A stretch of DNA of 64,000 nt from Phyllobates terribilis. Its lineage: Eukaryota. This document shows, piece after piece, positions 1-64,000 of this stretch. The notes under the pieces are model-generated. The model was not told the origin of the DNA. It searched no databases and saw nothing but the letters and a program-made list of their open reading frames with translations. The translations under genes and the position numbers were made by a program. How positions within the stretch are numbered: the stretch's first letter is position 1; the number at the start of each line of letters is the position of its first letter. The stretch covers positions 131,626,001 through 131,690,000 of the forward strand of contig NW_027362771.1 in assembly GCF_046119375.1 (NCBI RefSeq), written 5' to 3'.

Positions 1-699
1 ACTTGGGAGGCTGGGTACACGCTACCCTTGTGGCCAGAATTTATGCTTCTGATGGTGGTCAGAATGAATGCCAAAGCATCCATCCACCCTAAAGACCAAC
101 TGTAAAAAAACCACAAAAAAACCCATACCACATGGTATACATTTCTTATCAGTAGCCCTCTGTATAGAAAAGCGCTGTCTGCTGTGCTTTCCTACACAGT
201 TAAACAGTATGCAGGCGCATACCTGCCAGACAAAGGTCGAAAGAACACGTTTGGCCTCCAAACGCTATATGTACCGAGCCTAAGAGGTTCTATTTCTAGT
301 AGGGAATTGCACACGTGAAATGTGATGGCACGCTGTGGATTTAAAATATCCAACACAGAAAATGAATTGGTAGATTAAATGACTTGCTAAATAATGATAC
401 ACTTCCAAGTACTATCTTTCACAAAGCCATTCCATTTTTGCTCTGAAACACATTAACCTTCCCTTTTGTTAAGATGATCAGAATTACATTTAATGTAGTA
501 TTGCGTATGACTGATAGGTGTCAAAAAATGACTGATGTGTCAGTATAAAATAAAAAATAATAATTATAGTTTTTATTAAATTAAGCCTTAAAGACTTTTC
601 CACTGCAAGAAAATAATAGGTATTTTAGTGGAAACTGGTTTGCCTAATATACATGTCCAGGTCCAGGTTTTTTTTTCTTTCAGGACCTTAAGTCCTTAA

Positions 700-1166
700 A
701 GCGTAACTGTTGTTTTAATTTTTATTTCATAAATCAATATTACACATGAAAATAAGCAACCTTGTAATATATCTAACCAGAGAAATCTGCTTCTTTCTCC
801 TCCTGGACTGATCTTTCACTCTGAATTCATGGGTGAAATCTATATTCAGTGAAGACTTATAAGATTCTGTGGAGGAAGAGGAAGAGGATCTGGAAGCAGA
901 CACAGACATTCTGCTGCAAGTTCTCCTGAAATGACAATTACACTTCTCCATAGAACTTTATGAGCACCACTTGTCATCACCTATCTCAGTAATGGGAAAG
1001 TCTGTATTCATTGAAGGCAGATTCTACTAGTGAATTGAGAATTTTGAGAATAAATAATCAGTTCAGGAGGAGAAAGAAGTAGATTTCTCTAATAAGATAC
1101 ATTACAACTTTGCTTATTTTCATCTGTACTATTGATTTATGAAAAAACCCCAAAAACGATTACTCT
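700..1166. mobile_element. TTAA MITE (T2/Kolobok-like)
   Basis: TTAA|agcgtaac...gattactct|TTAA with ~100-bp imperfect inverted arms. Confidence 0.75.
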
Positions 1167-1675
1167 TTAACATTGGGCTACAAAGTTTAGGTTTTGGAAT
1201 GGCCTAGTCAAAGTACTGACTTGCTCCATTGACATTCAGTGGCAGGCCGTTATGTGGTTGCATTAGGTTAGAAAATAAAGAGTCTTCTATTTTTGCCAGA
1301 ACCAGCATCACACCTGTCTACGGGTTGTATCTGGTATTGCAGCTTAGCTTCACTAAAGTTAATGGGTCTTAGCAACAATACCACACAAACTGTTTGTAGT
1401 ATAATGGATGTTTTTTTCCTGTACAACAACTTTAAAGGGGTAATTCATTTGTAAAAGACTGGGTGGGAGAAATGTTGTAAAAATCACTTTAAAGTTTAAC
1501 CACCTTCAAAAGCAAGTGGAGAGATCGACGTGCAATAAGGGGTTATCTTGCTCTAGCTGTTTAAGATTTGGCTATGGGAAAGACTTTTTGTAAGTGATGC
1601 TAGTCTTTTTTATTGCACTGTTGTATTAATTTATAATGGCACTTTGTAACACTTGCTTCATTTTCCAAATTTTAA

Positions 1676-1964
1676 AGAGGTTGTGCACTACTTCTACATT
1701 GATGGCCTATCCTTAGGATAGGTCATCAATGTCTGATCAGCCGGGGTCAGACACCCGACACCCCACCGATCAGCTGTTATCGGTGGTGGATGTGGCAGGT
1801 TGCCGGCCGGAAGTACTTGCTTGCAGTGCTGACCGCTTACTGGCAGTGGCAGGAGATTGTTACTGCACACCAATAGCAGCTGATCGACAGGGGTGCCGGC
1901 CGATCAGACATTGATGACCTATCCTAAAGATAGGCTATCAATGTAGAAGTAGTGGACAACCTCT
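1676..1964. mobile_element. TTAA MITE; second, longer copy at 63112-63516
   Basis: TTAA|agaggttgtgcactac...gtagtggacaacctct|TTAA with ~60-bp arms. Confidence 0.88.
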
Positions 1965-2689
1965 TTAATAAAACATTGAACATAAAAATCAATATTTTCT
2001 TTTAGCAATGAAGGCAAAAAAGGAGCTCATCCTGCTTGTTGATCTTGCAGATAGATGAGAACCTTATAATCGGACGGTGCTAGATCCAGCTGGTGCATTC
2101 CCCATTCCCCCTCTTGTTATTACTTTCTTTTAGCGTTTTCCAATATGCAAACTCTAGTTCCTGTAAACATGGCATGCTCCTGTGACTTTAGTCACCTGGG
2201 CCACTTAGCTCACCACTACTTGGACTCCACCTCTCTTTTATTGCTGCCATCAGACTTACTCTGCTCTGCTATATAGCTTCTGTGAGCTTCCAGAAATACC
2301 TAGCTCTGCTATATCACTTGGTTCTGCTGCATAACCACTCTGTGTCTCCTGACAAACTCAGCTCTGATAAACAGGCATGGTGTTCCCCATAACAGATATA
2401 GCTTTGGTATACTGCTGGGCTCTGCTACATTGGCTCTGTGTATCTCTTGACAAACTCATATCTACTTTTTAGCTGGGCTTCGCTTCATATCTACAGCATG
2501 CCTCTTGAAGTACTCAGCTCAGCAATGCCATTGGACTATCTTAGATTGACACAATGTGCCTATTGATACACATATCCAAAATAAAGGAAAAAAAAAACAA
2601 CTTTAAATGGCGATGCTGGTGCAGAAAGAATCACTTGCTGTAGACATGGACGATGAAGGTTCCTTTATTAGGACAACACATTTCAACGC

Positions 2690-3270
2690 CCCCCATTCTG
2701 AGCCTCTTCCTGGTGTAATGTCCCCAATCTAGGCCCCTTCCTGGTATAATGTTCCCCATCCTGGCCCTTGTTCTGGTATAATGTCCTCCATCCAGGGCTC
2801 TTTCCAAGTATAATGTCCTCCACCCTGGGCCCATTCCAGTAATAATTTCCTCCATCCTGCGCTATTTCTTGATATAATGTCCACCATTGTGGGCCCTTTC
2901 CAGTCATAATATCCCCCATCCTGAACCCCTTACTGTTGTAATGTCCTGGTATAATGTCCTCCATCCTGGACCCCTTCCTAGTTTAATGTCCTCCATCCTG
3001 GGCCCATTCCAGTAGTAATTTCCCCCAGCCTGGGCCCTTTAAAGTAGTAATGTCCCCCATTCTGAGCCCCTTCATAGTGTAATGTCTTGGTATAATGTCC
3101 CCCATCCTGGGCCCCTTCCTGTTAGAATGTCCTCCATCCTGGACTCCTTACTTAGCATAATTTCCCAAAGTCCTGGGCCCCTTCTCAGGATAATGTCCTC
3201 CATCCTGGGCTCCTTCCTGGTATAATGTTCCTCATCCTGGGCTCAATCCTGGTATAATGCCCCCATCCTC
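2690..3270. repeat. C-rich ~32-bp minisatellite (cccatcctgggccccttcctggtataatgtc)
   Basis: Degenerate tandem units. Related reverse-oriented arrays occur at ~10030-10176 and ~18810-19060. Confidence 0.85.
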
Positions 3271-4216
3271 TTATAATGCTTCTTGTTATTCAGCTCTGAC
3301 CAACAAATTAAAAAAATAATAATAATACTTTTTTCTTACCTCCACTTCTTCGATAGCCGGCAGCTGACATTGGCTTGTCCGCCATGGTTCATGACGTCAT
3401 TACCAATGTCAGCAGCTGACCTCTGATTGGCCAGCGATGTGTATAGCAGTGTAGGGAGCTGCAATACCTTTTAGCTGAATGTGCGTCCTCGGACTCACAT
3501 TCAGCTGAATTAGGCGCTGGTGTTGGCGAGCCCCCCAACCATCTGTGGGCTCTGGTGCAGCTGCAACGACTGCGTAACCAGTATGCCCACCTCCTCTTCT
3601 CCTGTGCTCTACTATAAATACTCTTTTTCTCCAGGAGAAATACAGCTTCTTAAACCTCTGTAGTTGTAACCAGATAGCCCTGCTGCACCCAAATCATCTA
3701 TCCATGTTGCACTTGAACTGTTCTTCCGGATCAAGGATTTCAAGAATCTACTTCGCCAGGTGAAACATAATTTGTAGTTTTTATTTTTTTGTGTCTTCTC
3801 CACAAGGGGTAAAAACTGCTCAGTTATAGACTGAAATAAGTTTGACATAGAGAAAAGGGCGGTCTTTTTGAATAAAATGTGTAAATTATGAGTAAATGAC
3901 AACAATGTCTAGACTCATTTCTGTCACTTAGCAACTTATGTCAAAGCTCACTAAATTCTGGACACTGTTCTACTGATTACAATCAGGATTTACTGCTATT
4001 GATTGAGCGTTTTTTTGCAAGCACCAATAGAACAAGAGTAAATCATGGGCAGAGAGTTATTCGAGTCAGGCTCTGGTAAAGCCTTTATTAAATAAAAAAA
4101 TTGCCTCTTAGTATATGGTTTAGTCTTGGAATACAATGAACAAAAAAATCAGTGCATTAAAGGGTTATTCCCATTTTCATAGATGGTTATTGTAAAAACA
4201 AAGACTTTTTTTTTAA

Positions 4217-7200
4217 CCCCTTCTCGACACTGGGTGTACAAGTATGTTCTATTTTTCAGTGACTTCCTGCAAATGGACGTATCAGTATGTCATGGTGATT
4301 TTAAGACCCCAGGAGCTGTGCTCACACAATCACTGCTGGGAGCTTGGCTTAACTGATAGCCCAGCTCATGCAGCAACATCCCCTGGCTGTTTAACCGTCT
4401 AAATCCGGCACTGAATAGCGATCACAGCATTTAGAAGGTTGAGAGAGGGATGGGGCTCCCTCTCACTTGATAGGCATCCTGACGACATGATCAGGGAAGC
4501 ATACTGTATATTTGTCATGGCACCCAGAGATCAAATAACTATGACCAGGTCTGCCAAGTAGTGTCCTGTTATTCACTGCCAGGTGTTCATTCTGCCTCCC
4601 AAAAATAGAAATAGATCAAAAAATGTTATGTAACCCAAAAAGGTACCAATTAAAAAGTTCAACCCATTCCATAAAAAAACACGCCCTCACAAGACTTTGT
4701 CAGCAGAAAAATGATAATTCTCAAAATATATCTATACAAAAAAAATTTGGGGTACAAAAAGGCTTTTTTTTAGTGTGTTATAGTAGCAAAACATAAAAAC
4801 CATATAAATTATATAAATCGGGCATCCATGTAATCGTACTGGTGGCCATTATGGGGCCATTTTTACCTATTTCCCCTTGTAAAAGTGTAAAATCTGGAGC
4901 CAAATGTAAAATCACCGCCAAATGGTCTAAAATTCGGTAAAACACCTGTGGTGTCAATATTCTCTCACAGCATAAGGCTATGTTCACACATTGTTTTTTT
5001 GCTGCTTTTTTCTGCAGCCAAAACCTGATCTCTTGGGAGTAAAAAACTGCAGACAAAAAGCAGGTTTTGCTGCTTTTCTTGCTGTGTTTTTTGCTGCGTT
5101 TTTTAGGATACCAAAGTTTAGCTTTGCTTCCACCATGCAAGCATGAACAATGCAAGGTGTTAGGCCACAAATGTAAGACATGCGTGAAACCATAAAAAAA
5201 AAAAAAAAAAAAGGCAAATTGATCAAATTATTTAGTGGAAAAAAAAATTATGTCTGAAAAAATAGTAACTACTCTGAACAAAAAAGTTAATGAAAAAATA
5301 TATAATTACAAATGTAACAACAGCAGGGGAGTTGAATTGGTCTGGAATAGTTTACCTGAGACATTAGCAGAGCATTTTGTAGGGTGGACACTGTTTACTA
5401 TATCATACAATGGTCAGGGCCATTGAGTTGGCCAGGTATTGTTCAATTTCATACATTGGTCAGGCAATGTTTAGCTTTACACATTGGTCAGCCATTGAAT
5501 TGCTCAGGCAATTGTTTACTTTAACACATCACTAATTTAATTAAATTGTACTAATCCTAACTGCCATTCTCAGGTGAGAACACCAAGACATTTTGAGAAA
5601 CTAAAGTCAATGTATAAAAAGTCCACCTTGGGAAGGGAACAGCTGTTCCCTTCCCAAGGTGGACTTTTTATACATTTTTCTATGACCCAATAAAACACTT
5701 GGTTTTAGAAGATTCGTCCAGCTGGAGTTTTTTGGTTTCTCATATGTACGTCCGGTTGCACTGCTGGTTCCGTGCTGTGATCTTCTAGGTGGGTGAGCTG
5801 ATTTTCCCCTTTTTTCTCTTTGCTATACACCAAGACATTTTGGTTTAAACTTGAGAAAATCACAAAACTAAATGAGTTTGACATCCTGTTCTACATGCTT
5901 TTTTTAACTAAAAACGTAGTAAAAACTGATGGCAATGTTTTTGCTGCATTTTTGCTGCTTTCTTGCACTTACGCTTTGCTTTCTATGGGTGAAAAATCAC
6001 TGCAAAAGCTCAAAGAAGTTACATGCTGCAGTTTTCAAAAAAGCAGCAATTTTCCAATTCAGTCAGGAAAAAAACAAGCGTGTGCATGAGATTTCTTAAA
6101 TCTCATAACTTTTGCGGGTACTGTAAAAAGCCGCTTTTAATTTGCAGAAAAAACGTCAGGGGCACTGCAAATTCAACATGGCACATGCAAACCATTCCAG
6201 CAAAATCTGCACTCCAAAATGACACTCCTTCCCTTCTGAGATTTTCAATGTGCCTGAAAAGAAGTTTCTGACTACACAAAGTAATAATGTAGTCAGGAAA
6301 AATTGTGTAAGAAACTATGTTGTCTATTTTTTTGCATTAGCTCTTTTGAAAATTAAAAACTTGGGGCTAAGGCAAAATTTTAGTGGAAAAAAAAGTAATT
6401 TTTCATTTTCATCATTTTCATTGGAGGGGTGTAGTTTCCAAAATGGAGTCACTTATGGAGGTTTTCTGATGATTTGACATTTTAGGGGCTCTCCTATTGT
6501 GATCTATTCTAGCAAACATTGAGTTCCAAAACCCAAATAGCATTTCTTCCCTTCTGAGCTTTGCTGTGCTACCCAAACAGAAGTTCTTGACCACATATGG
6601 GGTATCAGAGTACTATGAAGAAATTGCATAACTAATTGTGGGGTTCATTTTCCTATTACCCTTGTGAAAATAAGAAATTTGAGGCTAAAGTAAAATTTTT
6701 GTGAAAAAAGGTCATATTTAATTTTCATGGCCCAATATTCCAAAATTCTGTAATGCACAAGTAGGTTTGAGATGCTTATCATGCTCTTAGAAGAATTCTT
6801 TGAGGGGTGTAATGTCTAAAATGGGGTCACTTTTCGGGGATGTTTGCTGTTTTGGCATGTCAGGGGCTCTGCAAATGTGAAAGTCATTGCAATCTATTTC
6901 AGCCAAATCTGCACTCCAAAAACAGATAGCGTTCCTTCCCTTCTGAGCACTATCTCCTGCCCAAAGAGTAGTCTCCAACTACATATTAGGTATCAGAGCA
7001 CTCAGGAGGCATTGTACAAAAAATTATAGCGTCCATATTTTCTTGTTAACCTTGTGAAAATAAAAAAAAATTGTGCCAAAACAACATTTTTGTGGAAAAA
7101 AATGAATATTTAATTTGCACAGCCCATTGTTATAAAATTCTGAAAATCACTTGTGGGTTCAAAATTCTCAATATATTCCTAGCCGAACTCCTTGAGGGGT

Positions 7201-8207
7201 GTAGTTTCCAAAATACAGTTTCAGCTTTATTTCTACATTATGCACATCATGGGCTCCCCAAATGCAACATTGTATTCGCAATCTGTTAAACTCCAAAAGT
7301 CAAATTGTGCTCCTTCCCTTCCGAGCCCTGTAAGGAGCCTAAACAGTAGTTTACGACCACATGTGGGGTATCCGCGTATTCAGGAGAAAATAGACCCCAC
7401 AATCTATTGTGCAATTTCTCCTATTACCTTTGTGAAAATAAGTAATTTGGGATTAAAGCAATATTTTTATGGAAGATAATATAATATTTAATTTTCACAT
7501 CCCAATATTATAAAATTCTGTGAACAACCTATGGATTCTAGATAGTCATCACGCTTGTAGATGAATTACTGGAGGGGTGCAATTTCCAAAATGGGGTCAC
7601 TTGTGTGAGGTTTCTGCAATTTGCAACTCATGGGCTCTACAAATGTGACATGGCATCTATAATCTATTCCAGCCAAATTTGTATTCCAAAAATCAAATAG
7701 TGCTCGTTCCCTTCCAAGCCCTGTTATCTGCCCAAGCAGTAGTTTGCATTAATTTCTATGAAACAACTGAAGTGTTAACAAACTTTCTTAATGCAGTTTT
7801 GAATACGTTGAGGAGTGTAGTTTCCAAAATGGAGTCTTGTTTACGGGTTTTCTGACATATTGGGCCCTTTATGTCACTTCAAAAGTAGTTTTAAAAACTG
7901 TAAAGTAGAAATGTGATAAATGTTATTTATTAACTATTTTGCGTTGAATAATTATCTGTTTTAAAAGCATAAACAATCAAAAAAGTAAAAAATTGTAAAT
8001 TTTTCTACATTTTTGTAATTTTCATAAATAAACGCAAATCACATTAACCTCAAGTTACCAGTACCATAAAGTACAATGTGTCGCAAAAAAAACAAAAGTC
8101 ACTGGGATATGTGGAAGCATTCCAGAGTTTTACCATATAAAGTGACAAATCAGATTTGAAAAATGTGGTCTGGTAAGGAAGGTAAAACAGGCTTCGGTGG
8201 TAAGGGG
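4217..8207. mobile_element. Large non-autonomous piggyBac-like element or composite, with internal ~380-bp tandem units
   Basis: TTAA|cccctt...aagggg|TTAA. The motif gaggggtgtagtttccaaaat recurs at ~6425, 6802, 7195, 7572 and 7809. Other insertions are nested inside. Confidence 0.5.
5580..5842. mobile_element. 231-bp insertion with a 16-bp TSD, containing a perfect 68-bp palindrome
   Basis: acaccaagacattttg at 5580-5595 and 5827-5842; spacerless palindrome at 5609-5676. Confidence 0.7.
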
Positions 8208-8371
8208 TTAAAATTTGCAGATATTCTTAAGATATGAAAACAAAATTGTACAGATTTTTGCCTACGAAACTGTCCACTGCTGTCACACTTGACTTGGCCA
8301 AGATTAGAAAGTAACAGTAAGTTCCATCCACCCTAACTGGATTCAAAGCAGTGTTTGCAAGCTCAATATTA

Positions 8372-8552
8372 GGCCACGTTCACACATTGGGTATTTGGGA
8401 AATACTTTCCATCAGTATGTGTAAGCCAAAGCCAGGAGTGGAACAATCAGAGGATAAGTATAATAGAAACACGTCACCGCTTCTGTATTTATCACCCACT
8501 CCTGGTTTTGGCTTACATATAGTGACCAAATATTGAATGTGTGAACGTGGCC
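8372..8552. mobile_element. Harbinger-type MITE; second copy at 51236-51427
   Basis: TTA|ggccacgttcacac...gtgtgaacgtggcc|TTA. The interior matches the copy in CCDC59 intron 1. Confidence 0.88.
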
Positions 8553-11089
8553 TTAGGGTAAGTGTACACTGACTTTTTCAGGCAGATTCCAGGCAGAAAG
8601 AGCACAGCAAAACCACCGCAAGAAATGAACATAATGCACAGCAATGTGAACATGACATTGCTGCGCATGTCTTCAGTTTTCTATTGCTTCTTTTCACTTC
8701 TTCAGAGTTTGGAAACCGTGAAGCTGTTTAAAGAAGTAGCATGCCCATTCTCCGTGCGGCTTCAGCTAGGAAAACCTCGGCAAGTCCTCCAGCCTTTCAA
8801 CAAATGTTGAAAAACTTGATAAGAAGTAAAAAGGCAAAACTGTTTGTATTTACAATTTCTAGCAAACAATACTTATTCATGAAAATGGGAATGACCCTTT
8901 AAGGAAGTGAAGGTCCATTAAAACCCCAAATAAATGACAGATTTTTGCTGCCTTTAGTGGTAAAATATTTGGACGTGCGTAAACAGTTGCATGATTGCTA
9001 CTGAAATTTTCTGTGCTCCAGCTTTTCCCTTCTCAGAGCAGAAGAAGGACTGTGCGAAACGATATTTGTTCACCTGTACAAGATGGCAATAGGAAATCAG
9101 TCTCTAGATTGCTCATAACTCTCAGCAGTCTAGCATGGTTAAATGAAACATTCAGCCATAGTGATTTATTGGAAAAACACAAACAAATTAGTTTCTGCTT
9201 CTCTGTTATTAAAAATGTGTGCTGCCGGCCTGCCTGGTTCCACAACTCAGTTTCTCTGAATTAGCTCATATTCTTCATGCATAGTGTAATATTTCCAATC
9301 TAATTATATCTGTATGATGGCAATATAAATATTTGTCACATACTACAGAAAACATATTTCATTATACTTTTCCCATTATTTATATTCTAAACGATTTATC
9401 TATAATATACATTGGATACAATATTCATAAGAAACATTGCCACATTGTCACTTATGTGTTCTGTCAGTTATAATGAAGAAAACGATAAAATAATAGTTTA
9501 TTGTATTTTAAATGATGTACCTATCCGACTGCCTGTCCGGCTATCTGATCTATAGCACAGTATCTATTCATCCATACATCGCTATACACATTTCAAGGGG
9601 TGCAGTTCATTATGGTTATTCCTTTTACTATAATTGCGGACCAGAGCTGTGTGTGATCATGAGAGCAAAGTGTCAGCCATTAGATGTCTCACACTGGTAA
9701 TGCTCCCTTTCATTTAAAATAGCTCTGGAAGCAGATTCTCATGGAGATATGAGTCCAGCCTATAGATTAGTTCTTAAATAAAAATCTATAGCAGGGTTCC
9801 CTAACTTAAGGCTCACAGCTGTCTGCCAGCTTAGTGCATTAGCACCAGTTCTAGCAAATAGCTATGAAGTTCTCCAGATTACAGGGGCATAACGATTGCG
9901 GTGGCAGAGGATGAGACCGCAACAAGGACCGTGGAGTCAGGGGGTCCGCCAGCGATGTTTTCAGCTGAATGTGTGTCCTTGAATACACTTTCAACTGAAT
10001 TGAATTTGTGAGGCACAGAACCACTGGAGACATTATTACAGGAAGAGGGCCATTATTACAGGAAGGGGCCAGGACAGGGGAACATTATTACAGGATGGGG
10101 CTAAGATGAGAGGTATTATTACAGTACAGGGGACATTATTGCAGGGCAGGGAATATGATAGAGGACAATATTACAGGGGTCTGTACATCTGACCAACATG
10201 CTGGTGGGGGCCTGAGTCCAAATTTTGCACCAGGACCCATACAGCTCTGATTAGATGGTGACTTTTAAATGTAGCCCTCCATAGATGCGCAGATCTGAAT
10301 GCACATATACTGGTTTTGGGGGTGGAAAAATAAACTAAGTGATGAGCAGCCCAGCTCTTTTTGGTCATCAGCATCATTTGTCTTTGTTCACCATAAAAGC
10401 TGCCCTTTTGGATCCCAAATGGATCTCCTCCAAATATATGTTCACCTAAAAGACAAAAACATTAAACACAAAATTCTGATGCCCGATGCAGTCAAAACCT
10501 CACCCACCTGCAGCCAACCAGTGAATGAGCTGGGTGAGAGGAGTTTCAGATGCATGAGCGGGGTTCCGGTTGCACTGGCAGCTAAACACGGCCATTTTGC
10601 CACCAGTCAGAAACTGCAAGTGGCTTTCATTGGGCTGCCAGCTCCTATCATTTAATTGCTAAGTACTAAGCTGGACATAAGATGATACTGCTAGATAGAA
10701 GAGGTGATTGAAGTTGGATGCGACAGTATGATTGGAATGCTTGACCCGAGAATATCAAATTGGGTATTGTGGGAATTCCTCTATGTCAGTATACTGCCTC
10801 GGTATGATTTCTCTAGGGAAACTTTAGCTATCATTATACAGATAATAGGGGTCTTGTGAATCACTACTGTGAGGGCCTTTGGATGTTGTTCATGACCCTC
10901 TCAAAGCTGAATGTGACTCTCAAGGTAAGAAAGGTTGATGACCACTGATCTATAGAAAAGGAAAGTCTTTAGCTTATCAACTGATAAGAGCAGATATTTA
11001 AAAACCCAATGTTTCTAGACAAATATCCCGTCCCTTCCCCATAAAGGCATTTTGGAACCTCAAAAGCATCCCAACGAAAAGCCTTATCT

Positions 11090-11600
11090 TGGGTCCATTC
11101 TTCTCTTTTCTCTGGTCACCAAGGGAATAAACATACTCCTGAACTCCTTTCTTGTTTCTGCAGGGGGCCCAAATGGAAACAGGACGTCAAAGAATTTGTA
11201 GCAACTTTCTATCAATGTGTACAGTTCAAACCCTCACATGAAGCACCTCTCAGGCCTTTTGTGCCTCCTTCTATATCACAAGAGCTCTAGGCTGAGATTT
11301 CTATAGGCATTGTTCCAGATCTTCTTGAGGCGCCAGGGTTCACCACTATCTAGATCATGGACAGTTTCCCCATGATGTGGTGTTTTGCTTCATCATCAGG
11401 GCTTCCATCTGCTCCATAGTTGTTCCATTTGTTACAATGTATGGTTGAGAGCCTTGTCTTCCTCTGGAAATTGCATATAAAAGTGTACATCCTGCTCTGA
11501 TCAGCATTTCTCAGGACATACAGAACATTTGGACTGACATTCAATCCAATTTGCGTGCAGCAGCGGCTAAAGCAAATAAGAGCTCTAAGAGACACTGTAG
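11090..11600 (+). pseudogene. Gypsy-type integrase remnant
   Basis: Decayed translation WVHSS.FSGHQG...WKQDVKEFVATFYQCVQFKP...EISIGIVPDL..APGFTTI.IMDSF matches the recalled HHCC and first-D region of Gypsy integrases. Confidence 0.6.
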
Positions 11601-11630
11601 ACTTGTTCCCAACATGTCTTCTGGAGCTAA

Positions 11631-12535
11631 GGCTGCGTGCCCACTATGCGTTTTTCAAGCGTTTTTGCCACGGAATTTTCGCAGCGAAAACGCTTAAAAA
11701 ATGCTTGGTAATACGTGCCCCATGGTCCCCAATGATAATCCGCATGTGCTGTGCACATGCTGCGGAAATGTCCGCTGCGGATTATCATTGCGGAAAAATA
11801 CGCAGCATGTCCATTAATTCTGCGGACACGCAGAATAATCTCCGCCATTGACTTGCATTGGACCGCGTGACATCCGCATCACTGCATCTGTACATGCGGA
11901 TATCACACGGTTCAATGTGCAGATGGTACCCAGGTCTGGAGAAGAAGAGACTCTCATCCAGACCCAGGTACCATAGAACCTGTAAAAAAAAGAATTTAAA
12001 ATAAAAAATATACATTATACTCACCTTCCAATGTCCTCCCGGAGCTTTCTCTGCTCCGTCTGGTCTGCTGTATGTGTCGCGGTGTTGTGAAGGACCTGCC
12101 ATGACGTCATTGAGTTATATAACCTGACACATGACTGAATGACGTCACCGCAGGTCCTTCACACCACCGCGAGCCGCCCAAGACACCGGACAGAGCAGAG
12201 AAAACAGCAGGAGGACATCGGAAGGTAAGTATAATCTTTATTTATTTTTTTACCATTCTTATTCTTTTTTTTTTAAACTAACTTGGTCACACTATTATAA
12301 ATCCATGCCGGTTGCATGGATTTATATAGTGTGAACAAGTTGTCAAGCACTTTTCCAAGTGATGCTAAAATTGCTTGGAAAAGTGCTTGATAACCCCCAT
12401 GCAGAAATGCATGCAAGAACGCTTGATAAACGCTTCTACCTGGTGGGAAATACGCATGTAAAATCCGTATGCGGTTTTCCTGCCAGGGAGAAGCGGAAAC
12501 AATATGCAGCATTTCTGCATCGTGGGCACATAGCC
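11631..12535. mobile_element. Harbinger-type MITE; related copy starts at 63718 and runs off the window
   Basis: TAA|ggctgcgtgcccac...gtgggcacatagcc|TAA. The left ~250 bp match 63718-64000. Confidence 0.82.
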
Positions 12536-13339
12536 TAAGGTTTGGCTTTCCACCAAAATCATAAATTTGAAGACTGGTTGCAAAAAGTTGGATCCTAATA
12601 ATTCATAGGCTCAATCTAATTTATTCAGCAAATTAATCCGTCATCTTTTGTCTGAAGCTACCTTTCATGTTAAAAATTCCTAATACTTTTCATATCCCCC
12701 TACTGTGTTCTATGGTGCTTAAAAACATTTCTATTTAGCGGCACCAAAATGAGGGAGACAGGGGACAGGAGTGACTATTACGCAAATGTCTTGGTTTAGA
12801 GACAGACTCTGATACCTTCCCCTATGACCGCCACCATTTGCTGTGCTTTATGTCAGGTTTTCAAGTTGTCCGGCACACACCAGTGACACTACATAAGGCC
12901 GATTCTGATATAGGTAGTATTGACTACCTATGTGTTGAATCAGTATTGTGTTCAATTGCTGTTTGTCTTGGAGTCTGCCAGCATTCAGTTCCTTCAGCAG
13001 CAATCATCTTTGCATATTCCTATTGTTTACATACACTGTTCCACAGACTTGCGGATTATTCCATTGTCTTCTGTGAGCATTACAAACTGTTATTTAGAGA
13101 CTGTACACATTACATTGCAATCATCTCTGCTAACTCCTATAGTTTAGTCAACTTGCACCTACATCCTGATTCAGACCTTCCATTTAAACCTTCATCTGCT
13201 CTCTTGCAGTTCTCTACTCTCTTGATTCTGCGGCATCCAGGGTGTCCAGCATGGTCCGTTGCCCAGGTCCTAGCTGCTATTACATTGGCCTCAGTCTGTG
13301 TTTTCATCCTGACCTGAGGCTTAGTGGATCCATCTCACC

Positions 13340-13620
13340 AGGTGAGCCTAACAAGAACAGGGCTCTTTGGGGACCATATCATCTCTTCCAGGACACCTTG
13401 CTCTTCTTCAGACTGAAGATAGTTCTTAGTAATATTGACTGTATGCTTGGAATTGTTGTTCTGCTTCAGAATATATTTGGAGCCAATCAGATGTCTCCCT
13501 GATGGTTTTTTGATGGATAAATATTTGTCTGTATTTCTCAGTATTGAAGACACCGTTCATCCTCATGAAATTGAAAACTCCATTTACTGAAATCCAGCTC
13601 CAACCTTGCAAGGAACCTCA
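13340..13620 (-). pseudogene. Tc1 transposase fragment
   Basis: RMNGVFNTEKYRQI...SGRHLIGSKYILKQNNNSKHT resembles a decayed [10 protein letters not shown] region. Confidence 0.55.
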
Positions 13621-13837
13621 ACAATGCTTGACTGTTGCCTCTAGACACTCATTTCGCAAAAAAATGGATAAACGATATAATGGTGTCCAAGAGGCAATAT
13701 GCAAATTGCCTCTTCAGAGAAAAAGAGGACTTAAACTCTATATTGTCACCTATTGGAAGCAGCAATCCTACAAGTCACAATCAACCCTTTAGAGTCGTGC
13801 AATATGACTTAGGATAAAAGCCAAATCAGAATCTCAA

Positions 13838-13882
13838 TTTACAGAAACAATGTTTCGGGTTGTTGGCCCTCGTCAGTGCAAA
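13838..13882 (-). ncRNA. Minimal type I hammerhead ribozyme, copy B (core intact, stem III mismatch)
   Basis: - strand: UUUGCA CUGACGA GGGC caaca ACCC GAA ACA uug UUU C|UGUAAA. CUGANGA and GAAA are intact; UUC triplet; C.U mismatch in stem III. Confidence 0.8.
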
Positions 13883-13945
13883 GTATGAGAACTGATTTGG
13901 CTAGATGAGAGTCTCTGGACTGAGGTCTAAGGGGTAAAGTTTCTC

Positions 13946-14036
13946 CTTGTGGAGAGTGACACACCGACTCTGACATGTCAAGGTAAGGAGGCTTATTCAC
14001 CGTGCAATGCTCCACAGGGAAATTTAATATGCAAAT
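13946..14036 (-). promoter_or_regulatory. snRNA-type promoter-like module inside the hammerhead repeat unit
   Basis: Octamer ATGCAAAT at 14029-14036 (also 13699-13706). ACTCTCCACAAG (- strand, 13957-13946) resembles the Xenopus U1/U2 PSE as recalled (CTCTCCnnATG). A weak SPH/Staf-like element lies at 14003-14022. Confidence 0.5.
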
Positions 14037-14169
14037 TAACTCTTCAGAGAAAAAGAGGACTTGAATTCTATATTGCCACCTATTGGAAGTAGCAATCCTA
14101 CAAGTCACAATCAACCCTTTAACGAGTCGTGCAATATGACTTAGGATAAAAGCCAAATCAGAGTCTCAA

Positions 14170-14214
14170 TTTGCAGACACTGTGTTTTGGACTGTTGGCC
14201 CTCGTCAGTGCAAA
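14170..14214 (-). ncRNA. Minimal type I hammerhead ribozyme, copy A (G12A lesion)
   Basis: - strand: UUUGCA CUGACGA GGGC caaca GUCC AAA ACA cag UGU C|UGCAAA. Stem I 6 bp, stem II 4 bp, stem III 3 bp, GUC triplet; GAAA reads AAAA. Confidence 0.8.
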
Positions 14215-14310
14215 GTATGAGAACTGATTTAGCTAGATGAAAGGCTCTGGACTGAGGTCTAAAAGAGGCAATATCAATTTTTTTTAAAATAAAAAAATAA
14301 TTAATAAAAT

Positions 14311-14783
14311 ACAACCTGTCTCCTCCCTACATCTGTGACCTAGTCTCCCGGTACTTAAGTGCACGCAATCTCCGATCCTCACAAGATCTCCTTCTCTACT
14401 CCCCTCTTATCTCCTCTTCCCACAATCGCATACAAGATTTCTCCTGTGCATGCACCCTACTCTGGAACTCTCTACCCCAACGTATCAGACTCTCGCCTAC
14501 CGTGGAAACCTTCAAAAGGAACCTAAAGACCCACCTCTTCCGACAAGCCTACAACCTGCAGTAACCACCGCTCCACCATACCGCTGCACGACCAGCTCTA
14601 CCCTCACCTACTGTATCCTCACCCATCCCTTGTAGATTGTGAGCCCTCGCGGGCAGGGTCCTCTCTCCCCCTGTACCAGTCGGTGACTTGTTTTTGTTCA
14701 GACTGTTGTACTTGTTGTTTTCTATGTATACCCGTTTTTCACATGTAAAGCGCCATGGAATTAATGGCGCTATAATAATAAAA
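14311..14783 (+). mobile_element. 3' end of an L2-type LINE
   Basis: PPYI.DLVSRY..ARNLRSSQDLLL...LLWNSLPQRIRLSPTVETFKRNLKTHLFRQAYNLQ* (TAA 14562-14564), then a tail tgtaaagcgccatggaattaatggcgctataataataaa. Confidence 0.82.
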
Positions 14784-15603
14784 TATATAGGAGTGAAATA
14801 TAGAAATTGATATTAATAATGTGTTTAATTGGGATACATTTTGCAATGAGATCTAGATAAATAGTGTTGATTGTTTATGGTATATTTCTCCTTTAATGTA
14901 TATGATATATTGACATATTGTATAGATTGCACATATTTGGAGATGTTATATTCCTTATTTTTAATATTGTACCTTTAATATGGCTTGAGCAATAATATTA
15001 AATATTGTGTTAGTGAGTATATATATATACATATATTTGTTACCACATTGTGAGTTATTTTCATTATGATATGTAGCCTTTTCTTTTTCTTTTATTATGT
15101 CATTTCCGGGGATGTACCCTGTAAATTTTATGTTGTAATCATTAGTCCACAATTGACAAAAGTCTGGGATGGGCTAAAACGTTTTCGTATGTGGATCTTC
15201 ATTAAAGAGCATTAACCAACACGTGAGTACCGGGACTTTTTGCTTCCATGTGCTGCTGCTTTCCAGGTGCACCTCAACCTGTAGCATAGTGCCAACCTTT
15301 CTTGAAATTTAAACTATGGTAAGTACATTTATGACAGTGCTTTTCCTTGGACTAGAGGCAGTGCACAGTAAATTGTTAAAATGTGTCAGTAAACACTAAA
15401 TAAAGAAAAAATCATATTAAAATATCAACACTAATTTGTACAGTGTACAGTAATAACCTTGCAGAACATAATATGAGTTTTTCCTTTGTCACGTTTTAGA
15501 TCAAATGAAATTACTGCTGTATGTAGTTATTGATTACAGTTTGTCAGCAGTTTTATATCAGCTATGCATTTGATGTAGGAAATTTCTTTATACTATTGAT
15601 ATA

Positions 15604-15858
15604 TGAAGTGAAAAAACAGAGTGCGCTCCCATAAAAATAAAAACTTTTTATTTAACAAATAGTAGACGTTTCAGCTGCATTCAGCAGTTCTCAGATGTAA
15701 CACCTGAGGAAGGCTGTATGGAGCTGAAACACGTAGTGTTTTTTTTTTTTTTTTTAAAGTTTTTATCTATTACTTTTGTTTTATACACACTCATTGGATC
15801 AATTTTCCTCTTTCCATTGTGTTAAGAGCGCTCTCTATCTGTTTTTTTTTCACTTCAT
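15604..15858. mobile_element. Fold-back, Penelope-type terminal-repeat relic with two oppositely oriented hammerhead-like cores
   Basis: Ends are inverted (tgaagtgaaaaaacaga..gcgctc / gagcgc..tctgttttttttcacttca). Cores at 15665-15694 (-) and 15699-15740 (+). Confidence 0.55.
15699..15740 (+). ncRNA. Minimal type I hammerhead-like motif, near intact
   Basis: AACAC CUGAGGA a GGCU guaugg AGCU GAA AC ac GU A|GUGUU. Stem I 5 bp perfect, all core nucleotides present, GUA triplet, 2-bp stem III. Confidence 0.6.
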
Positions 15859-17321
15859 CTGCTTTTTGTGTTTACTTGTGTTATCTTTGTCTAATATTTA
15901 AATTTGTTTTGTGATCTGAAACACTTAAGTGTGACAAACATGCAAAAGAATAAGAAATCAGGAAGGGGCAAACACTTTTTCACACCAATGTGTTAGTACT
16001 ATTGATATATGTGATTTATTATGTTTATGATCTTTTTAATTTATATTCCTTAACATTCTCAGACACAGTTGCTGAGACAATGAGCAACAATTGCAATCTC
16101 ATTTTCGATCCCTGTGTAAGATTTCCAACCTTTCCCTTGTCTCCAGAGAATTGCTTGGAAGCTTGAAAACAATCAACGGTTAAACAATGAACCTGCATTC
16201 TTAAAGCGGGATTTCACCAAGTGCAAAGCTATGTGACACCAGATTTATGACTTATTTTCAATGTTGATAGCAACAAAAAAAACTTGCTAACACATAGAAT
16301 CTTGACATGAAGCCGAAAAGCAGTGGCTAATTAACAGATTTTGTGAATTTTAATTTCCTAATATAGAATGCTGCCATACTGATCCAGGTACTGACCGCCT
16401 AGATCCCCAAGGACAGGTTTATACTTTGGGCATCAGAGTTCATACATTTCATGATTATTAGTTGAGGCAAACATTGCTGGTTAGTCACGTGTACACCTTT
16501 AAAAACAAAGGAGGTGATCAGAGGTGACCTTATAAAATCTCAAAGGAAAAAAATGGACTCCCTCTCGGCTGCCTCCATTATATTATAAGGCGTTGTTATC
16601 TATATTACGGCTTGATGTGTTGTATATATCAAAATGGTAATTCAACATTTGAATCATTCAAAGTCGGAATGATGAGCGCAGATGTCAAAGAAAAATAAAA
16701 AAAAATACCATAGTGATTACATAAATATGTATTCTTCTAAATTCAGAATTTGTTCCTCTGTATGTATTTGTGTAAGCAAATAACATTATAACTTTACCAA
16801 CGTCATCAGCAAATTAATGCAAACATATAGACATTAAACTTTTCCATTAGGGCAATTTTTATTCATGGAAGAACAATACTGGGATCCAAAAAATTATTAC
16901 TTTTTTTCACATAAAGGAAAAGTGAAGGTAATAAACTAGGTAATTCAGATTATTAAAGCAAAAATGCCTATTGTACACCAAACTCTTGTTAACTGTTCGA
17001 ATACTCTGCACTCACTGAAAAACTGTCAACTATGAAGCTTGAGAGTTGACTGAGGAATCATATTGCAAGGAGCAGAGCTACAGCGAAAATGGTGAAAAAT
17101 TATTTTTACCCCCAAACTGTCAGTTCTGTATCTGTATCCTTAGGAGCCCAAGTAGTTGCCTTTTTTAGTGAAAAATGTTTGATGTCCAGGTGTGCCACAT
17201 TTAAATTACTCATTTGCAGTCAAGGAGATTGAGACGCTCAAGAGAAAAGTCAAACTGACCACACACTAATCCTTACCAGTTTGGCTTGATTGACATCCCT
17301 GAGGACACAGTATTGTAATCC

Positions 17322-17950
17322 TAAGGGCCCCGTCACACTAAGCGATGCAGCAGCGATCCCGACAACGATACGACCTGTCAGGGATCGTTGCTGCATCGCT
17401 AATACATCGCTGGTGAGCTGTCAAACAGGCAGGCTCACCAGCGATCAGGGGAGCAGCGATATCGTGGAAAGAATCGTTCCACGATGTCCTGCTCCCGTTA
17501 CCAGCCTGCTGCAAGCAGGAGCAGGCTGGTAACTATGGTAAACATCGGGTTACTAAGTGCGCGTGTGCCCCTAGTAACCCGATGTTTATCATGGATACCA
17601 CTCTGCTACGGTGTGCGGGAGCCTCCGTGCACCGTAGCAGAGTGGTATCCATGGTAAACAGCGGGTTACTAAGTGCGCGCGTGCCCCTAGTAACCCGATG
17701 TTTACCATAGTTACCAGCCAGATCGTTGGTCCCGCTGGTCACACACAGCGATGTGTGCTGGCCAGCGGGAGGCCAACGACCAAAAAATGGTCCAGGACAC
17801 TTTGCAACGATCAGCGACCTCACAGCAGGGGCCTGATCGTTGCAAAGTGTCACACACAGCGACATCGCTGGTGAGGTCGCTGGTGAGTCACCAAAACCGT
17901 GACTCAGCAGCGATATCGCTAGCGATATCGCTATGTGAGACGGGGGCTTA
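17322..17950. mobile_element. Palindromic Harbinger-type MITE with duplicated internal hairpins
   Basis: taagggccccgtcacac...gtgagacgggggcttaa; the hairpin cgggttactaag...tagtaacccg occurs twice. Confidence 0.82.
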
Positions 17951-18213
17951 AGCCTTGTCATCAGGGAGCTCAATGAAGCTAGATAGGGCAGGATTCGGAT
18001 GTGGTCATCTAGATTTGTACACGCTAACGTGTCTGTATACTGAAAAGGTTAATTGAGATGGAATAATGTAGTAGACTAGACTACTCCATACAGCGTTATC
18101 CAGTAAAAACATGTATACCACGCATTAGGTTTTATAACATGGTAGACTATATGTAATAGCTGCAAATATATGCATGAGCTTTTTATGAAATGTCTATTAA
18201 ACAATGTCATATA

Positions 18214-18456
18214 ATTTATTTATTAGACTCACTTATATAGAACCATCATATTTCACAGCGCTTTACAGACATCATCATCACTGTCTCCACTTGGGCACAC
18301 AATCTATTCCCTATCAGTATGTCTTTGGAGTGTGAAAGGAAACCCAAGCTAACACAAGAACATACAACCTCCTCGCAGATGGTGTCCTTGGAAGGATTTG
18401 AACCCAGGACCATGGCACTGCAAGGTTACAGTGCTAACCACTGAGCTACCATGCTG
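18214..18456 (-). mobile_element. tRNA-derived SINE with an L2-like tail
   Basis: Box A tagctcagtgg (18448-18438) and box B ggttcaaatcc (18404-18394); tail tgtaaagcgctgtgaaatatgatggttctatataa...aataaataa. Confidence 0.82.
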
Positions 18457-19248
18457 CACATAGCCTAGTTGTGAAATTCAGTCCCATTCAAGATATTAAG
18501 CAGCAGTTAAAGCACAGTCACCTGAATGGAAGAGCTATTGTAAACGTGTACCAGATGGGGTCAAACTCTCATCAATTAAACAGAAGGCAACTCATTCTCT
18601 AAAGCAGGCCTGCACAATATACTGCCCAAGGGTTTGTTGCACGCTATGACCTCATTACACTTCTGCTGGTGCCGGCAGGAGGAGCAGAAATGGCGGGCAC
18701 TGGTGAGAGCTGCATGGAGGAGCTGAGGATTAAATGTGCTATTATTTTAGATAAGGGGGCCATGGGAAGGGAGGGTTGTGTTACTACAAGGGCACATAAT
18801 GGGGCAATGGGGGACATTATGGGACAATTAGGAGAATTGTGAAAGGGGGCATAGTATGGCAAGGGACAGTGAAGGGTGGGGGACTTTATGCAGAGAGGCA
18901 GTATGGGGGAGATATGGAAAGGGTCAATTTGGAGTGATATTTTGGAGAGAGGTAGTAAGTGGGGGACATTATGGAAAGGGGCAGTGTTGGGGGAAAGTTT
19001 GGAGTGGGGTAGTGTGCTGAATATTATTGAGAGGTACAGTGTGGGGTGATATTTTGCAGAGGGTCAAATCTCGTCATGGCGTCTGTGCTATATGGAAACA
19101 AAAAGGGATTAGACAAAATATGTCACCTATAATGTACTTGGATGTAAATGCTTATTTGTGATACTGACTATATCCCATCAGAACTGTGGTTCCTGTATGG
19201 TCCACAGTCTGATGATGGCTGCTAACAACAACTCCCAGTATCTTCTTA

Positions 19249-19515
19249 CCATGTACTGATGGTGTTTCTGGTGCTGCATTCATGTACTGATGCTGATTAT
19301 GATGCTGCATTCATGTACTGACAGTGGTTTTGGCGCTGAATTCATGTATTGACAGTGTTTCTGGTGGTGCATTCAAGCACTGATGGTGTTTCTGGTGCTG
19401 CATTCATGCACTGACAGTTTTTCTAGCACAGCATTCATGTACTGAAATTGTTTATGGTACTGCATTCATGTACTGATGGTGGATCTGGCACCGCACTCAT
19501 GTGCTGATGATGGTT
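19249..19515. repeat. 31-bp minisatellite, about 8 copies (tgcattcatgtactgatggtgtttctggtgc)
   Basis: tgcattcatg recurs with period 31 (19275, 19306, ...). Confidence 0.9.
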
Positions 19516-19661
19516 CTGAACGTGTACACATGTAGCGGTCCATAACATGCTTTATGGCTGTATTAAAACTTTAAAATCCTCAAAACTTATAGATTTTAAA
19601 TTATGAGGAGGATTTGGCGAGTTTCTGCTCCAAAAACTCGGTTTCAATTAGTGTTTGTTTA

Positions 19662-22600
19662 TGTAAAGAGATGGACATATTGACCGGCTCCCCCTTGAAG
19701 ACATAAGTGCTGTGTATAATGTGATGTTTAATTTGAATAATGTCCTGTGCCTTGTGTACATTTTGTGTCATGTGAAGTGTAAGAGGTTTGCCTATGTAAT
19801 ATGATAATGTAAAGTATTATAGTGTATAGTGATGCGATGTATGAAAGACATAGGTTAGTACTTAGGACATAAGGTAGTGTTTGCATAGAATGTATGTGAA
19901 AGGGTACGTTTCCCCAGCAACAGACCTCAGGGTCAGGGAGAGAGTTAATGTTGGGATCAGCCCAAAGGGGGAGGGCTTAGTGCTAGGGCAAGGGACCAGC
20001 TTCCTGAAGTTAGTCAGATAGGAGTTAGAGTCTGAAGAAGTGACAAGTGTGAATTGCTGCCATTTGGGTGAAATACAGCAAAGGAGACGAAGGGACAATG
20101 AGGTAGCACGACGAGGAACTGACAGAAGAGACAGAGTGGCCTTCCACCTTAGAGGGGTCCTTGGATAGGACGACGGGTCAAGACAAACCCTGAGCTTGAT
20201 AAACTTCAAAGGTATGGACCTAAAGAGGACTGAGACTGTGGGACTAGTGAAGGTCCCGAGTGGTAGATGCAGGGCGTCCATAGCAATAGGACGCAGAACC
20301 GCTGAGCGGGTGTAGAGAAACTCGCTGAACAGTACAGATGCAAAAGGAGCCCCGACCAAGTGTTGAGTGCATTTACTTAACATACATTTCAGTAGGCCAA
20401 CATTTCGGATTTAAAATTTTTTTTTTAAGCTGGTGTTATAAAGTATTCTAATTTACTGAGATAATGACTTTTGTGTTTTCATTGGCTGTAAGCCATAATC
20501 ATCAACATTAACAGAAATAAACACTTGAAATAGATCACTCTGTTCGTAATGACTCTATTTAATATATAAGTTTCACTTTTTGTATTGAAGAACTGAAATA
20601 AATTAACTTTTTGATGATATTCTAATTTTGTGAGAGGCACCTGTACAATCAAGATGGTGACTGTCATGCTGTCTAAAATGGCGCCGAGCAAGGACTGCAA
20701 GATGGCAGTGAGTGAAGCGAAATGGACCCGGAAGTAAAAGAGCACGAAGTGGTGCCCAGCCCTTTAAGAGGTATGCCTACAGAAGGGAGTACCGGAACCG
20801 AGAGCGCCAGCCCATAGCGGGGAGTGTCCGTCGTCGCAGAGTGAGGTGGAAGGAAAAGATACACCTGCCTAGGAAGGTGTGGCCAGTGGAAATAGTTAAG
20901 AACATTCGAGGAAAAGGGATGGTGAGACTGGGTAGACTCCACCCAGTGAAAGGCGGAGAAATGATGGGCCTCAGGAGCCGGAAGAGACGACTCCATTCGA
21001 GAGATGTAAGCCATCGGGAGGACAGCAGCGTGAAGTAATGTCAGAGTGGCAACTGACGTTGCCCCAGTGTGAGTCAGTGGAGGAGAATGCTGACCGATGA
21101 CAAGTACCCCAGCTACTGGAGATGGCGAACAAAAAGGTGAGACCAGGTGGGCTAGGTGAAAAGGACCGAGGCCAAGCAAGAGACATGGACGGCGCCCTGG
21201 TTTGTGACCTGCGATGAGGCCAAGCGCCTGGAGACCCCACAGTCCCAGATGCCGGAGGTAAGCTCCAACCCGGGTGCATACCTCTTGCCACACAGACGAA
21301 GTTGATTGTGAGGGTGGTCCAGGCCCAGTTGGTTAGTTCCGATGGGGAAAGATGCCAGGGTCAGCTGTGGAGGTTGATGGCCCTCATGAGACAGGGGAAG
21401 AAGGATGACTTCATGGGGGGAGTGATCGCTTTCCTATCCAGTGGGACGCTGGTGCTGAGTGAGAAGGCGTCCTCCCGAGAGAAACCAGTTCCTGTCCCAA
21501 GTCATGCCGGGGTCAGGAGAGTTACAGGCCTGCAGCCTGAGGGTGAAGTGCAGCCAGGGGACCTAAGCATGAAGGCAGCTGCAGCATCCAAAATTGCAGC
21601 AGTGAGTGAAAAGGAGGCCCTGTAAGCTCAGTTTTGCCTGTTGCATGGAAAGAGAGCCACTAGAAGAACTGTTCTGCGTTTGAGAGGGCAGGAGGCCCTA
21701 AGTGTGCCAGGAACTCCCAGGTGTTGGCCAGCACGGTCAAAAGTTTTGTGTCTTTCCTCCCCTCCAAGTTTGTTTTATGTACGCTGCATACCCCCCTGCT
21801 GGATTGCGGGACTGTGAACTCTTAAAGGGCCAGAAAACCTTGTCTGTCCCTATGGACTGTGTTCCAGTACTACTGGAGCTGTTGCTATGTTTGCCAATTG
21901 GTCTGGGATTAAAAGAAACTTAAGACACGTGGTGTCAGTATCCTCAAACTGGAGAGACCAGAGTCATATGGACTCCTAGAGGCAAGTGGACAACCTGAAG
22001 GCAAATGAATGAATTGATGGGGCCCTGTTGTTGGCTCATGGGTCCTTGCAAAACCAGGGCCAATGTTAACCTGAAGAAATGTTGCCGGGTTAAAGAGACT
22101 TGGACAGTTGTAGATTCAGGGTACTAAACGAGTAGGATCGGTACTGTATCACTTCAGAAGAAATCAGGGAGAAGGCGTCATACTGGTTTTGTTTGTCCCA
22201 GAGAAGAAAAGGACGAAGACGTTATGTTGGTTAAAATGTTATGATATGTGTGGTATAGTACATTGGTGTCTTCCAGGTGTTCTGGATGGTCGAGGACAAC
22301 AATCACTAAAAAGGAGAGAAATGTAAGGAGATGGACATACTGACCTGCTCCCCCTTGAAGACATCAGTGCTGTGTAAAATGTGATGTGTAATCTGAATAA
22401 TATCCTGTGCCTTGTGTACAACTTGTGTCATGTGAAGTGCAAGATGTTTGCCTACGTAATGTGATAATGTAAAGTATTATAGTGTATAGTGATGTGATGC
22501 ATGAAAGACATAGGTTAGGACTTAGGACATAAGGTAGTGTCTGCATAGAATGTAGGTGAAATGGTACGTTTCCCCAGCAACAGACTGCAGGGTCAGGGAG

Positions 22601-24096
22601 AGAGTTAATGTTGAGATCAGCCCACAGGGGGAGGGCTTAGTGCTAGGGCAAGTGACCTGCTTCCTGAAGTTAGTCAGATAGGAGTTAGAGTCTGAAGAAG
22701 TGATAAGTGTGTAGCGCTGCCATTTGGGTGAATTACAGCAAAGGACACGAAGGGACAATGAGGTCCCATGACCAGGAACTGACAGAAGAGACAGAGTGGC
22801 CTTCCACCTAAAAGGGGACCTTGGATAGGACGACGTGTCACAACAAACCCTGAGCTTGATAAACGCCAAAGGTGCGGACCTAAAGAAGACTGAGACTGTA
22901 CGACTAGTGAGGGTCCCGAGTGGTAGATCCAGGGTGTCCATAGCGATGATGAAGTGACCGCGGGCAAGGCCGAGCGTTGATATCCATGATCTGGCCCAGC
23001 AAGATCCCCACACACAGACTCTATCTTGATAACCGTATCTTTAGTTGTATACATTTTTAACATAGCAGAACACAATAAATGACAACCGTAAATGTTAACA
23101 GCAATAACGTGTACTTATAAGCTGACCCTCACTGTCCCTACTCACACGTTACCAGTCCTTTACTCCAGAAGGATGTGTCCCCCGTCGCAGGCCTGTCTGT
23201 CTTTGCAGGAAGGCGTCCCAGCCGAAGAAAAAAAAACAGGAACAACAAATTTTGCTGAAAGGAAGGAATACTTCGGCCTCTCGCCAGAGGTCCCGCTTAC
23301 AGTCTCTCTGATCCGGATAGCAGCTCTTGTGGATTCCCTTGTGTAGTCCACACTCCAGTAGCGGGGAGTGTAACAGCTGAATCCTTCAGCAGTGCGGAAG
23401 CTGGGGAAAGCTCTGAGGAAAAGATGTCAGATAACAGCAGCCATGTTGAGAGTATCCTCTAAGGCACACACGAGGACCTGCACACCGTCCTGGTTCTTTT
23501 CACAGACTCTCTGTCTCTCCGCGCGCTTTTTCCTGCTTCTCACTCTGGTCACGTGACTCTCCAGGGCGGGACACAGGAGACTCAGTCTTTTTCTCTGTCA
23601 TCACACCCTGCGCAGGTGCAACCTCTGGCCACAAGGTGGCAACACCATCCTGCATAATCATTTCTGTCACAGGCTCTATCTCAATTATCACAGAACAGCC
23701 AGAGCCTGCCAGCTCACTACAATAGGACGCAGAGCTGCTGAATAGTACTGTGGCGACAAGCTAGGCTGTGATGAAGAAGGGCGAAACAGTGTGCTATATC
23801 GGCCCTGGAGTAGATTACACTGGAAGGAAACGATGTCAGTGAAAAGGCTTCCTGCTGTGAATGAAAAGTGTTTAAGACTGTGTACTCGCTATCCCTTGTA
23901 CATAACCCTCATCAAGTTCAGTAAAGTTCCCATGTTTGAACAGAAGTCTCCTTTACTAATCTGTGGAACTCGTGGTCCTGGCCAGCCAAGACCCTCACAA
24001 CACTAAAACCCAGCCAGGGCCCACAATTGTCTGTAACGTGCTAGGGTGTTGGACACATAGCATTCGCCTGCGGCTAAAAGCCTGGCTACCGTTACA
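19662..24096 (+). mobile_element. Non-autonomous LTR retroelement (5' LTR from 19662, 3' LTR 22322-24096, both disrupted)
   Basis: 19662-20285 matches 22322-22945. TG...CA ends (tgtaa.g / cgttaca); 4-bp TSD TTTA; polypurine tract aaaaaggagagaaa before 22322. The ~1.7-kb interior has no recognisable pol. A Tc1 right end at ~20383-20643 replaces the end of the 5' LTR. Confidence 0.8.
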
Positions 24097-25494
24097 TTTA
24101 CACTGATTTTTTGGGAGCAGAAACTCTCCAAATCCTTCTCAAATACTCAAAACTTAATTCTGATGGTATATTATTGTACTTATGGTGGTTCTGGTGATTC
24201 ATGTAATTACCCCTTGCAAAAAATTTTGCTGCCTTTGGGATTGGTTCAGTATGTCAATGTGGCCCTTGTACCAAAAAATGTTGTGCAGCCCTGCTCTAAA
24301 AACTGCACACCCCATGATCAGCTTTGGAATCCTCGGCTGGCCAGCTGTTATCACTAGGGAAGTTTTATTCAATCAAATAGTATATTTAACCATGTAATAT
24401 ATGGAGCTGATAAGTACAACAGAACTGTTACGATCACTCATGCTGAGTGTGGCCCTTATTCTGGTTCAAGCAAACTAAATGTTATTTTTAAATAAAACAT
24501 TCAACTAATCCAGAAAATAAAACTTACTTTCAAGAAGAAGCTTCATGTTTTTGCCTTGAAACAAGTCATGTAAGACATTATTGACTTGGCCATTAACTTC
24601 AAATAGGCGAACATTCAGCCAGGCTGTAAGTCCATTTATTCTTGTTTGTGTAGACATTGCTTTTTCATTGATTGCAAACAGTTTAATCCAGGTGCACAAA
24701 AAACTAACAACAATTCAAGCAAACAGTTTAAAAGTTTGGAACCAATAGAATTAACTACATTATACTGCATATATACACTGTACATGGGCTTAAACTATCA
24801 GGGGTGCAGCCTTAAATTCAGTTCCAGGGAGTATCCACGATTACAAACAAATGTGTACAGGCAGATCATGCAGTTTTTCTTCTACTGTGTATTATTAATG
24901 GGACAGATGGGTTTAGTAACAAATAACTGCAGGACATGACTCTTGAGGGTTTATCAGTCATATGTAACCATGGAAACACATAGGTTTGCATAGGATCTGT
25001 AGATCTTAAGACTAGATTCATTTTGTTGTGTGGCTAGGAAGGACTATGCTTCAAAAAGTTGTTTCGTTAAAGGGAGTCTGTCAATCCAAAGAGATTGTCA
25101 AATTAAAAAAAAAATTAAAATTATTTTAAGGTTTCTTATGGAATTTGATATTTGATGACAAAGAACTGCTCAAAGCAATCAGAGGTGCTTGAAGAACCTC
25201 TCACTAAGTTCAGTACATTTACTTGTTTTCTATCTCCATCCTTCTAAGGCCAGAGCTGTTAACCAAGAAAGAGGAAGGTGGAGATAGATAGAAAACAAAC
25301 AGCTGAGAGAGTACGCTGAACTGTTTTCCAGGGGAGTACCAAGTGCCTGGTTAAAGTGATTACAATAAAGCAGCAGTATGTATGTCCGACTGCCGCTTCA
25401 ATCATTCTTTATGGGACTGTCGGAAAAAGCTGAGCGCAGGAAAAAAGGAGATGCAGTTGAGCATGTGCACTGCTGCTACCTTTTGATGGAGATA

Positions 25495-27130
<1,636 letters not shown>

Positions 27131-27499
27131 TAAAAGTTCCCCATTCTACATATCCGTAGGGGTCCCTGCCGACGAACACCCACCAAATCAATAAGTTACC
27201 CCCATGATAAAGGGGGTTTGATCGATGAAAACAAGTTGTATGTCTGACCACTCAGACCCCATCAATCGGCTGAACTGGGATCTTTTATCCCTGACGGGGC
27301 AATTTCCTCCTAGTTAGAATGGTCTTGTGATCTGTCACACAACTGTGCCCATGGAACAATTCACAAAAGCTGCAGTTTTATATTGTTACTACTTTTAACC
27401 TTTTTCTACAAACAACTCACATTGATAGTTTGGGAGGATAACATTATTATACTGAACACTCTGGTAGTTGCTGAATGCTTTCATGTTAAAGGGAGTTTG

Positions 27500-28250
27500 T
27501 CAACATAAATTGACTGCTAAAATCAAGCACAGAAGCTGGCTGCACCTCTGCTGCAGTGTGACCACGTGACCACTGTGTGACCTGCACGCATGCGCACCAT
27601 GGTCCCGACGCGCCCCCGGCCTTCGGCATCTCTTAGCAAGGACCTGCATGCAGTCACATGGACCCACGTGACTGTAACGCTGTCTACTGCATGATTCCGA
27701 CGCCGTGGGTCGCCTTGGCAAACATGACGCGGCATACGTCACTTCCAGTCTGAGGGCCTCCGTGATTGGCTGACTCCTCATTTAAATTCACTTTCATATT
27801 ATGTTAACGCCCCTGAAGCAGGTCGTGCCGAAACGCGTGTTGGGGTGGACGTGCGTCCACTCTGGATACCCCAGTACCTCATTACCCCGCCATTTCACCG
27901 CTAGCAATGGTATAACTTTACTCTGGTTTATTTCTCTGCTATGGGCGATACACTGGACTGATTGAGCATCACCCAGCACTTGGTCACGTTACTCCTTTGT
28001 TATGGGAGCGCTAACATTTCCGCTGTTTATGTGATAGCATAGGGCCGGGGCCTAATAGATCATTACATCACTTGAATTTTGTGGGGTATTATGTATTTAT
28101 TATTATATATTTGAATAATGTTTGGGTATCCCATTATGTGACGCACCGTCCTTTTTCATGTGTATGTTTTTCCCACCATTGTGTGCCACTTACCTGTATA
28201 TCAATTTTAATCTATTTTTCTAAATAAAGGATTTATTTTTACATGACATG
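27500..28250 (+). mobile_element. Penelope-type terminal-repeat relic with a decayed hammerhead (27808-27847)
   Basis: cccCTGAAGC a GGT cgt GCC GAAAC GCGT gtt gggg, followed by an AT-rich tail with aataaa. Boundaries approximate. Confidence 0.45.
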
Positions 28251-28630
28251 TCAAGATATCGGGGATTTTTTTGACCATACTTGGTTCTTTGTTGGTTTGA
28301 GTGTGGCCACTATGTAGAAAAATAAAAATAAAACCGTTGCAGAATTGCTGTTTTTTGTTAATTGGGACCAATCAGAAATATTAGATTAAAAAAAAGTGTT
28401 CAAAAAGTCGTAAGAACCCTAATGTGGAATCAAAACAGCTTTCCCTACAAAAATCAGGCCATTACACAGTTCACTCAAATAAAAAAATAAAAGAAAGTTA
28501 TAACTATTAGAAATATATTTTACAAATGTATATACTGCAAAAAATTGACAAAACAAAATAACTACATAAAATTAGTATTGCCATAATCATACTGACGTAA
28601 CATTTATGCTGTAAGGTAACATTTATGCTG

Positions 28631-30157
28631 TAAAGTGGAGAGCGCAAAGTTTAACCCTTTAATGACCCCAAAATGCTTTTAATGGCCGTCATTAAGGAGT
28701 GTTAATCCTCAACGTTGTCCACATAATTGGTATCGCCACATTCAAAAACGACCCCAACTATCAAAAGGTCACATTATTTATCCCATATGGTGAACACTTT
28801 AAAAGAGAATAAAAATGCAAAAATGTAGCTGTGTCATCATACTGACATGCAAAAAAATGTAATAAAAAGCAATTAAAAACTCGTAGGTAAAAAATAAAAG
28901 TTATCATTGCTCTGTTGGTGGATAAATAAATCATCAAATCATCCAGAAAAACAAGCCGTCATACAACTCTGTTGGCAAAAAAAAAGTTTGAACTCTCAGA
29001 ATGAGATGAATATTTTTTTTTGATGTAGCAAAAGTAGCAAAACAAAAAATAAAAAGAAAAAAAATGAAAAAGATAAAAATCTTGTTTTTGCTGTAATTGA
29101 ACTGAGCTGAAGAATAGAGTTGTCTCCACATGGTGAATGATGTTTAAGAAAATAAATAAAAGTAATTGTTGAACTGCTGTTTATTTGCTCATTCTGCCTC
29201 CCAAATATCAGTGTAAGGGCATAGTCAGACGGCTGTATAAATCAGATCAAGATCGGAACATAGTGCACGAACTGGTTGGCGGCTCTCCCAATCCAAGCGT
29301 GACAGCTTCATGTATTTCTATGCAGCTGTCAATTTCTGGTCAGGAGAGCAGCCAGCCAGTCCGAGCACTGCGTTCAGATCTCGGTCTGATTTATAGGGCC
29401 GTATGACTGCACCCTAAGGCCTTGGATTAAATTTATCTTGTTCTCTACTCTGAATACTTACTTTGGGGTTACATTCTAAATCTTCAAAATACATGATTTA
29501 GACAAAACCACTTCTGGAACTACTCACTTAAATAATAAGGCCGATGGAGTTACTTTGGACTCTGGCCTCTGTTCTGGCGGTGTCTGTCATTTTGGCATAC
29601 AAAAGATGGGGCACTTCCAGAACAGAGGACAGACATGTTCCAAAAGGTCACCATCTAGCTCATTATAGTGAAAGGTTCTGTCGGGCAATCTATTTTTTAT
29701 ATTAGGAATGGTACCAATAAACTTCAAACTTCAATTAGGTCCATCATCTATCAGTGAAAAAGGTGGATCTCCAAGTTACTGGTAGTACAAAGGCTCTGGA
29801 AAAACAAGGCTCCACTCCAAAAAAATCCAACGGAATCTGCGCTCTAAAATACAAATGGCTCCCTCCCTTCTGATCCCTGCAATAACCATCTGCATGTATG
29901 GCATTACTGTAGCAGGGAGAGCCCACTTAATTAGGCTGTGTGTCTCCAGAAGCGTAGTAAAATGCATTCAGCAGTTTTTACTGAACCCGTCGATGAATTC
30001 ATAGAGTGATCTAGTTTTCAAAATGTGTTTTTTTTTGCTATTCTGGCACCTTAGGGGCTCAGTAAGTGACACACGCAAGCTATTCTATTAAACATGTGAT
30101 GTCAAATGGTGCAGCATAGATATCTCTTAGAGTTTTATAACATTGGGCCATCATGAC

Positions 30158-30188
<31 letters not shown>

Positions 30189-32244
30189 TTATCACTAAAA
30201 TGTTACATTAGCTGCAAACTTTTCATTTTCACCTCCCAATGATAGAGTAGGGACTCGCAAAATCATGAGGACCCTTGACGTTTGGGTTAAGAGCTTACTT
30301 ATTTTGGCCAAAATATCAACTAATACCTCATATGATATATTTTTTTTGCACTTTTTTATCTGCCAGGGCGTGGCCAGGCCCACTTAGGGTGACCCTGTGA
30401 ATGAGGGCATTGCACCTCTGCGATGCACGAAGAGGGTGCCGGGCATCCCGCCTAATCGACTAGGAAGGGCGTTTAATAGGATGCCGGCCAGGCACGGTTG
30501 CTGCGAGTGTGAATGGCACCCTATTTGCAGGTTTCATCTGGTGCGGTTATATTGCGGGGCAGTCACTCCTCCAGTGTGAGTGGTTGAGAGTGATTGCTCA
30601 CGGCATTCCGCACCTGTGTCATCTCCTTCCTACAGGGGGGGGGGGCCGGCCGCGTCCTGGTGTGTATTTCTCTTGTACCTTTGGCTGCTAAGTTCCATTG
30701 CCTTTTTGCTATTTTCTAAAGTGGAGAGCGCAAAATTTAACCCTTTAATGACCCCAAAATGCTTTTAATGGCAGTCATTAAGGAGTGTTAATCCTCAACG
30801 TTGTCCACATAATTGGTATCGCCACATTCAAAAACGACCCCAACTATGAAAAGGTCACATTATTTATCCCATATGGTGAACACTTTAAAAGAGAATAAAA
30901 ATGCAAAAATGTAGCTGTGTCATCATACTGACGTGCAAAAAAATGTAATAAAAAGCAATTAAAAACTCGTAGGTAAAAAATAAAAGTTATCATTGCTCTG
31001 TTGGTGGATAAATAAATCATCAAATCAAACAGAAAAACAAGCCGTCATACAGTTCTGTTGGCAAAAAAAAAGTTTGAACTCTCAGAAAGAGATGAACATT
31101 TTTTTTGATGTGCAAAAGTAGCAAAACAAAAAATAAAAAGAAAAAAAATGAAAAAGATAAAAATCTTGTTTTTGCTGTAATTGTACTGAGCTGAAGAATA
31201 GAGTTGTCTCCACATGGTGAATGATGTTTAAGAAAATAAATAAAAGTAATTGTTGAACTGCTGTTTATTTGCTCATTCTGCCTCCCAAATATCAGTGTAA
31301 GGGCATAGTCAGACGGCTGTATAAATCAGATCAAGATCGGAACATAGTGCACGAACTGGTTGGTGGCTCTCCCAACCCAAGCGTGACAGCTTCATGTATT
31401 TCTATGCAGCTGTCAATTTCTGGTCAGGAGAGCAGCCAGCCAGTCCGAGCACTGCGTTCAGATCTCGGTCTGATTTATACGGTGGTAGGACTGTACCTTA
31501 AGGCCTTGGATTACATTTATCTTGTTCTCTACTCTGAATACTTACTTTGGGGTTACATTCTAAATCTTCAAAATACATGATTTAGACAATTTAGTTCCTC
31601 TTCTGGAACTACTCACTTAAATAATAAGGCCTATGGAGTTACTTTGGACTCTGGCCTCTGTTCTGGCGGTGTCTGTCATTTTGGCATACAAAAGATGGGG
31701 CACTTCCAGAACAGAGGACAGACATGGTCCAAAAGGTCACCATCTAGCTCATTATAGTGAATGGTCCTGTCGGGCAATCTATTTTTTATATTAGGAATGG
31801 TACCAATAAACTTCAAACTTCAATTAGGTCCATCATCTGTCAATGAAAAAAGTGGATCTCCATGTTACTGGTAGTACAAAGGCTCTGGAAAAACAAGGCC
31901 CCACACCAAAAAAATCCAACGGAATCTGCGCTCTAAAATACAAATGGCTCCCTACCTTCTGATCCCCGCAATAACCATCTGCATGTATGGCATTACTGTA
32001 GCAGGGAGAGCCCACTTAATTAGGCTGTGTGTCTCCAGAAGCGTAGTAAAATGCATTCAGCAGTTTTTACTGAACCCGTCGATGAATTCATAGAGTGATC
32101 TAGTTTTCAAAATGTGGGTTTTTTTTGCTATTCTGGCACCTTAGGGGCTCAGTAAGTGACACACGCAAGCTATTCTATTAAACATGTGATGTCAAATGGT
32201 GCATAGGTATCTCTTAGAGTTTTATAACATTGGGCCATCATGAC

Positions 32245-32278
<34 letters not shown>

Positions 32279-32330
32279 TTATCACTAAAATGTTACATTA
32301 GCTGCAAATTTTTCATTTTCACCTCCCAAT
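28631..32330 (+). repeat. Direct duplication of 1.61 kb (28631-30240 and 30717-32330) around a 476-bp spacer
   Basis: Collinear copies, offset 2086-2090, with a few dozen substitutions and indels seen by eye. Confidence 0.95.
29217..29414. mobile_element. Harbinger-type MITE, also present in the duplicated block near 31300-31500
   Basis: TAA|gggcatagtcagacggc...gccgtatgactgcaccc|TAA. Confidence 0.75.
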
Positions 32331-32858
32331 GGTATAAAACTCTGAGAGGCATCTGTGGGTTCAAAATATTCACTACACTCCAAGATTAATTCCTTGAGTG
32401 GTGTAGTTTCCAATATAGGGTCACTTGTGGGGGGATTTTGCGGTTCTGGCTCAACAAGGGCTCTGTAAACTGTACCCAAACATTTCAAACAAAATCTGCA
32501 TACCAAAAGCCAAATGGTGCTCCTTCCCTACAGAGCCTGCATTGTACTACAACCATGGTGTATTGCTGTATTCAGTACACATTGCATAATAAAGTGTCTT
32601 GTCCATTTCCTACCATTATCCTTTGTGAGAACTAAAAATGTGCGGCTAAAGTAACATCTTTATGGGAAAAACAAACAAAAAACCCTAAAAACATAATTTT
32701 TCTTCTTTACGGCCCAATCTTACAAAATTCTGTGAATCACCCATGACTTTAAAATGCTCATTACACCCCTAGATGAATTTCTTGAGGGGTTTAGTTTCCA
32801 AAATAGTGTCACTTGTGTGGGTGTCGGCATTCTGGAAATTCAACATGGCGTCTGTAAT

Positions 32859-33055
32859 TAGAGAAGAGTGAACCCGAACTGTAACGTTCGGGACTCGCAC
32901 TGGACACCTAGTGTCCGATGAACACGGATTTCCCCTGGAAGTCTGTTTCGAGTCCCCATTAATTTCTATGGGGTTCGAGTTCAGGTTCAAGTTCGTGTAC
33001 AGTCCTGGCACCCGAACCGGTCGAACTCGAACTCCCACGGGTCCGATCATCCCTA
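32859..33055. mobile_element. Short hAT-like MITE
   Basis: tagagaagagtgaacc...gtccgatcatcccta; degenerate 8-bp flanks tctgtaat / tccataat. Confidence 0.6.
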
Positions 33056-33628
33056 TCCATAATCTTTTCCAGACACTGACAAAGTAGACACATGGGAAAT
33101 ATTTATTAACTAGTTTGTGTGATGTAAGATGATGGAAGATGGAGAAATTAAGTACTCCGTCTTCTCCGCACCTGTGACACGATTCTCTCATCTGAGAGAA
33201 TCAGATCACAGAGTTTGAGCCGAGTGTCATTAGCATAATCGGCCCGATTCTCTCGCTTAATGACAATGTGTCAAGAAGAAAGAAAGAACAAAAAAATCTC
33301 AGTCACATGTTGAAGCATTCCAAAGTTATTACCACCTAATGGGGATTGGATATTAAAGTCATTGGCTGTAACTAATGGGTTAACCCCCCCCCATCCAAAC
33401 AACCCAAAAACATTTGTGCTCCCTTCCCCCCACCCCAAAATAGTGCCATTGAATACTGGTCTCACAAAGAAAAAAATATCCCTCATTTGACTATACTGAA
33501 GGAAAAATAAAAAACGTAGGGTTTCCAGAATGTGACCCTACAAAAAATTAAAAATTGCTGTACCCTCAAGACCCAAAACAGCCGGGTCTTTGTGGGGGTT
33601 ATTGAGCCTGTTGAATTTTTATTAATAA

Positions 33629-34030
33629 GGCTTCCTTCACACGTCCATGTTAAACATGTATGTCAAAAAACGATACTGGTGCCATTAGTGTTTTACATCC
33701 GTGTGTTTACCATCAGTGTTTTTCCAGTAAGGATAAAGAATGAATTAAATTACTATACTTCTCCTACACTTTGTTAAACACGTACAGCACATGGATTATA
33801 CACTGATGCCATCCGTGTGCAGGACCTGTTTTTCATGGACCCATAGACTTGTATTGGCCCTGGTCATCTGTGCTGCCGGAAAAAATCGGACATGTCTCTG
33901 TGTGTTCTGTATGAACATATGGTCCATGTACAAATGTGCATCGCAGCATAAGTTATAATGGGTACGTGTGGGATCGCTGAGAAAAACAGATACGACACTT
34001 TCTGGAAACACGGACATGTGAAGGAACTAC
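33629..34030. mobile_element. Harbinger-type MITE
   Basis: TAA|ggcttccttcacacgtcc...ggacatgtgaaggaac. Confidence 0.65.
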
Positions 34031-36578
34031 GTCTTACCAAAAAGACAAGGCGATCTATAATCAAAGCTTATGTTCATAATTGCATGCCAAAGTAAGAAAG
34101 TGGAGTTCACAATTTGCTTGGTTACCATTTACCTGATAATACTCTAGAAAATCGTCTCTTCCCTTCCACTGTCATTGCCTGTATGGCGCGGAGTTCTGTG
34201 CAGCTCCATGTCTCCACCCAGTGGGGAATCCACAACTAAAAGTTGTAAAATCTGGAAGTATTAGCCATAAATAGCAGGATTTCTCCTGCCTTCTAGATGC
34301 ACAATCGGTGTTTTGCTGCCGTGTTATTTGTGTGCAATGTGTTGCTATGGCTGTAAGTTTTCTTATACAATTGTTTTATATATCCCTGGCTGACAATCAA
34401 ATTGTGATTACATTTGTTGCTGTGGACATAGTGACTATGACTCCAACAATTGCCACAAACTTGATATCGTTCAGTGCCGGTTACAGAAGGCCGGAAGGAA
34501 CTGTTCTTGGCAGGTCAATGAAGTGATGAGGTTTCGCTAGCTGACGTAGGGCTGCGCTCTCCTTCCAGTATTTCCTACTCTTCATTGCAGGGATAAATTA
34601 GCATGAGACATCACTAGAGTAGCGTCAAGGACCTTTCATGCTCCGGATCGGTGAGGTTCTTAAAGGTCAGTTCTCAACCACAGACTAGCGAAAGCTATAT
34701 TTAATGTTATACATTATCAATTTATTTCTATTTGTAACCAGCTGACAGGTAAACAATACAAGATCCCAAATCGCCATATGATTCAAAGTGATCGAAGCCA
34801 CACTAAGGCTAGGGTCACACGATGGGTTTTCTCTCATCAGATTACGTTTGACCAGACTCTGATCAGCATTTAATAAAAAAAAAAGAAGTTTCTCCATCTT
34901 CTTTCATTCTGTGAAAATTGGACTGCACTCGGATGCCATGATTTTTTAAACGAACTTGAATGGCCAAGTAAGTCCCTAGTGGAGGCAAATTGTGCATGCT
35001 GCAATTTTTTTTTCCTTTGGCTCATTCATGTTCAAAAGTTGGATATGTGTGCAGCCTCATTGAATAATATGAGGATGAGTGCTATCTATCAAAATGAGGG
35101 ATAGCACTCGTCTGATTTTTACAGTTGTCTGCAAGAGGCCTTAAACATATTCACATAGCCACCACTCCCACATATCCTTCTCTACTCTGTCCCAAGAAAT
35201 AGGTTCTTCTATGACATTGTGGGAATGTAACACAAATTTACATTGGTCCATTTTGGAGTAAGTCGATACAGTTAGGAACATAAATGTAGAGAAAATAAAA
35301 TTAGAAGTACCATTATTGTAGCACCTGCTCCATCAATGGAATCTGGTTATATAATCTAATATAGTGTTTCCCAAATTCCATTCCTCGCGACCCCCAACAC
35401 ATCATGTTATCAGGCTTTCCTTAGTATTGCACAGGTGAGAGAACTATTTCTGATGCCTTAATAATGATTCCATCACCTGTGAAATACTAAGGACATCCTG
35501 AAAACATGACGTGTGGGGGGCCATGAGGACGGAGTTTGGGAAACACTGATCTAATAATTTTAGGCACCCTAAAATCTTTGAATGTAGCAGAAAGAGATAA
35601 TAAAAACGAAACCTTAAATAGATGCAGTAAAATATATAGAGCACATCTCTAAAAAGTATATGTTGTCCAGCGTGTGGTCCAGACAACTACTTAGGTTTAA
35701 ATGAAATTGTTTTTTTTTTCTTTTACTCAGGTGTCTTTTGGCGCTGCCATTATATCACACACATACAGGCCTTCTTCATACGTCCGTGTTTCCAGTTCAT
35801 GGGTAATCCATTTTTCACGGATCACACATGTACTCATTATAACTGACGGGATTGCTTACATACCCGTGCAAACCATGTTTGTTTTGAGTGTCCTGTTTGG
35901 GATCTGTTTACAATGGCCCCACGTGAGGACACCGAGCGCTTAATTGGACCTGTGGAGCAACATTCCCAACAGCGGGATACCTGAGTCAAGGACTACTACG
36001 ACCGGCTAGCAACTGAGCATGCATGGCTGCAAATATCTAACAGTTGCACCCAATGAGCAGTTGGGTCACCTATTCGACAGCCAAGCTTGCGAAGTTTGGT
36101 AAATGTCCCCTTGGTCGTTCCTTTTGCATTATATAATGTAACTTTTTTTTTCTAAGAATCCAAAAATATTTTGTGGCGTTTGCTATATAATGATTTGGGT
36201 CAGTACTATTGTCCAAACACATGAAATTGTGCTCTCCGGGAACTAATGCACATTGTGCAAATTTAGCAGATATGGCAATCATAATGTGATTAGTCTATTT
36301 CATCTAAATGTCTGTTTTTCTGCTAAACGCTGCAGTATCTCCTCCCAAAAAAAAAATGATGCACTCGTGCACCAGCAGCTGAAGCATACTGCCTGTGGCT
36401 AGCCCAGCATATATCAGCTGTGAGGTTGCCTTTAACTCATGCAGCAGGTATATGGAGCATAATCACACTTCACTTTTTACACTACAAGTGCACTGCCATT
36501 ACTAATGGGCCATACATATAGTGTGTGTGTGTGTGTGTGTGTGTAAAATGCATGGAAACAACCATTCTTCAATCCTTA

Positions 36579-38100
36579 GGTTATGTTCACAAGTTGCGTT
36601 TTTGCAGCGTTTTTTATGCAAATTTTCAGCTGCGTTTTACAGTACCAGCAAAATCTATGAGATTTCAGAAATCTCACACACACATTGTGTTTTTTTCCGT
36701 TTTGTCAAAGAGCTGTGTTTTTGAAAAATGCAGCATGTCACTGCTTTCAGCGTCTTTGCAGCATTTTTCACCCATATAAAGCAATGGGTAGTGCAAATGT
36801 GGCGGCCAGCTGCACTTGGTACCACAGATCCTAGAAGGGTACATGAATGGATTCCTCCACAAGAGGCTCCCATAAACATTCACACATCTCCACCTTCCAC
36901 CTCAGACCAGCAGAGGGAGCCCGTTAGGGATATAAATAGGGAAGGTGGAGCTAGGCAGAGTCAGTCTGGAGTGCACAGAGAGTGAAGAGCTGTGTGTGCG
37001 GAGAAGCATGCGGGTTGCTGTGTGAGGCAAGTTAGGCCTCCAGCGGTCCTGAAGCCCAGTCCAGACTCAAGGAGCTCCGGTTAGAACCCAAGGCGTGCCG
37101 ACGCCATAAGAGCGGAGAAGCGCGGCAAGCTGCCGTGAGTGTGAGTAGCCTAGTGAGGGCCCAAGCGTGGCCGAAGGCGAGTGGAAAGTGAGTAGCAGTG
37201 GGGGGGCAGAGGAGCTTAACCAGCTCACCCCGAAATATATACCGGACACCGGTTCCGAGCTTACCGGGATCTCTATGACCCAGTAGGACATAACCGGAAT
37301 CCCTGGAGAACTACAGGTCCCAGGACCACCAGAGAGCTGATATGTAATAGAGCCAGGAGACCCATACACCCCGTAAGCTGGGAGCGCGCACTCCAAGAGA
37401 AGGCCCTACCACAAAGTCAGCTGGTGCAGGACGGAGACAAAGTTAGACCTAGCTTCAGGCAGGTCAGGAACTATTACGCAGAGGCAAGAAACAGGAGGCC
37501 CTATACCCGCTCCCTGGGGAGAATCCTGAAATGCACCCTTCACCCTACAGTGCTCCGGGATGTGCCTGAATTTCCATCAGTAAAAGGTACTGAAGAGAAC
37601 TGTGTGTGGTTGCCTGTCTTTCCGTAGTCCCTGCTGGGTCTCTTCTGTCCTGCATCCCCCCTCTCCATACGCTGCCCTGAGGCCTAGCTCCACCTGTGGG
37701 GAGCTATACCATCAAGCTGCCTTATCACCGGCCTCAGAGGACTGCTGCAGCGCTGGTGATTCTCACCAGATACCACAGGTGGCGTCACGAACTCATATAT
37801 ATAGAATTATACACCCTTTTAAAAGAGAGGCCCAGAGTACGGGCCCGGGAGCCGACCACCGCGACATCCCCAAGGTCAGGCAGAAGGCCCGGGTACAGAG
37901 TCGTCCACCTCCCATACCCTCTGGGCTCATCACAAAAAACGCAGGTATTAGGTTTTGCTGTGTTTTTGGTGCCAAAAGGTACCCTGACAAAAAGGCAGTA
38001 AAAGAACGTTGCAAAAACTCATCAAAACCTGCTTTTTTGAGGTTGCTTTTTTACCTGCAGAAAAAAAAACGCTGCAAAAACGCAACATGTGAATATAGCC
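36579..38100. mobile_element. PIF/Harbinger-type MITE, host of the solo LTR
   Basis: TTA|ggttatgttcaca...tgtgaatatagcc|TTA. A related end (ggctatgttcacac) occurs at ~4975. Confidence 0.75.
36798..37934 (+). mobile_element. Probable solo LTR inserted in a MITE
   Basis: tgtggcggcc...gggctcatcaca; GC-rich; flanked by caaa/aaaa (or caaa/caaa if the end is 37932). It splits a TIR element. Confidence 0.65.
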
Positions 38101-38369
38101 TTACAAAATGTTAGTAACTTTCCTGACCCCCTCACTGTACTGTTACCAGGGACGGTAAGGGTATGTGCACACGATCAGTGTTCATTGCGGATTGGACGCA
38201 GCACAAGTGCAATCTGCAGCGGCCAGATGTTACAGCATAGTGGATGGGATTTATTCGGGTCAGCTTATACTCGAGTATATACGGTATATATTCCTGTCCC
38301 TATGCCATAATACCCAACTCTCTGGAGTTTAAAAAAAAAAAAGTCAGCAAAAATATCTGACTTGAAGAC

Positions 38370-39520
38370 CAGAGGGGTCTGTGTACCACAACATGCAAGG
38401 ATGCATCATGAATCCTACAAAATTATGCAGCATGATAGAAGCAAAACCACACTAAACAAATCAAAAGGCTTTTTTTTTCAGATGATTATTAAAGGGAACC
38501 TGTCACGTCATGTAAAGCATCTAAACTGTCCCCAGTGCGTTGTTAGTGATGCAATGTGCATCACTAACACTTTTTTTATTTATTATTAAAAACTGTGCTT
38601 TAATGATGTCCAAAAAGCACTTTATGTAGTTATATCGTACCTGCTCATTTAGTCATAGGGGTGCGCTTCATTTTCTGTTCAGATACGGGAGTCGCTGCCC
38701 ACTCACTTGGATTGGATTTCCATGGTTGCGCCGACATCACTAGAATCCCACACTTGCGCAGTGTGTAGCCAGCCGCGCTTGCACAGTGTGTAGCGTGGAG
38801 CCGGTCGTACTTGCGTAGTGTCGATCGGGGGGCCGTGCTTGCGCAGCGACATCCGTGGCTGGGCAGAAAATGAAGCACACTCCTATGACTAAACGAGCAG
38901 GTACAATATAACTATATAAAGTGCTTTTTGGACAACATTACAATGCAGTTTTTAATGAAAATAACGTGTTAGTGATGCACATTAAATCACTAACAATGCA
39001 CTGGGAAAAGTTTAGATGCTTGAAATTATGTGACAGTTTCACTTTAAAAATTTTTTTTCCTCCGGGTGTCCAAGCCTTGATGTGGAAATGGATGAAAAAC
39101 ATGTCTCGAGAGCCCAAAACCCTCATCAGCAACCATAATAAAGGGTGCAGGCAGCCCAAAGTCTCCTGGAACCACACAGGGTTGTGGAAGGGCAAGAATA
39201 ATCTCAGAAAGCAGCCAAGCCCCAATATCAATTACAAAAGAGTAGTTACTGTCAACCAAAACCAGCAGCACCACTGAAATACTTCTTGTAATTGAAGGAC
39301 CGGGAGCCAGAGTTTGTTGGCTTCTTGGTACGAATGTGCTTGCCATCCTGTGCACAGATGCACTTTGGACACTTGGCTGCTTCCATGAAGCACTGAGAAA
39401 TCCTCACCCAACCCTGTGTGGTTTGGCAGAGGAATCATCCAGCTCCCGTAGATCCGTTGACAATTCTTTTGCTTTCCCCATGACTCACAATCCAGAAATA
39501 TGAGTGGCTGGATGAAAAAT
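38370..39520 (-). pseudogene. PIF/Harbinger DDE transposase remnant, split by a TTAA MITE
   Basis: Fragments CICAQDGKHIRTKKPTNSGSRSFNYKKYF, SVVLLVLVDSNYSF, FIMVADEGFGLSRH and RRKKNF match recalled Harbinger/HARBI1 motifs (GAxDGKH, VDANY, VADEAF). Confidence 0.75.
38493..39043. mobile_element. TTAA-targeting palindromic MITE (T2/Kolobok-like)
   Basis: TTAA|agggaacctgtcac...gtgacagtttcact|TTAA with long imperfect arms. Confidence 0.8.
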
Positions 39521-39862
39521 GCAAAAGTCTGTCTGGATCCCAGAAACTTACTCAGCTTTTATGCACACACACTGATTAAAAGCAAACAGGTCACAGGTGA
39601 GGATGTTACCTTTAGTAGCCATTCAAACCCATTTGTGTCAAATTCTGTGCATGTTATCAGGCCAAAATCACCAGGGTATGTGAACTTTTGATCAGGGTCA
39701 TTTGGATGTTTTTGGTTGTCATTAAAATTTAAAAAGAGAAAACATAGTAGTTTGACAATAAATGGCTTCACACAACCATAACTATGAGTGGAGAAAAAGT
39801 ATTTTGGTTATCATTCATATTCTCTGAAACAAGGCCAAGAAAGTAAAAATTCTGCCGGGGTA

Positions 39863-40166
39863 GGCAGTCGTGGAGGTGGAGTCAGTATAAAACGGACCGA
39901 CTCAGACTCCTAAAATATATAATAAATTGGGTACAGTAGTTCAATGCAGTTTGTGGGGATTATTTTTTCATAAGAATTTGGGAAATTTATGAAATGTCCT
40001 ATAAATGTCTGTCCTATTCCTGATCTAAGGGTCTAGACTTTTAGCTGAGATGAATTTGTGCTACAGTAAATTTATCACTTAAACATGAGCCAAGTATGAA
40101 GGAGCCGGAGTCATGGAAATTGAGGAGGCAAAGTCGAAGGTTTGGCTTACCGACTCCACAGCCCTG
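39863..40166. mobile_element. Second copy of the hAT MITE (left TIR lost), inside a Tc1 terminal remnant (~39650-40196)
   Basis: Interior closely matches 61860-62109; right TIR intact; host sequence ggggta|...|ggggtatgtaaacttttgagcacaactgTA. Confidence 0.85.
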
Positions 40167-41888
40167 GGGGTATGTAAACTTTTGAGCACAACTGTACTTA
40201 CTATCCACTACACACATGGATGAAGGTTGAAACAATTAATTAACAAACATACTATATGAAAATACATTAAACATTTGGCTCTTACAGAGTACAATTTCAC
40301 AGGTAAAATGTGACTTGTGTCAGGGTTACTAGCAAATGTTCCACAGGAGATATGCTTTGTTGCATGCAGGTGTCTTGATGAATAAGATGAACAGAGCTCA
40401 ACTAGTTGGTCTTTACATCCTTACTAGTATTATACTTGTATGAAATGCACGCAAAGTAAAACGGATGCTTTTAATAAAATCAGCACATAGGCAGTGCAGC
40501 GGTGTGGGTGCATACACAAATTTATATATATATATATATTAGACTGATATATATAGGGCTTTGCTATATGTCACTGGGATATTAACATTTCCTAATTAAC
40601 CCTTTAAGGACTTCTTTCCCTCCCCTCGTTCCAAAGAGTTAGAACTTTGTTACTTTTCCATTGACATAGCTGCTTGAGTGCTTGTTTTTTGTAAGACGAG
40701 TTGAAGTTTTGCATGACACCATTAATTTTACCATATCAGGTATTGAAAAATGGGAACAAAACGCTAAGTGGCGGGAAAGGTGAAGGAAAAAACAAACAAG
40801 CAATTCTACTGTATTCTTCGGTTTTACATTGTGCTGTAAAAAAATATGGCAATAGGACAGTGTGTATAGGATTATACCAAAAAAAGTTTTTTCTCCCTAT
40901 ATTTTATTGGTTTAAAACAAAGAAACAAAAAACACAATTGTTCTTGCTATTTTCTGAGACCCGTAAATTTATTTTACCGTCCATAGCGCTGGGGCATTGT
41001 TTGCGTAGTCAATTTTTTTTATTGATACTTTGAAACAAAGAATGATAGCTTTTTATTGTAATATTTCATGCAAGTGCTGCGACCGAAGAAAAGGCAATTC
41101 TGGAGTTTTGTGTATTAAATCATTTTATACACACATGACAATTGTCAATATGATTATTTTTCATTGATTTTTGGATGGGAAAAGGAGAGATTAAAATTTT
41201 TATATATATTTTTTTCATTATATTTAAAACTTTTTTTTCTTAAAATTTACTTCATTTTTTAGAAGACATTTGTGCATGGGCAATGATTTCCTGATGATAA
41301 TGCTGTCAAAGAGGCAATACCTGGGTTCTTGGAGTAACATAAAGCGGCTTCAGTTACCTCTGACTATACTGTGAGCGAAGGCTGTGCAGCATGTCAATGA
41401 GTGCTGGCTGTCATTCAAGTCCAGGGGCATGCTTACAGTCGCCACTCACAGTACCATGAATAGTGACTTGAGCCGCACCGGAATGTCTCCGACTGAAAGC
41501 CGGCGCTACTGGGTGGAATAACGTTCATTTCCACCCAGTAGCCATACTTACAAAAGCAGTCCTGCCTGTTTTCTGTAACGCTATTTTCTTGAAAATTAAC
41601 TCTATATATCTGCAGGTAAATAGTGCTATCTAAGGTGACAGGTTCCCTAAAAGTCTTAACTCACAGGAAATGGTAGAAAATGCCCATTCAGCCAGTCACA
41701 GGTAGAGCATGTGCCAATGTTTGGCTGAGTGGCCTTTCCTGTGCGTCAAGACGTGACTAGAGATAGGAAACTGCTGGGGACCCAAGAAGCGTAGAGAGAT
41801 TAGAGGTAATTATTGCTTCTTCAAATTCTGTCTCCCCTCTTGACAACATCTTTAAAAGCAACTTAAAAATTGTTCACGTTACACTTTG

Positions 41889-41894
41889 TTTATT
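41889..41894 (-). terminator. Candidate CCDC59 polyadenylation signal (AATAAA)
   Basis: TTTATT on +, about 125 nt downstream of the CCDC59 stop on the - strand. Confidence 0.5.
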
Positions 41895-42017
41895 TGGTAT
41901 TATAAACCTATTTGTTGTTAAAAAATATAGTTATGCAAAAAGCCTCTCACATGAAAGGATGTAATGTGACAACGCACCGTGGACGATGCATGCTTTAAGA
42001 ACAGGAGTTCAAATAAA

Positions 42018-42179
42018 TTAAGCGTTCCCTTCAATTTTCTTCAGCAAGTATTCCATTTGTGCATTAAAGTTGGGCTGTCCTTTCTTTGTTTTTGAGCTTA
42101 AAACTTTGAAGGCTTCCATTTTCCTTTGTTTGTAAAGTTTGATAGCTTCTTCTTTTTTCTTCCTGTTGTTCTCTGCCTC
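42018..42179 (-). CDS. CCDC59: CCDC59 terminal coding exon 4
   Basis: Acceptor tttgtttcag|; [53 protein letters not shown]. Contains the TAP26 C-terminal motif [17 protein letters not shown]. Spliced CDS 223+244+91+162 = 720 nt = 239 aa plus stop. Confidence 0.93.
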
Positions 42180-42479
42180 CTGAAACAAAAAAAAATAAAT
42201 AAATAATCATTAGCAGGTTGAAAAGTATACCTCCTGCAAATGTAAAACACACACGTGGTAATACCAACGTTGTAACCTTAAAATAATTAAAAACAAGAAA
42301 TTAATAATGCAAGAATATTTTGATTTAAATAGCAATTATTTTAAGAGAAAAGCATTGGATAAAAGTTACAAACAAAATGTATACTGATCCTGCAGTGTGT
42401 TCATCAGATTGCATGTCGACTCGATAATCTCACATGGTGTTAGACACCTGAGAATGGCCACAATCATGATGGGTGGCTA

Positions 42480-43900
42480 GCCACCCATCCACCATTCATT
42501 ATTTTTGGGGTTAGCCACAATAGGAAAGTGCAGTCTGCTGTAATTAAATGTATAACGATCAGACGAAGTCCTTAAGAACACGCTCAGCCTCCTCCTGGTG
42601 AAGGGGACCTATGGGAAAATTGAAGTATTCATTGGGAACGCTTCTACTTCCAAGTTCACAATTGAAGCGTGCCCTCAGGCTTAGTGGACAATAAAGAACC
42701 TTCTAAGAATATCCCAGCAAGAGGCTTCTTTCCAGCAGCGCAGCCAATTTTTAAACGTGTTTTTATCCTGTTTTGGCAAATCTTTCGCCCAGCCACGGGG
42801 CAGTGGCAGCTGGACATCTAAACCTTTATAGCGGTTGTGTCTTCACACAACCACCTAAGGTGATTAGCCTTACCCTATTGTGCACTTCTCGTTTCACAGT
42901 CCAGGTTTAAAATTGGAAGCCGCTGCTTCCCAAGTTCCTCTGAGGAAGGAGTCTACTTTTGTATGCAGTATTTTTACAACCGCCATGTCATTTCTAGGGG
43001 ATTTTTCCCAAATATCATATAAATACTCCTCGAATGCGTATTTCCTTTTAAGCACATTAGGGGCTGAGACTTTTCTAAATGGCTTTCTCCACTGTTTCTG
43101 AATGAGGGATAGGACACTATTTTGGACAGGGAATACACAATGTTTGCATTCCTCCAATCCCCTACACAGACACGGGGATTCTCTAGGAGATTACACTTCC
43201 ATGGTAGATCTCACAGCTTTAGACAACTTTCCAGTATCTTGGACAGGAAAACATGGATGCCCGTATCCATCATCAGAGAAGGATGACAAAGAAATGCAAT
43301 CAGTAATCAGTCTTCCAACCCCTCTTCGGAACTAGAATCAGATAAGACGTAGTGTCTGTCTGAAGAGGTAGAAGGGACACTGGAATGTCACATCCTATGC
43401 AGTGGAACTACTGCGCTAGGAGGAGGGTTAGGTCATCTGCCGTGTGTCACTGCTGGGCATCGCTGGACTGTCCATACTGAACAACAGCTGGCAGACTCCT
43501 ATAGAGTAACCTCCATCCATACAACCAGCAATATCCTTTTAAAGATCAGCTGAGTGAGCACTACCCCAATCATAGGCAGGCTCACCCCAGGTGACCGACG
43601 GCATGTAGTGTCAAATCCGGTCCTGTCTTCAGAATCCAAAAGTGACAGGCATGATTAAATCTGGTCTTCACCTCTGACCAGGAAGTGCTTGGTCCCACAC
43701 ATGCACTGGTGTGCTGCATCACATCATGTCCCTACTGCCGAAACAGGAAGCAGCCAACCACAGCAGAATTTAAACTGTTCCCCCTTATGCCAGGCAACTG
43801 CCTGGAAAGCAAGCCTCAGACGAGTCTCCTGGCCTGCTCGCTGCATTCTCAGGAAGGTCTCCTGACGCAAAAAAAAAAAAAAAGATAAATTCCATGCTGA
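42480..43900 (-). pseudogene. Probable DIRS-like ORF1 remnant in CCDC59 intron 3
   Basis: KVDSFLRGTWEAAASNFKPGL resembles recalled amphibian DIRS ORF1 segments; the rest is heavily decayed. Confidence 0.45.
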
Positions 43901-45826
43901 CTTCACCCTACAGCGTGTGGCTGTACGTCTCCCTCAGGAACAGGAATCCACACATAGGTTCCGCCTTTTTATTCTGGAGATTTGCCATTTACGGTGCTGT
44001 CAGGGTGTATGGAAAATTATTTTTTACAGCCTTCCTGGTGCGATTAAAATGACCTAGCAATGTGATTGTACAGGTTTAGATTAATATGGAGACACCAAAC
44101 TTCTACTTTTTTTTTTTTTTTTAAATCGTGGGAAAAAAAAAAAATTCTAAAAGAAATTTGGTTTGTGGCGTTTTCTGAGATCTATAACTTTTTCATTGAT
44201 AGAGCTGTGTGAAGGTAAGCTTTCTGCGTGGCAAGCTGGCGTTTTTTATTTATACTATTGTAAAAGTTAATGCAACGTTTTGATTGCTTCTTATTGCATT
44301 TCTTAGAGCAGTTGCGACGATCAAAAATAATAAAAGTTTTCGAAGTGCCAACAAGGCAGGCCCCTTGGATGTCATAGCAATCCATTGCCACATTGTGATC
44401 ACAGCACAGGGAAATGAGCCTTAAATACCTGTCAAAAATTAGCAGCAGCATTTAAAGGGTTAGCAGCAGCAATCCAAGCTTACCTCCACTTGCTGCTGTC
44501 AGATGCTGGCTGTTTTATACAGCCAGAAATTACATCTGCTGGGTATGATGCAAACCCATCTTCTAAAAGCACATCATACACAGGGACCAGACATTAAACA
44601 TACTGATTCACCCAATGCCGGAAACAGGTTATAAAAAAAACAAAACACACACCCAAATAACTTACTAACCAAATTTTATGAGAAAGATATTAGATAGAGG
44701 TAAATGGGGCACGCTCCACTTCGTGGAACCGCAATAAAGAAATTGTTATGCTAAGTGGCAATTGACCAATTTACTACTGTCATGGTTAATATTTTATATC
44801 TAGCTTCATTATTTATTCAGGAAAACAATTTACATTTTTGCTATGTCTGAAGCCTCTGCTTAAAACTTGCATCATGGAATGTCTGACTAAGATACTGGTT
44901 TCCTGTGAATTCCCTGACAAGAAGGTTTTACGTTGGGCCAAGGGAAGTGTGTTTATTACTGATAGTCTATTTTGGTTGTATGTAAGAATTGTAGTTCCGT
45001 TTTTGTCTAGCTAATAAATGTGGTGAGTCTTAGTTGCGACACAGAAGACTCTACCTGCGACAATGCACGTCGCATGTATTTTGTCTCTCTCCCTTCATCG
45101 ATGAACTATTTTAATTTGAATCTCACTGGCAATGTGAAGACACTTTGCTGCCTATTCCAAAGTTCTCCCTAATAACAAAGAGGGTATCCATAACACTACC
45201 TTCTGTATTCAAGTGCACTTTTTCTCTGGTGAGCGCCATAGGTGTTATATCGCTGCTATTAAGTGCATAATGTTGTGTATGGCTACCACCTCACTGTATA
45301 TTGGAGATATTATGTATGTATGTATGTATGTATGTATGTATGTACACACAATAGTCACTTCCAGGGGCTTCTACAGGCTTATTCAGAATTTAAAAAAAAA
45401 AAAAGTGAATAGCAAGGGGTAGACTGCAAAAGCTTATTTCCATTGCAATCTCTGCTGCCCCCTGGTGGCCCTGCAGCTCTCTGCTGGTGTTCCAACTACA
45501 CACATGTGGCAGCAGCAGTCAATGGCTGGCCATTCTGGCAATGTGCTGACCATGCTACCATCACTGCTGAGGAGACTAATTGGCTGCAGTATTCATGTGT
45601 GGATGGATTATCAGCCCTGCACACAGTGAGCAGGAGGACCAAGGCAACAGTGACACTGTAATGCAGGCAATTAGGAGTCAGTTACATTAAAATAACTCAT
45701 ACCCTGCTTACCGGTCAAGTTCTCACAAATCCTTTAAGCTACAAGTTTCAAAATGAGCCTCATGAAAACAGATGTATTTATTTTATATATTTTTTTTAAA
45801 CATTTAGAAATATAGGGCGTCCTTAC

Positions 45827-45917
45827 TTCTCTTTTCCTTTCACGCTCACGTTGCACTCGTTCATATTCTTCGTTGGCTTTTTCAATTGAAGTTTTTTTCC
45901 TGAATTTTTTCCTTGCT
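45827..45917 (-). CDS. CCDC59: CCDC59 coding exon 3
   Basis: Acceptor tttaatgcag| and donor |gtaagg; 91 nt. ARKKFRKKTSIEKANEEYERVQRERERKRE resembles recalled KKTSNQKAQEEYEQIQ. Too short for the ORF track; read directly from the sequence. Confidence 0.9.
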
Positions 45918-46891
45918 CTGCATTAAACATACAATTTTACAGATTAAACTGTATAAATGGAGGACATGGAAAGGTCATGTATTAAATGACTAAACAAGCA
46001 TATAATACAAAAAAATCCTTCAAAACAATCAAATGTATCAATCTTATTTTTGTTGCTCCTGTATTTCGGATATCACTATTACAAAACATGAAGAATAAAA
46101 TAGAACAGAGTATACTCCCCTTAGGAAGCAGCTGTGTGTTCCCACCACTTCTCCCCCAGTATGAGGCTATGTCGCTGTGTAACTTGGGCTAGTCACATCT
46201 ACAAATTGCACAGGTGACGGACTCCATGTGCTCCTCTGCCCAGCGGAAGAGAACAGATGCTGCCTGCCATTTACATGCACTAGTCCAGAAATAGGACCTG
46301 AAATCCATGCCAAAAACTGCCCATGTAGACTAGAAAAATGGTTAACATTAGGTATGTGCGCTGTTTATTTTCCACACATAAAAGCACACAGACAGAAGAT
46401 ACATTCATCTGAATGTACCCTTGAAAGTGCATGAGAGCCAGGAAATTTAGGAGGATGATTTAGACTGCATCCTCGTCTACAGCAAGTGTGGTCAATTGAA
46501 CACGTTTCCATAGCTAGGCAAGTCTGCACTGGTCCTGGTAAAGCTGGGTTAAAAACCATGTGGAGCTGTAATAAAGAATGTGAAATACTAAATCTACCTA
46601 GATGAATCTTCCTGCGGGTGCCACAGTGAGGCAGATGAGCACAGTTTCCATAGACTGTATAGCTCCACAGTGCTAATCCAGCTGCTCCACAGGCCTGGAC
46701 AATCCCTGCTGCTGAAAAGTGCACAAACTCGACATTCAGGCACTGGGAAAAAGCTGAGTAACACGCAGGTTGCCCTATGACTATATAGTACGTGTAAGCA
46801 CACACATCAGCTGAAATGGGAGAACAGAGTAATTTCTATGGCTTTAGATTCATCTTACTTGGTAATTGCTATAATAAGCAGTTTAGCTTAA

Positions 46892-47619
46892 AGGGGTGGA
46901 CCAAAGTCCAAATAATTTTCTATTTCCCAAAATACACTAACTGCCCACCCCCCCACACTTCCTTTCTGATGACGCCGTTTGCGAATCCCAGTATATGAGA
47001 TACTCAAACGAAGCTTCATCAGGGGCTAGAGGGTGTGGATACAGCCGTAACCTATGCCCCCTCCCTGAAGGTCACTAATGATTCTTCATTTCAGGGGCTG
47101 GGTAATCCCTGCGCGATGTGCACAATGACTTTGCGTGATCTGTTGCCGGCCTGAGTGTGTCAAATACCCGGCATGCAGGGACCATCAATGTCTCTTGTGG
47201 GGGGAGGCGCTGGTTTCCGCACGCCAAGAACCCTGACAACGCTCCCTGGTGCTGGCTTGTTACTACTGATCTGAGCTGGCAACAGAGAGCGCACTGTCAT
47301 TGTGCACATCATACAGGGGTTAGCCCTGCCCCTGAAAAGAGCATCAGTGATGATACTTCATTTCAGGGAGGTGGCAAGGTCGGTGACTGCAGCCTCTGAC
47401 CCCTGATGACGCATCATTTAAGAGCCCCAGTACATTCTGGGATAATCAAAGGAAGAGTCATCAAAAAAGAAGTGGCAAAAAAAACAAAAAAACACGAGTA
47501 GATAGTGTAGTTAGGGAAGGATAGAGAATTTTTAATTCAAGTATATTAGAATATAGTTTAGATTATAACATTAAATAAACATTTGGGAGGAAAATTACTC
47601 TGGCCTTCAGACCACCCCT
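46892..47619. mobile_element. TTAA MITE in CCDC59 intron 2
   Basis: TTAA|aggggtgg...ccacccct|TTAA with internal inverted segments. Confidence 0.7.
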
Positions 47620-47844
47620 TTAAATCTATATGTAAACTACACCTTCCATTTTTCTTTTTGTCTATGGACATTGGCTCAGTGTAATGATACTGTTCCCTTG
47701 TAAAAGAAACATGGTGGCACCAACAACTTTACCTAACCATATCAGAACATCTTCAACTCATTGTCAGTTTCAAATTTGAAAGCTGTGAAATATACAATTC
47801 CAAGAATGATAAGCAATTACTGCATGTCACTGGTATGATCTTAC

Positions 47845-48088
47845 TTTACTTCTTTCTTTTCATCCACTTCTTTCTGTTCCTCTACTGATTCAGACGTCTC
47901 ACTTTGAGGTTTCCTCTGCTTTTCTTCACTTTTCAGTCTCTCTTCTTCAGCCTCATAGAGATGCTTTAGATGTTCAGGATAGTGATCACTATAGGAGACT
48001 TCTTTAGTATCCACCTTCTTTCGTTTTCTCAGCAGCTTTTGATATTCTAACTGAATTTTCTTCTTTCGCCACAAAGCAAAGCCAAGCC
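47845..48088 (-). CDS. CCDC59: CCDC59 coding exon 2
   Basis: Acceptor ttcctttag| and donor |gtaaga; 244 nt. GLGFALWRKKKIQLEYQKLLRKRKK...YSDHYPEHLKHLYEAEEER matches recalled TAP26 GQGFAFRRKLKIQQSYKKLLRK...DRYPDNLKHLYLAEEER. Phases join exons 1 and 3 in frame. Confidence 0.92.
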
Positions 48089-48161
48089 CTAAAGGAAGAA
48101 TGGACGCGATGGATTGTAAATACCAGTACACAGCTATAATCAGGAAGAGTGGACAGTAGGT

Positions 48162-48194
<33 letters not shown>

Positions 48195-48588
48195 CAGAGA
48201 TATACAGCTCTGGCAAAAGTTAAGACACCACTGCACAGTTTTCTATTGGAAAGCATGCCAAGACGCATGAAAGCTGTGATTAAAAATCATGGTTAGTCCA
48301 CCAAATATTGATTTCTGAACTCTTCCTGAGTTAAAACATGAGTAATTTGAGGTCTGAAAGCACTGTTTCTTTTTTAGTATTTTGACGCTTTATCATTTGC
48401 TGCAAATAAATACAAAATTTTTAGCTTTGAATTTCGGAGACATGCTGTCATTAGTTTATAGACTAAAACAAGAATGTACATTTTACTCAAAAATATACCT
48501 ATAAAACGAAAAATCTGAGAAAATGAAAATTTTGCAATGTTCTCTTAATTGTTGACAGAGCTGTATATGTATAAAATAGATAAGTATA

Positions 48589-48596
<8 letters not shown>

Positions 48597-48643
<47 letters not shown>
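48597..48643. repeat. (CA)n microsatellite; other SSRs at ~30160 and ~32246 (AAT), ~36520 (GT), ~45312 (TATG), ~48163 and ~53490 (TA)
   Basis: Read directly from the sequence. Confidence 0.95.
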
Positions 48644-48644
<1 letters not shown>

Positions 48645-48858
48645 CAGTGAATGGAAACCCTAATTCTTTACATTTATAAGCCATATTAATTACTTCACAC
48701 ACAGATGCACAGATAGAGTATGGACTCCAATACTATGGAACATTCCCTGGGTAAACAGGACAGAATCTGGTCATGTTAATATTAAAAGTAAACAGAATAC
48801 ACAGCTATACCACACAGGACACATGTAACTTATATTGGCCCACAGAGGACATATGTAT

Positions 48859-51212
48859 GGCCATATACCGGATACACATGTCCTCTGTGGTAGAGCTGGG
48901 GGGGGCCATATACCGGATACACATGTCCTCTGTGGTAGAGCTGGGGGGGGCCATATACCGGATACACATGTCCTCTGTGGTAGAGCTGGGGGGGGCCATA
49001 TACCGGATACACATGTCCTCTGTGGTAGAGCTGGGGGGGGCCATATACCGGATACACATGTCCTCTGTGGTAGAGCTGGGGGGGGCCATATACCGGATAC
49101 ACATGTCCTCTGTGGTAGAGCTGGGGGGGGGCCATATACCGGATACACATGTCCTCTGTGGTAGAGCTGGGGGGGGGGCCATATACCGGATACACATGTC
49201 CTCTGTGGTAGAGCTGGGAGGGGCCATATACCGGATACACGTGTCCTCTGTGGTAGAGCTGTGGGGGGGGGGGGCCATATACCGGATACACGTGTCCTCT
49301 GTGGTATAGCTGTGGGGGGGGGGGCCATATACCGGATACACGTGTCCTCTGTGGTATAGCTGTGGGGGGGGGGCCATATACCGGATACACGTGTCCTCTG
49401 TGGTATAGCTGTGGGGGGGGGGGGCCATATACCGGATACACGTGTCCTCTGTGGTATAGCTGTGGGGGGGGGGCCATATACCGGATACACGTGTCCTCTG
49501 TGGTATAGCTGTGGGGGGGGCCATATACCGGATACACGTGTCCTCTGTGGTATAGCTGTGGGGGGGGGGGCCATATACCGGATACACGTGTCCTCTGTGG
49601 TATAGCTGTGTGTGTGGGGGGGGGGGCCATATACCGGATACACGTGTCCTCTGTGGTATAGCTGTGGGGGGGGGGGGCATATACCAGATACACGTGTCCT
49701 CTGTGGTATAGCTGTGGGGGGGGGGGGGGCATATACCGGATACACGTGTCCTCTGTGGTATAGCTGTGGGGGGCCATATACCGGATACACGTGTCCTCTG
49801 TGGTATAGCTGTGGGGGGGGGGGGGCATATACCGGATACACGTGTCCTCTGTGGTATAGCTGTGGGGGGCCATATACCGGATACACGTGTCCTCTGTGGT
49901 ATAGTTGTGGGGGGCCATATACCGGATACACGTGTCCTCTGTGGTATAGCTGTGGGGGGCCATATACCGGATACACGTGTCCTCTGTGGTATAGCTGTGG
50001 GGGGCCATATACCGGATACACGTGTCCTCTGTGGTATAGCTGTGGGGGGCCATATACCGGATACACATGTCCTCTGTGGTATAGCTGTGGGGGGCCATAT
50101 ACCGGATACACATGTCCTCTGTGGTATAGCTGTGGGGGGCCATATACCGGATACACATGTCCTCTGTGGTATAGCTGGGGGGCCACATACCGGATACACG
50201 TGTCCTCTGTGGTATAGCTGGGGGGCCACATACCGGATACACGTGTCCTCTGTGGTATAGCTGGGGGGCTACATACCGGATACACGTGTCCTCTGTGGTA
50301 TAGCTGGGGGGCTACATACCGGATACACGTGTCCTCTGTGGTGTAGCTGGGGGGCTACATACCAGGATACACGTGTCCTCTGTGGTATAGCTGGGGGGCA
50401 TATACCGGATACACGTGTCCTCTGTGGTATAGCTGGGGGGCATATACCGGATACACGTGTCCTCTGTGGTATAGCTGGGGGGCATATACCGGATACACGT
50501 GTCCTCTGTGGTATAGCTGGGGGGCTACATACCAGATACACGTGTCCTCTGTGGTATAGCTGGGGGGCCACATACCGGATACACGTGTCCTCTGTGGTAT
50601 AGCTGGGGGGCTACATACCAGGATACACGTGTCCTCTGTGGTATAGCTGGGGGGCATATACCGGATACACGTGTCCTCTGTGGTATAGCTGGGGGGCATA
50701 TACCGGATACACGTGTCCTCTGTGGTATAGCTGGGGGGCTACATACCGGATACACATGTCCTCTGTGGTATAGCTGGGGGGCATATACCGGATACACGTG
50801 TCCTCTGTGGTATAGCTAGGGGGCTACATACCAGATACACGTGTCCTCTGTGGTATAGCTGGGGGGCTACATACCGGATACACATGTCCTCTGTGGTATA
50901 GCTGGGGGGCATATACCGGATACACGTGTCCTCTGTGGTATAGCTAGGGGGCTACATACCAGATACACGTGTCCTCTGTGGTATAGCTGGGGGGCCACAT
51001 ACCGGATACACGTGTCCTCTGTCGTATAGCTGGGGGGCTACATACCAGGATACACGTGTCCTCTGTGGTATAGCTGGGGGGCATATACCGGATACACATG
51101 TCCTCTGTGGTATAGCTGGGGGGCTACATACCGGATACACGTGTCCTCTGTGGTATAGCTGGGGGGCTACATACCGGATACACGTGTCCTCTGTGGTATA
51201 GCTGGGGGGCCA
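48859..51212. repeat. ~45-bp minisatellite, about 50 copies, in CCDC59 intron 1
   Basis: Unit ccatataccggatacac(a/g)tgtcctctgtggta(g/t)agctg(tg)G(n). First copies at 48861, 48906, 48951, 48996, 49041. Confidence 0.98.
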
Positions 51213-51235
51213 TATGCCAAACACATGCGACCATA

Positions 51236-51427
51236 GGCCACGGTCATACATTCAGTATTTGATCAGTTTTTTACCTCAGTATTTATAAGCCAAAACCAGG
51301 AGTGGAACAATCAGAGGAAAAGTATAATAGAAACACGTCACCACTTCTGCATTTTTCACCCACTCCTGGTTTTGGCTTACAAATACTGAGGTAAAATACT
51401 GACCAAATACTGAACGTGTGAACGTGG
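51236..51427. mobile_element. Harbinger-type MITE about 100 bp from the CCDC59 exon-1 donor
   Basis: Shares aagccaaa.ccaggagtggaacaatcagagga...cacccactcctggttttggctta with 8372-8552. Confidence 0.85.
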
Positions 51428-51533
51428 TTATGTATTGTGTACACAGCAACTTCTTACTGAAGAGATGATTGGTTGCTATGGTAACAGAGCATGCGCACTA
51501 TAAGCAGCGCATGCCCACGTGGGCTCCTCTCAC

Positions 51534-51756
51534 CTTCATTAGCGCTGCCCTGAAACACCTTCTGCTCGGGATTCGGTCTCCATTTCCGCTTCACTTTCCC
51601 GCTGCCTTTCCCTTCGGTCACGGGTCTCTTCCTACGTCTCCTGCCGCCTTCTTTCTTATGTACCGCGCTCTCACGCTTTGCTATAAGCCCGCCATCGGGG
51701 TGACCATTTCGGCTTCTCTGCTTGTGCTGTAAAGATCCAGACGACACACTCGCCAT
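51534..51756 (-). CDS. CCDC59: CCDC59 (TTF-1-associated protein 26) coding exon 1
   Basis: ATG at 51756-51754 gives MASVSSGSLQ...KRKWRPNPEQKVFQGSANE-G, followed by donor GTGAGA at 51533 (223 nt, phase 1). KWRPN..F.GS..EG matches the recalled human TAP26 exon-1 end (KTWRPNHPQAFVGSVREG). Confidence 0.9.
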
Positions 51757-52110
51757 GTTATTACTCCACACGTCCTTTACGCATCCACACTGACGTCACT
51801 ACGTAATGACATGACGCCGCCACCTTTCTGCTTGCACACACCCCCATAATCGGAGCCTAACTCCCAGAATGCACTTGTGGTTACAGAGCAGCATGTTGCA
51901 GTAAACCGCTCGCACGTCGTACGTCCCTGGTGGTGCAGGCTGCGCTCACGTCCAATCTGATAGCTTCCGTCCTTACGGTGTTTGCTTTCAACCACGTGAT
52001 CTGGGTCACGTGTGTAGGTGACGTCACTCGCCTGGCTCTAGGACCATTGGGACGTGTGGGCAGTGTGTACGGGGCAGTCAGTGGCTGCACAGACGAGGCG
52101 TGTGAGTATA
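51757..52110. promoter_or_regulatory. CpG-rich promoter, probably bidirectional (CCDC59 / METTL25)
   Basis: TGACGTCA at 51791 and 52019; CACGTG at 51993 and 52007; CCAAT at 51952 and ATTGG at 52046; YY1-like AACATGGCG over the CCDC59 ATG; high CpG density. Candidate + strand donor GTGAGT at 52102. Confidence 0.7.
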
Positions 52111-53051
52111 CCAGGTGTGTCCGAGTCTATGGCACAATGGAGGAAATGTGTGCAGTCTGTTGTTCTCTGTTATCAGCCTCCAGGTTAGACTGGAGCTAAG
52201 TGTTGTGTGCCCCATGGCCCCAGTCTGTATCCCCTGTCTCCAGGCTCCTTTACTCCCTGGAGCCTAGCAGTCTCCCACAAGCCTAGCAGTCTCCCAGACC
52301 CCTGACTGCACACCTCAGTGTTCCCTGGACATGGCGCTTCTGGGTATAGTGTATACTGCAGGTACAGAGGCTGAATGGCTTCATTAACCCCTTCGAGCTC
52401 GGGCGATTTTTCGTTTTAGTTTTCTTCTCCCTTTCTTCCAAGAGCCATAACTTTATTTTCCTGTCAATATAGCCTTGGAGGGCTTGCCTTTTGCAGGACG
52501 AGTTGTACTTTTAAATGACACCATTCATTTTACCATATCGTGTACTGGAAAACGGGGAAGAAAATCCAAGTAGGAGAATTTGCAAAAAAAAAAAAGTGCA
52601 ATGTTCACTATATGGTAAAACTGACCTGGCAATATGATTCTCCAGGTCAGTGCGAGTACAAAGATACCAGATATGTGTAGTGTTTTTTTTTATTTTTTTT
52701 TATTTAAGTGGTGAAAAATTCAGAAATGTGCATGGAAAAAAATTGTGCTTTTGTTGCCATCTTCCTAGAACCATAACGTTCTCACTTTTCGGGATATGGG
52801 GCTGTGTGATTACTTTTTTTTTTTTTTTTTGCTGCCTGAGCTGATGTTGTTATTGATACTATTATGGGGTAGATAGGATGTTTTGATCGCCTCTTATTGC
52901 ATTGTTGTGGCGGCCAAAGACTTAAAGCTGGGATCGTTAGATCGCTTGGGATATATATGTATGTATGTGTGTAAAAAGAACTAACCGGCACATCCTAAAT
53001 GTGAACAGGTGCAAGCTGCAGAAACTGAATAAGATATATAAAAAGAGAGCG

Positions 53052-53471
53052 CAGCAGCACTCCATTATGGCCAAAATACATAAAGACAATAAAAATGTTT
53101 GATTTAAACTGTGTTATTACTCAATGAACTTTACTTACAAAAAACGGAGGTTCTTAGCGCATAAACTGGCCAATTCATGTGTGCCCATCAACCGCTGCAA
53201 GGTGACCTCCCATCTGATGGGTACTACTCTGCCTACATGCCTCTCTTGGGCTACAAGCCTATAACTCTGTAGCCCAAGAGAGGCATGTAGGCAGAGTAGT
53301 ACCCATCAGATGGGAGGTCAACTTGCAGCGGTTGATGGGCACACATGAATTGGCCAATTTATGCGCTAAGAACCTCCGTTTTTTGTAAGTAAAGTTCATT
53401 GAGTAATAACACAGTTTAAATCAAACGTTTTTATTGTCTTTATGTATTTTGGCCATAATGGAGTGCTGCTG
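53052..53471. repeat. 420-bp near-perfect fold-back (204-bp arms, 12-nt loop)
   Basis: 53052-53255 is the reverse complement of 53268-53471 with 3 mismatches seen by eye. Loop agcctataactc; abuts a (TA)n tract. Confidence 0.95.
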
Positions 53472-53485
53472 ATATAGATAGATAG

Positions 53486-53554
<69 letters not shown>

Positions 53555-53556
<2 letters not shown>

Positions 53557-55155
53557 CTACCGTTCAAAAGTTTGGGGTCATTTAGAAATTTCATTAATTT
53601 TGAAAGAAAAGCACATTATTTTTTTTCAATGAAGCTTACATTAAATTAATCAGAAATACTCTATAAATTGTTCATGTGGTAAATGACTATTCTAGCTGCA
53701 AACGTCTTGTTTTTATTGCAATATCTACATAGGTGTATAGAGGCCCATTTCCAACAACCACCACTCCAGTGTTTTAATGGTACATTGTGTTTGCTAACTG
53801 TGTAAGAATGCTAATGGATGTTTAGAAAACCCTTGCATAAGTGTTAGCCCAGTTGAAAACGGTTTGGCTGATTTGAGAAGCTATAAAATTGACCTTCCTT
53901 TGAGCTAGTTGAGAATCTGGAGCATTACATTTGTTTGTTCTATGAAACTCTCAAAATGGCCAGAAAAAGAGAACTTTCATGTGAAACTCGACAGTCTATT
54001 CTTGTTCTTAGAAATGAAGGCTATTCCATGCGAGAAGTTGCCAAGAAACTGAAGATTTCCTACAACGGTGTGTACTACTCCCTTCAGAGGAGAGCACAAA
54101 CAGGCTCTAACCAGAGTAGAAAGAGAAGTGGGAGGTCCCGCTGCACAACTGAGCAACAAGACAAGTACATTAGAGTCTCTAGTGTGAGAAATCGACGCCT
54201 CACAGATCCTCAACTGGCACCTTCATTAAATAGTACACGCAAAACGCCAGTGTCAACCTCTGCAGTGAAGAGGCGACTCCAGGATGCTGGCCTTCAGGGC
54301 AAAGTGGCAAAGAAAGAGCCATATCTGAGACTGGCTAATAAAAGGAAAAGATTAATATGGGCTAAAGAACACAGACATTAGACAGAGGAAGATTGGAAAA
54401 AAGTTTTATGGACAGACGAATCAAAGTTTGAGGTGTTTGGATCACACAGAAGAACATTTGTGAGACGCTGAACAACTGAAAAAATGCTGGAAGAGTGCCT
54501 GACGCCATCTGTCAAGCATGGTGGAGGTAATGTGATGGTCTGGGGTTGCTTTTGTGCTGGTAAAGTGGGAGATTTGTACAAGGTAAATGGGATTTTGAAT
54601 AAAGAAGGCTATCACTCCATTTTGCAACGCCATGCCTTACCCTGTGGACAGCCCTTGATTGGAGCCAATTTCATCCTACAACAGGACATTGACCCAAAGC
54701 ACACCTCCAAATTATTCATGAACTATTTATGGAAGAAGCAGGCAGCTGGTATTCTATCTGTAATGGAGTGGCGAGCGCAGTCACCAGATCTCAACCCCAT
54801 TGAGCCTTTGTGGGAGCAGCTTGACCGTATGGTACGCAAAAAGTGCCCATCAAGCCAATCCAACTTGAGAGGGGCTTCAGGAAGCATGGGGTGAAATTTC
54901 TCAAGATTACCTCTGCAAATTAACAGCTAGAATGCCAAAGGTCTGCAATGCTGTAATTGCTGCAAAGGAGCGTTCTGTGACCAAAGCAAAGTCTGAAGGA
55001 GAAAATTATTCTTTCTAATAAAAATCATTATTTCTAACCTTGTCAATGTCTGGACTATATTTTCTAATCATTTTGCGACTCATTTGATAAATAAAAGTAT
55101 GAGTTTTCATGGAAAACACAAAATTGTCTGGGTGACCCCAAACTTTTGAACGGTA

Positions 55156-55158
<3 letters not shown>
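53555..55158 (+). mobile_element. Tc1-like transposon, decayed
   Basis: TIRs tactaccgttcaaaagtttggggtca / tgaccccaaacttttgaacggtagtg. The transposase from ATG 53956 has two in-frame stops and a late frameshift. Confidence 0.92.
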
Positions 55159-55187
<29 letters not shown>

Positions 55188-56601
55188 ATGTATATATAAT
55201 ATATATATTTTTTTTTTCTTCCTCAGGGGACCAGCACTGCTATGTACAGTACAGACCAAAAGTTTGGACACACCTTCTCATTTTAAAGATTTTTCTGTAT
55301 TTTCATGACTTTGAAAATTGTACATTCACACTGAAGGCATCAAAACTATGAATTAACACATGATGGAATTATATACTTAACAAAAAAGTGTGACGCAACT
55401 GAAAATATGTCTTATATTCTAGGTTCTTCAAAGTAGCCACCTTTTGCTTTGATGACTGCTTTGCACACTTTTGGCATTCTCTTGATGAGCTTCAAGAGGT
55501 AGTCACCGGAAATGGTTTTCACTTCACAGGTGTGCCCTGTCAGGTTTAATAAGTGGGATTTCTTGCCTTATAAATGGGGTTGGGACCATCAGATGTGTTG
55601 TGCAGAAGTCTGGTGGATACACAGCTGATAGTCCTACTGAATAGACTGTTAGCTGCTTTTTTTTCTTGGCATAATACAAATTCTAAGTAAAGAAAAACGA
55701 GTGGCCATCATTACTTTAAAGAAATGAAGGTCAGTCAGTCTGAAAAATTGGGCAAACTTTGAAAGTGTCCCCAAGTGCAGTTGCAAACACCATCAAGCGC
55801 TACAAAGAAACTGGCTCACATGAGGACCACCCCAGGAAAGGAAGACCAAGAGTCACCTCTGCTTCTGAGGATAAGTTTATCTGAGTCACCAGCCTCAGAA
55901 ATCGCAGGTTAAAAGCAGCTCAGATTAGAGACCAGGTCAATGCCACACAGAGTTCTAGCAGCAGACACATCTCTTCAACAACTGTTAAGAGGAGACTTTG
56001 TGCAGCAGGCCTTCATGGTAAAATAGGTGCTAGGAAACCACCGCTAAGGACAGGCAACAAGCAGAAGAGACTTGTTTGGGCTAAAGAACACAAGGAATGG
56101 ACATTAGACCAGTGGAAATCTGTGCTTTGGTCTGATGAGTCCAAATTTGAGATCTTTGGTTCCAACCACCGTGTCTTTGTGCGACGCAGAAAAGGTGAAC
56201 GGATGGACTCTACATGCCTGGTTCCCACCGTGAAGCATGAAGGAGGAGGTGTGATGGTGTGGGGGTGCTTTGCTGGTGACACTGTTGGGGATTTATTCAA
56301 AATTGAAGGCATACTAAACCAGCATGGCTACCACAGCATCTTGCAGTGGCATGCTATTCCATCCGGTTTGCATTTAGTTGGACCATCATTTATTTTTCAA
56401 CAGGACAATGACCCCAAACACACCTCCAGGCTGTGTAAGGGGTATTTGACCAAGAAGGAGAGTGATGGGGTGCTACGCCAGATGACCTGGCCTCCAGGCC
56501 TCCACAGTCACCAGACCTGAACCCAATCGAGATGGTTTGGGGTGAGCTGGACCGCAGAGTGAAGGCAAAAGGGCCAACAAGTGCTAAGCATCTCTGGGAA
56601 C

Positions 56602-59472
56602 CAGGGCTGTGGAGTCGGAGTTAGTTTTGGTCGGAGTCGGTAGAAATGTACCGACTCCGACTCCAGCTTTTAAAAAAAAATGTATTAATATTTCATAATT
56701 GAACTTTCATATGAATTTTATAATGTTACTCAAATATATATGAACAACAGTGATAAGCAGTTCTGCTGAAGATAGAGACATTTCTTACTTCTTGTGTGTC
56801 ACTGTTCTCCACTGCCCTTATCTAATCTTATACTTGGTTAACCTCATGCTGCCCCAACCCCCCTACTTACAATGTATGAAACTGAAAGTGAAAATGTGTT
56901 GCAAATTCTTAGTAGTAAAGCTCCTCCTCTAGACTAGATGTTTACTAGGTGTGTGTCTTCCAAGCATCTCACAGCTGCTACTCAGAAGCGGAAGACTGTA
57001 AGAAGTATTATCCTTTCAACAAACTTTGCATCAGTTAACTGTGAGTACATGAGGAATAACAGTATTAATGACCACTATATCAGTTGTACGACCTGGCAAT
57101 AATTTTGTACAATTGTTTTTAGGAAAAACAATTGTCATTTGGATTGTGAATGCAGAATTAAAAACCTGAGTGTCAAAGAAGCGTCACATTAAATCAGCTG
57201 TATTTGAACACTTCACCATCACTCAAGATAGAAAACATTATGTCTGTCAGTGTATGACAAATGATCCAGACGAAAACAAATGCTGTGAAGCCAAGATCAG
57301 TGCATATTCAGGCAAAGATAAAAATGCTCCTACCAGAGCTTCTAATCTAAAGAGACATTTACAGCGCTTTCAACCAGAAGTACTGAAAGCAGTGGATGAG
57401 AGAGAATGCATCCAAACCAATGAACCAGTGCCCTGCTCTTCCAGCCAAACAAAGGAGCAGAGCACTTTGCAGCCATCAGTTGCAAGATATTTTGTCAGTG
57501 ACAAAGTTACTCTGACAATGACAGTAGATACATTTAAAAAACAGATCATAGAGCTTGTTGTAAAGGATAGTGTGCCTATTTCATTATTTTCACGACCAGC
57601 TTTTGTGTCTGAATGGGGAAATGGCCCGCAAGCTTGGTGTTTCTCTGGAGAGAGAGAGTATTAGAAAATTAGTAATCCAAGAAGCTTTTAAACAAAAGGA
57701 AGAACTTAAAAAAAACTCTCAAGGGACGCTTTCTGTTTCTTAAAATGGATGCCTGCACACGTCACAGAGTGAACTATTTTGCCATCAATGTCTGATTTGT
57801 TTGTGACAAAAATGAAATAATTACCAAGACATTGGCAGTAAAAGACACCAAAGCTCATCACACCAGTGAGTTTCTCCAGGTCTTGGTGGAAAAGGTTCTG
57901 CAAGACTATGAACTTAAAAAAGAGCAAGTTCTTTCTGTCGTAACTGACAATGCTTCAAATATAAGTACTATTAAGCTAATGAATGAGAGTAATGATGGTG
58001 ACCAGCAGCTAGAAGAACATTCTGGGTCCACAGACACAGAAATGTTTGAAATAGAGGAACACAGTATTGTAACTGAGGAGCAAACTGAAGTTGCTTCAGA
58101 TGAACAGCAACATGATAGTTTAGATGATCTTGTTGAAACTGTGACAATTCGTTCTTTCATTCATCACATGTGCTGTGTTGTGCATACACTACAGCTGGCT
58201 ATAAGAGACAGTCTGCAAGAAGGACATGCTGCTGCACTGATTGGCAAGGTGAGAAAATTGGCTACTGTTGCCAGAACCCCTAAAGTTGACTCAATTTTGA
58301 AGAGACGTGCTGGAAAAGGGGCAATTATTGATCAAGCCACACGATGGGGCAGTACTTACTTAATGATTCAGCGCTTGGTTGAACTGAAAACCTTTCTTGT
58401 AGACATGGCTAACCCTCAACTGACGCTAAATGAAAGTCAGTGGAATCAGGTGACTGAGCTGGAAAAATTGCTAGAGCACCCATTTACAGTGACTAAAAAA
58501 TTACAAGCAGAGGACTTAACTCCAGGTATTTTCTTAAAGGAGTGGAAGAACCTGATGTTTCGCCTGTCCCAAAGAGGAGGATTAATTGCAAGTGGCATTG
58601 CTACATCAATGAAACGGAGAGAGGAGCTACTATTACAAAATAGCATTCTTTTGGCAGCTGTTTATGTAGACCCAATGCATCGGATTCTTCTAGATGATCA
58701 ACGGCTAACTAAAGGAAAAGAAGCTCTGTTTGAAATAGCAGTAAGGATGAAAGGGTTGCAGAACAGTCAGGAGGAACAAGAAGAATTTGGTCGTCCTGCC
58801 ACATCTTCACCCTCATCATCAACTGATGAAGAATTTAATTTCGAAAAATATTTGGATCACAAGGACCGTGCAAAGTGTTCCCGCATAGAAGAAGAGTCAT
58901 CCCCATCAAAGAACACAGCCAGTACATTTCAGCAGAATTTTTCATGTGCACTAAAAGAAATTGAGAAATTTGACCGTTCATCAAAAATAACAGTGCAACA
59001 AGCGATTCCTCTGTATCCTGACATTGTCAGAGATGTTGCCCGAGTGGTTACTGCTTTGCCACCAACCCAAGTTAGTGTAGAGAGGTTGTTCTCTGCTCTC
59101 AAAATAATTAGATCAGATTTGAGGGCATCCATGAAGGAGGATCTGACAGAGGCAATACTTTTTCTGAGGACAAATTTCTAGATTTCTTCTTATTAACTGC
59201 ATAAGTGTTTATTGCATATTTACTTACAAGAGTTTAGAAAAGTTTCTAAAAGTTATTTGCTATATTCTAATTGTATTCTAATAAATAGAGTTTTTGCTCT
59301 AAGTGGTCTGATTACTTATATGATGGTGAGAAACTGAATAAGCACGATGTTAATATTTTAAAACAGTAAATTTATTGTTCCGAATTGGCCATTTATGAAG
59401 GAGTCTGAGTCGGAACCTGATAAAATCCAGGAGTCGGAGTCGCAACTGTGGCTTACCGACTCCGCAGCCCTG
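56602..59472 (+). mobile_element. Full-length hAT transposon (2871 bp)
   Basis: 17-bp TIRs cagggctgtggagtcgg / ccgactccgcagccctg; 8-bp TSD ctgggaac / ttgggaac; subterminal GGAGTC repeats. Confidence 0.93.
57170..59181 (+). pseudogene. hAT transposase pseudogene
   Basis: BED-like N-terminus (FEHF..C.C..CC..SNLKRHL), LKMDACTRH, VVTDNAS, CVVHTLQL, TRWGSTY, and the C-terminal dimerisation motif LPPTQVSVERLFS. Frameshifts at ~57.61-57.71 kb and an in-frame TGA at ~57793. Confidence 0.88.
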
Positions 59473-60916
59473 TTGGGAACTCCTTCAAGATTGTTGGAAG
59501 ACCATTTCCGGTGACTACCTCTTGAAGCTCATCAAGAGAATGCCAAGAGTGTGCAAAGCAGTCATCAAAGCAAAAGGTGGCTACTTTGAAGAACCTAGAA
59601 TATAAGACATATTTTCAGTTGTTTCACACTTTTTTGTTAAGTATATAATTCCACATGTGTTAATTCATAGTTTTGATACCTTCAGTGTGAATGTACAATT
59701 TTCAAAGTCATGAAAATACAGAAAAATCTTTAAATGAGAAGGTGTGTCCAAACTTTTGGTCTGTACTGTATATCAAAAATCACGTCACGATCTCCTATGA
59801 ACTCTGGCCACGGGCTGGCGTTCACAGGAGTATCATGATGACCGGCACGGGGGTCTTCAACAGATCACCGGCTGTCATGACAACCCATCTGTGCCCCACG
59901 ATCACGTGACGGGCGTACCAATGACACACTTCCTGTCTGCACGTGATAAATGCCACTGTCGGTGATAGACAGTGCATTTAACTGGTTAACAGCCGTGATT
60001 TGATCTCTGATCCACCTGTGGCTGTTAGAGGCACTTGATGGCTGATTAAATCAGCCATCAAATGCCGGGAAAGATGCGAGTTCTGTGTGAGCCCGTATCA
60101 AAGGCAGGAACATGGCTTATGATGTGAAGGGGTTAATGCAGTCTTAAAGGGGTTTTCCACTTTAAGAAAAGTGAACCCCAACACTTTTATATACATAACA
60201 CTCAGAGCAGGTACTTGCCCTCCCTGGAACTCTCCGCTGCTGCTCTGGTCTCAGTTTTGGTTGCAGCCATGATGTCATGTCTACAGCTCACATTACCGCT
60301 GCAGCTAATCAAAGAGCTCAAATGGTCTGTTTATGTAGATGACACTTTTCTGAGCTCAGTGACTTGCTGCAGCTGTGATGTTATTTTGACTGCTCACATC
60401 ACCGCTGCAGTCAATCACTGAGCTCAGCATTTAGTCCTGCCTACATTGATAGAGCTGCTGAGCAGTGATTGGCTTCAGCAGTGAAACGCACTGTTTGTGT
60501 GACTTCACCGGTGCAGCCAAAAACACAGACTGGAGCAGCAGTGGAGAGCAGCATTGGGTTGGAAACCCATAATAGTCCATTGACGTTTCTGTGATCATTG
60601 TCTCATTGCTGCTACTATTAAGCTTACACTCTGCCGCGCTGTCTGCAGAAAATACAGGAAGACTATGTTTGTCTTCGATAGAAAAGCTTTATTTTTCTTA
60701 CATAAGAGAAGAGAAACTGCAAAATAAAAAAAATCTGAAATTCTTGATCATCTTTTAATGAACCACTGAAACTAATAAACTGAATTTGTAGCATTTTCCG
60801 AGGATAAGCAAGGATTTTGTGTAACTGTTGTAGAAATCGCCTTTCATGTTGCTGTGATCTATATGCAGATGGGAATTTATCATTCTTACATTATGGGTTC
60901 TCTTCGTTCTAGGGAA

Positions 60917-61127
60917 ATGTTTGCTTGCTGGACAGCTCCGAGTAAGGACAAGGTGAAAGAGTCCATGGAAGGCTTGCTGCAATTCTTACAGATGACTGCT
61001 CACATTTCGGGGGCTCACACTGTGGAGTTTTATACAGAAGACATTTGGAAGAACAATGTGGGGGTCTCCCCTGAATCGGTCCTCTCCATGTTTAGTCAGC
61101 AACAACTGTCTCATTGTGAATTTAGAG
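60917..61127 (+). CDS. METTL25: METTL25 first coding exon (gene continues beyond the window)
   Basis: MFACWTAPSKDKVKESMEGLLQFLQMTAHISGAHTVEFYTEDIWKNNVGVSPESVLSMFS resembles recalled human LQGLLQFLRDALSISNAHTVDFYTESVW...PETVL. Acceptor tcttcgttctAG at 60911-60912; donor GTGAGT at 61128 (phase 1). The head-to-head arrangement with CCDC59 matches human synteny. Confidence 0.88.
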
Positions 61128-61839
61128 GTGAGTGACCTCTTAAAGGTTGTTCGAGCTTTTGCTCCGTGGCGTTATCTGCATTCTATGGGGGACGTGGAGT
61201 AGTTGCCAAAGCCAACTAATCGGGTTGCAGCTTTCATTTGTCTAAGAGGCTGATGTAAAATGATTTGTTGCCTTGAGTATCAACTCCACTTTCCACCAGT
61301 TTTCATACATTCCCACTTTGTGTTCCCCTCCCTTCAGTTATCAATTCCTATGTTGCATTCACTCGGAGTATAGTGGCTCTCATCAGGTACTTGGGCCATT
61401 CTGGCAGTCACCGCTGCTTGCCCAGTGACATTCTGTCTACAGTAAGGGACAACTGCAGCCAATCACTGTCCTCAATGGTGAAGTTGGGGTAGACTGAATA
61501 GGATCAGCAAGGCCAGTAATTGGCTGCAGCACTTTTTGTTTTAGATGGGATGTTACAACTGCAGGCAGTAAGCAAGGATTGGATGTCTGGGACGAATACA
61601 GTATATTTATTCTTAAAGGGGGGCCATCATCGGAAAATGACCCCAGTTTAAATCAGGTTTTTGTGTTACATTTATTTTTAGAAAAAAAAAAAATGGCAAT
61701 TTTTTTTTCATATCACAATTCTTTATTTAAAAATATTACAATTTTCACACTGGCCACTGGGGCTTTTTTAGACTTATACAGGCTTCTTATCAGAGGCAAG
61801 ATTGCAGTGACAGGTAACACCTCTAAGCACAGCTGATAA

Positions 61840-62109
61840 CAGGGCTGTGGAGTCAGAGTCGTGGAGTCGGCATAAAATGGACCGACTCCTAAAATATATA
61901 ATAAATTGGGTACAGTAGTACAATGCAGTTTGTGGGGAATATTTTTTCATATGAATTTGGGAAAGTTATGAAATGTCCTATTCCTGATCTAAGGGTCTGG
62001 ACTTTTAGTTGAGATTAATTTGTGCCACAGTAAATTTATCACTTACACATGAGCCATGTATGCGGGAATCGGAGAGTCGGAGGTTTGGCTTACCGACTCC
62101 ACAGCCCTG
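61840..62109. mobile_element. 270-bp hAT MITE sharing termini with the 56.6-59.5 kb hAT
   Basis: cagggctgtggagtc...gactccacagccctg with a perfect 8-bp TSD gctgataa. Confidence 0.92.
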
Positions 62110-62619
62110 GCTGATAACACAGGATCCACCAATCACAATAGGCAAGGTCACAGTAGACCCCCTCCCTTCACAATGATCTTTGTACATGCTCACGGGACAC
62201 TCGAATACAAAATACAGGGTTGAGGTGTACTCATTGCTGCTATCTACATATATTTTTCCTGAAAAACATGAAGTTAAAATCTAAAATGGCTCCAGTGGTC
62301 AGTGTGAAAATTGCAAAATTTAGATTCTTTTATATAGATTGTGACATTCATAAAAAAAAAAATAGAACTAAAAAACTTTATTTAAACGAAAGGTCATTTT
62401 CTGATGATGGCTTCACTTTTTTTTGATACAGAAAAGAATCCGGCATTCCAAAATCAAAGAAAATCTTGAATTTATTGTGTACAATCCAGTACTGTGCATA
62501 TATACGGGACGTTTCAGTCAATCAGACCTTTCTCAAATATGCACTTTGCAAAAACAACCAAAAAGGATGACAAACTGTCAAAATAATGCAATGAAGAGGA
62601 ATGGTCTGCACTCAAAAGG

Positions 62620-62805
62620 AGAGGTGCTGGGGGAGTAGGCTGTGAACCCAAGTCTATGAAGAAGTGTCCACAGCACTCTCTAGATCAGTTGCAAGGTGAT
62701 TTTATTCAATAATATATATGCACAATAGCATAGGGTGAATCAGATGAAACAATAAGCGACTAATTAAAGACGTTTCGACCCGTGCCGGTCTTTGTCAGGG
62801 GTCGC
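62620..62805 (-). mobile_element. Penelope-type terminal-repeat relic with a decayed hammerhead (62769-62801)
   Basis: - strand: CUGACAA a GACC ggcacg GGUC GAAAC GUC. Perfect stem II; G8A consistent with CpG decay. Context cagcactc...tttattc...acgtttcg on +. Confidence 0.5.
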
Positions 62806-62989
62806 TGAGTATCTGAATTACTTAAATGCAGGGATTGGAGGCATATGTAAGTTTGATGGAAGAATGGGGAGACACTTTAGCTCTTGTAAAGTGGAATAAA
62901 AGTAACCAAGTATTAAGAAATAGCAGTCCTGTTTGTACCTGGATCGGATCAGTTTGTTGGGGAGTAAAGAAGGCACACCCTGCGCCTAT

Positions 62990-63107
62990 AATATTCTCTG
63001 CAATATATTTCTGCATGTCATCTCTTATCATGCCCTCAAAAACTTTGCACACTACTGATGTCAGACTTACCGGACAGTAGTTACCTGGATTCACCTTCTT
63101 ATCTTTA
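62990..63107 (-). mobile_element. CR1 LINE reverse-transcriptase fragment
   Basis: KDKKVNPGNYCPVSLTSVVCKVFEGMIRDDMQKYI matches the PGNYRPVSLTS motif; cut by the MITE at 63112. Confidence 0.75.
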
Positions 63108-63111
63108 TTAA

Positions 63112-63516
63112 AGAAGTTGTCCACTATTTTTATATTGATGGCCTATCCTTCGGATAGATCCTCAATGTCTGATCGGCCGGGGTCCGACACCCTCGCTAAT
63201 CAGCTGTTATCGGTGACATCGGCAGGTGCCGGCCAGAAGTGTTTACTTGCAGAGCTGGCCGTCTGCTTGTAGTGGCAGAGACTTGATACTACACATCCGC
63301 CTCCTAATCAGATCAATAGGAGGTGGATGTGCAGTACCCTGCAGCAGCCACTACAAGTAGATGGCCAGCTCCGCAAGTAAGTCCTTCCGGCTGGCGCCTG
63401 CCGACTACGTTAAACAGTTGATTGGTGGCGGTTACAGGTGTTGGACCCCGGTCGATCAGACATTGATGACCTAACCTAAGGATAGGCCATCAATGTAAAA
63501 GTAGTGGATAACCTCT
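63112..63516. mobile_element. TTAA MITE of the same family as 1676-1964
   Basis: TTAA|agaagttgtccacta...tagtggataacctct|TTAT; same arms. Confidence 0.85.
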
Positions 63517-64000
63517 TTATTGGTACCATGTCAGCCATTCTTCAATCCTGTGTCACCAACCCTGTTACAAGAGAGTCTAAGAAGATGAGATACAGCTGTC
63601 TGTCAATTACTGTGCTCAATTCCCTCAATATCCATGGATGAATGCCGTCTGTCAATATTTAATTTCCTTAGATGCAGCCGTACTTCTTGTGTAAACTAGT
63701 TATATCAAGTGGTGATAGGCTGTGTGCCCACGATGCGTTTTTCAAGCGTTTACGCTGCAGAATTTCCGCAGCGGAAACGCTTGATAAACCTTCCCCCCCA
63801 CCCCCCCCCCCCATGGTCTCCAATGCAATTCCGCACTTTCAATGCCCATGCTGCGAATTTTTCCACAGCGTTTATGCTGCGCTCAAAAATCCGCAGCATG
63901 TCCATTAATTTTGCGCAAGCGCTGCATTTTCGCCGCCATTGACTTGCATTAGAACGCGCCAATTCCACAAGACTGCATCTGTACTTGCGTAATTGGCGCG

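Follow-up and report, generated by a model that had tools for sequence, protein, structure and literature searches.

A dispersed family of 332-nt hammerhead retrozymes in Phyllobates terribilis whose insertions end at two fixed sites

Non-LTR retrozymes owe their definition to PMC7229834, where the axolotl families of 331 and 353 nt are described as cleaving as dimers and forming circles, and where Penelope-like elements are put forward as the likely movers. According to a 2026 preprint (bioRxiv 10.64898/2026.07.22.740005) they are present in 7/7 amphibian genomes, with a mean consensus of 316 bp and 57 families in Xenopus; the Xenopus families are tied there to the terminal repeats (pLTRs) of Penelope-like elements, and 8/9 Xenopus dimers failed to cleave. 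The same text regards the mechanism as still to be established and considers tandem expansion at a local scale. Both the mover of animal retrozymes and the origin of the tails and inverted copies of Penelope elements are stated as open in passages of this preprint and of PMC11167929, PMC8557442 and PMC7229834.

As regards the Penelope elements themselves, the purified Anolis protein, modelled as a dimer, cuts and extends both strands at AT-rich DNA and starts at two internal sites of the RNA, which define the genomic tail (PMC11167929). This "tail" is often found at one end only (PMC8557442; PMC3846280). The Penelope-type hammerhead is minimal, without helix III and without the tertiary contacts provided by loop 1–loop 2 elements (PMC6155905).

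The window analysed here, a stretch of 64,000 nt from Phyllobates terribilis, contains a 567-nt insertion on the - strand, running from 14262 to about 13696, which is made up of 1.7 units (332 + about 235 nt) and is flanked by an exact 12-bp target-site duplication, ATATTGCCTCTT (Table 1). The outer ends of this duplication, 13689 and 14274, are the very limits which a preliminary description of the window had given to the element, and the two - strand hammerhead motifs which it had placed 332 nt apart are present (UUUGCA-CUGACGA-stem II-(G/A)AAA-stem III-NUC-UG(C/U)AAA), with predicted cuts at that spacing. It had also proposed tandem units of ~331 nt, each with a hammerhead. A unit of 332 nt and both motifs were indeed found, but the window holds a single insertion of fewer than two units and neither of its ribozymes is intact. 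In comparison with the column counts of 106 family pieces, copy 1 has an A in place of G12, the general base of the hammerhead (PMC6155905), while in copy 2 two pairs are gone, the one that closes stem II and C15.2–G16.2, and the triplet reads UUC. Because of these changes both window ribozymes are probably inactive, as far as activity can be read from sequence. Consecutive complete ribozymes are absent from the window copy itself, both cores being damaged, and the copy is a decayed and probably dead insertion. Its site A, one of the two fixed ends described below, contains the ATTTGCAT octamer and has 5 nt in common with the target-site duplication. The one long stop-to-stop frame of the element has no match to a Pfam family, in line with the earlier statement that no protein-coding ORF is present.

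Table 1. Parts of the retrozyme insertion in the window
Feature	Position	Strand	Remarks
Target-site duplication, 5'-side copy	14263..14274	-	ATATTGCCTCTT on the - strand; exact 12-bp repeat at both ends
Full 332-nt unit	13931..14262	-	Unit positions 1–332; 5' truncation point 14262
Hammerhead copy 1	14151..14234	-	Extended stem I; core CUGACGA 14208–14202; predicted cut after 14176; G12 to A, likely inactive
Second, partial unit	13696..13930	-	Unit positions 1 to about 237; ends at fixed site A
Hammerhead copy 2	13819..13902	-	Predicted cut after 13844; stem II closing pair and one pair of stem III disrupted, triplet UUC; likely impaired
Site B (CCCCTTAGACC region)	13920..13930	-	Unit positions 4–9; second fixed end of the family; internal in the window copy
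Site A	13696..13706	-	Unit positions 231–237; main fixed 3' end of the family, ~147 nt beyond the cut site
Target-site duplication, 3'-side copy	13689..13700	-	

On its + strand the window continues, next to the element, with a stretch (14301–14760) which looks like the 3' end of an L2-type LINE and for which no Pfam match was obtained. On the other side lies a - strand frame with GVLEEMIWSPKSP (13335–13560), which we take to resemble a Tc1 transposase motif.

A 28-nt core pattern gave 1,614 exact matches genome-wide and none for its reversed control, and the two window motifs are therefore not due to chance. These matches are a lower bound on copy number, and the unit is clearly not single-copy. 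A first look with the 332-nt unit returned 4,433 candidates in the 10.6-Gb genome, the 40 which were scored being 91–94% identical. Divergence from the column majority has a median of 2.3% outside CpG and polymorphic sites (272 pieces). For an older subfamily, about 73–87% identical, a search with the core specific to it found 120 exact matches, and a pattern for diverged canonical cores gave four matches, all belonging to the 332-nt family. In the samples examined the copies are dispersed on many chromosomes, with one to six units per insertion and lengths of 175–2,364 nt, most of them shorter than two units, which does not bear out the satellite-type organisation first envisaged. Intact cores 332 nt apart do occur in the family, in tandems of up to six units.

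The unit has a GC content of 46%. A 72-codon frame is open in 27/43 main-subfamily copies but in only 1/6 older copies; with this distribution and no Pfam match, a coding role for the frame was rejected. Among the sequences with a matching stretch none is recorded as RNA. The stretch was matched in 20/24 listed runs, under four organism labels, and four runs which we guess to be RNA have 286–789 matching contigs each; such contigs cannot reveal ends, strand or circles and do not amount to evidence of transcription.

The family thus combines a hammerhead motif in a unit whose length lies within 150–450 nt, tandem cores, lack of coding capacity, a GC content below 50% and duplications of more than 4 bp, features by which non-LTR retrozymes are recognised. 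It resembles metazoan non-LTR retrozymes, in particular axolotl Rtz331 and Rtz353 (PMC7229834) and the amphibian families of the preprint, in its canonical type I hammerhead motif, non-coding unit of ~330 nt, low GC, short tandems, duplications and co-occurrence with Penelope-like elements. It is a real feature of the genome and a new family within this described class, although the supplements of PMC7229834 and bioRxiv 10.64898/2026.07.22.740005 may list it. The novelty claimed in the preliminary description does not extend to the kind of system, which is already known because the preprint reports non-LTR retrozymes, linked to Penelope-like elements, in all seven amphibians.

The motif of the family reads UUUGCA CUGAYGA GGGC CAACA GCCC GAAA CACCGUGUC UGCAAA. 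Beyond a UAC bulge stem I is prolonged by 15–16 pairs, stem II consists of four pairs capped by a CAACA loop, and in helix III two pairs follow A15.1–U16.1; the helix III pairs, the bulge and the loop are conserved in the family. Helix III, the UAC bulge in a long stem I and the CAACA loop II rule out the minimal (Penelope-type) hammerhead which had been proposed. Given the extension of stem I past the bulge, the family ribozyme is, by motif and predicted fold, a canonical extended type I hammerhead. This call rests on motif and fold, since the suggested comparison with Rfam found no hammerhead family, either in the window region (E up to 5) or in six multi-unit loci (E up to 0.5). Intact cores are present in the family, 64 of 106 main-subfamily pieces having an intact hammerhead as judged by motif and pairing (locus L021 is an intact example), and in a predicted circle of the unit helices I and II form, with z of -3.6 against 60 shuffles. 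The closing pair of stem II is C–G in the main subfamily and G–C in the older one (96 and 4 of the first 100 cores listed, none mixed). On these sequences the swap keeps the predicted ribozyme fold between the subfamilies, and it represents a single change between masters, not many. The near-palindromic loop III of the unit would also allow a double-hammerhead fold.

Several of these traits recall newt satellite 2, which likewise has a unit of ~330 nt, an octamer motif, a near-palindromic loop III and an extended type I hammerhead whose helix I contains an internal loop (PMC6155905). One might therefore see in the family the counterpart of satellite 2 in a frog, related to it by descent, which would have an snRNA-type promoter of its own and spread mainly by tandem DNA amplification. 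The length of 332 nt is close to the 330–331 nt or so of newt and axolotl (PMC7229834), a promoter of snRNA type is known from newt satellite 2 (cited in PMC2220036), and the octamer of the unit is also found at -240 of this genome's U1 genes. Only this octamer is common to unit and U1, the one snRNA compared; a match between the U1 proximal element and the unit did not exceed chance, being equalled by 449–500 of 500 shuffles. The copies, moreover, are dispersed single insertions with duplications and not arrays, and helix III is longer, with two pairs past A15.1–U16.1 against a single pair in the satellite 2 type (PMC7229834). We consider this reading as a whole rather unlikely. The U1 genes mentioned form an array at G000:C1:534.628-534.672 Mb (L231-L240) with a period of 1,079 bp and the octamer at -240. 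The unit may also contain SPH-like and PSE-like motifs.

The anatomy of the insertions was studied in three similarity-ranked samples of 30 loci, biased by the query, from which seven loci were removed (repeat locus or segmental duplicates) to leave 83 insertions, and in a position-ordered sample of 60 loci taken in chromosome order from the core-match list, with five already examined being skipped and two being segmental duplicates. For the pooled analysis of duplications, in which one older-subfamily locus was also removed, 140 loci were used. The 5' ends of the insertions are scattered, but their 3' ends cluster at two fixed positions, sites A and B, which lie 105 nt apart and about 147 and 252 nt, respectively, beyond the cut site. 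The sense arms of the 83 independent similarity-ranked insertions end at A in 55 cases, at B in 26 and elsewhere in two, the two site windows making up 12% of the unit. In the position-ordered sample 49 loci end at A, five at B and six elsewhere, with 39/43 direct insertions ending at A. Where ends could be anchored by a duplication, A was placed at unit positions 231–237 in 52/60 ends and B at 4–9 in 28/35.

Exact target-site duplications of 9–15 bp (mode 12) close 66/140 insertions, with no ORF within, which agrees with the earlier proposal of a multi-copy non-coding retroelement mobilised in trans. Duplications of at least 9 nt accompany 25/29 inverted and 25/54 direct insertions, against about 1% with swapped flanks, and they are AT-rich (71% A+T vs 57% in the flanks). 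In about a third of the insertions (29/83 and 17/60) an inverted piece is found at the 5' side, giving a head-to-head structure. Thirty-three inverted insertions have an exact duplication: 29 could be classed at both ends and 29/29 of these pair an A with a B, three have one end elsewhere and one was not placed. If the ends were chosen independently, unlike ends would be expected at most half the time. This unlike-ends rule was noted in the first samples and then held in 10/10 classed insertions (nine independent) of the position-ordered sample. Of 14 inverted insertions of the older subfamily, classed by eye, eight are A+B, one is B+B, one is A+A, one is truncated on its A side and three could not be classed; the B+B exception has a perfect 13-bp duplication and the A+A exception a weak one.

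5' truncation, duplications of 9–15 bp and 5' inversions are hallmarks of LINEs too, and would fit movement of the unit, as a SINE, by a LINE (L1, L2, CR1 or similar) with inversions arising by ordinary twin priming. In LINE twin priming, however, the inverted arm starts at a variable internal site, whereas that of the retrozyme starts at a fixed one. Neither a poly(A) nor a simple-repeat tail was found at A or B, and the identical pattern is seen in the Penelope-like elements of the same genome. LINEs are named as possible movers in PMC7229834; for this family we hold them to be very improbable.

The head-to-head forms might instead come about by fold-back self-priming of a single cDNA, or from an antisense template, as proposed for rotifer Penelope elements, in which palindromes at the inverted junctions were read in this way (PMC3846280). 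Nested arms would be compatible with this, and in 23/29 inverted insertions the sequence of one arm lies within that of the other or both span the whole unit. In the remaining 6/29 neither arm contains the sequence of the other, so that fold-back copying of one cDNA is excluded for these. The points at which the two arms end internally do not mirror each other, and fold-back would leave the fixed, different sites of the outer ends unexplained. We regard it as an unlikely origin.

With respect to the template, none of the 140 insertion 5' ends falls at the cut site (unit positions 85–91), and 18/27 arms cross it in a sample for which the core was not required. The template was thus a circle or an uncleaved multimer and not a cut linear monomer. 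Within one insertion 20% of polymorphic sites differ from unit to unit, compared with 39% from insertion to insertion and a background of about 5%, values compatible with either of these two templates. Junction microhomology averages 1.5–1.8 nt, compared with 0.5–0.6 in a control that understates chance.

In the covered text of PMC7229834 and of the preprint, non-LTR retrozymes are described without fixed internal ends or head-to-head insertions, and our literature search, which covered openly available texts, found no report of fixed ends or of an unlike-ends rule for any retrozyme. What is new in the 332-nt family is its insertion anatomy.

A coding partner was sought among the Penelope-like elements of the same genome. 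A GIY-YIG family search, in which 150 of 4,370 candidates were scored, gave 147 matches, 30 of which were used as loci; together with 14 flanks and 29 loci from a protein search these make 73 Penelope-like loci. The unit has no DNA in common with these 73 loci, save for one retrozyme copy beside L089. This is a head-to-head copy (G000:C4:562163390-562163823), ~700–1,200 bp upstream of the GIY-YIG match, and it was probably inserted into the Penelope-like element. Recognisable ribozymes at the 3' ends of the Penelope-like loci are minimal or degenerate, not canonical. Most of the 30 translated GIY-YIG matches have a linker rich in cysteine ahead of the nuclease, as is characteristic of the Neptune and Nematis clades (PMC8557442), and we infer from this linker that they are presumably of Neptune type.

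These coding elements, too, occur as head-to-head pairs. Among such pairs 4/9 were evaluable, both of their ends being intact, and in 4/4 one arm is 82–98 nt longer than the other, with duplications of 13–18 bp. One pair taken whole measures 7.9 kb between 14-bp repeats and contains RT and GIY-YIG domains, the RT lying under the Pfam cut-off. Two further pairs have one short and one longer arm, with no duplication within 220 nt. A Penelope-like locus of this genome, L271, has a frame of 865 aa.

The preliminary description distinguished the unit from an ordinary Penelope terminal repeat, and this distinction stands, the insertions being closed by duplications without an ORF. A pLTR joined or homologous to an RT + GIY-YIG ORF was rejected for the 73 sampled loci. 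A related possibility is that the unit is the detached pLTR of an unsampled autonomous Penelope-like element and that the copies are its 5'-truncated insertions. The end anatomy is that of Penelope-like elements, 24/57 Xenopus retrozyme families match Repbase elements, nearly all Penelope-like, at their termini (bioRxiv 10.64898/2026.07.22.740005), and the GIY-YIG search scored only part of its candidates. On the other hand, what follows in the long arms is always another unit (up to six in L169) and not coding sequence. The 60 position-ordered and 30 older loci show no family-wide extension past the unit, exact duplications close 66 insertions, and there is no homology to the Penelope-like loci sampled, unlike the situation in those preprint families which are tied to pLTRs. 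A detached pLTR of this kind seems to us quite unlikely, while an ancient pLTR origin of the unit is possible.

The insertions end at two fixed points, as do those of this genome's Penelope-like retrotransposons, and copying by a Penelope-like enzyme is therefore likely. With the tailed Penelope-like elements (Anolis Poseidon PAc, PMC11167929; rotifer Penelope, PMC3846280; PMC8557442) the family has in common 5' truncation, an inverted 5' copy, a tail at one end, duplications of 8–15 bp, AT-rich targets and ends inside the RNA downstream of the ribozyme. It differs from them in having no ORF and in a ribozyme motif that is canonical rather than minimal. The tail is also longer, the 105 nt between A and B exceeding the 30–40 nt of tails in print and the 82–98 nt of the coding elements of this genome. 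We consider a link between the 332-nt retrozyme and Penelope highly likely, and it is likely that the family is a non-coding, dispersed non-LTR retrozyme which ends at two fixed sites and is copied by a Penelope-like reverse transcriptase/endonuclease. A priming step in which each strand uses one site is, in our estimate, reasonably probable.

Such copying by a Penelope-like enzyme might proceed as follows. Intact copies would be transcribed as multimers which, by analogy to axolotl, would self-cleave and be ligated to circles or stay partly uncleaved; we give circle and multimer about equal weight. A Penelope-like protein, probably a dimer, would bind this RNA and nick both target strands about 12 bp apart. 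One 3'-OH would prime cDNA synthesis at internal site A and, if acting alone, would give a direct, 5'-truncated insertion like the window copy. The other strand, when extended too, would prime at site B, and joining of the two cDNAs would give a head-to-head insertion with unlike ends. As copying would pass through the ribozyme cut site, the insertions would contain permuted, fractional numbers of units. The simplest reading, drawn from the Anolis protein, is that A and B may be internal RNA start sites and that the two nicked strands may use different ones in a single event. Several points speak against this explanation: no partner came to light among the 73 Penelope-like loci, the older subfamily has its A+A and B+B exceptions, and the A–B distance exceeds the tails in print. 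In vitro, moreover, no difference in start site was seen between the strands, and no homology between target and template (PMC11167929), whereas 1–2 nt of microhomology are present at the retrozyme junctions.

We lean slightly towards the fuller proposal that the family is a genomic record of Penelope-type enzymes moving ribozyme RNA circles, in which the dimer would hold the RNA at two fixed sites 105 nt apart and each nicked strand would be primed at a site of its own, with A preceding B. If true, this would explain the long-noted one-sided "tail" of Penelope and its head-to-head structure, provide direct evidence for Penelope machinery inserting animal retrozymes with which it has no sequence in common, and offer a 332-nt minimal template for testing Penelope-type insertion. 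Earlier evidence for the mover of retrozymes consisted of co-occurrence and pLTR similarity; here it is the scars of insertion that speak for Penelope machinery, and the unlike-ends rule allows a clear-cut prediction to be made in vitro for a very small RNA.

A number of observations concern the Penelope-like elements in their own right. Neptune-type tails of 82–98 nt, longer than the 30–40 nt in print, were noted at L079/L080, L151/L152, L159/L160, L161/L162 and L272. In 3/4 coding pairs a word resembling a splice donor, CAG/GTGAG, comes immediately before the long end, and CTGG precedes both ends. A word common to the unit and the Neptune ends, GAGCTGGTG, was considered and rejected, the older subfamily being without it. 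The 3' untranslated parts of L063, L066, L068, L078-L080 and L083 define a young Neptune-type family, 96–98% identical, in which stem II and GAAACGCGT persist whereas the CUGAnGA core of the minimal hammerhead is gone. Finally, one Penelope-like fragment, which has an open frame of 555 aa, is found dozens of times in a single orientation at intervals of roughly 70–200 kb, as though embedded in a very large tandem repeat; its sites are in G000 at C12:79.7-83.1 Mb and 153.6-154.9 Mb and on C73, C190, C214, C315, C562 and C592.

The window contains other repeats as well. A direct duplication at 28624–31896 has a period of about 2,086 bp and 97–98% identity, with an internal hairpin in each copy, and a minisatellite at 48859–51215 consists of about 52 copies of a 43–45 nt period with 93% matches. 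A 204-nt hairpin with 99% complementarity (53052–53471) and a 4.4-kb stretch with inverted ends of about 240 nt that match at 97–99% (55282–59734) are probably derivatives of DNA transposons.

Follow-up and report, generated by a model that had tools for sequence, protein, structure and literature searches.

A decayed tandem retrozyme insertion in a frog genome and its conserved octamer block, a candidate element of a satellite 2-like internal promoter

Retrozymes, a class of small retroelements without coding capacity typified by newt satellite 2, give rise to abundant circular RNAs in many animals. In the retrozyme cycle, tandem units are transcribed, a type I hammerhead ribozyme cuts the transcript to unit length, and the resulting RNA is circularized and copied back into DNA. 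The conserved catalytic core of the hammerhead includes G12 of the GAAA box. The vertebrate Pol II snRNA promoter, for its part, comprises a distal element (DSE) with an octamer and a Staf/ZNF143 site, located ~200–220 bp upstream of the start, a PSE at about −55, and a 3′ box. An internal Pol II promoter of this snRNA type is reported for newt satellite 2 in a passage of PMC2220036 that cites Coats et al. 1994. Metazoan non-LTR retrozymes are described as non-coding tandem units with a GC content below 50%, target-site duplications (TSDs) longer than 4 bp where present, and self-paired RNA, and the hammerheads of the amphibian members cleave well only as dimers (PMC7229834). Amphibian units have a mean length of 316 bp and are present in seven of the seven amphibians sampled; those of Xenopus occur as dispersed monomers, dimers, and multimers, many of them inactive in vitro (8 of 9 tested gave no cleavage), and the preprint that describes them (10.64898/2026.07.22.740005) makes no mention of promoters.

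Here, we compare with these systems an insertion in a 64-kb stretch of frog DNA, referred to below as the window (the whole stretch analyzed, from which N stretches are absent). The insertion and its ribozymes are laid out as follows.

13696..14262, minus strand: whole insertion (567 bp), 1.71 tandem copies of a 332-nt unit
14262–13931, minus strand: copy A, full unit (self-BLAST and repeat finder)
13930–13696, minus strand: copy B, partial unit (self-BLAST and repeat finder)
13689..13700, plus-strand reading AAGAGGCAATAT: right copy of the TSD, exact 12/12 direct repeat
14263..14274, plus-strand reading AAGAGGCAATAT: left copy of the TSD, exact 12/12 direct repeat
14151..14234, minus strand: type I hammerhead A, cleavage after C14176 (fold and descriptor scan)
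13819..13902, minus strand: type I hammerhead B, cleavage after C13844 (inverted repeat, fold, and descriptor scan)

Copies A and B are 92% identical over the 237 nt compared, at a spacing of 332 and with 19 differences (self-BLAST and repeat finder), and self-BLAST reveals this retrozyme-like element to be the sole copy within the 64-kb window. The insertion has a GC content of 41% and a CpG o/e of 0.34. Five bases of the right TSD copy, AATAT, are shared with the element's own end, and the TSD is thus 7–12 bp long with terminal microhomology. No recognizable coding capacity is found in the element; its 105-aa ORF, which crosses the unit, belongs to no family. The element is a tandem repeat with a unit within the 150- to 450-bp range, low in GC and flanked by a TSD of more than 4 bp; its unit RNA is strongly self-paired, and it has no LTR, PBS, PPT, or coding capacity. 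These features fit an amphibian non-LTR retrozyme similar to newt satellite 2, inserted long ago and now inactive. The insertion begins and ends away from the ribozyme cleavage sites, an arrangement that would suit a circular or multimeric RNA reverse-transcribed from an internal start rather than a processed linear monomer. Viral, metagenome, and prokaryotic genome contigs, scanned with exact anchors chosen in the ribozyme and the unit body, yielded no further DNA copies; a 20-mer match in a Bacillus chromosome, obtained in the exact-anchor scan of prokaryotic contigs, was set aside as chance.

The downstream flank (13540–13690, minus strand) reads by eye as the remnant of a Tc1-type transposase (..MNGVFNTEKYRQIFIH..), so that an older DNA transposon seems to have been the target of the retrozyme; on its other side, the insertion is bordered by an A/T-rich tract. 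Elsewhere in the window, an apparently intact Tc1/Sleeping-Beauty-like transposase ORF (25714–26793, minus strand; 344 aa counted from its first ATG) has protein counterparts in a Logan assembly (91% identity), in the poison frog Ranitomeya imitator (92%), and in the fish Prochilodus (89%), the last of which hints at a possible horizontal transfer of this Tc1 element. The 92% match and the R. imitator relative of the retrozyme unit described below are in keeping with a frog host. The stretches 53935–54894 and 57832–59181 (both plus strand) are listed with a second, split Tc1-like copy and a fragment of a hAT dimerization domain. A minisatellite at 48859–51215 (45-bp unit, ~50 copies, 94% matches) is open in six frames, which explains the cluster of long overlapping ORFs there, and an (AC)23 microsatellite is found at 48597–48643. 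Finally, a direct duplication of ~1.6 kb (28631–30241 and 30717–32331, 96.9% identity) lies 2086 bp apart, and a second pair of repeated matches, near 19925/22585 and 20185/22845, is ~2660 bp apart.

Each unit is organized as a helix I of 11 bp (perfect, outer) plus 5 bp plus 6 bp, followed by CUGACGA, a short helix II, the GAAA-box region, a short near-palindromic helix III, and a cleavage triplet. In hammerhead A, all three helices are good, as is the cleavage triplet, GUC, and G12 of the catalytic GAAA box is an A (CCAAAAC). Hammerhead B harbors a full core, with a GGG/CCC helix II and GAA-A; its helix III is weak, with a C·U mismatch at 15.2/16.2 adjoining the closing pair, and its helix I, the inner 5′ strand of which (TTTGCA) begins at 13882, contains a G·U pair. 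Rfam scans returned no hammerhead or other family, either for the whole window at the gathering score or for 13600–14350 at E ≤ 10. A relaxed hammerhead descriptor, which gives 0.11 false matches per random window, recovers both copies and a third site at 39135–39089 on the minus strand. This third site (39089–39135; CTGATGAGGG...GAGA...) has a core mismatch and was rejected as a chance match; it falls within a stretch read by eye as coding for a Harbinger/PIF-type transposase (..MVADEGFGLSRHVFHPF..).

Both copies appear to be genuine but decayed hammerheads, an assignment based mainly on the long perfect helix I on either side of the core and on a likeness by eye to axolotl hammerheads (sequences from the supplement of PMC7229834). 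Eight of the 19 differences between copies A and B fall within 30 nt (14163–14192 versus 13831–13860) that span the 3′ strand of helix II, the GAAA, helix III, and the cleavage site; divergence within the repeat is thus greatest in the catalytic half, with a different defect in each copy. The short helix III of the unit fits the dimer-only cleavage reported for amphibian retrozymes (PMC7229834). With A lacking G12 and B having a damaged helix III, the locus is likely dead for the retrozyme cycle under any reading of its promoter.

A first-pass annotation of this DNA had proposed an internal snRNA-type promoter upstream of the hammerhead, built from an octamer, an SPH/Staf-like element, and a PSE-like motif. 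The three strings are present letter for letter at the positions given below, together with the second octamer and a further box; the octamer and other snRNA-promoter consensus strings used here were taken from PMC5493778.

14029..14036, minus strand: perfect octamer ATTTGCAT of copy A (motif scan)
13699..13706, minus strand: perfect octamer ATTTGCAT of copy B, 3 nt before the insertion end (motif scan)
14003..14022, minus strand: SPH/Staf-like element TTTCCCTGTGGAGCATTGCA, of which the halves fit the consensus and the gap and middle do not
13975..14002, minus strand: conserved box without a named motif, which includes AATAAGCCTCCTTACCTTGAC (comparison with the R. imitator relative)
13946..13957, minus strand: PSE-like ACTCTCCACAAG, three mismatches to the published PSE consensus

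The window contains three octamers, versus 5.8 expected, and two of the three lie inside the 567-bp element, one in each unit copy. As the first-pass annotation had held for the SPH-like element, its ends fit the consensus and its middle does not: the halves TTTCCC and GCATTGCA match YYWCCC at 6/6 and SCMYYRCR at 8/8 positions, the gap between them is 6 nt instead of the 5 in the consensus, and none of the middle RNMAT positions fits. The site also carries CCCT in place of CCCA, the latter described as highly conserved in Staf sites (PMC3282657). By its extra nucleotide of spacing, its unfitting middle, and this CCCT, the SPH-like element is therefore not a Staf site; the Staf/ZNF143 consensus YYWCCCRNMATSCMYYRCR, with up to three mismatches, has nine sites in the window versus 17 expected, and none in the element. 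The best such match in the window (CTTCCCACAATCGCATACA at 14416–14434, plus strand, two mismatches) lies beyond the element by ~150 bp, on the other strand, and is probably incidental, the total count being below chance.

The two-half SPH pattern with a 6-nt gap occurs once in the window, versus 0.2 expected, and on the same strand its halves follow a perfect octamer at a distance of 6 nt, a coincidence with a chance of ~1e-4 by our estimate, given three octamers. The octamer and the post-octamer block (14036–14003) are non-random. Both the SPH-like and PSE-like motifs reside in the single-copy part of the unit (14025–13931), and the two-copy comparison covers the octamer only. An octamer-plus-TATA reading of ATTTGCATATTAAAT, as in H2B/Ig-type promoters, was also considered and rejected, as the TATA-like string abuts the octamer without spacing and misfits TATAWAW.

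Further insight into the single-copy part comes from the 105-aa ORF (14156–13842, minus strand), which has one relative among 1.84 billion representative proteins in a full HMMER search. This relative, P0001, is a 129-aa “unnamed protein product” of the poison frog Ranitomeya imitator without Pfam domains; a word-index protein search with the 105-aa ORF gave no match, and the reverse search with P0001 recovered only P0001 itself. Residues 12–43 of P0001 align with the sense ORF over window positions 14045–13950 (66% identity over 32 residues), and residues 1–11 align with the opposite strand over 13949–13981 (8/11). P0001 thus joins pieces of two element copies that lie in opposite orientation, as is typical of repeat exonization. 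These pieces meet at the point where the conserved box reads, in antisense, CAAG/GTAAGG, a splice-donor-like sequence; in the window, the antisense of this box (13975–13995, plus strand) reads ATGTCAAG/GTAAGGAGG, a strong splice-donor-like string, and the sense strand carries a pyrimidine tract and AG immediately upstream of the octamer (14036–14060, minus strand). An ORF of 105 aa with a relative at this identity might be taken for a protein-coding exon, in which case the motifs would be by-products of coding constraint. We find this barely credible for an ORF that crosses a hammerhead, is duplicated with the repeat, and has no second homologue in the database searched, and whose one relative is an unnamed, domain-free product that begins with 11 residues matching the opposite strand of the same element.

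On this alignment, we scored the minimum number of base changes per codon, so that all counts are lower bounds from one protein-level relative, in which the protein leaves third codon positions free. Counted in this way, P0001 requires 0/8 changes in the octamer (14036–14029), 1/6 in the spacer (14028–14023), 1/20 in the SPH-like element (14022–14003), 3/28 in the next box (14002–13975), and 7/17 in 13974–13958. In the PSE-like motif (13957–13946), the sense-derived piece requires 4/12 changes, two of them in TCTCC, and the antisense-derived piece (13981–13949) requires only 4/33 and is compatible with CTCTCCA. These minimum counts show an apparently conserved block that would extend from the octamer to ~13975, and a PSE-like motif on which the two frog pieces seem split. 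The block reaches beyond any named motif, and its conservation is thus not motif-specific.

The assignment of a PSE to 13957–13946, as proposed at first, is not borne out. Strings with three mismatches to the human PSE consensus number 318 in the window versus 328 expected, and the match is thus at chance level; one of the two frog pieces differs in the core of the motif, which is complementary to the middle of the SPH-like element. ACTCTCCA occurs three times in the window and TCTCCAC 16 times. Taken by itself, the PSE assignment is doubtful. A PSE centered at ~13951 would place the start at ~13896 and the octamer at about −135; this start depends on the PSE assignment, is not established, and is the weak link of the promoter reading. 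The cooperativity with which Oct-1 and SNAPc bind persists at short spacings in constructs (PMC2211285). The 3′ box, GTTYN0–3AARRYAGA, has no exact match in the 64-kb window and only two-mismatch strings in the element; ribozyme cleavage could serve in its place. No TATA box is found in the element, which suits an snRNA promoter of the Pol II and not the Pol III type, and a Pol III promoter was rejected for want of both a TATA box and a tRNA-like gene.

Of the internal snRNA-type promoter as first proposed, the non-random octamer block, the presence of the octamer in both copies, and the satellite 2-like unit remain in its favor, and the Staf consensus, the PSE, the 3′ box, and the distance of about −135 count against it. 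The accompanying argument that only multimeric insertions express themselves is sound in its logic and understated in its demands. From a start at ~13896, hammerhead B alone lies downstream in the 1.7-mer, and no unit-length RNA would thus be releasable from the locus's own promoter; a self-expressing insertion would need a promoter followed by at least two ribozymes, or ~2.4 units or more, which is absent in the 1.7-mer.

The complementarity of the two doubtful motifs raises a different explanation. In the predicted circular fold of the unit (MFE −93.1 kcal/mol, z = −3.8 versus 200 shuffles, 60% paired), 14022–14010 (UUUCC-C-UGUGGAG) pairs with 13954–13942 (CUCCACA-A-GGAGA) in a helix of 12 bp with one bulge, with core pair probabilities of 0.97–0.99 and −16 kcal/mol. 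The part of the SPH-like element that misfits the Staf consensus is the complement of the PSE-like motif, and the two may thus be read as the arms of a 12-bp helix in retrozyme RNA. The unit would then have no internal promoter and be transcribed by read-through from host or neighboring promoters, with the block kept at the RNA level or by recent common descent and the octamer incidental. This explanation accords with a review in which metazoan retrozymes seem promoter-less and transcribed via read-through (PMC7761336), with the significant structure of the unit RNA, and with the chance-level PSE match and unmet Staf consensus. The helix itself lends it no statistical weight, as random sequence of the same composition has a best helix with one interruption of 12.7 bp on average, and the 12-bp helix is thus indistinguishable from chance by length. 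The relative carries changes at 14014 and 13948, both inside the helix; their partners are third codon positions and could compensate, although such compensation is not visible at the protein level. A perfect octamer followed by both Staf half-sites is improbable by chance under read-through, and the salamander counterpart has an internal promoter. On balance, we judge read-through transcription nearly as likely as a satellite 2-like promoter.

An internal Pol II promoter need not be of the snRNA type. Animal non-LTR retrozymes are related to the pseudo-LTRs of Penelope-like elements (PLEs; preprint 10.64898/2026.07.22.740005), and the Penelope pseudo-LTR contains a start site and an internal promoter, partial tandem insertions being typical of PLEs (PMC8557442). 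A pseudo-LTR that houses hammerheads, start site, and promoter makes an internal promoter in a PLE-derived retrozyme plausible by descent. Such a promoter would act through an octamer-binding factor without PSE or SNAPc, and its start would not lie at 13896, which would reconcile a conserved octamer block with a doubtful PSE. No PLE RT or endonuclease (GIY-YIG) is found in the 16 scanned of the 23 window ORFs of at least 120 aa, and neither a TATA box nor another core element was found in the element; we consider this origin distinctly unlikely.

We assign a satellite 2-like internal promoter in the unit a probability of roughly 0.4; no other part of the unit is as good a candidate for a transcriptional element as the octamer block. 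In this satellite 2-like model, the octamer and adjoining block (14036–14003, probably to ~13975) would be a real conserved element, most likely a DSE-type enhancer bound by Oct-1 and perhaps a Staf-like factor, within an internal Pol II promoter comparable to that of newt satellite 2. Transcription would run into the hammerhead of the next unit, and active members of the family would probably follow the general retrozyme model, with multimeric transcripts, cutting by paired hammerheads, circularization, and reverse transcription. The broader proposition that anuran retrozymes are self-contained Pol II units, with a conserved enhancer of Oct-1 and Staf-like type and a divergent core of the SNAPc type that together send capped transcripts into the hammerhead of the following unit, seems to us unlikely as it stands. 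If true, it would make the arrangement common to salamander satellite 2 and hence old in amphibians, and it would conflict with the current model of promoter-less retrozymes transcribed by read-through. An octamer block conserved in a frog family would link the promoter-less view of the review (PMC7761336) with the older work on the newt satellite 2 promoter, and it would offer a concrete, testable element. For annotation, the locus is a dead retrozyme insertion with an antisense splice-donor-like string, a relative of which is exonized in a predicted frog protein.

Among known systems, the element resembles vertebrate Pol II snRNA promoters in that its perfect octamer is adjoined on the same strand by a post-octamer element, that it lacks a TATA box, and that a TCTCC string lies ~55 nt upstream of a structured RNA. 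It departs from them in the failing spacing and middle of the Staf-like site, the chance-level PSE, a DSE at about −135, and the lack of a 3′ box; unlike in snRNA genes, the product is a ribozyme-processed repeat RNA. With PLE pseudo-LTRs, it shares hammerheads, partial tandem insertion, and variable TSDs, and in Penelope the pseudo-LTR also holds a start site together with an internal promoter. The hammerheads of PLEs, in contrast to those described here, are usually of minimal form, and no PLE coding sequence lies nearby. The Schistosoma Sm-alpha satellite/SINE is likewise a repeat with a type I hammerhead, to which a passage of PMC2220036 ascribes an internal promoter; that promoter is Pol III and tRNA-like, whereas the frog element has no tRNA-like structure. 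The non-LTR retrozymes of Xenopus (57 families, e.g., REP4; preprint 10.64898/2026.07.22.740005) share the anuran host and the type I hammerhead.

The closest counterparts are salamander satellite 2 and the axolotl retrozymes Rtz331 and Rtz353 (Epstein & Gall 1987; Coats et al. 1994; Cervera & de la Pena 2020, PMC7229834). The host is a salamander there and a frog here, and the satellite 2 promoter was shown by experiment, whereas a promoter in the frog unit is putative. By eye, the likeness to the axolotl elements is confined to the ribozyme core and short motifs. The order of an octamer-type motif, a TCTCC-type motif, and the ribozyme is shared, with ATTTGCAC ~86 nt upstream of TTCTCCCATCAC in Rtz331 versus 81 nt for the corresponding distance here, and Rtz353 contains ACTCTCCA and TTTCCCAGAA...TTTTGCAT (by eye on the supplement text); the distance from motif to cleavage site is 112 nt here versus ~135 nt in axolotl. 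These axolotl and frog spacings are rough hand counts, to which we give little weight. Helix II and loop 2 are similar by eye (CUGA.GAGG.CCAA...CCGAAACA), and both type I hammerheads have a short near-palindromic helix III (ACAC-A-GUGU here and ACACGUGU in Rtz353), which implies dimer action. Finally, the frog element shares with these salamander repeats a tandem unit of ~330 nt, low GC, a non-coding sequence, and a self-paired RNA.
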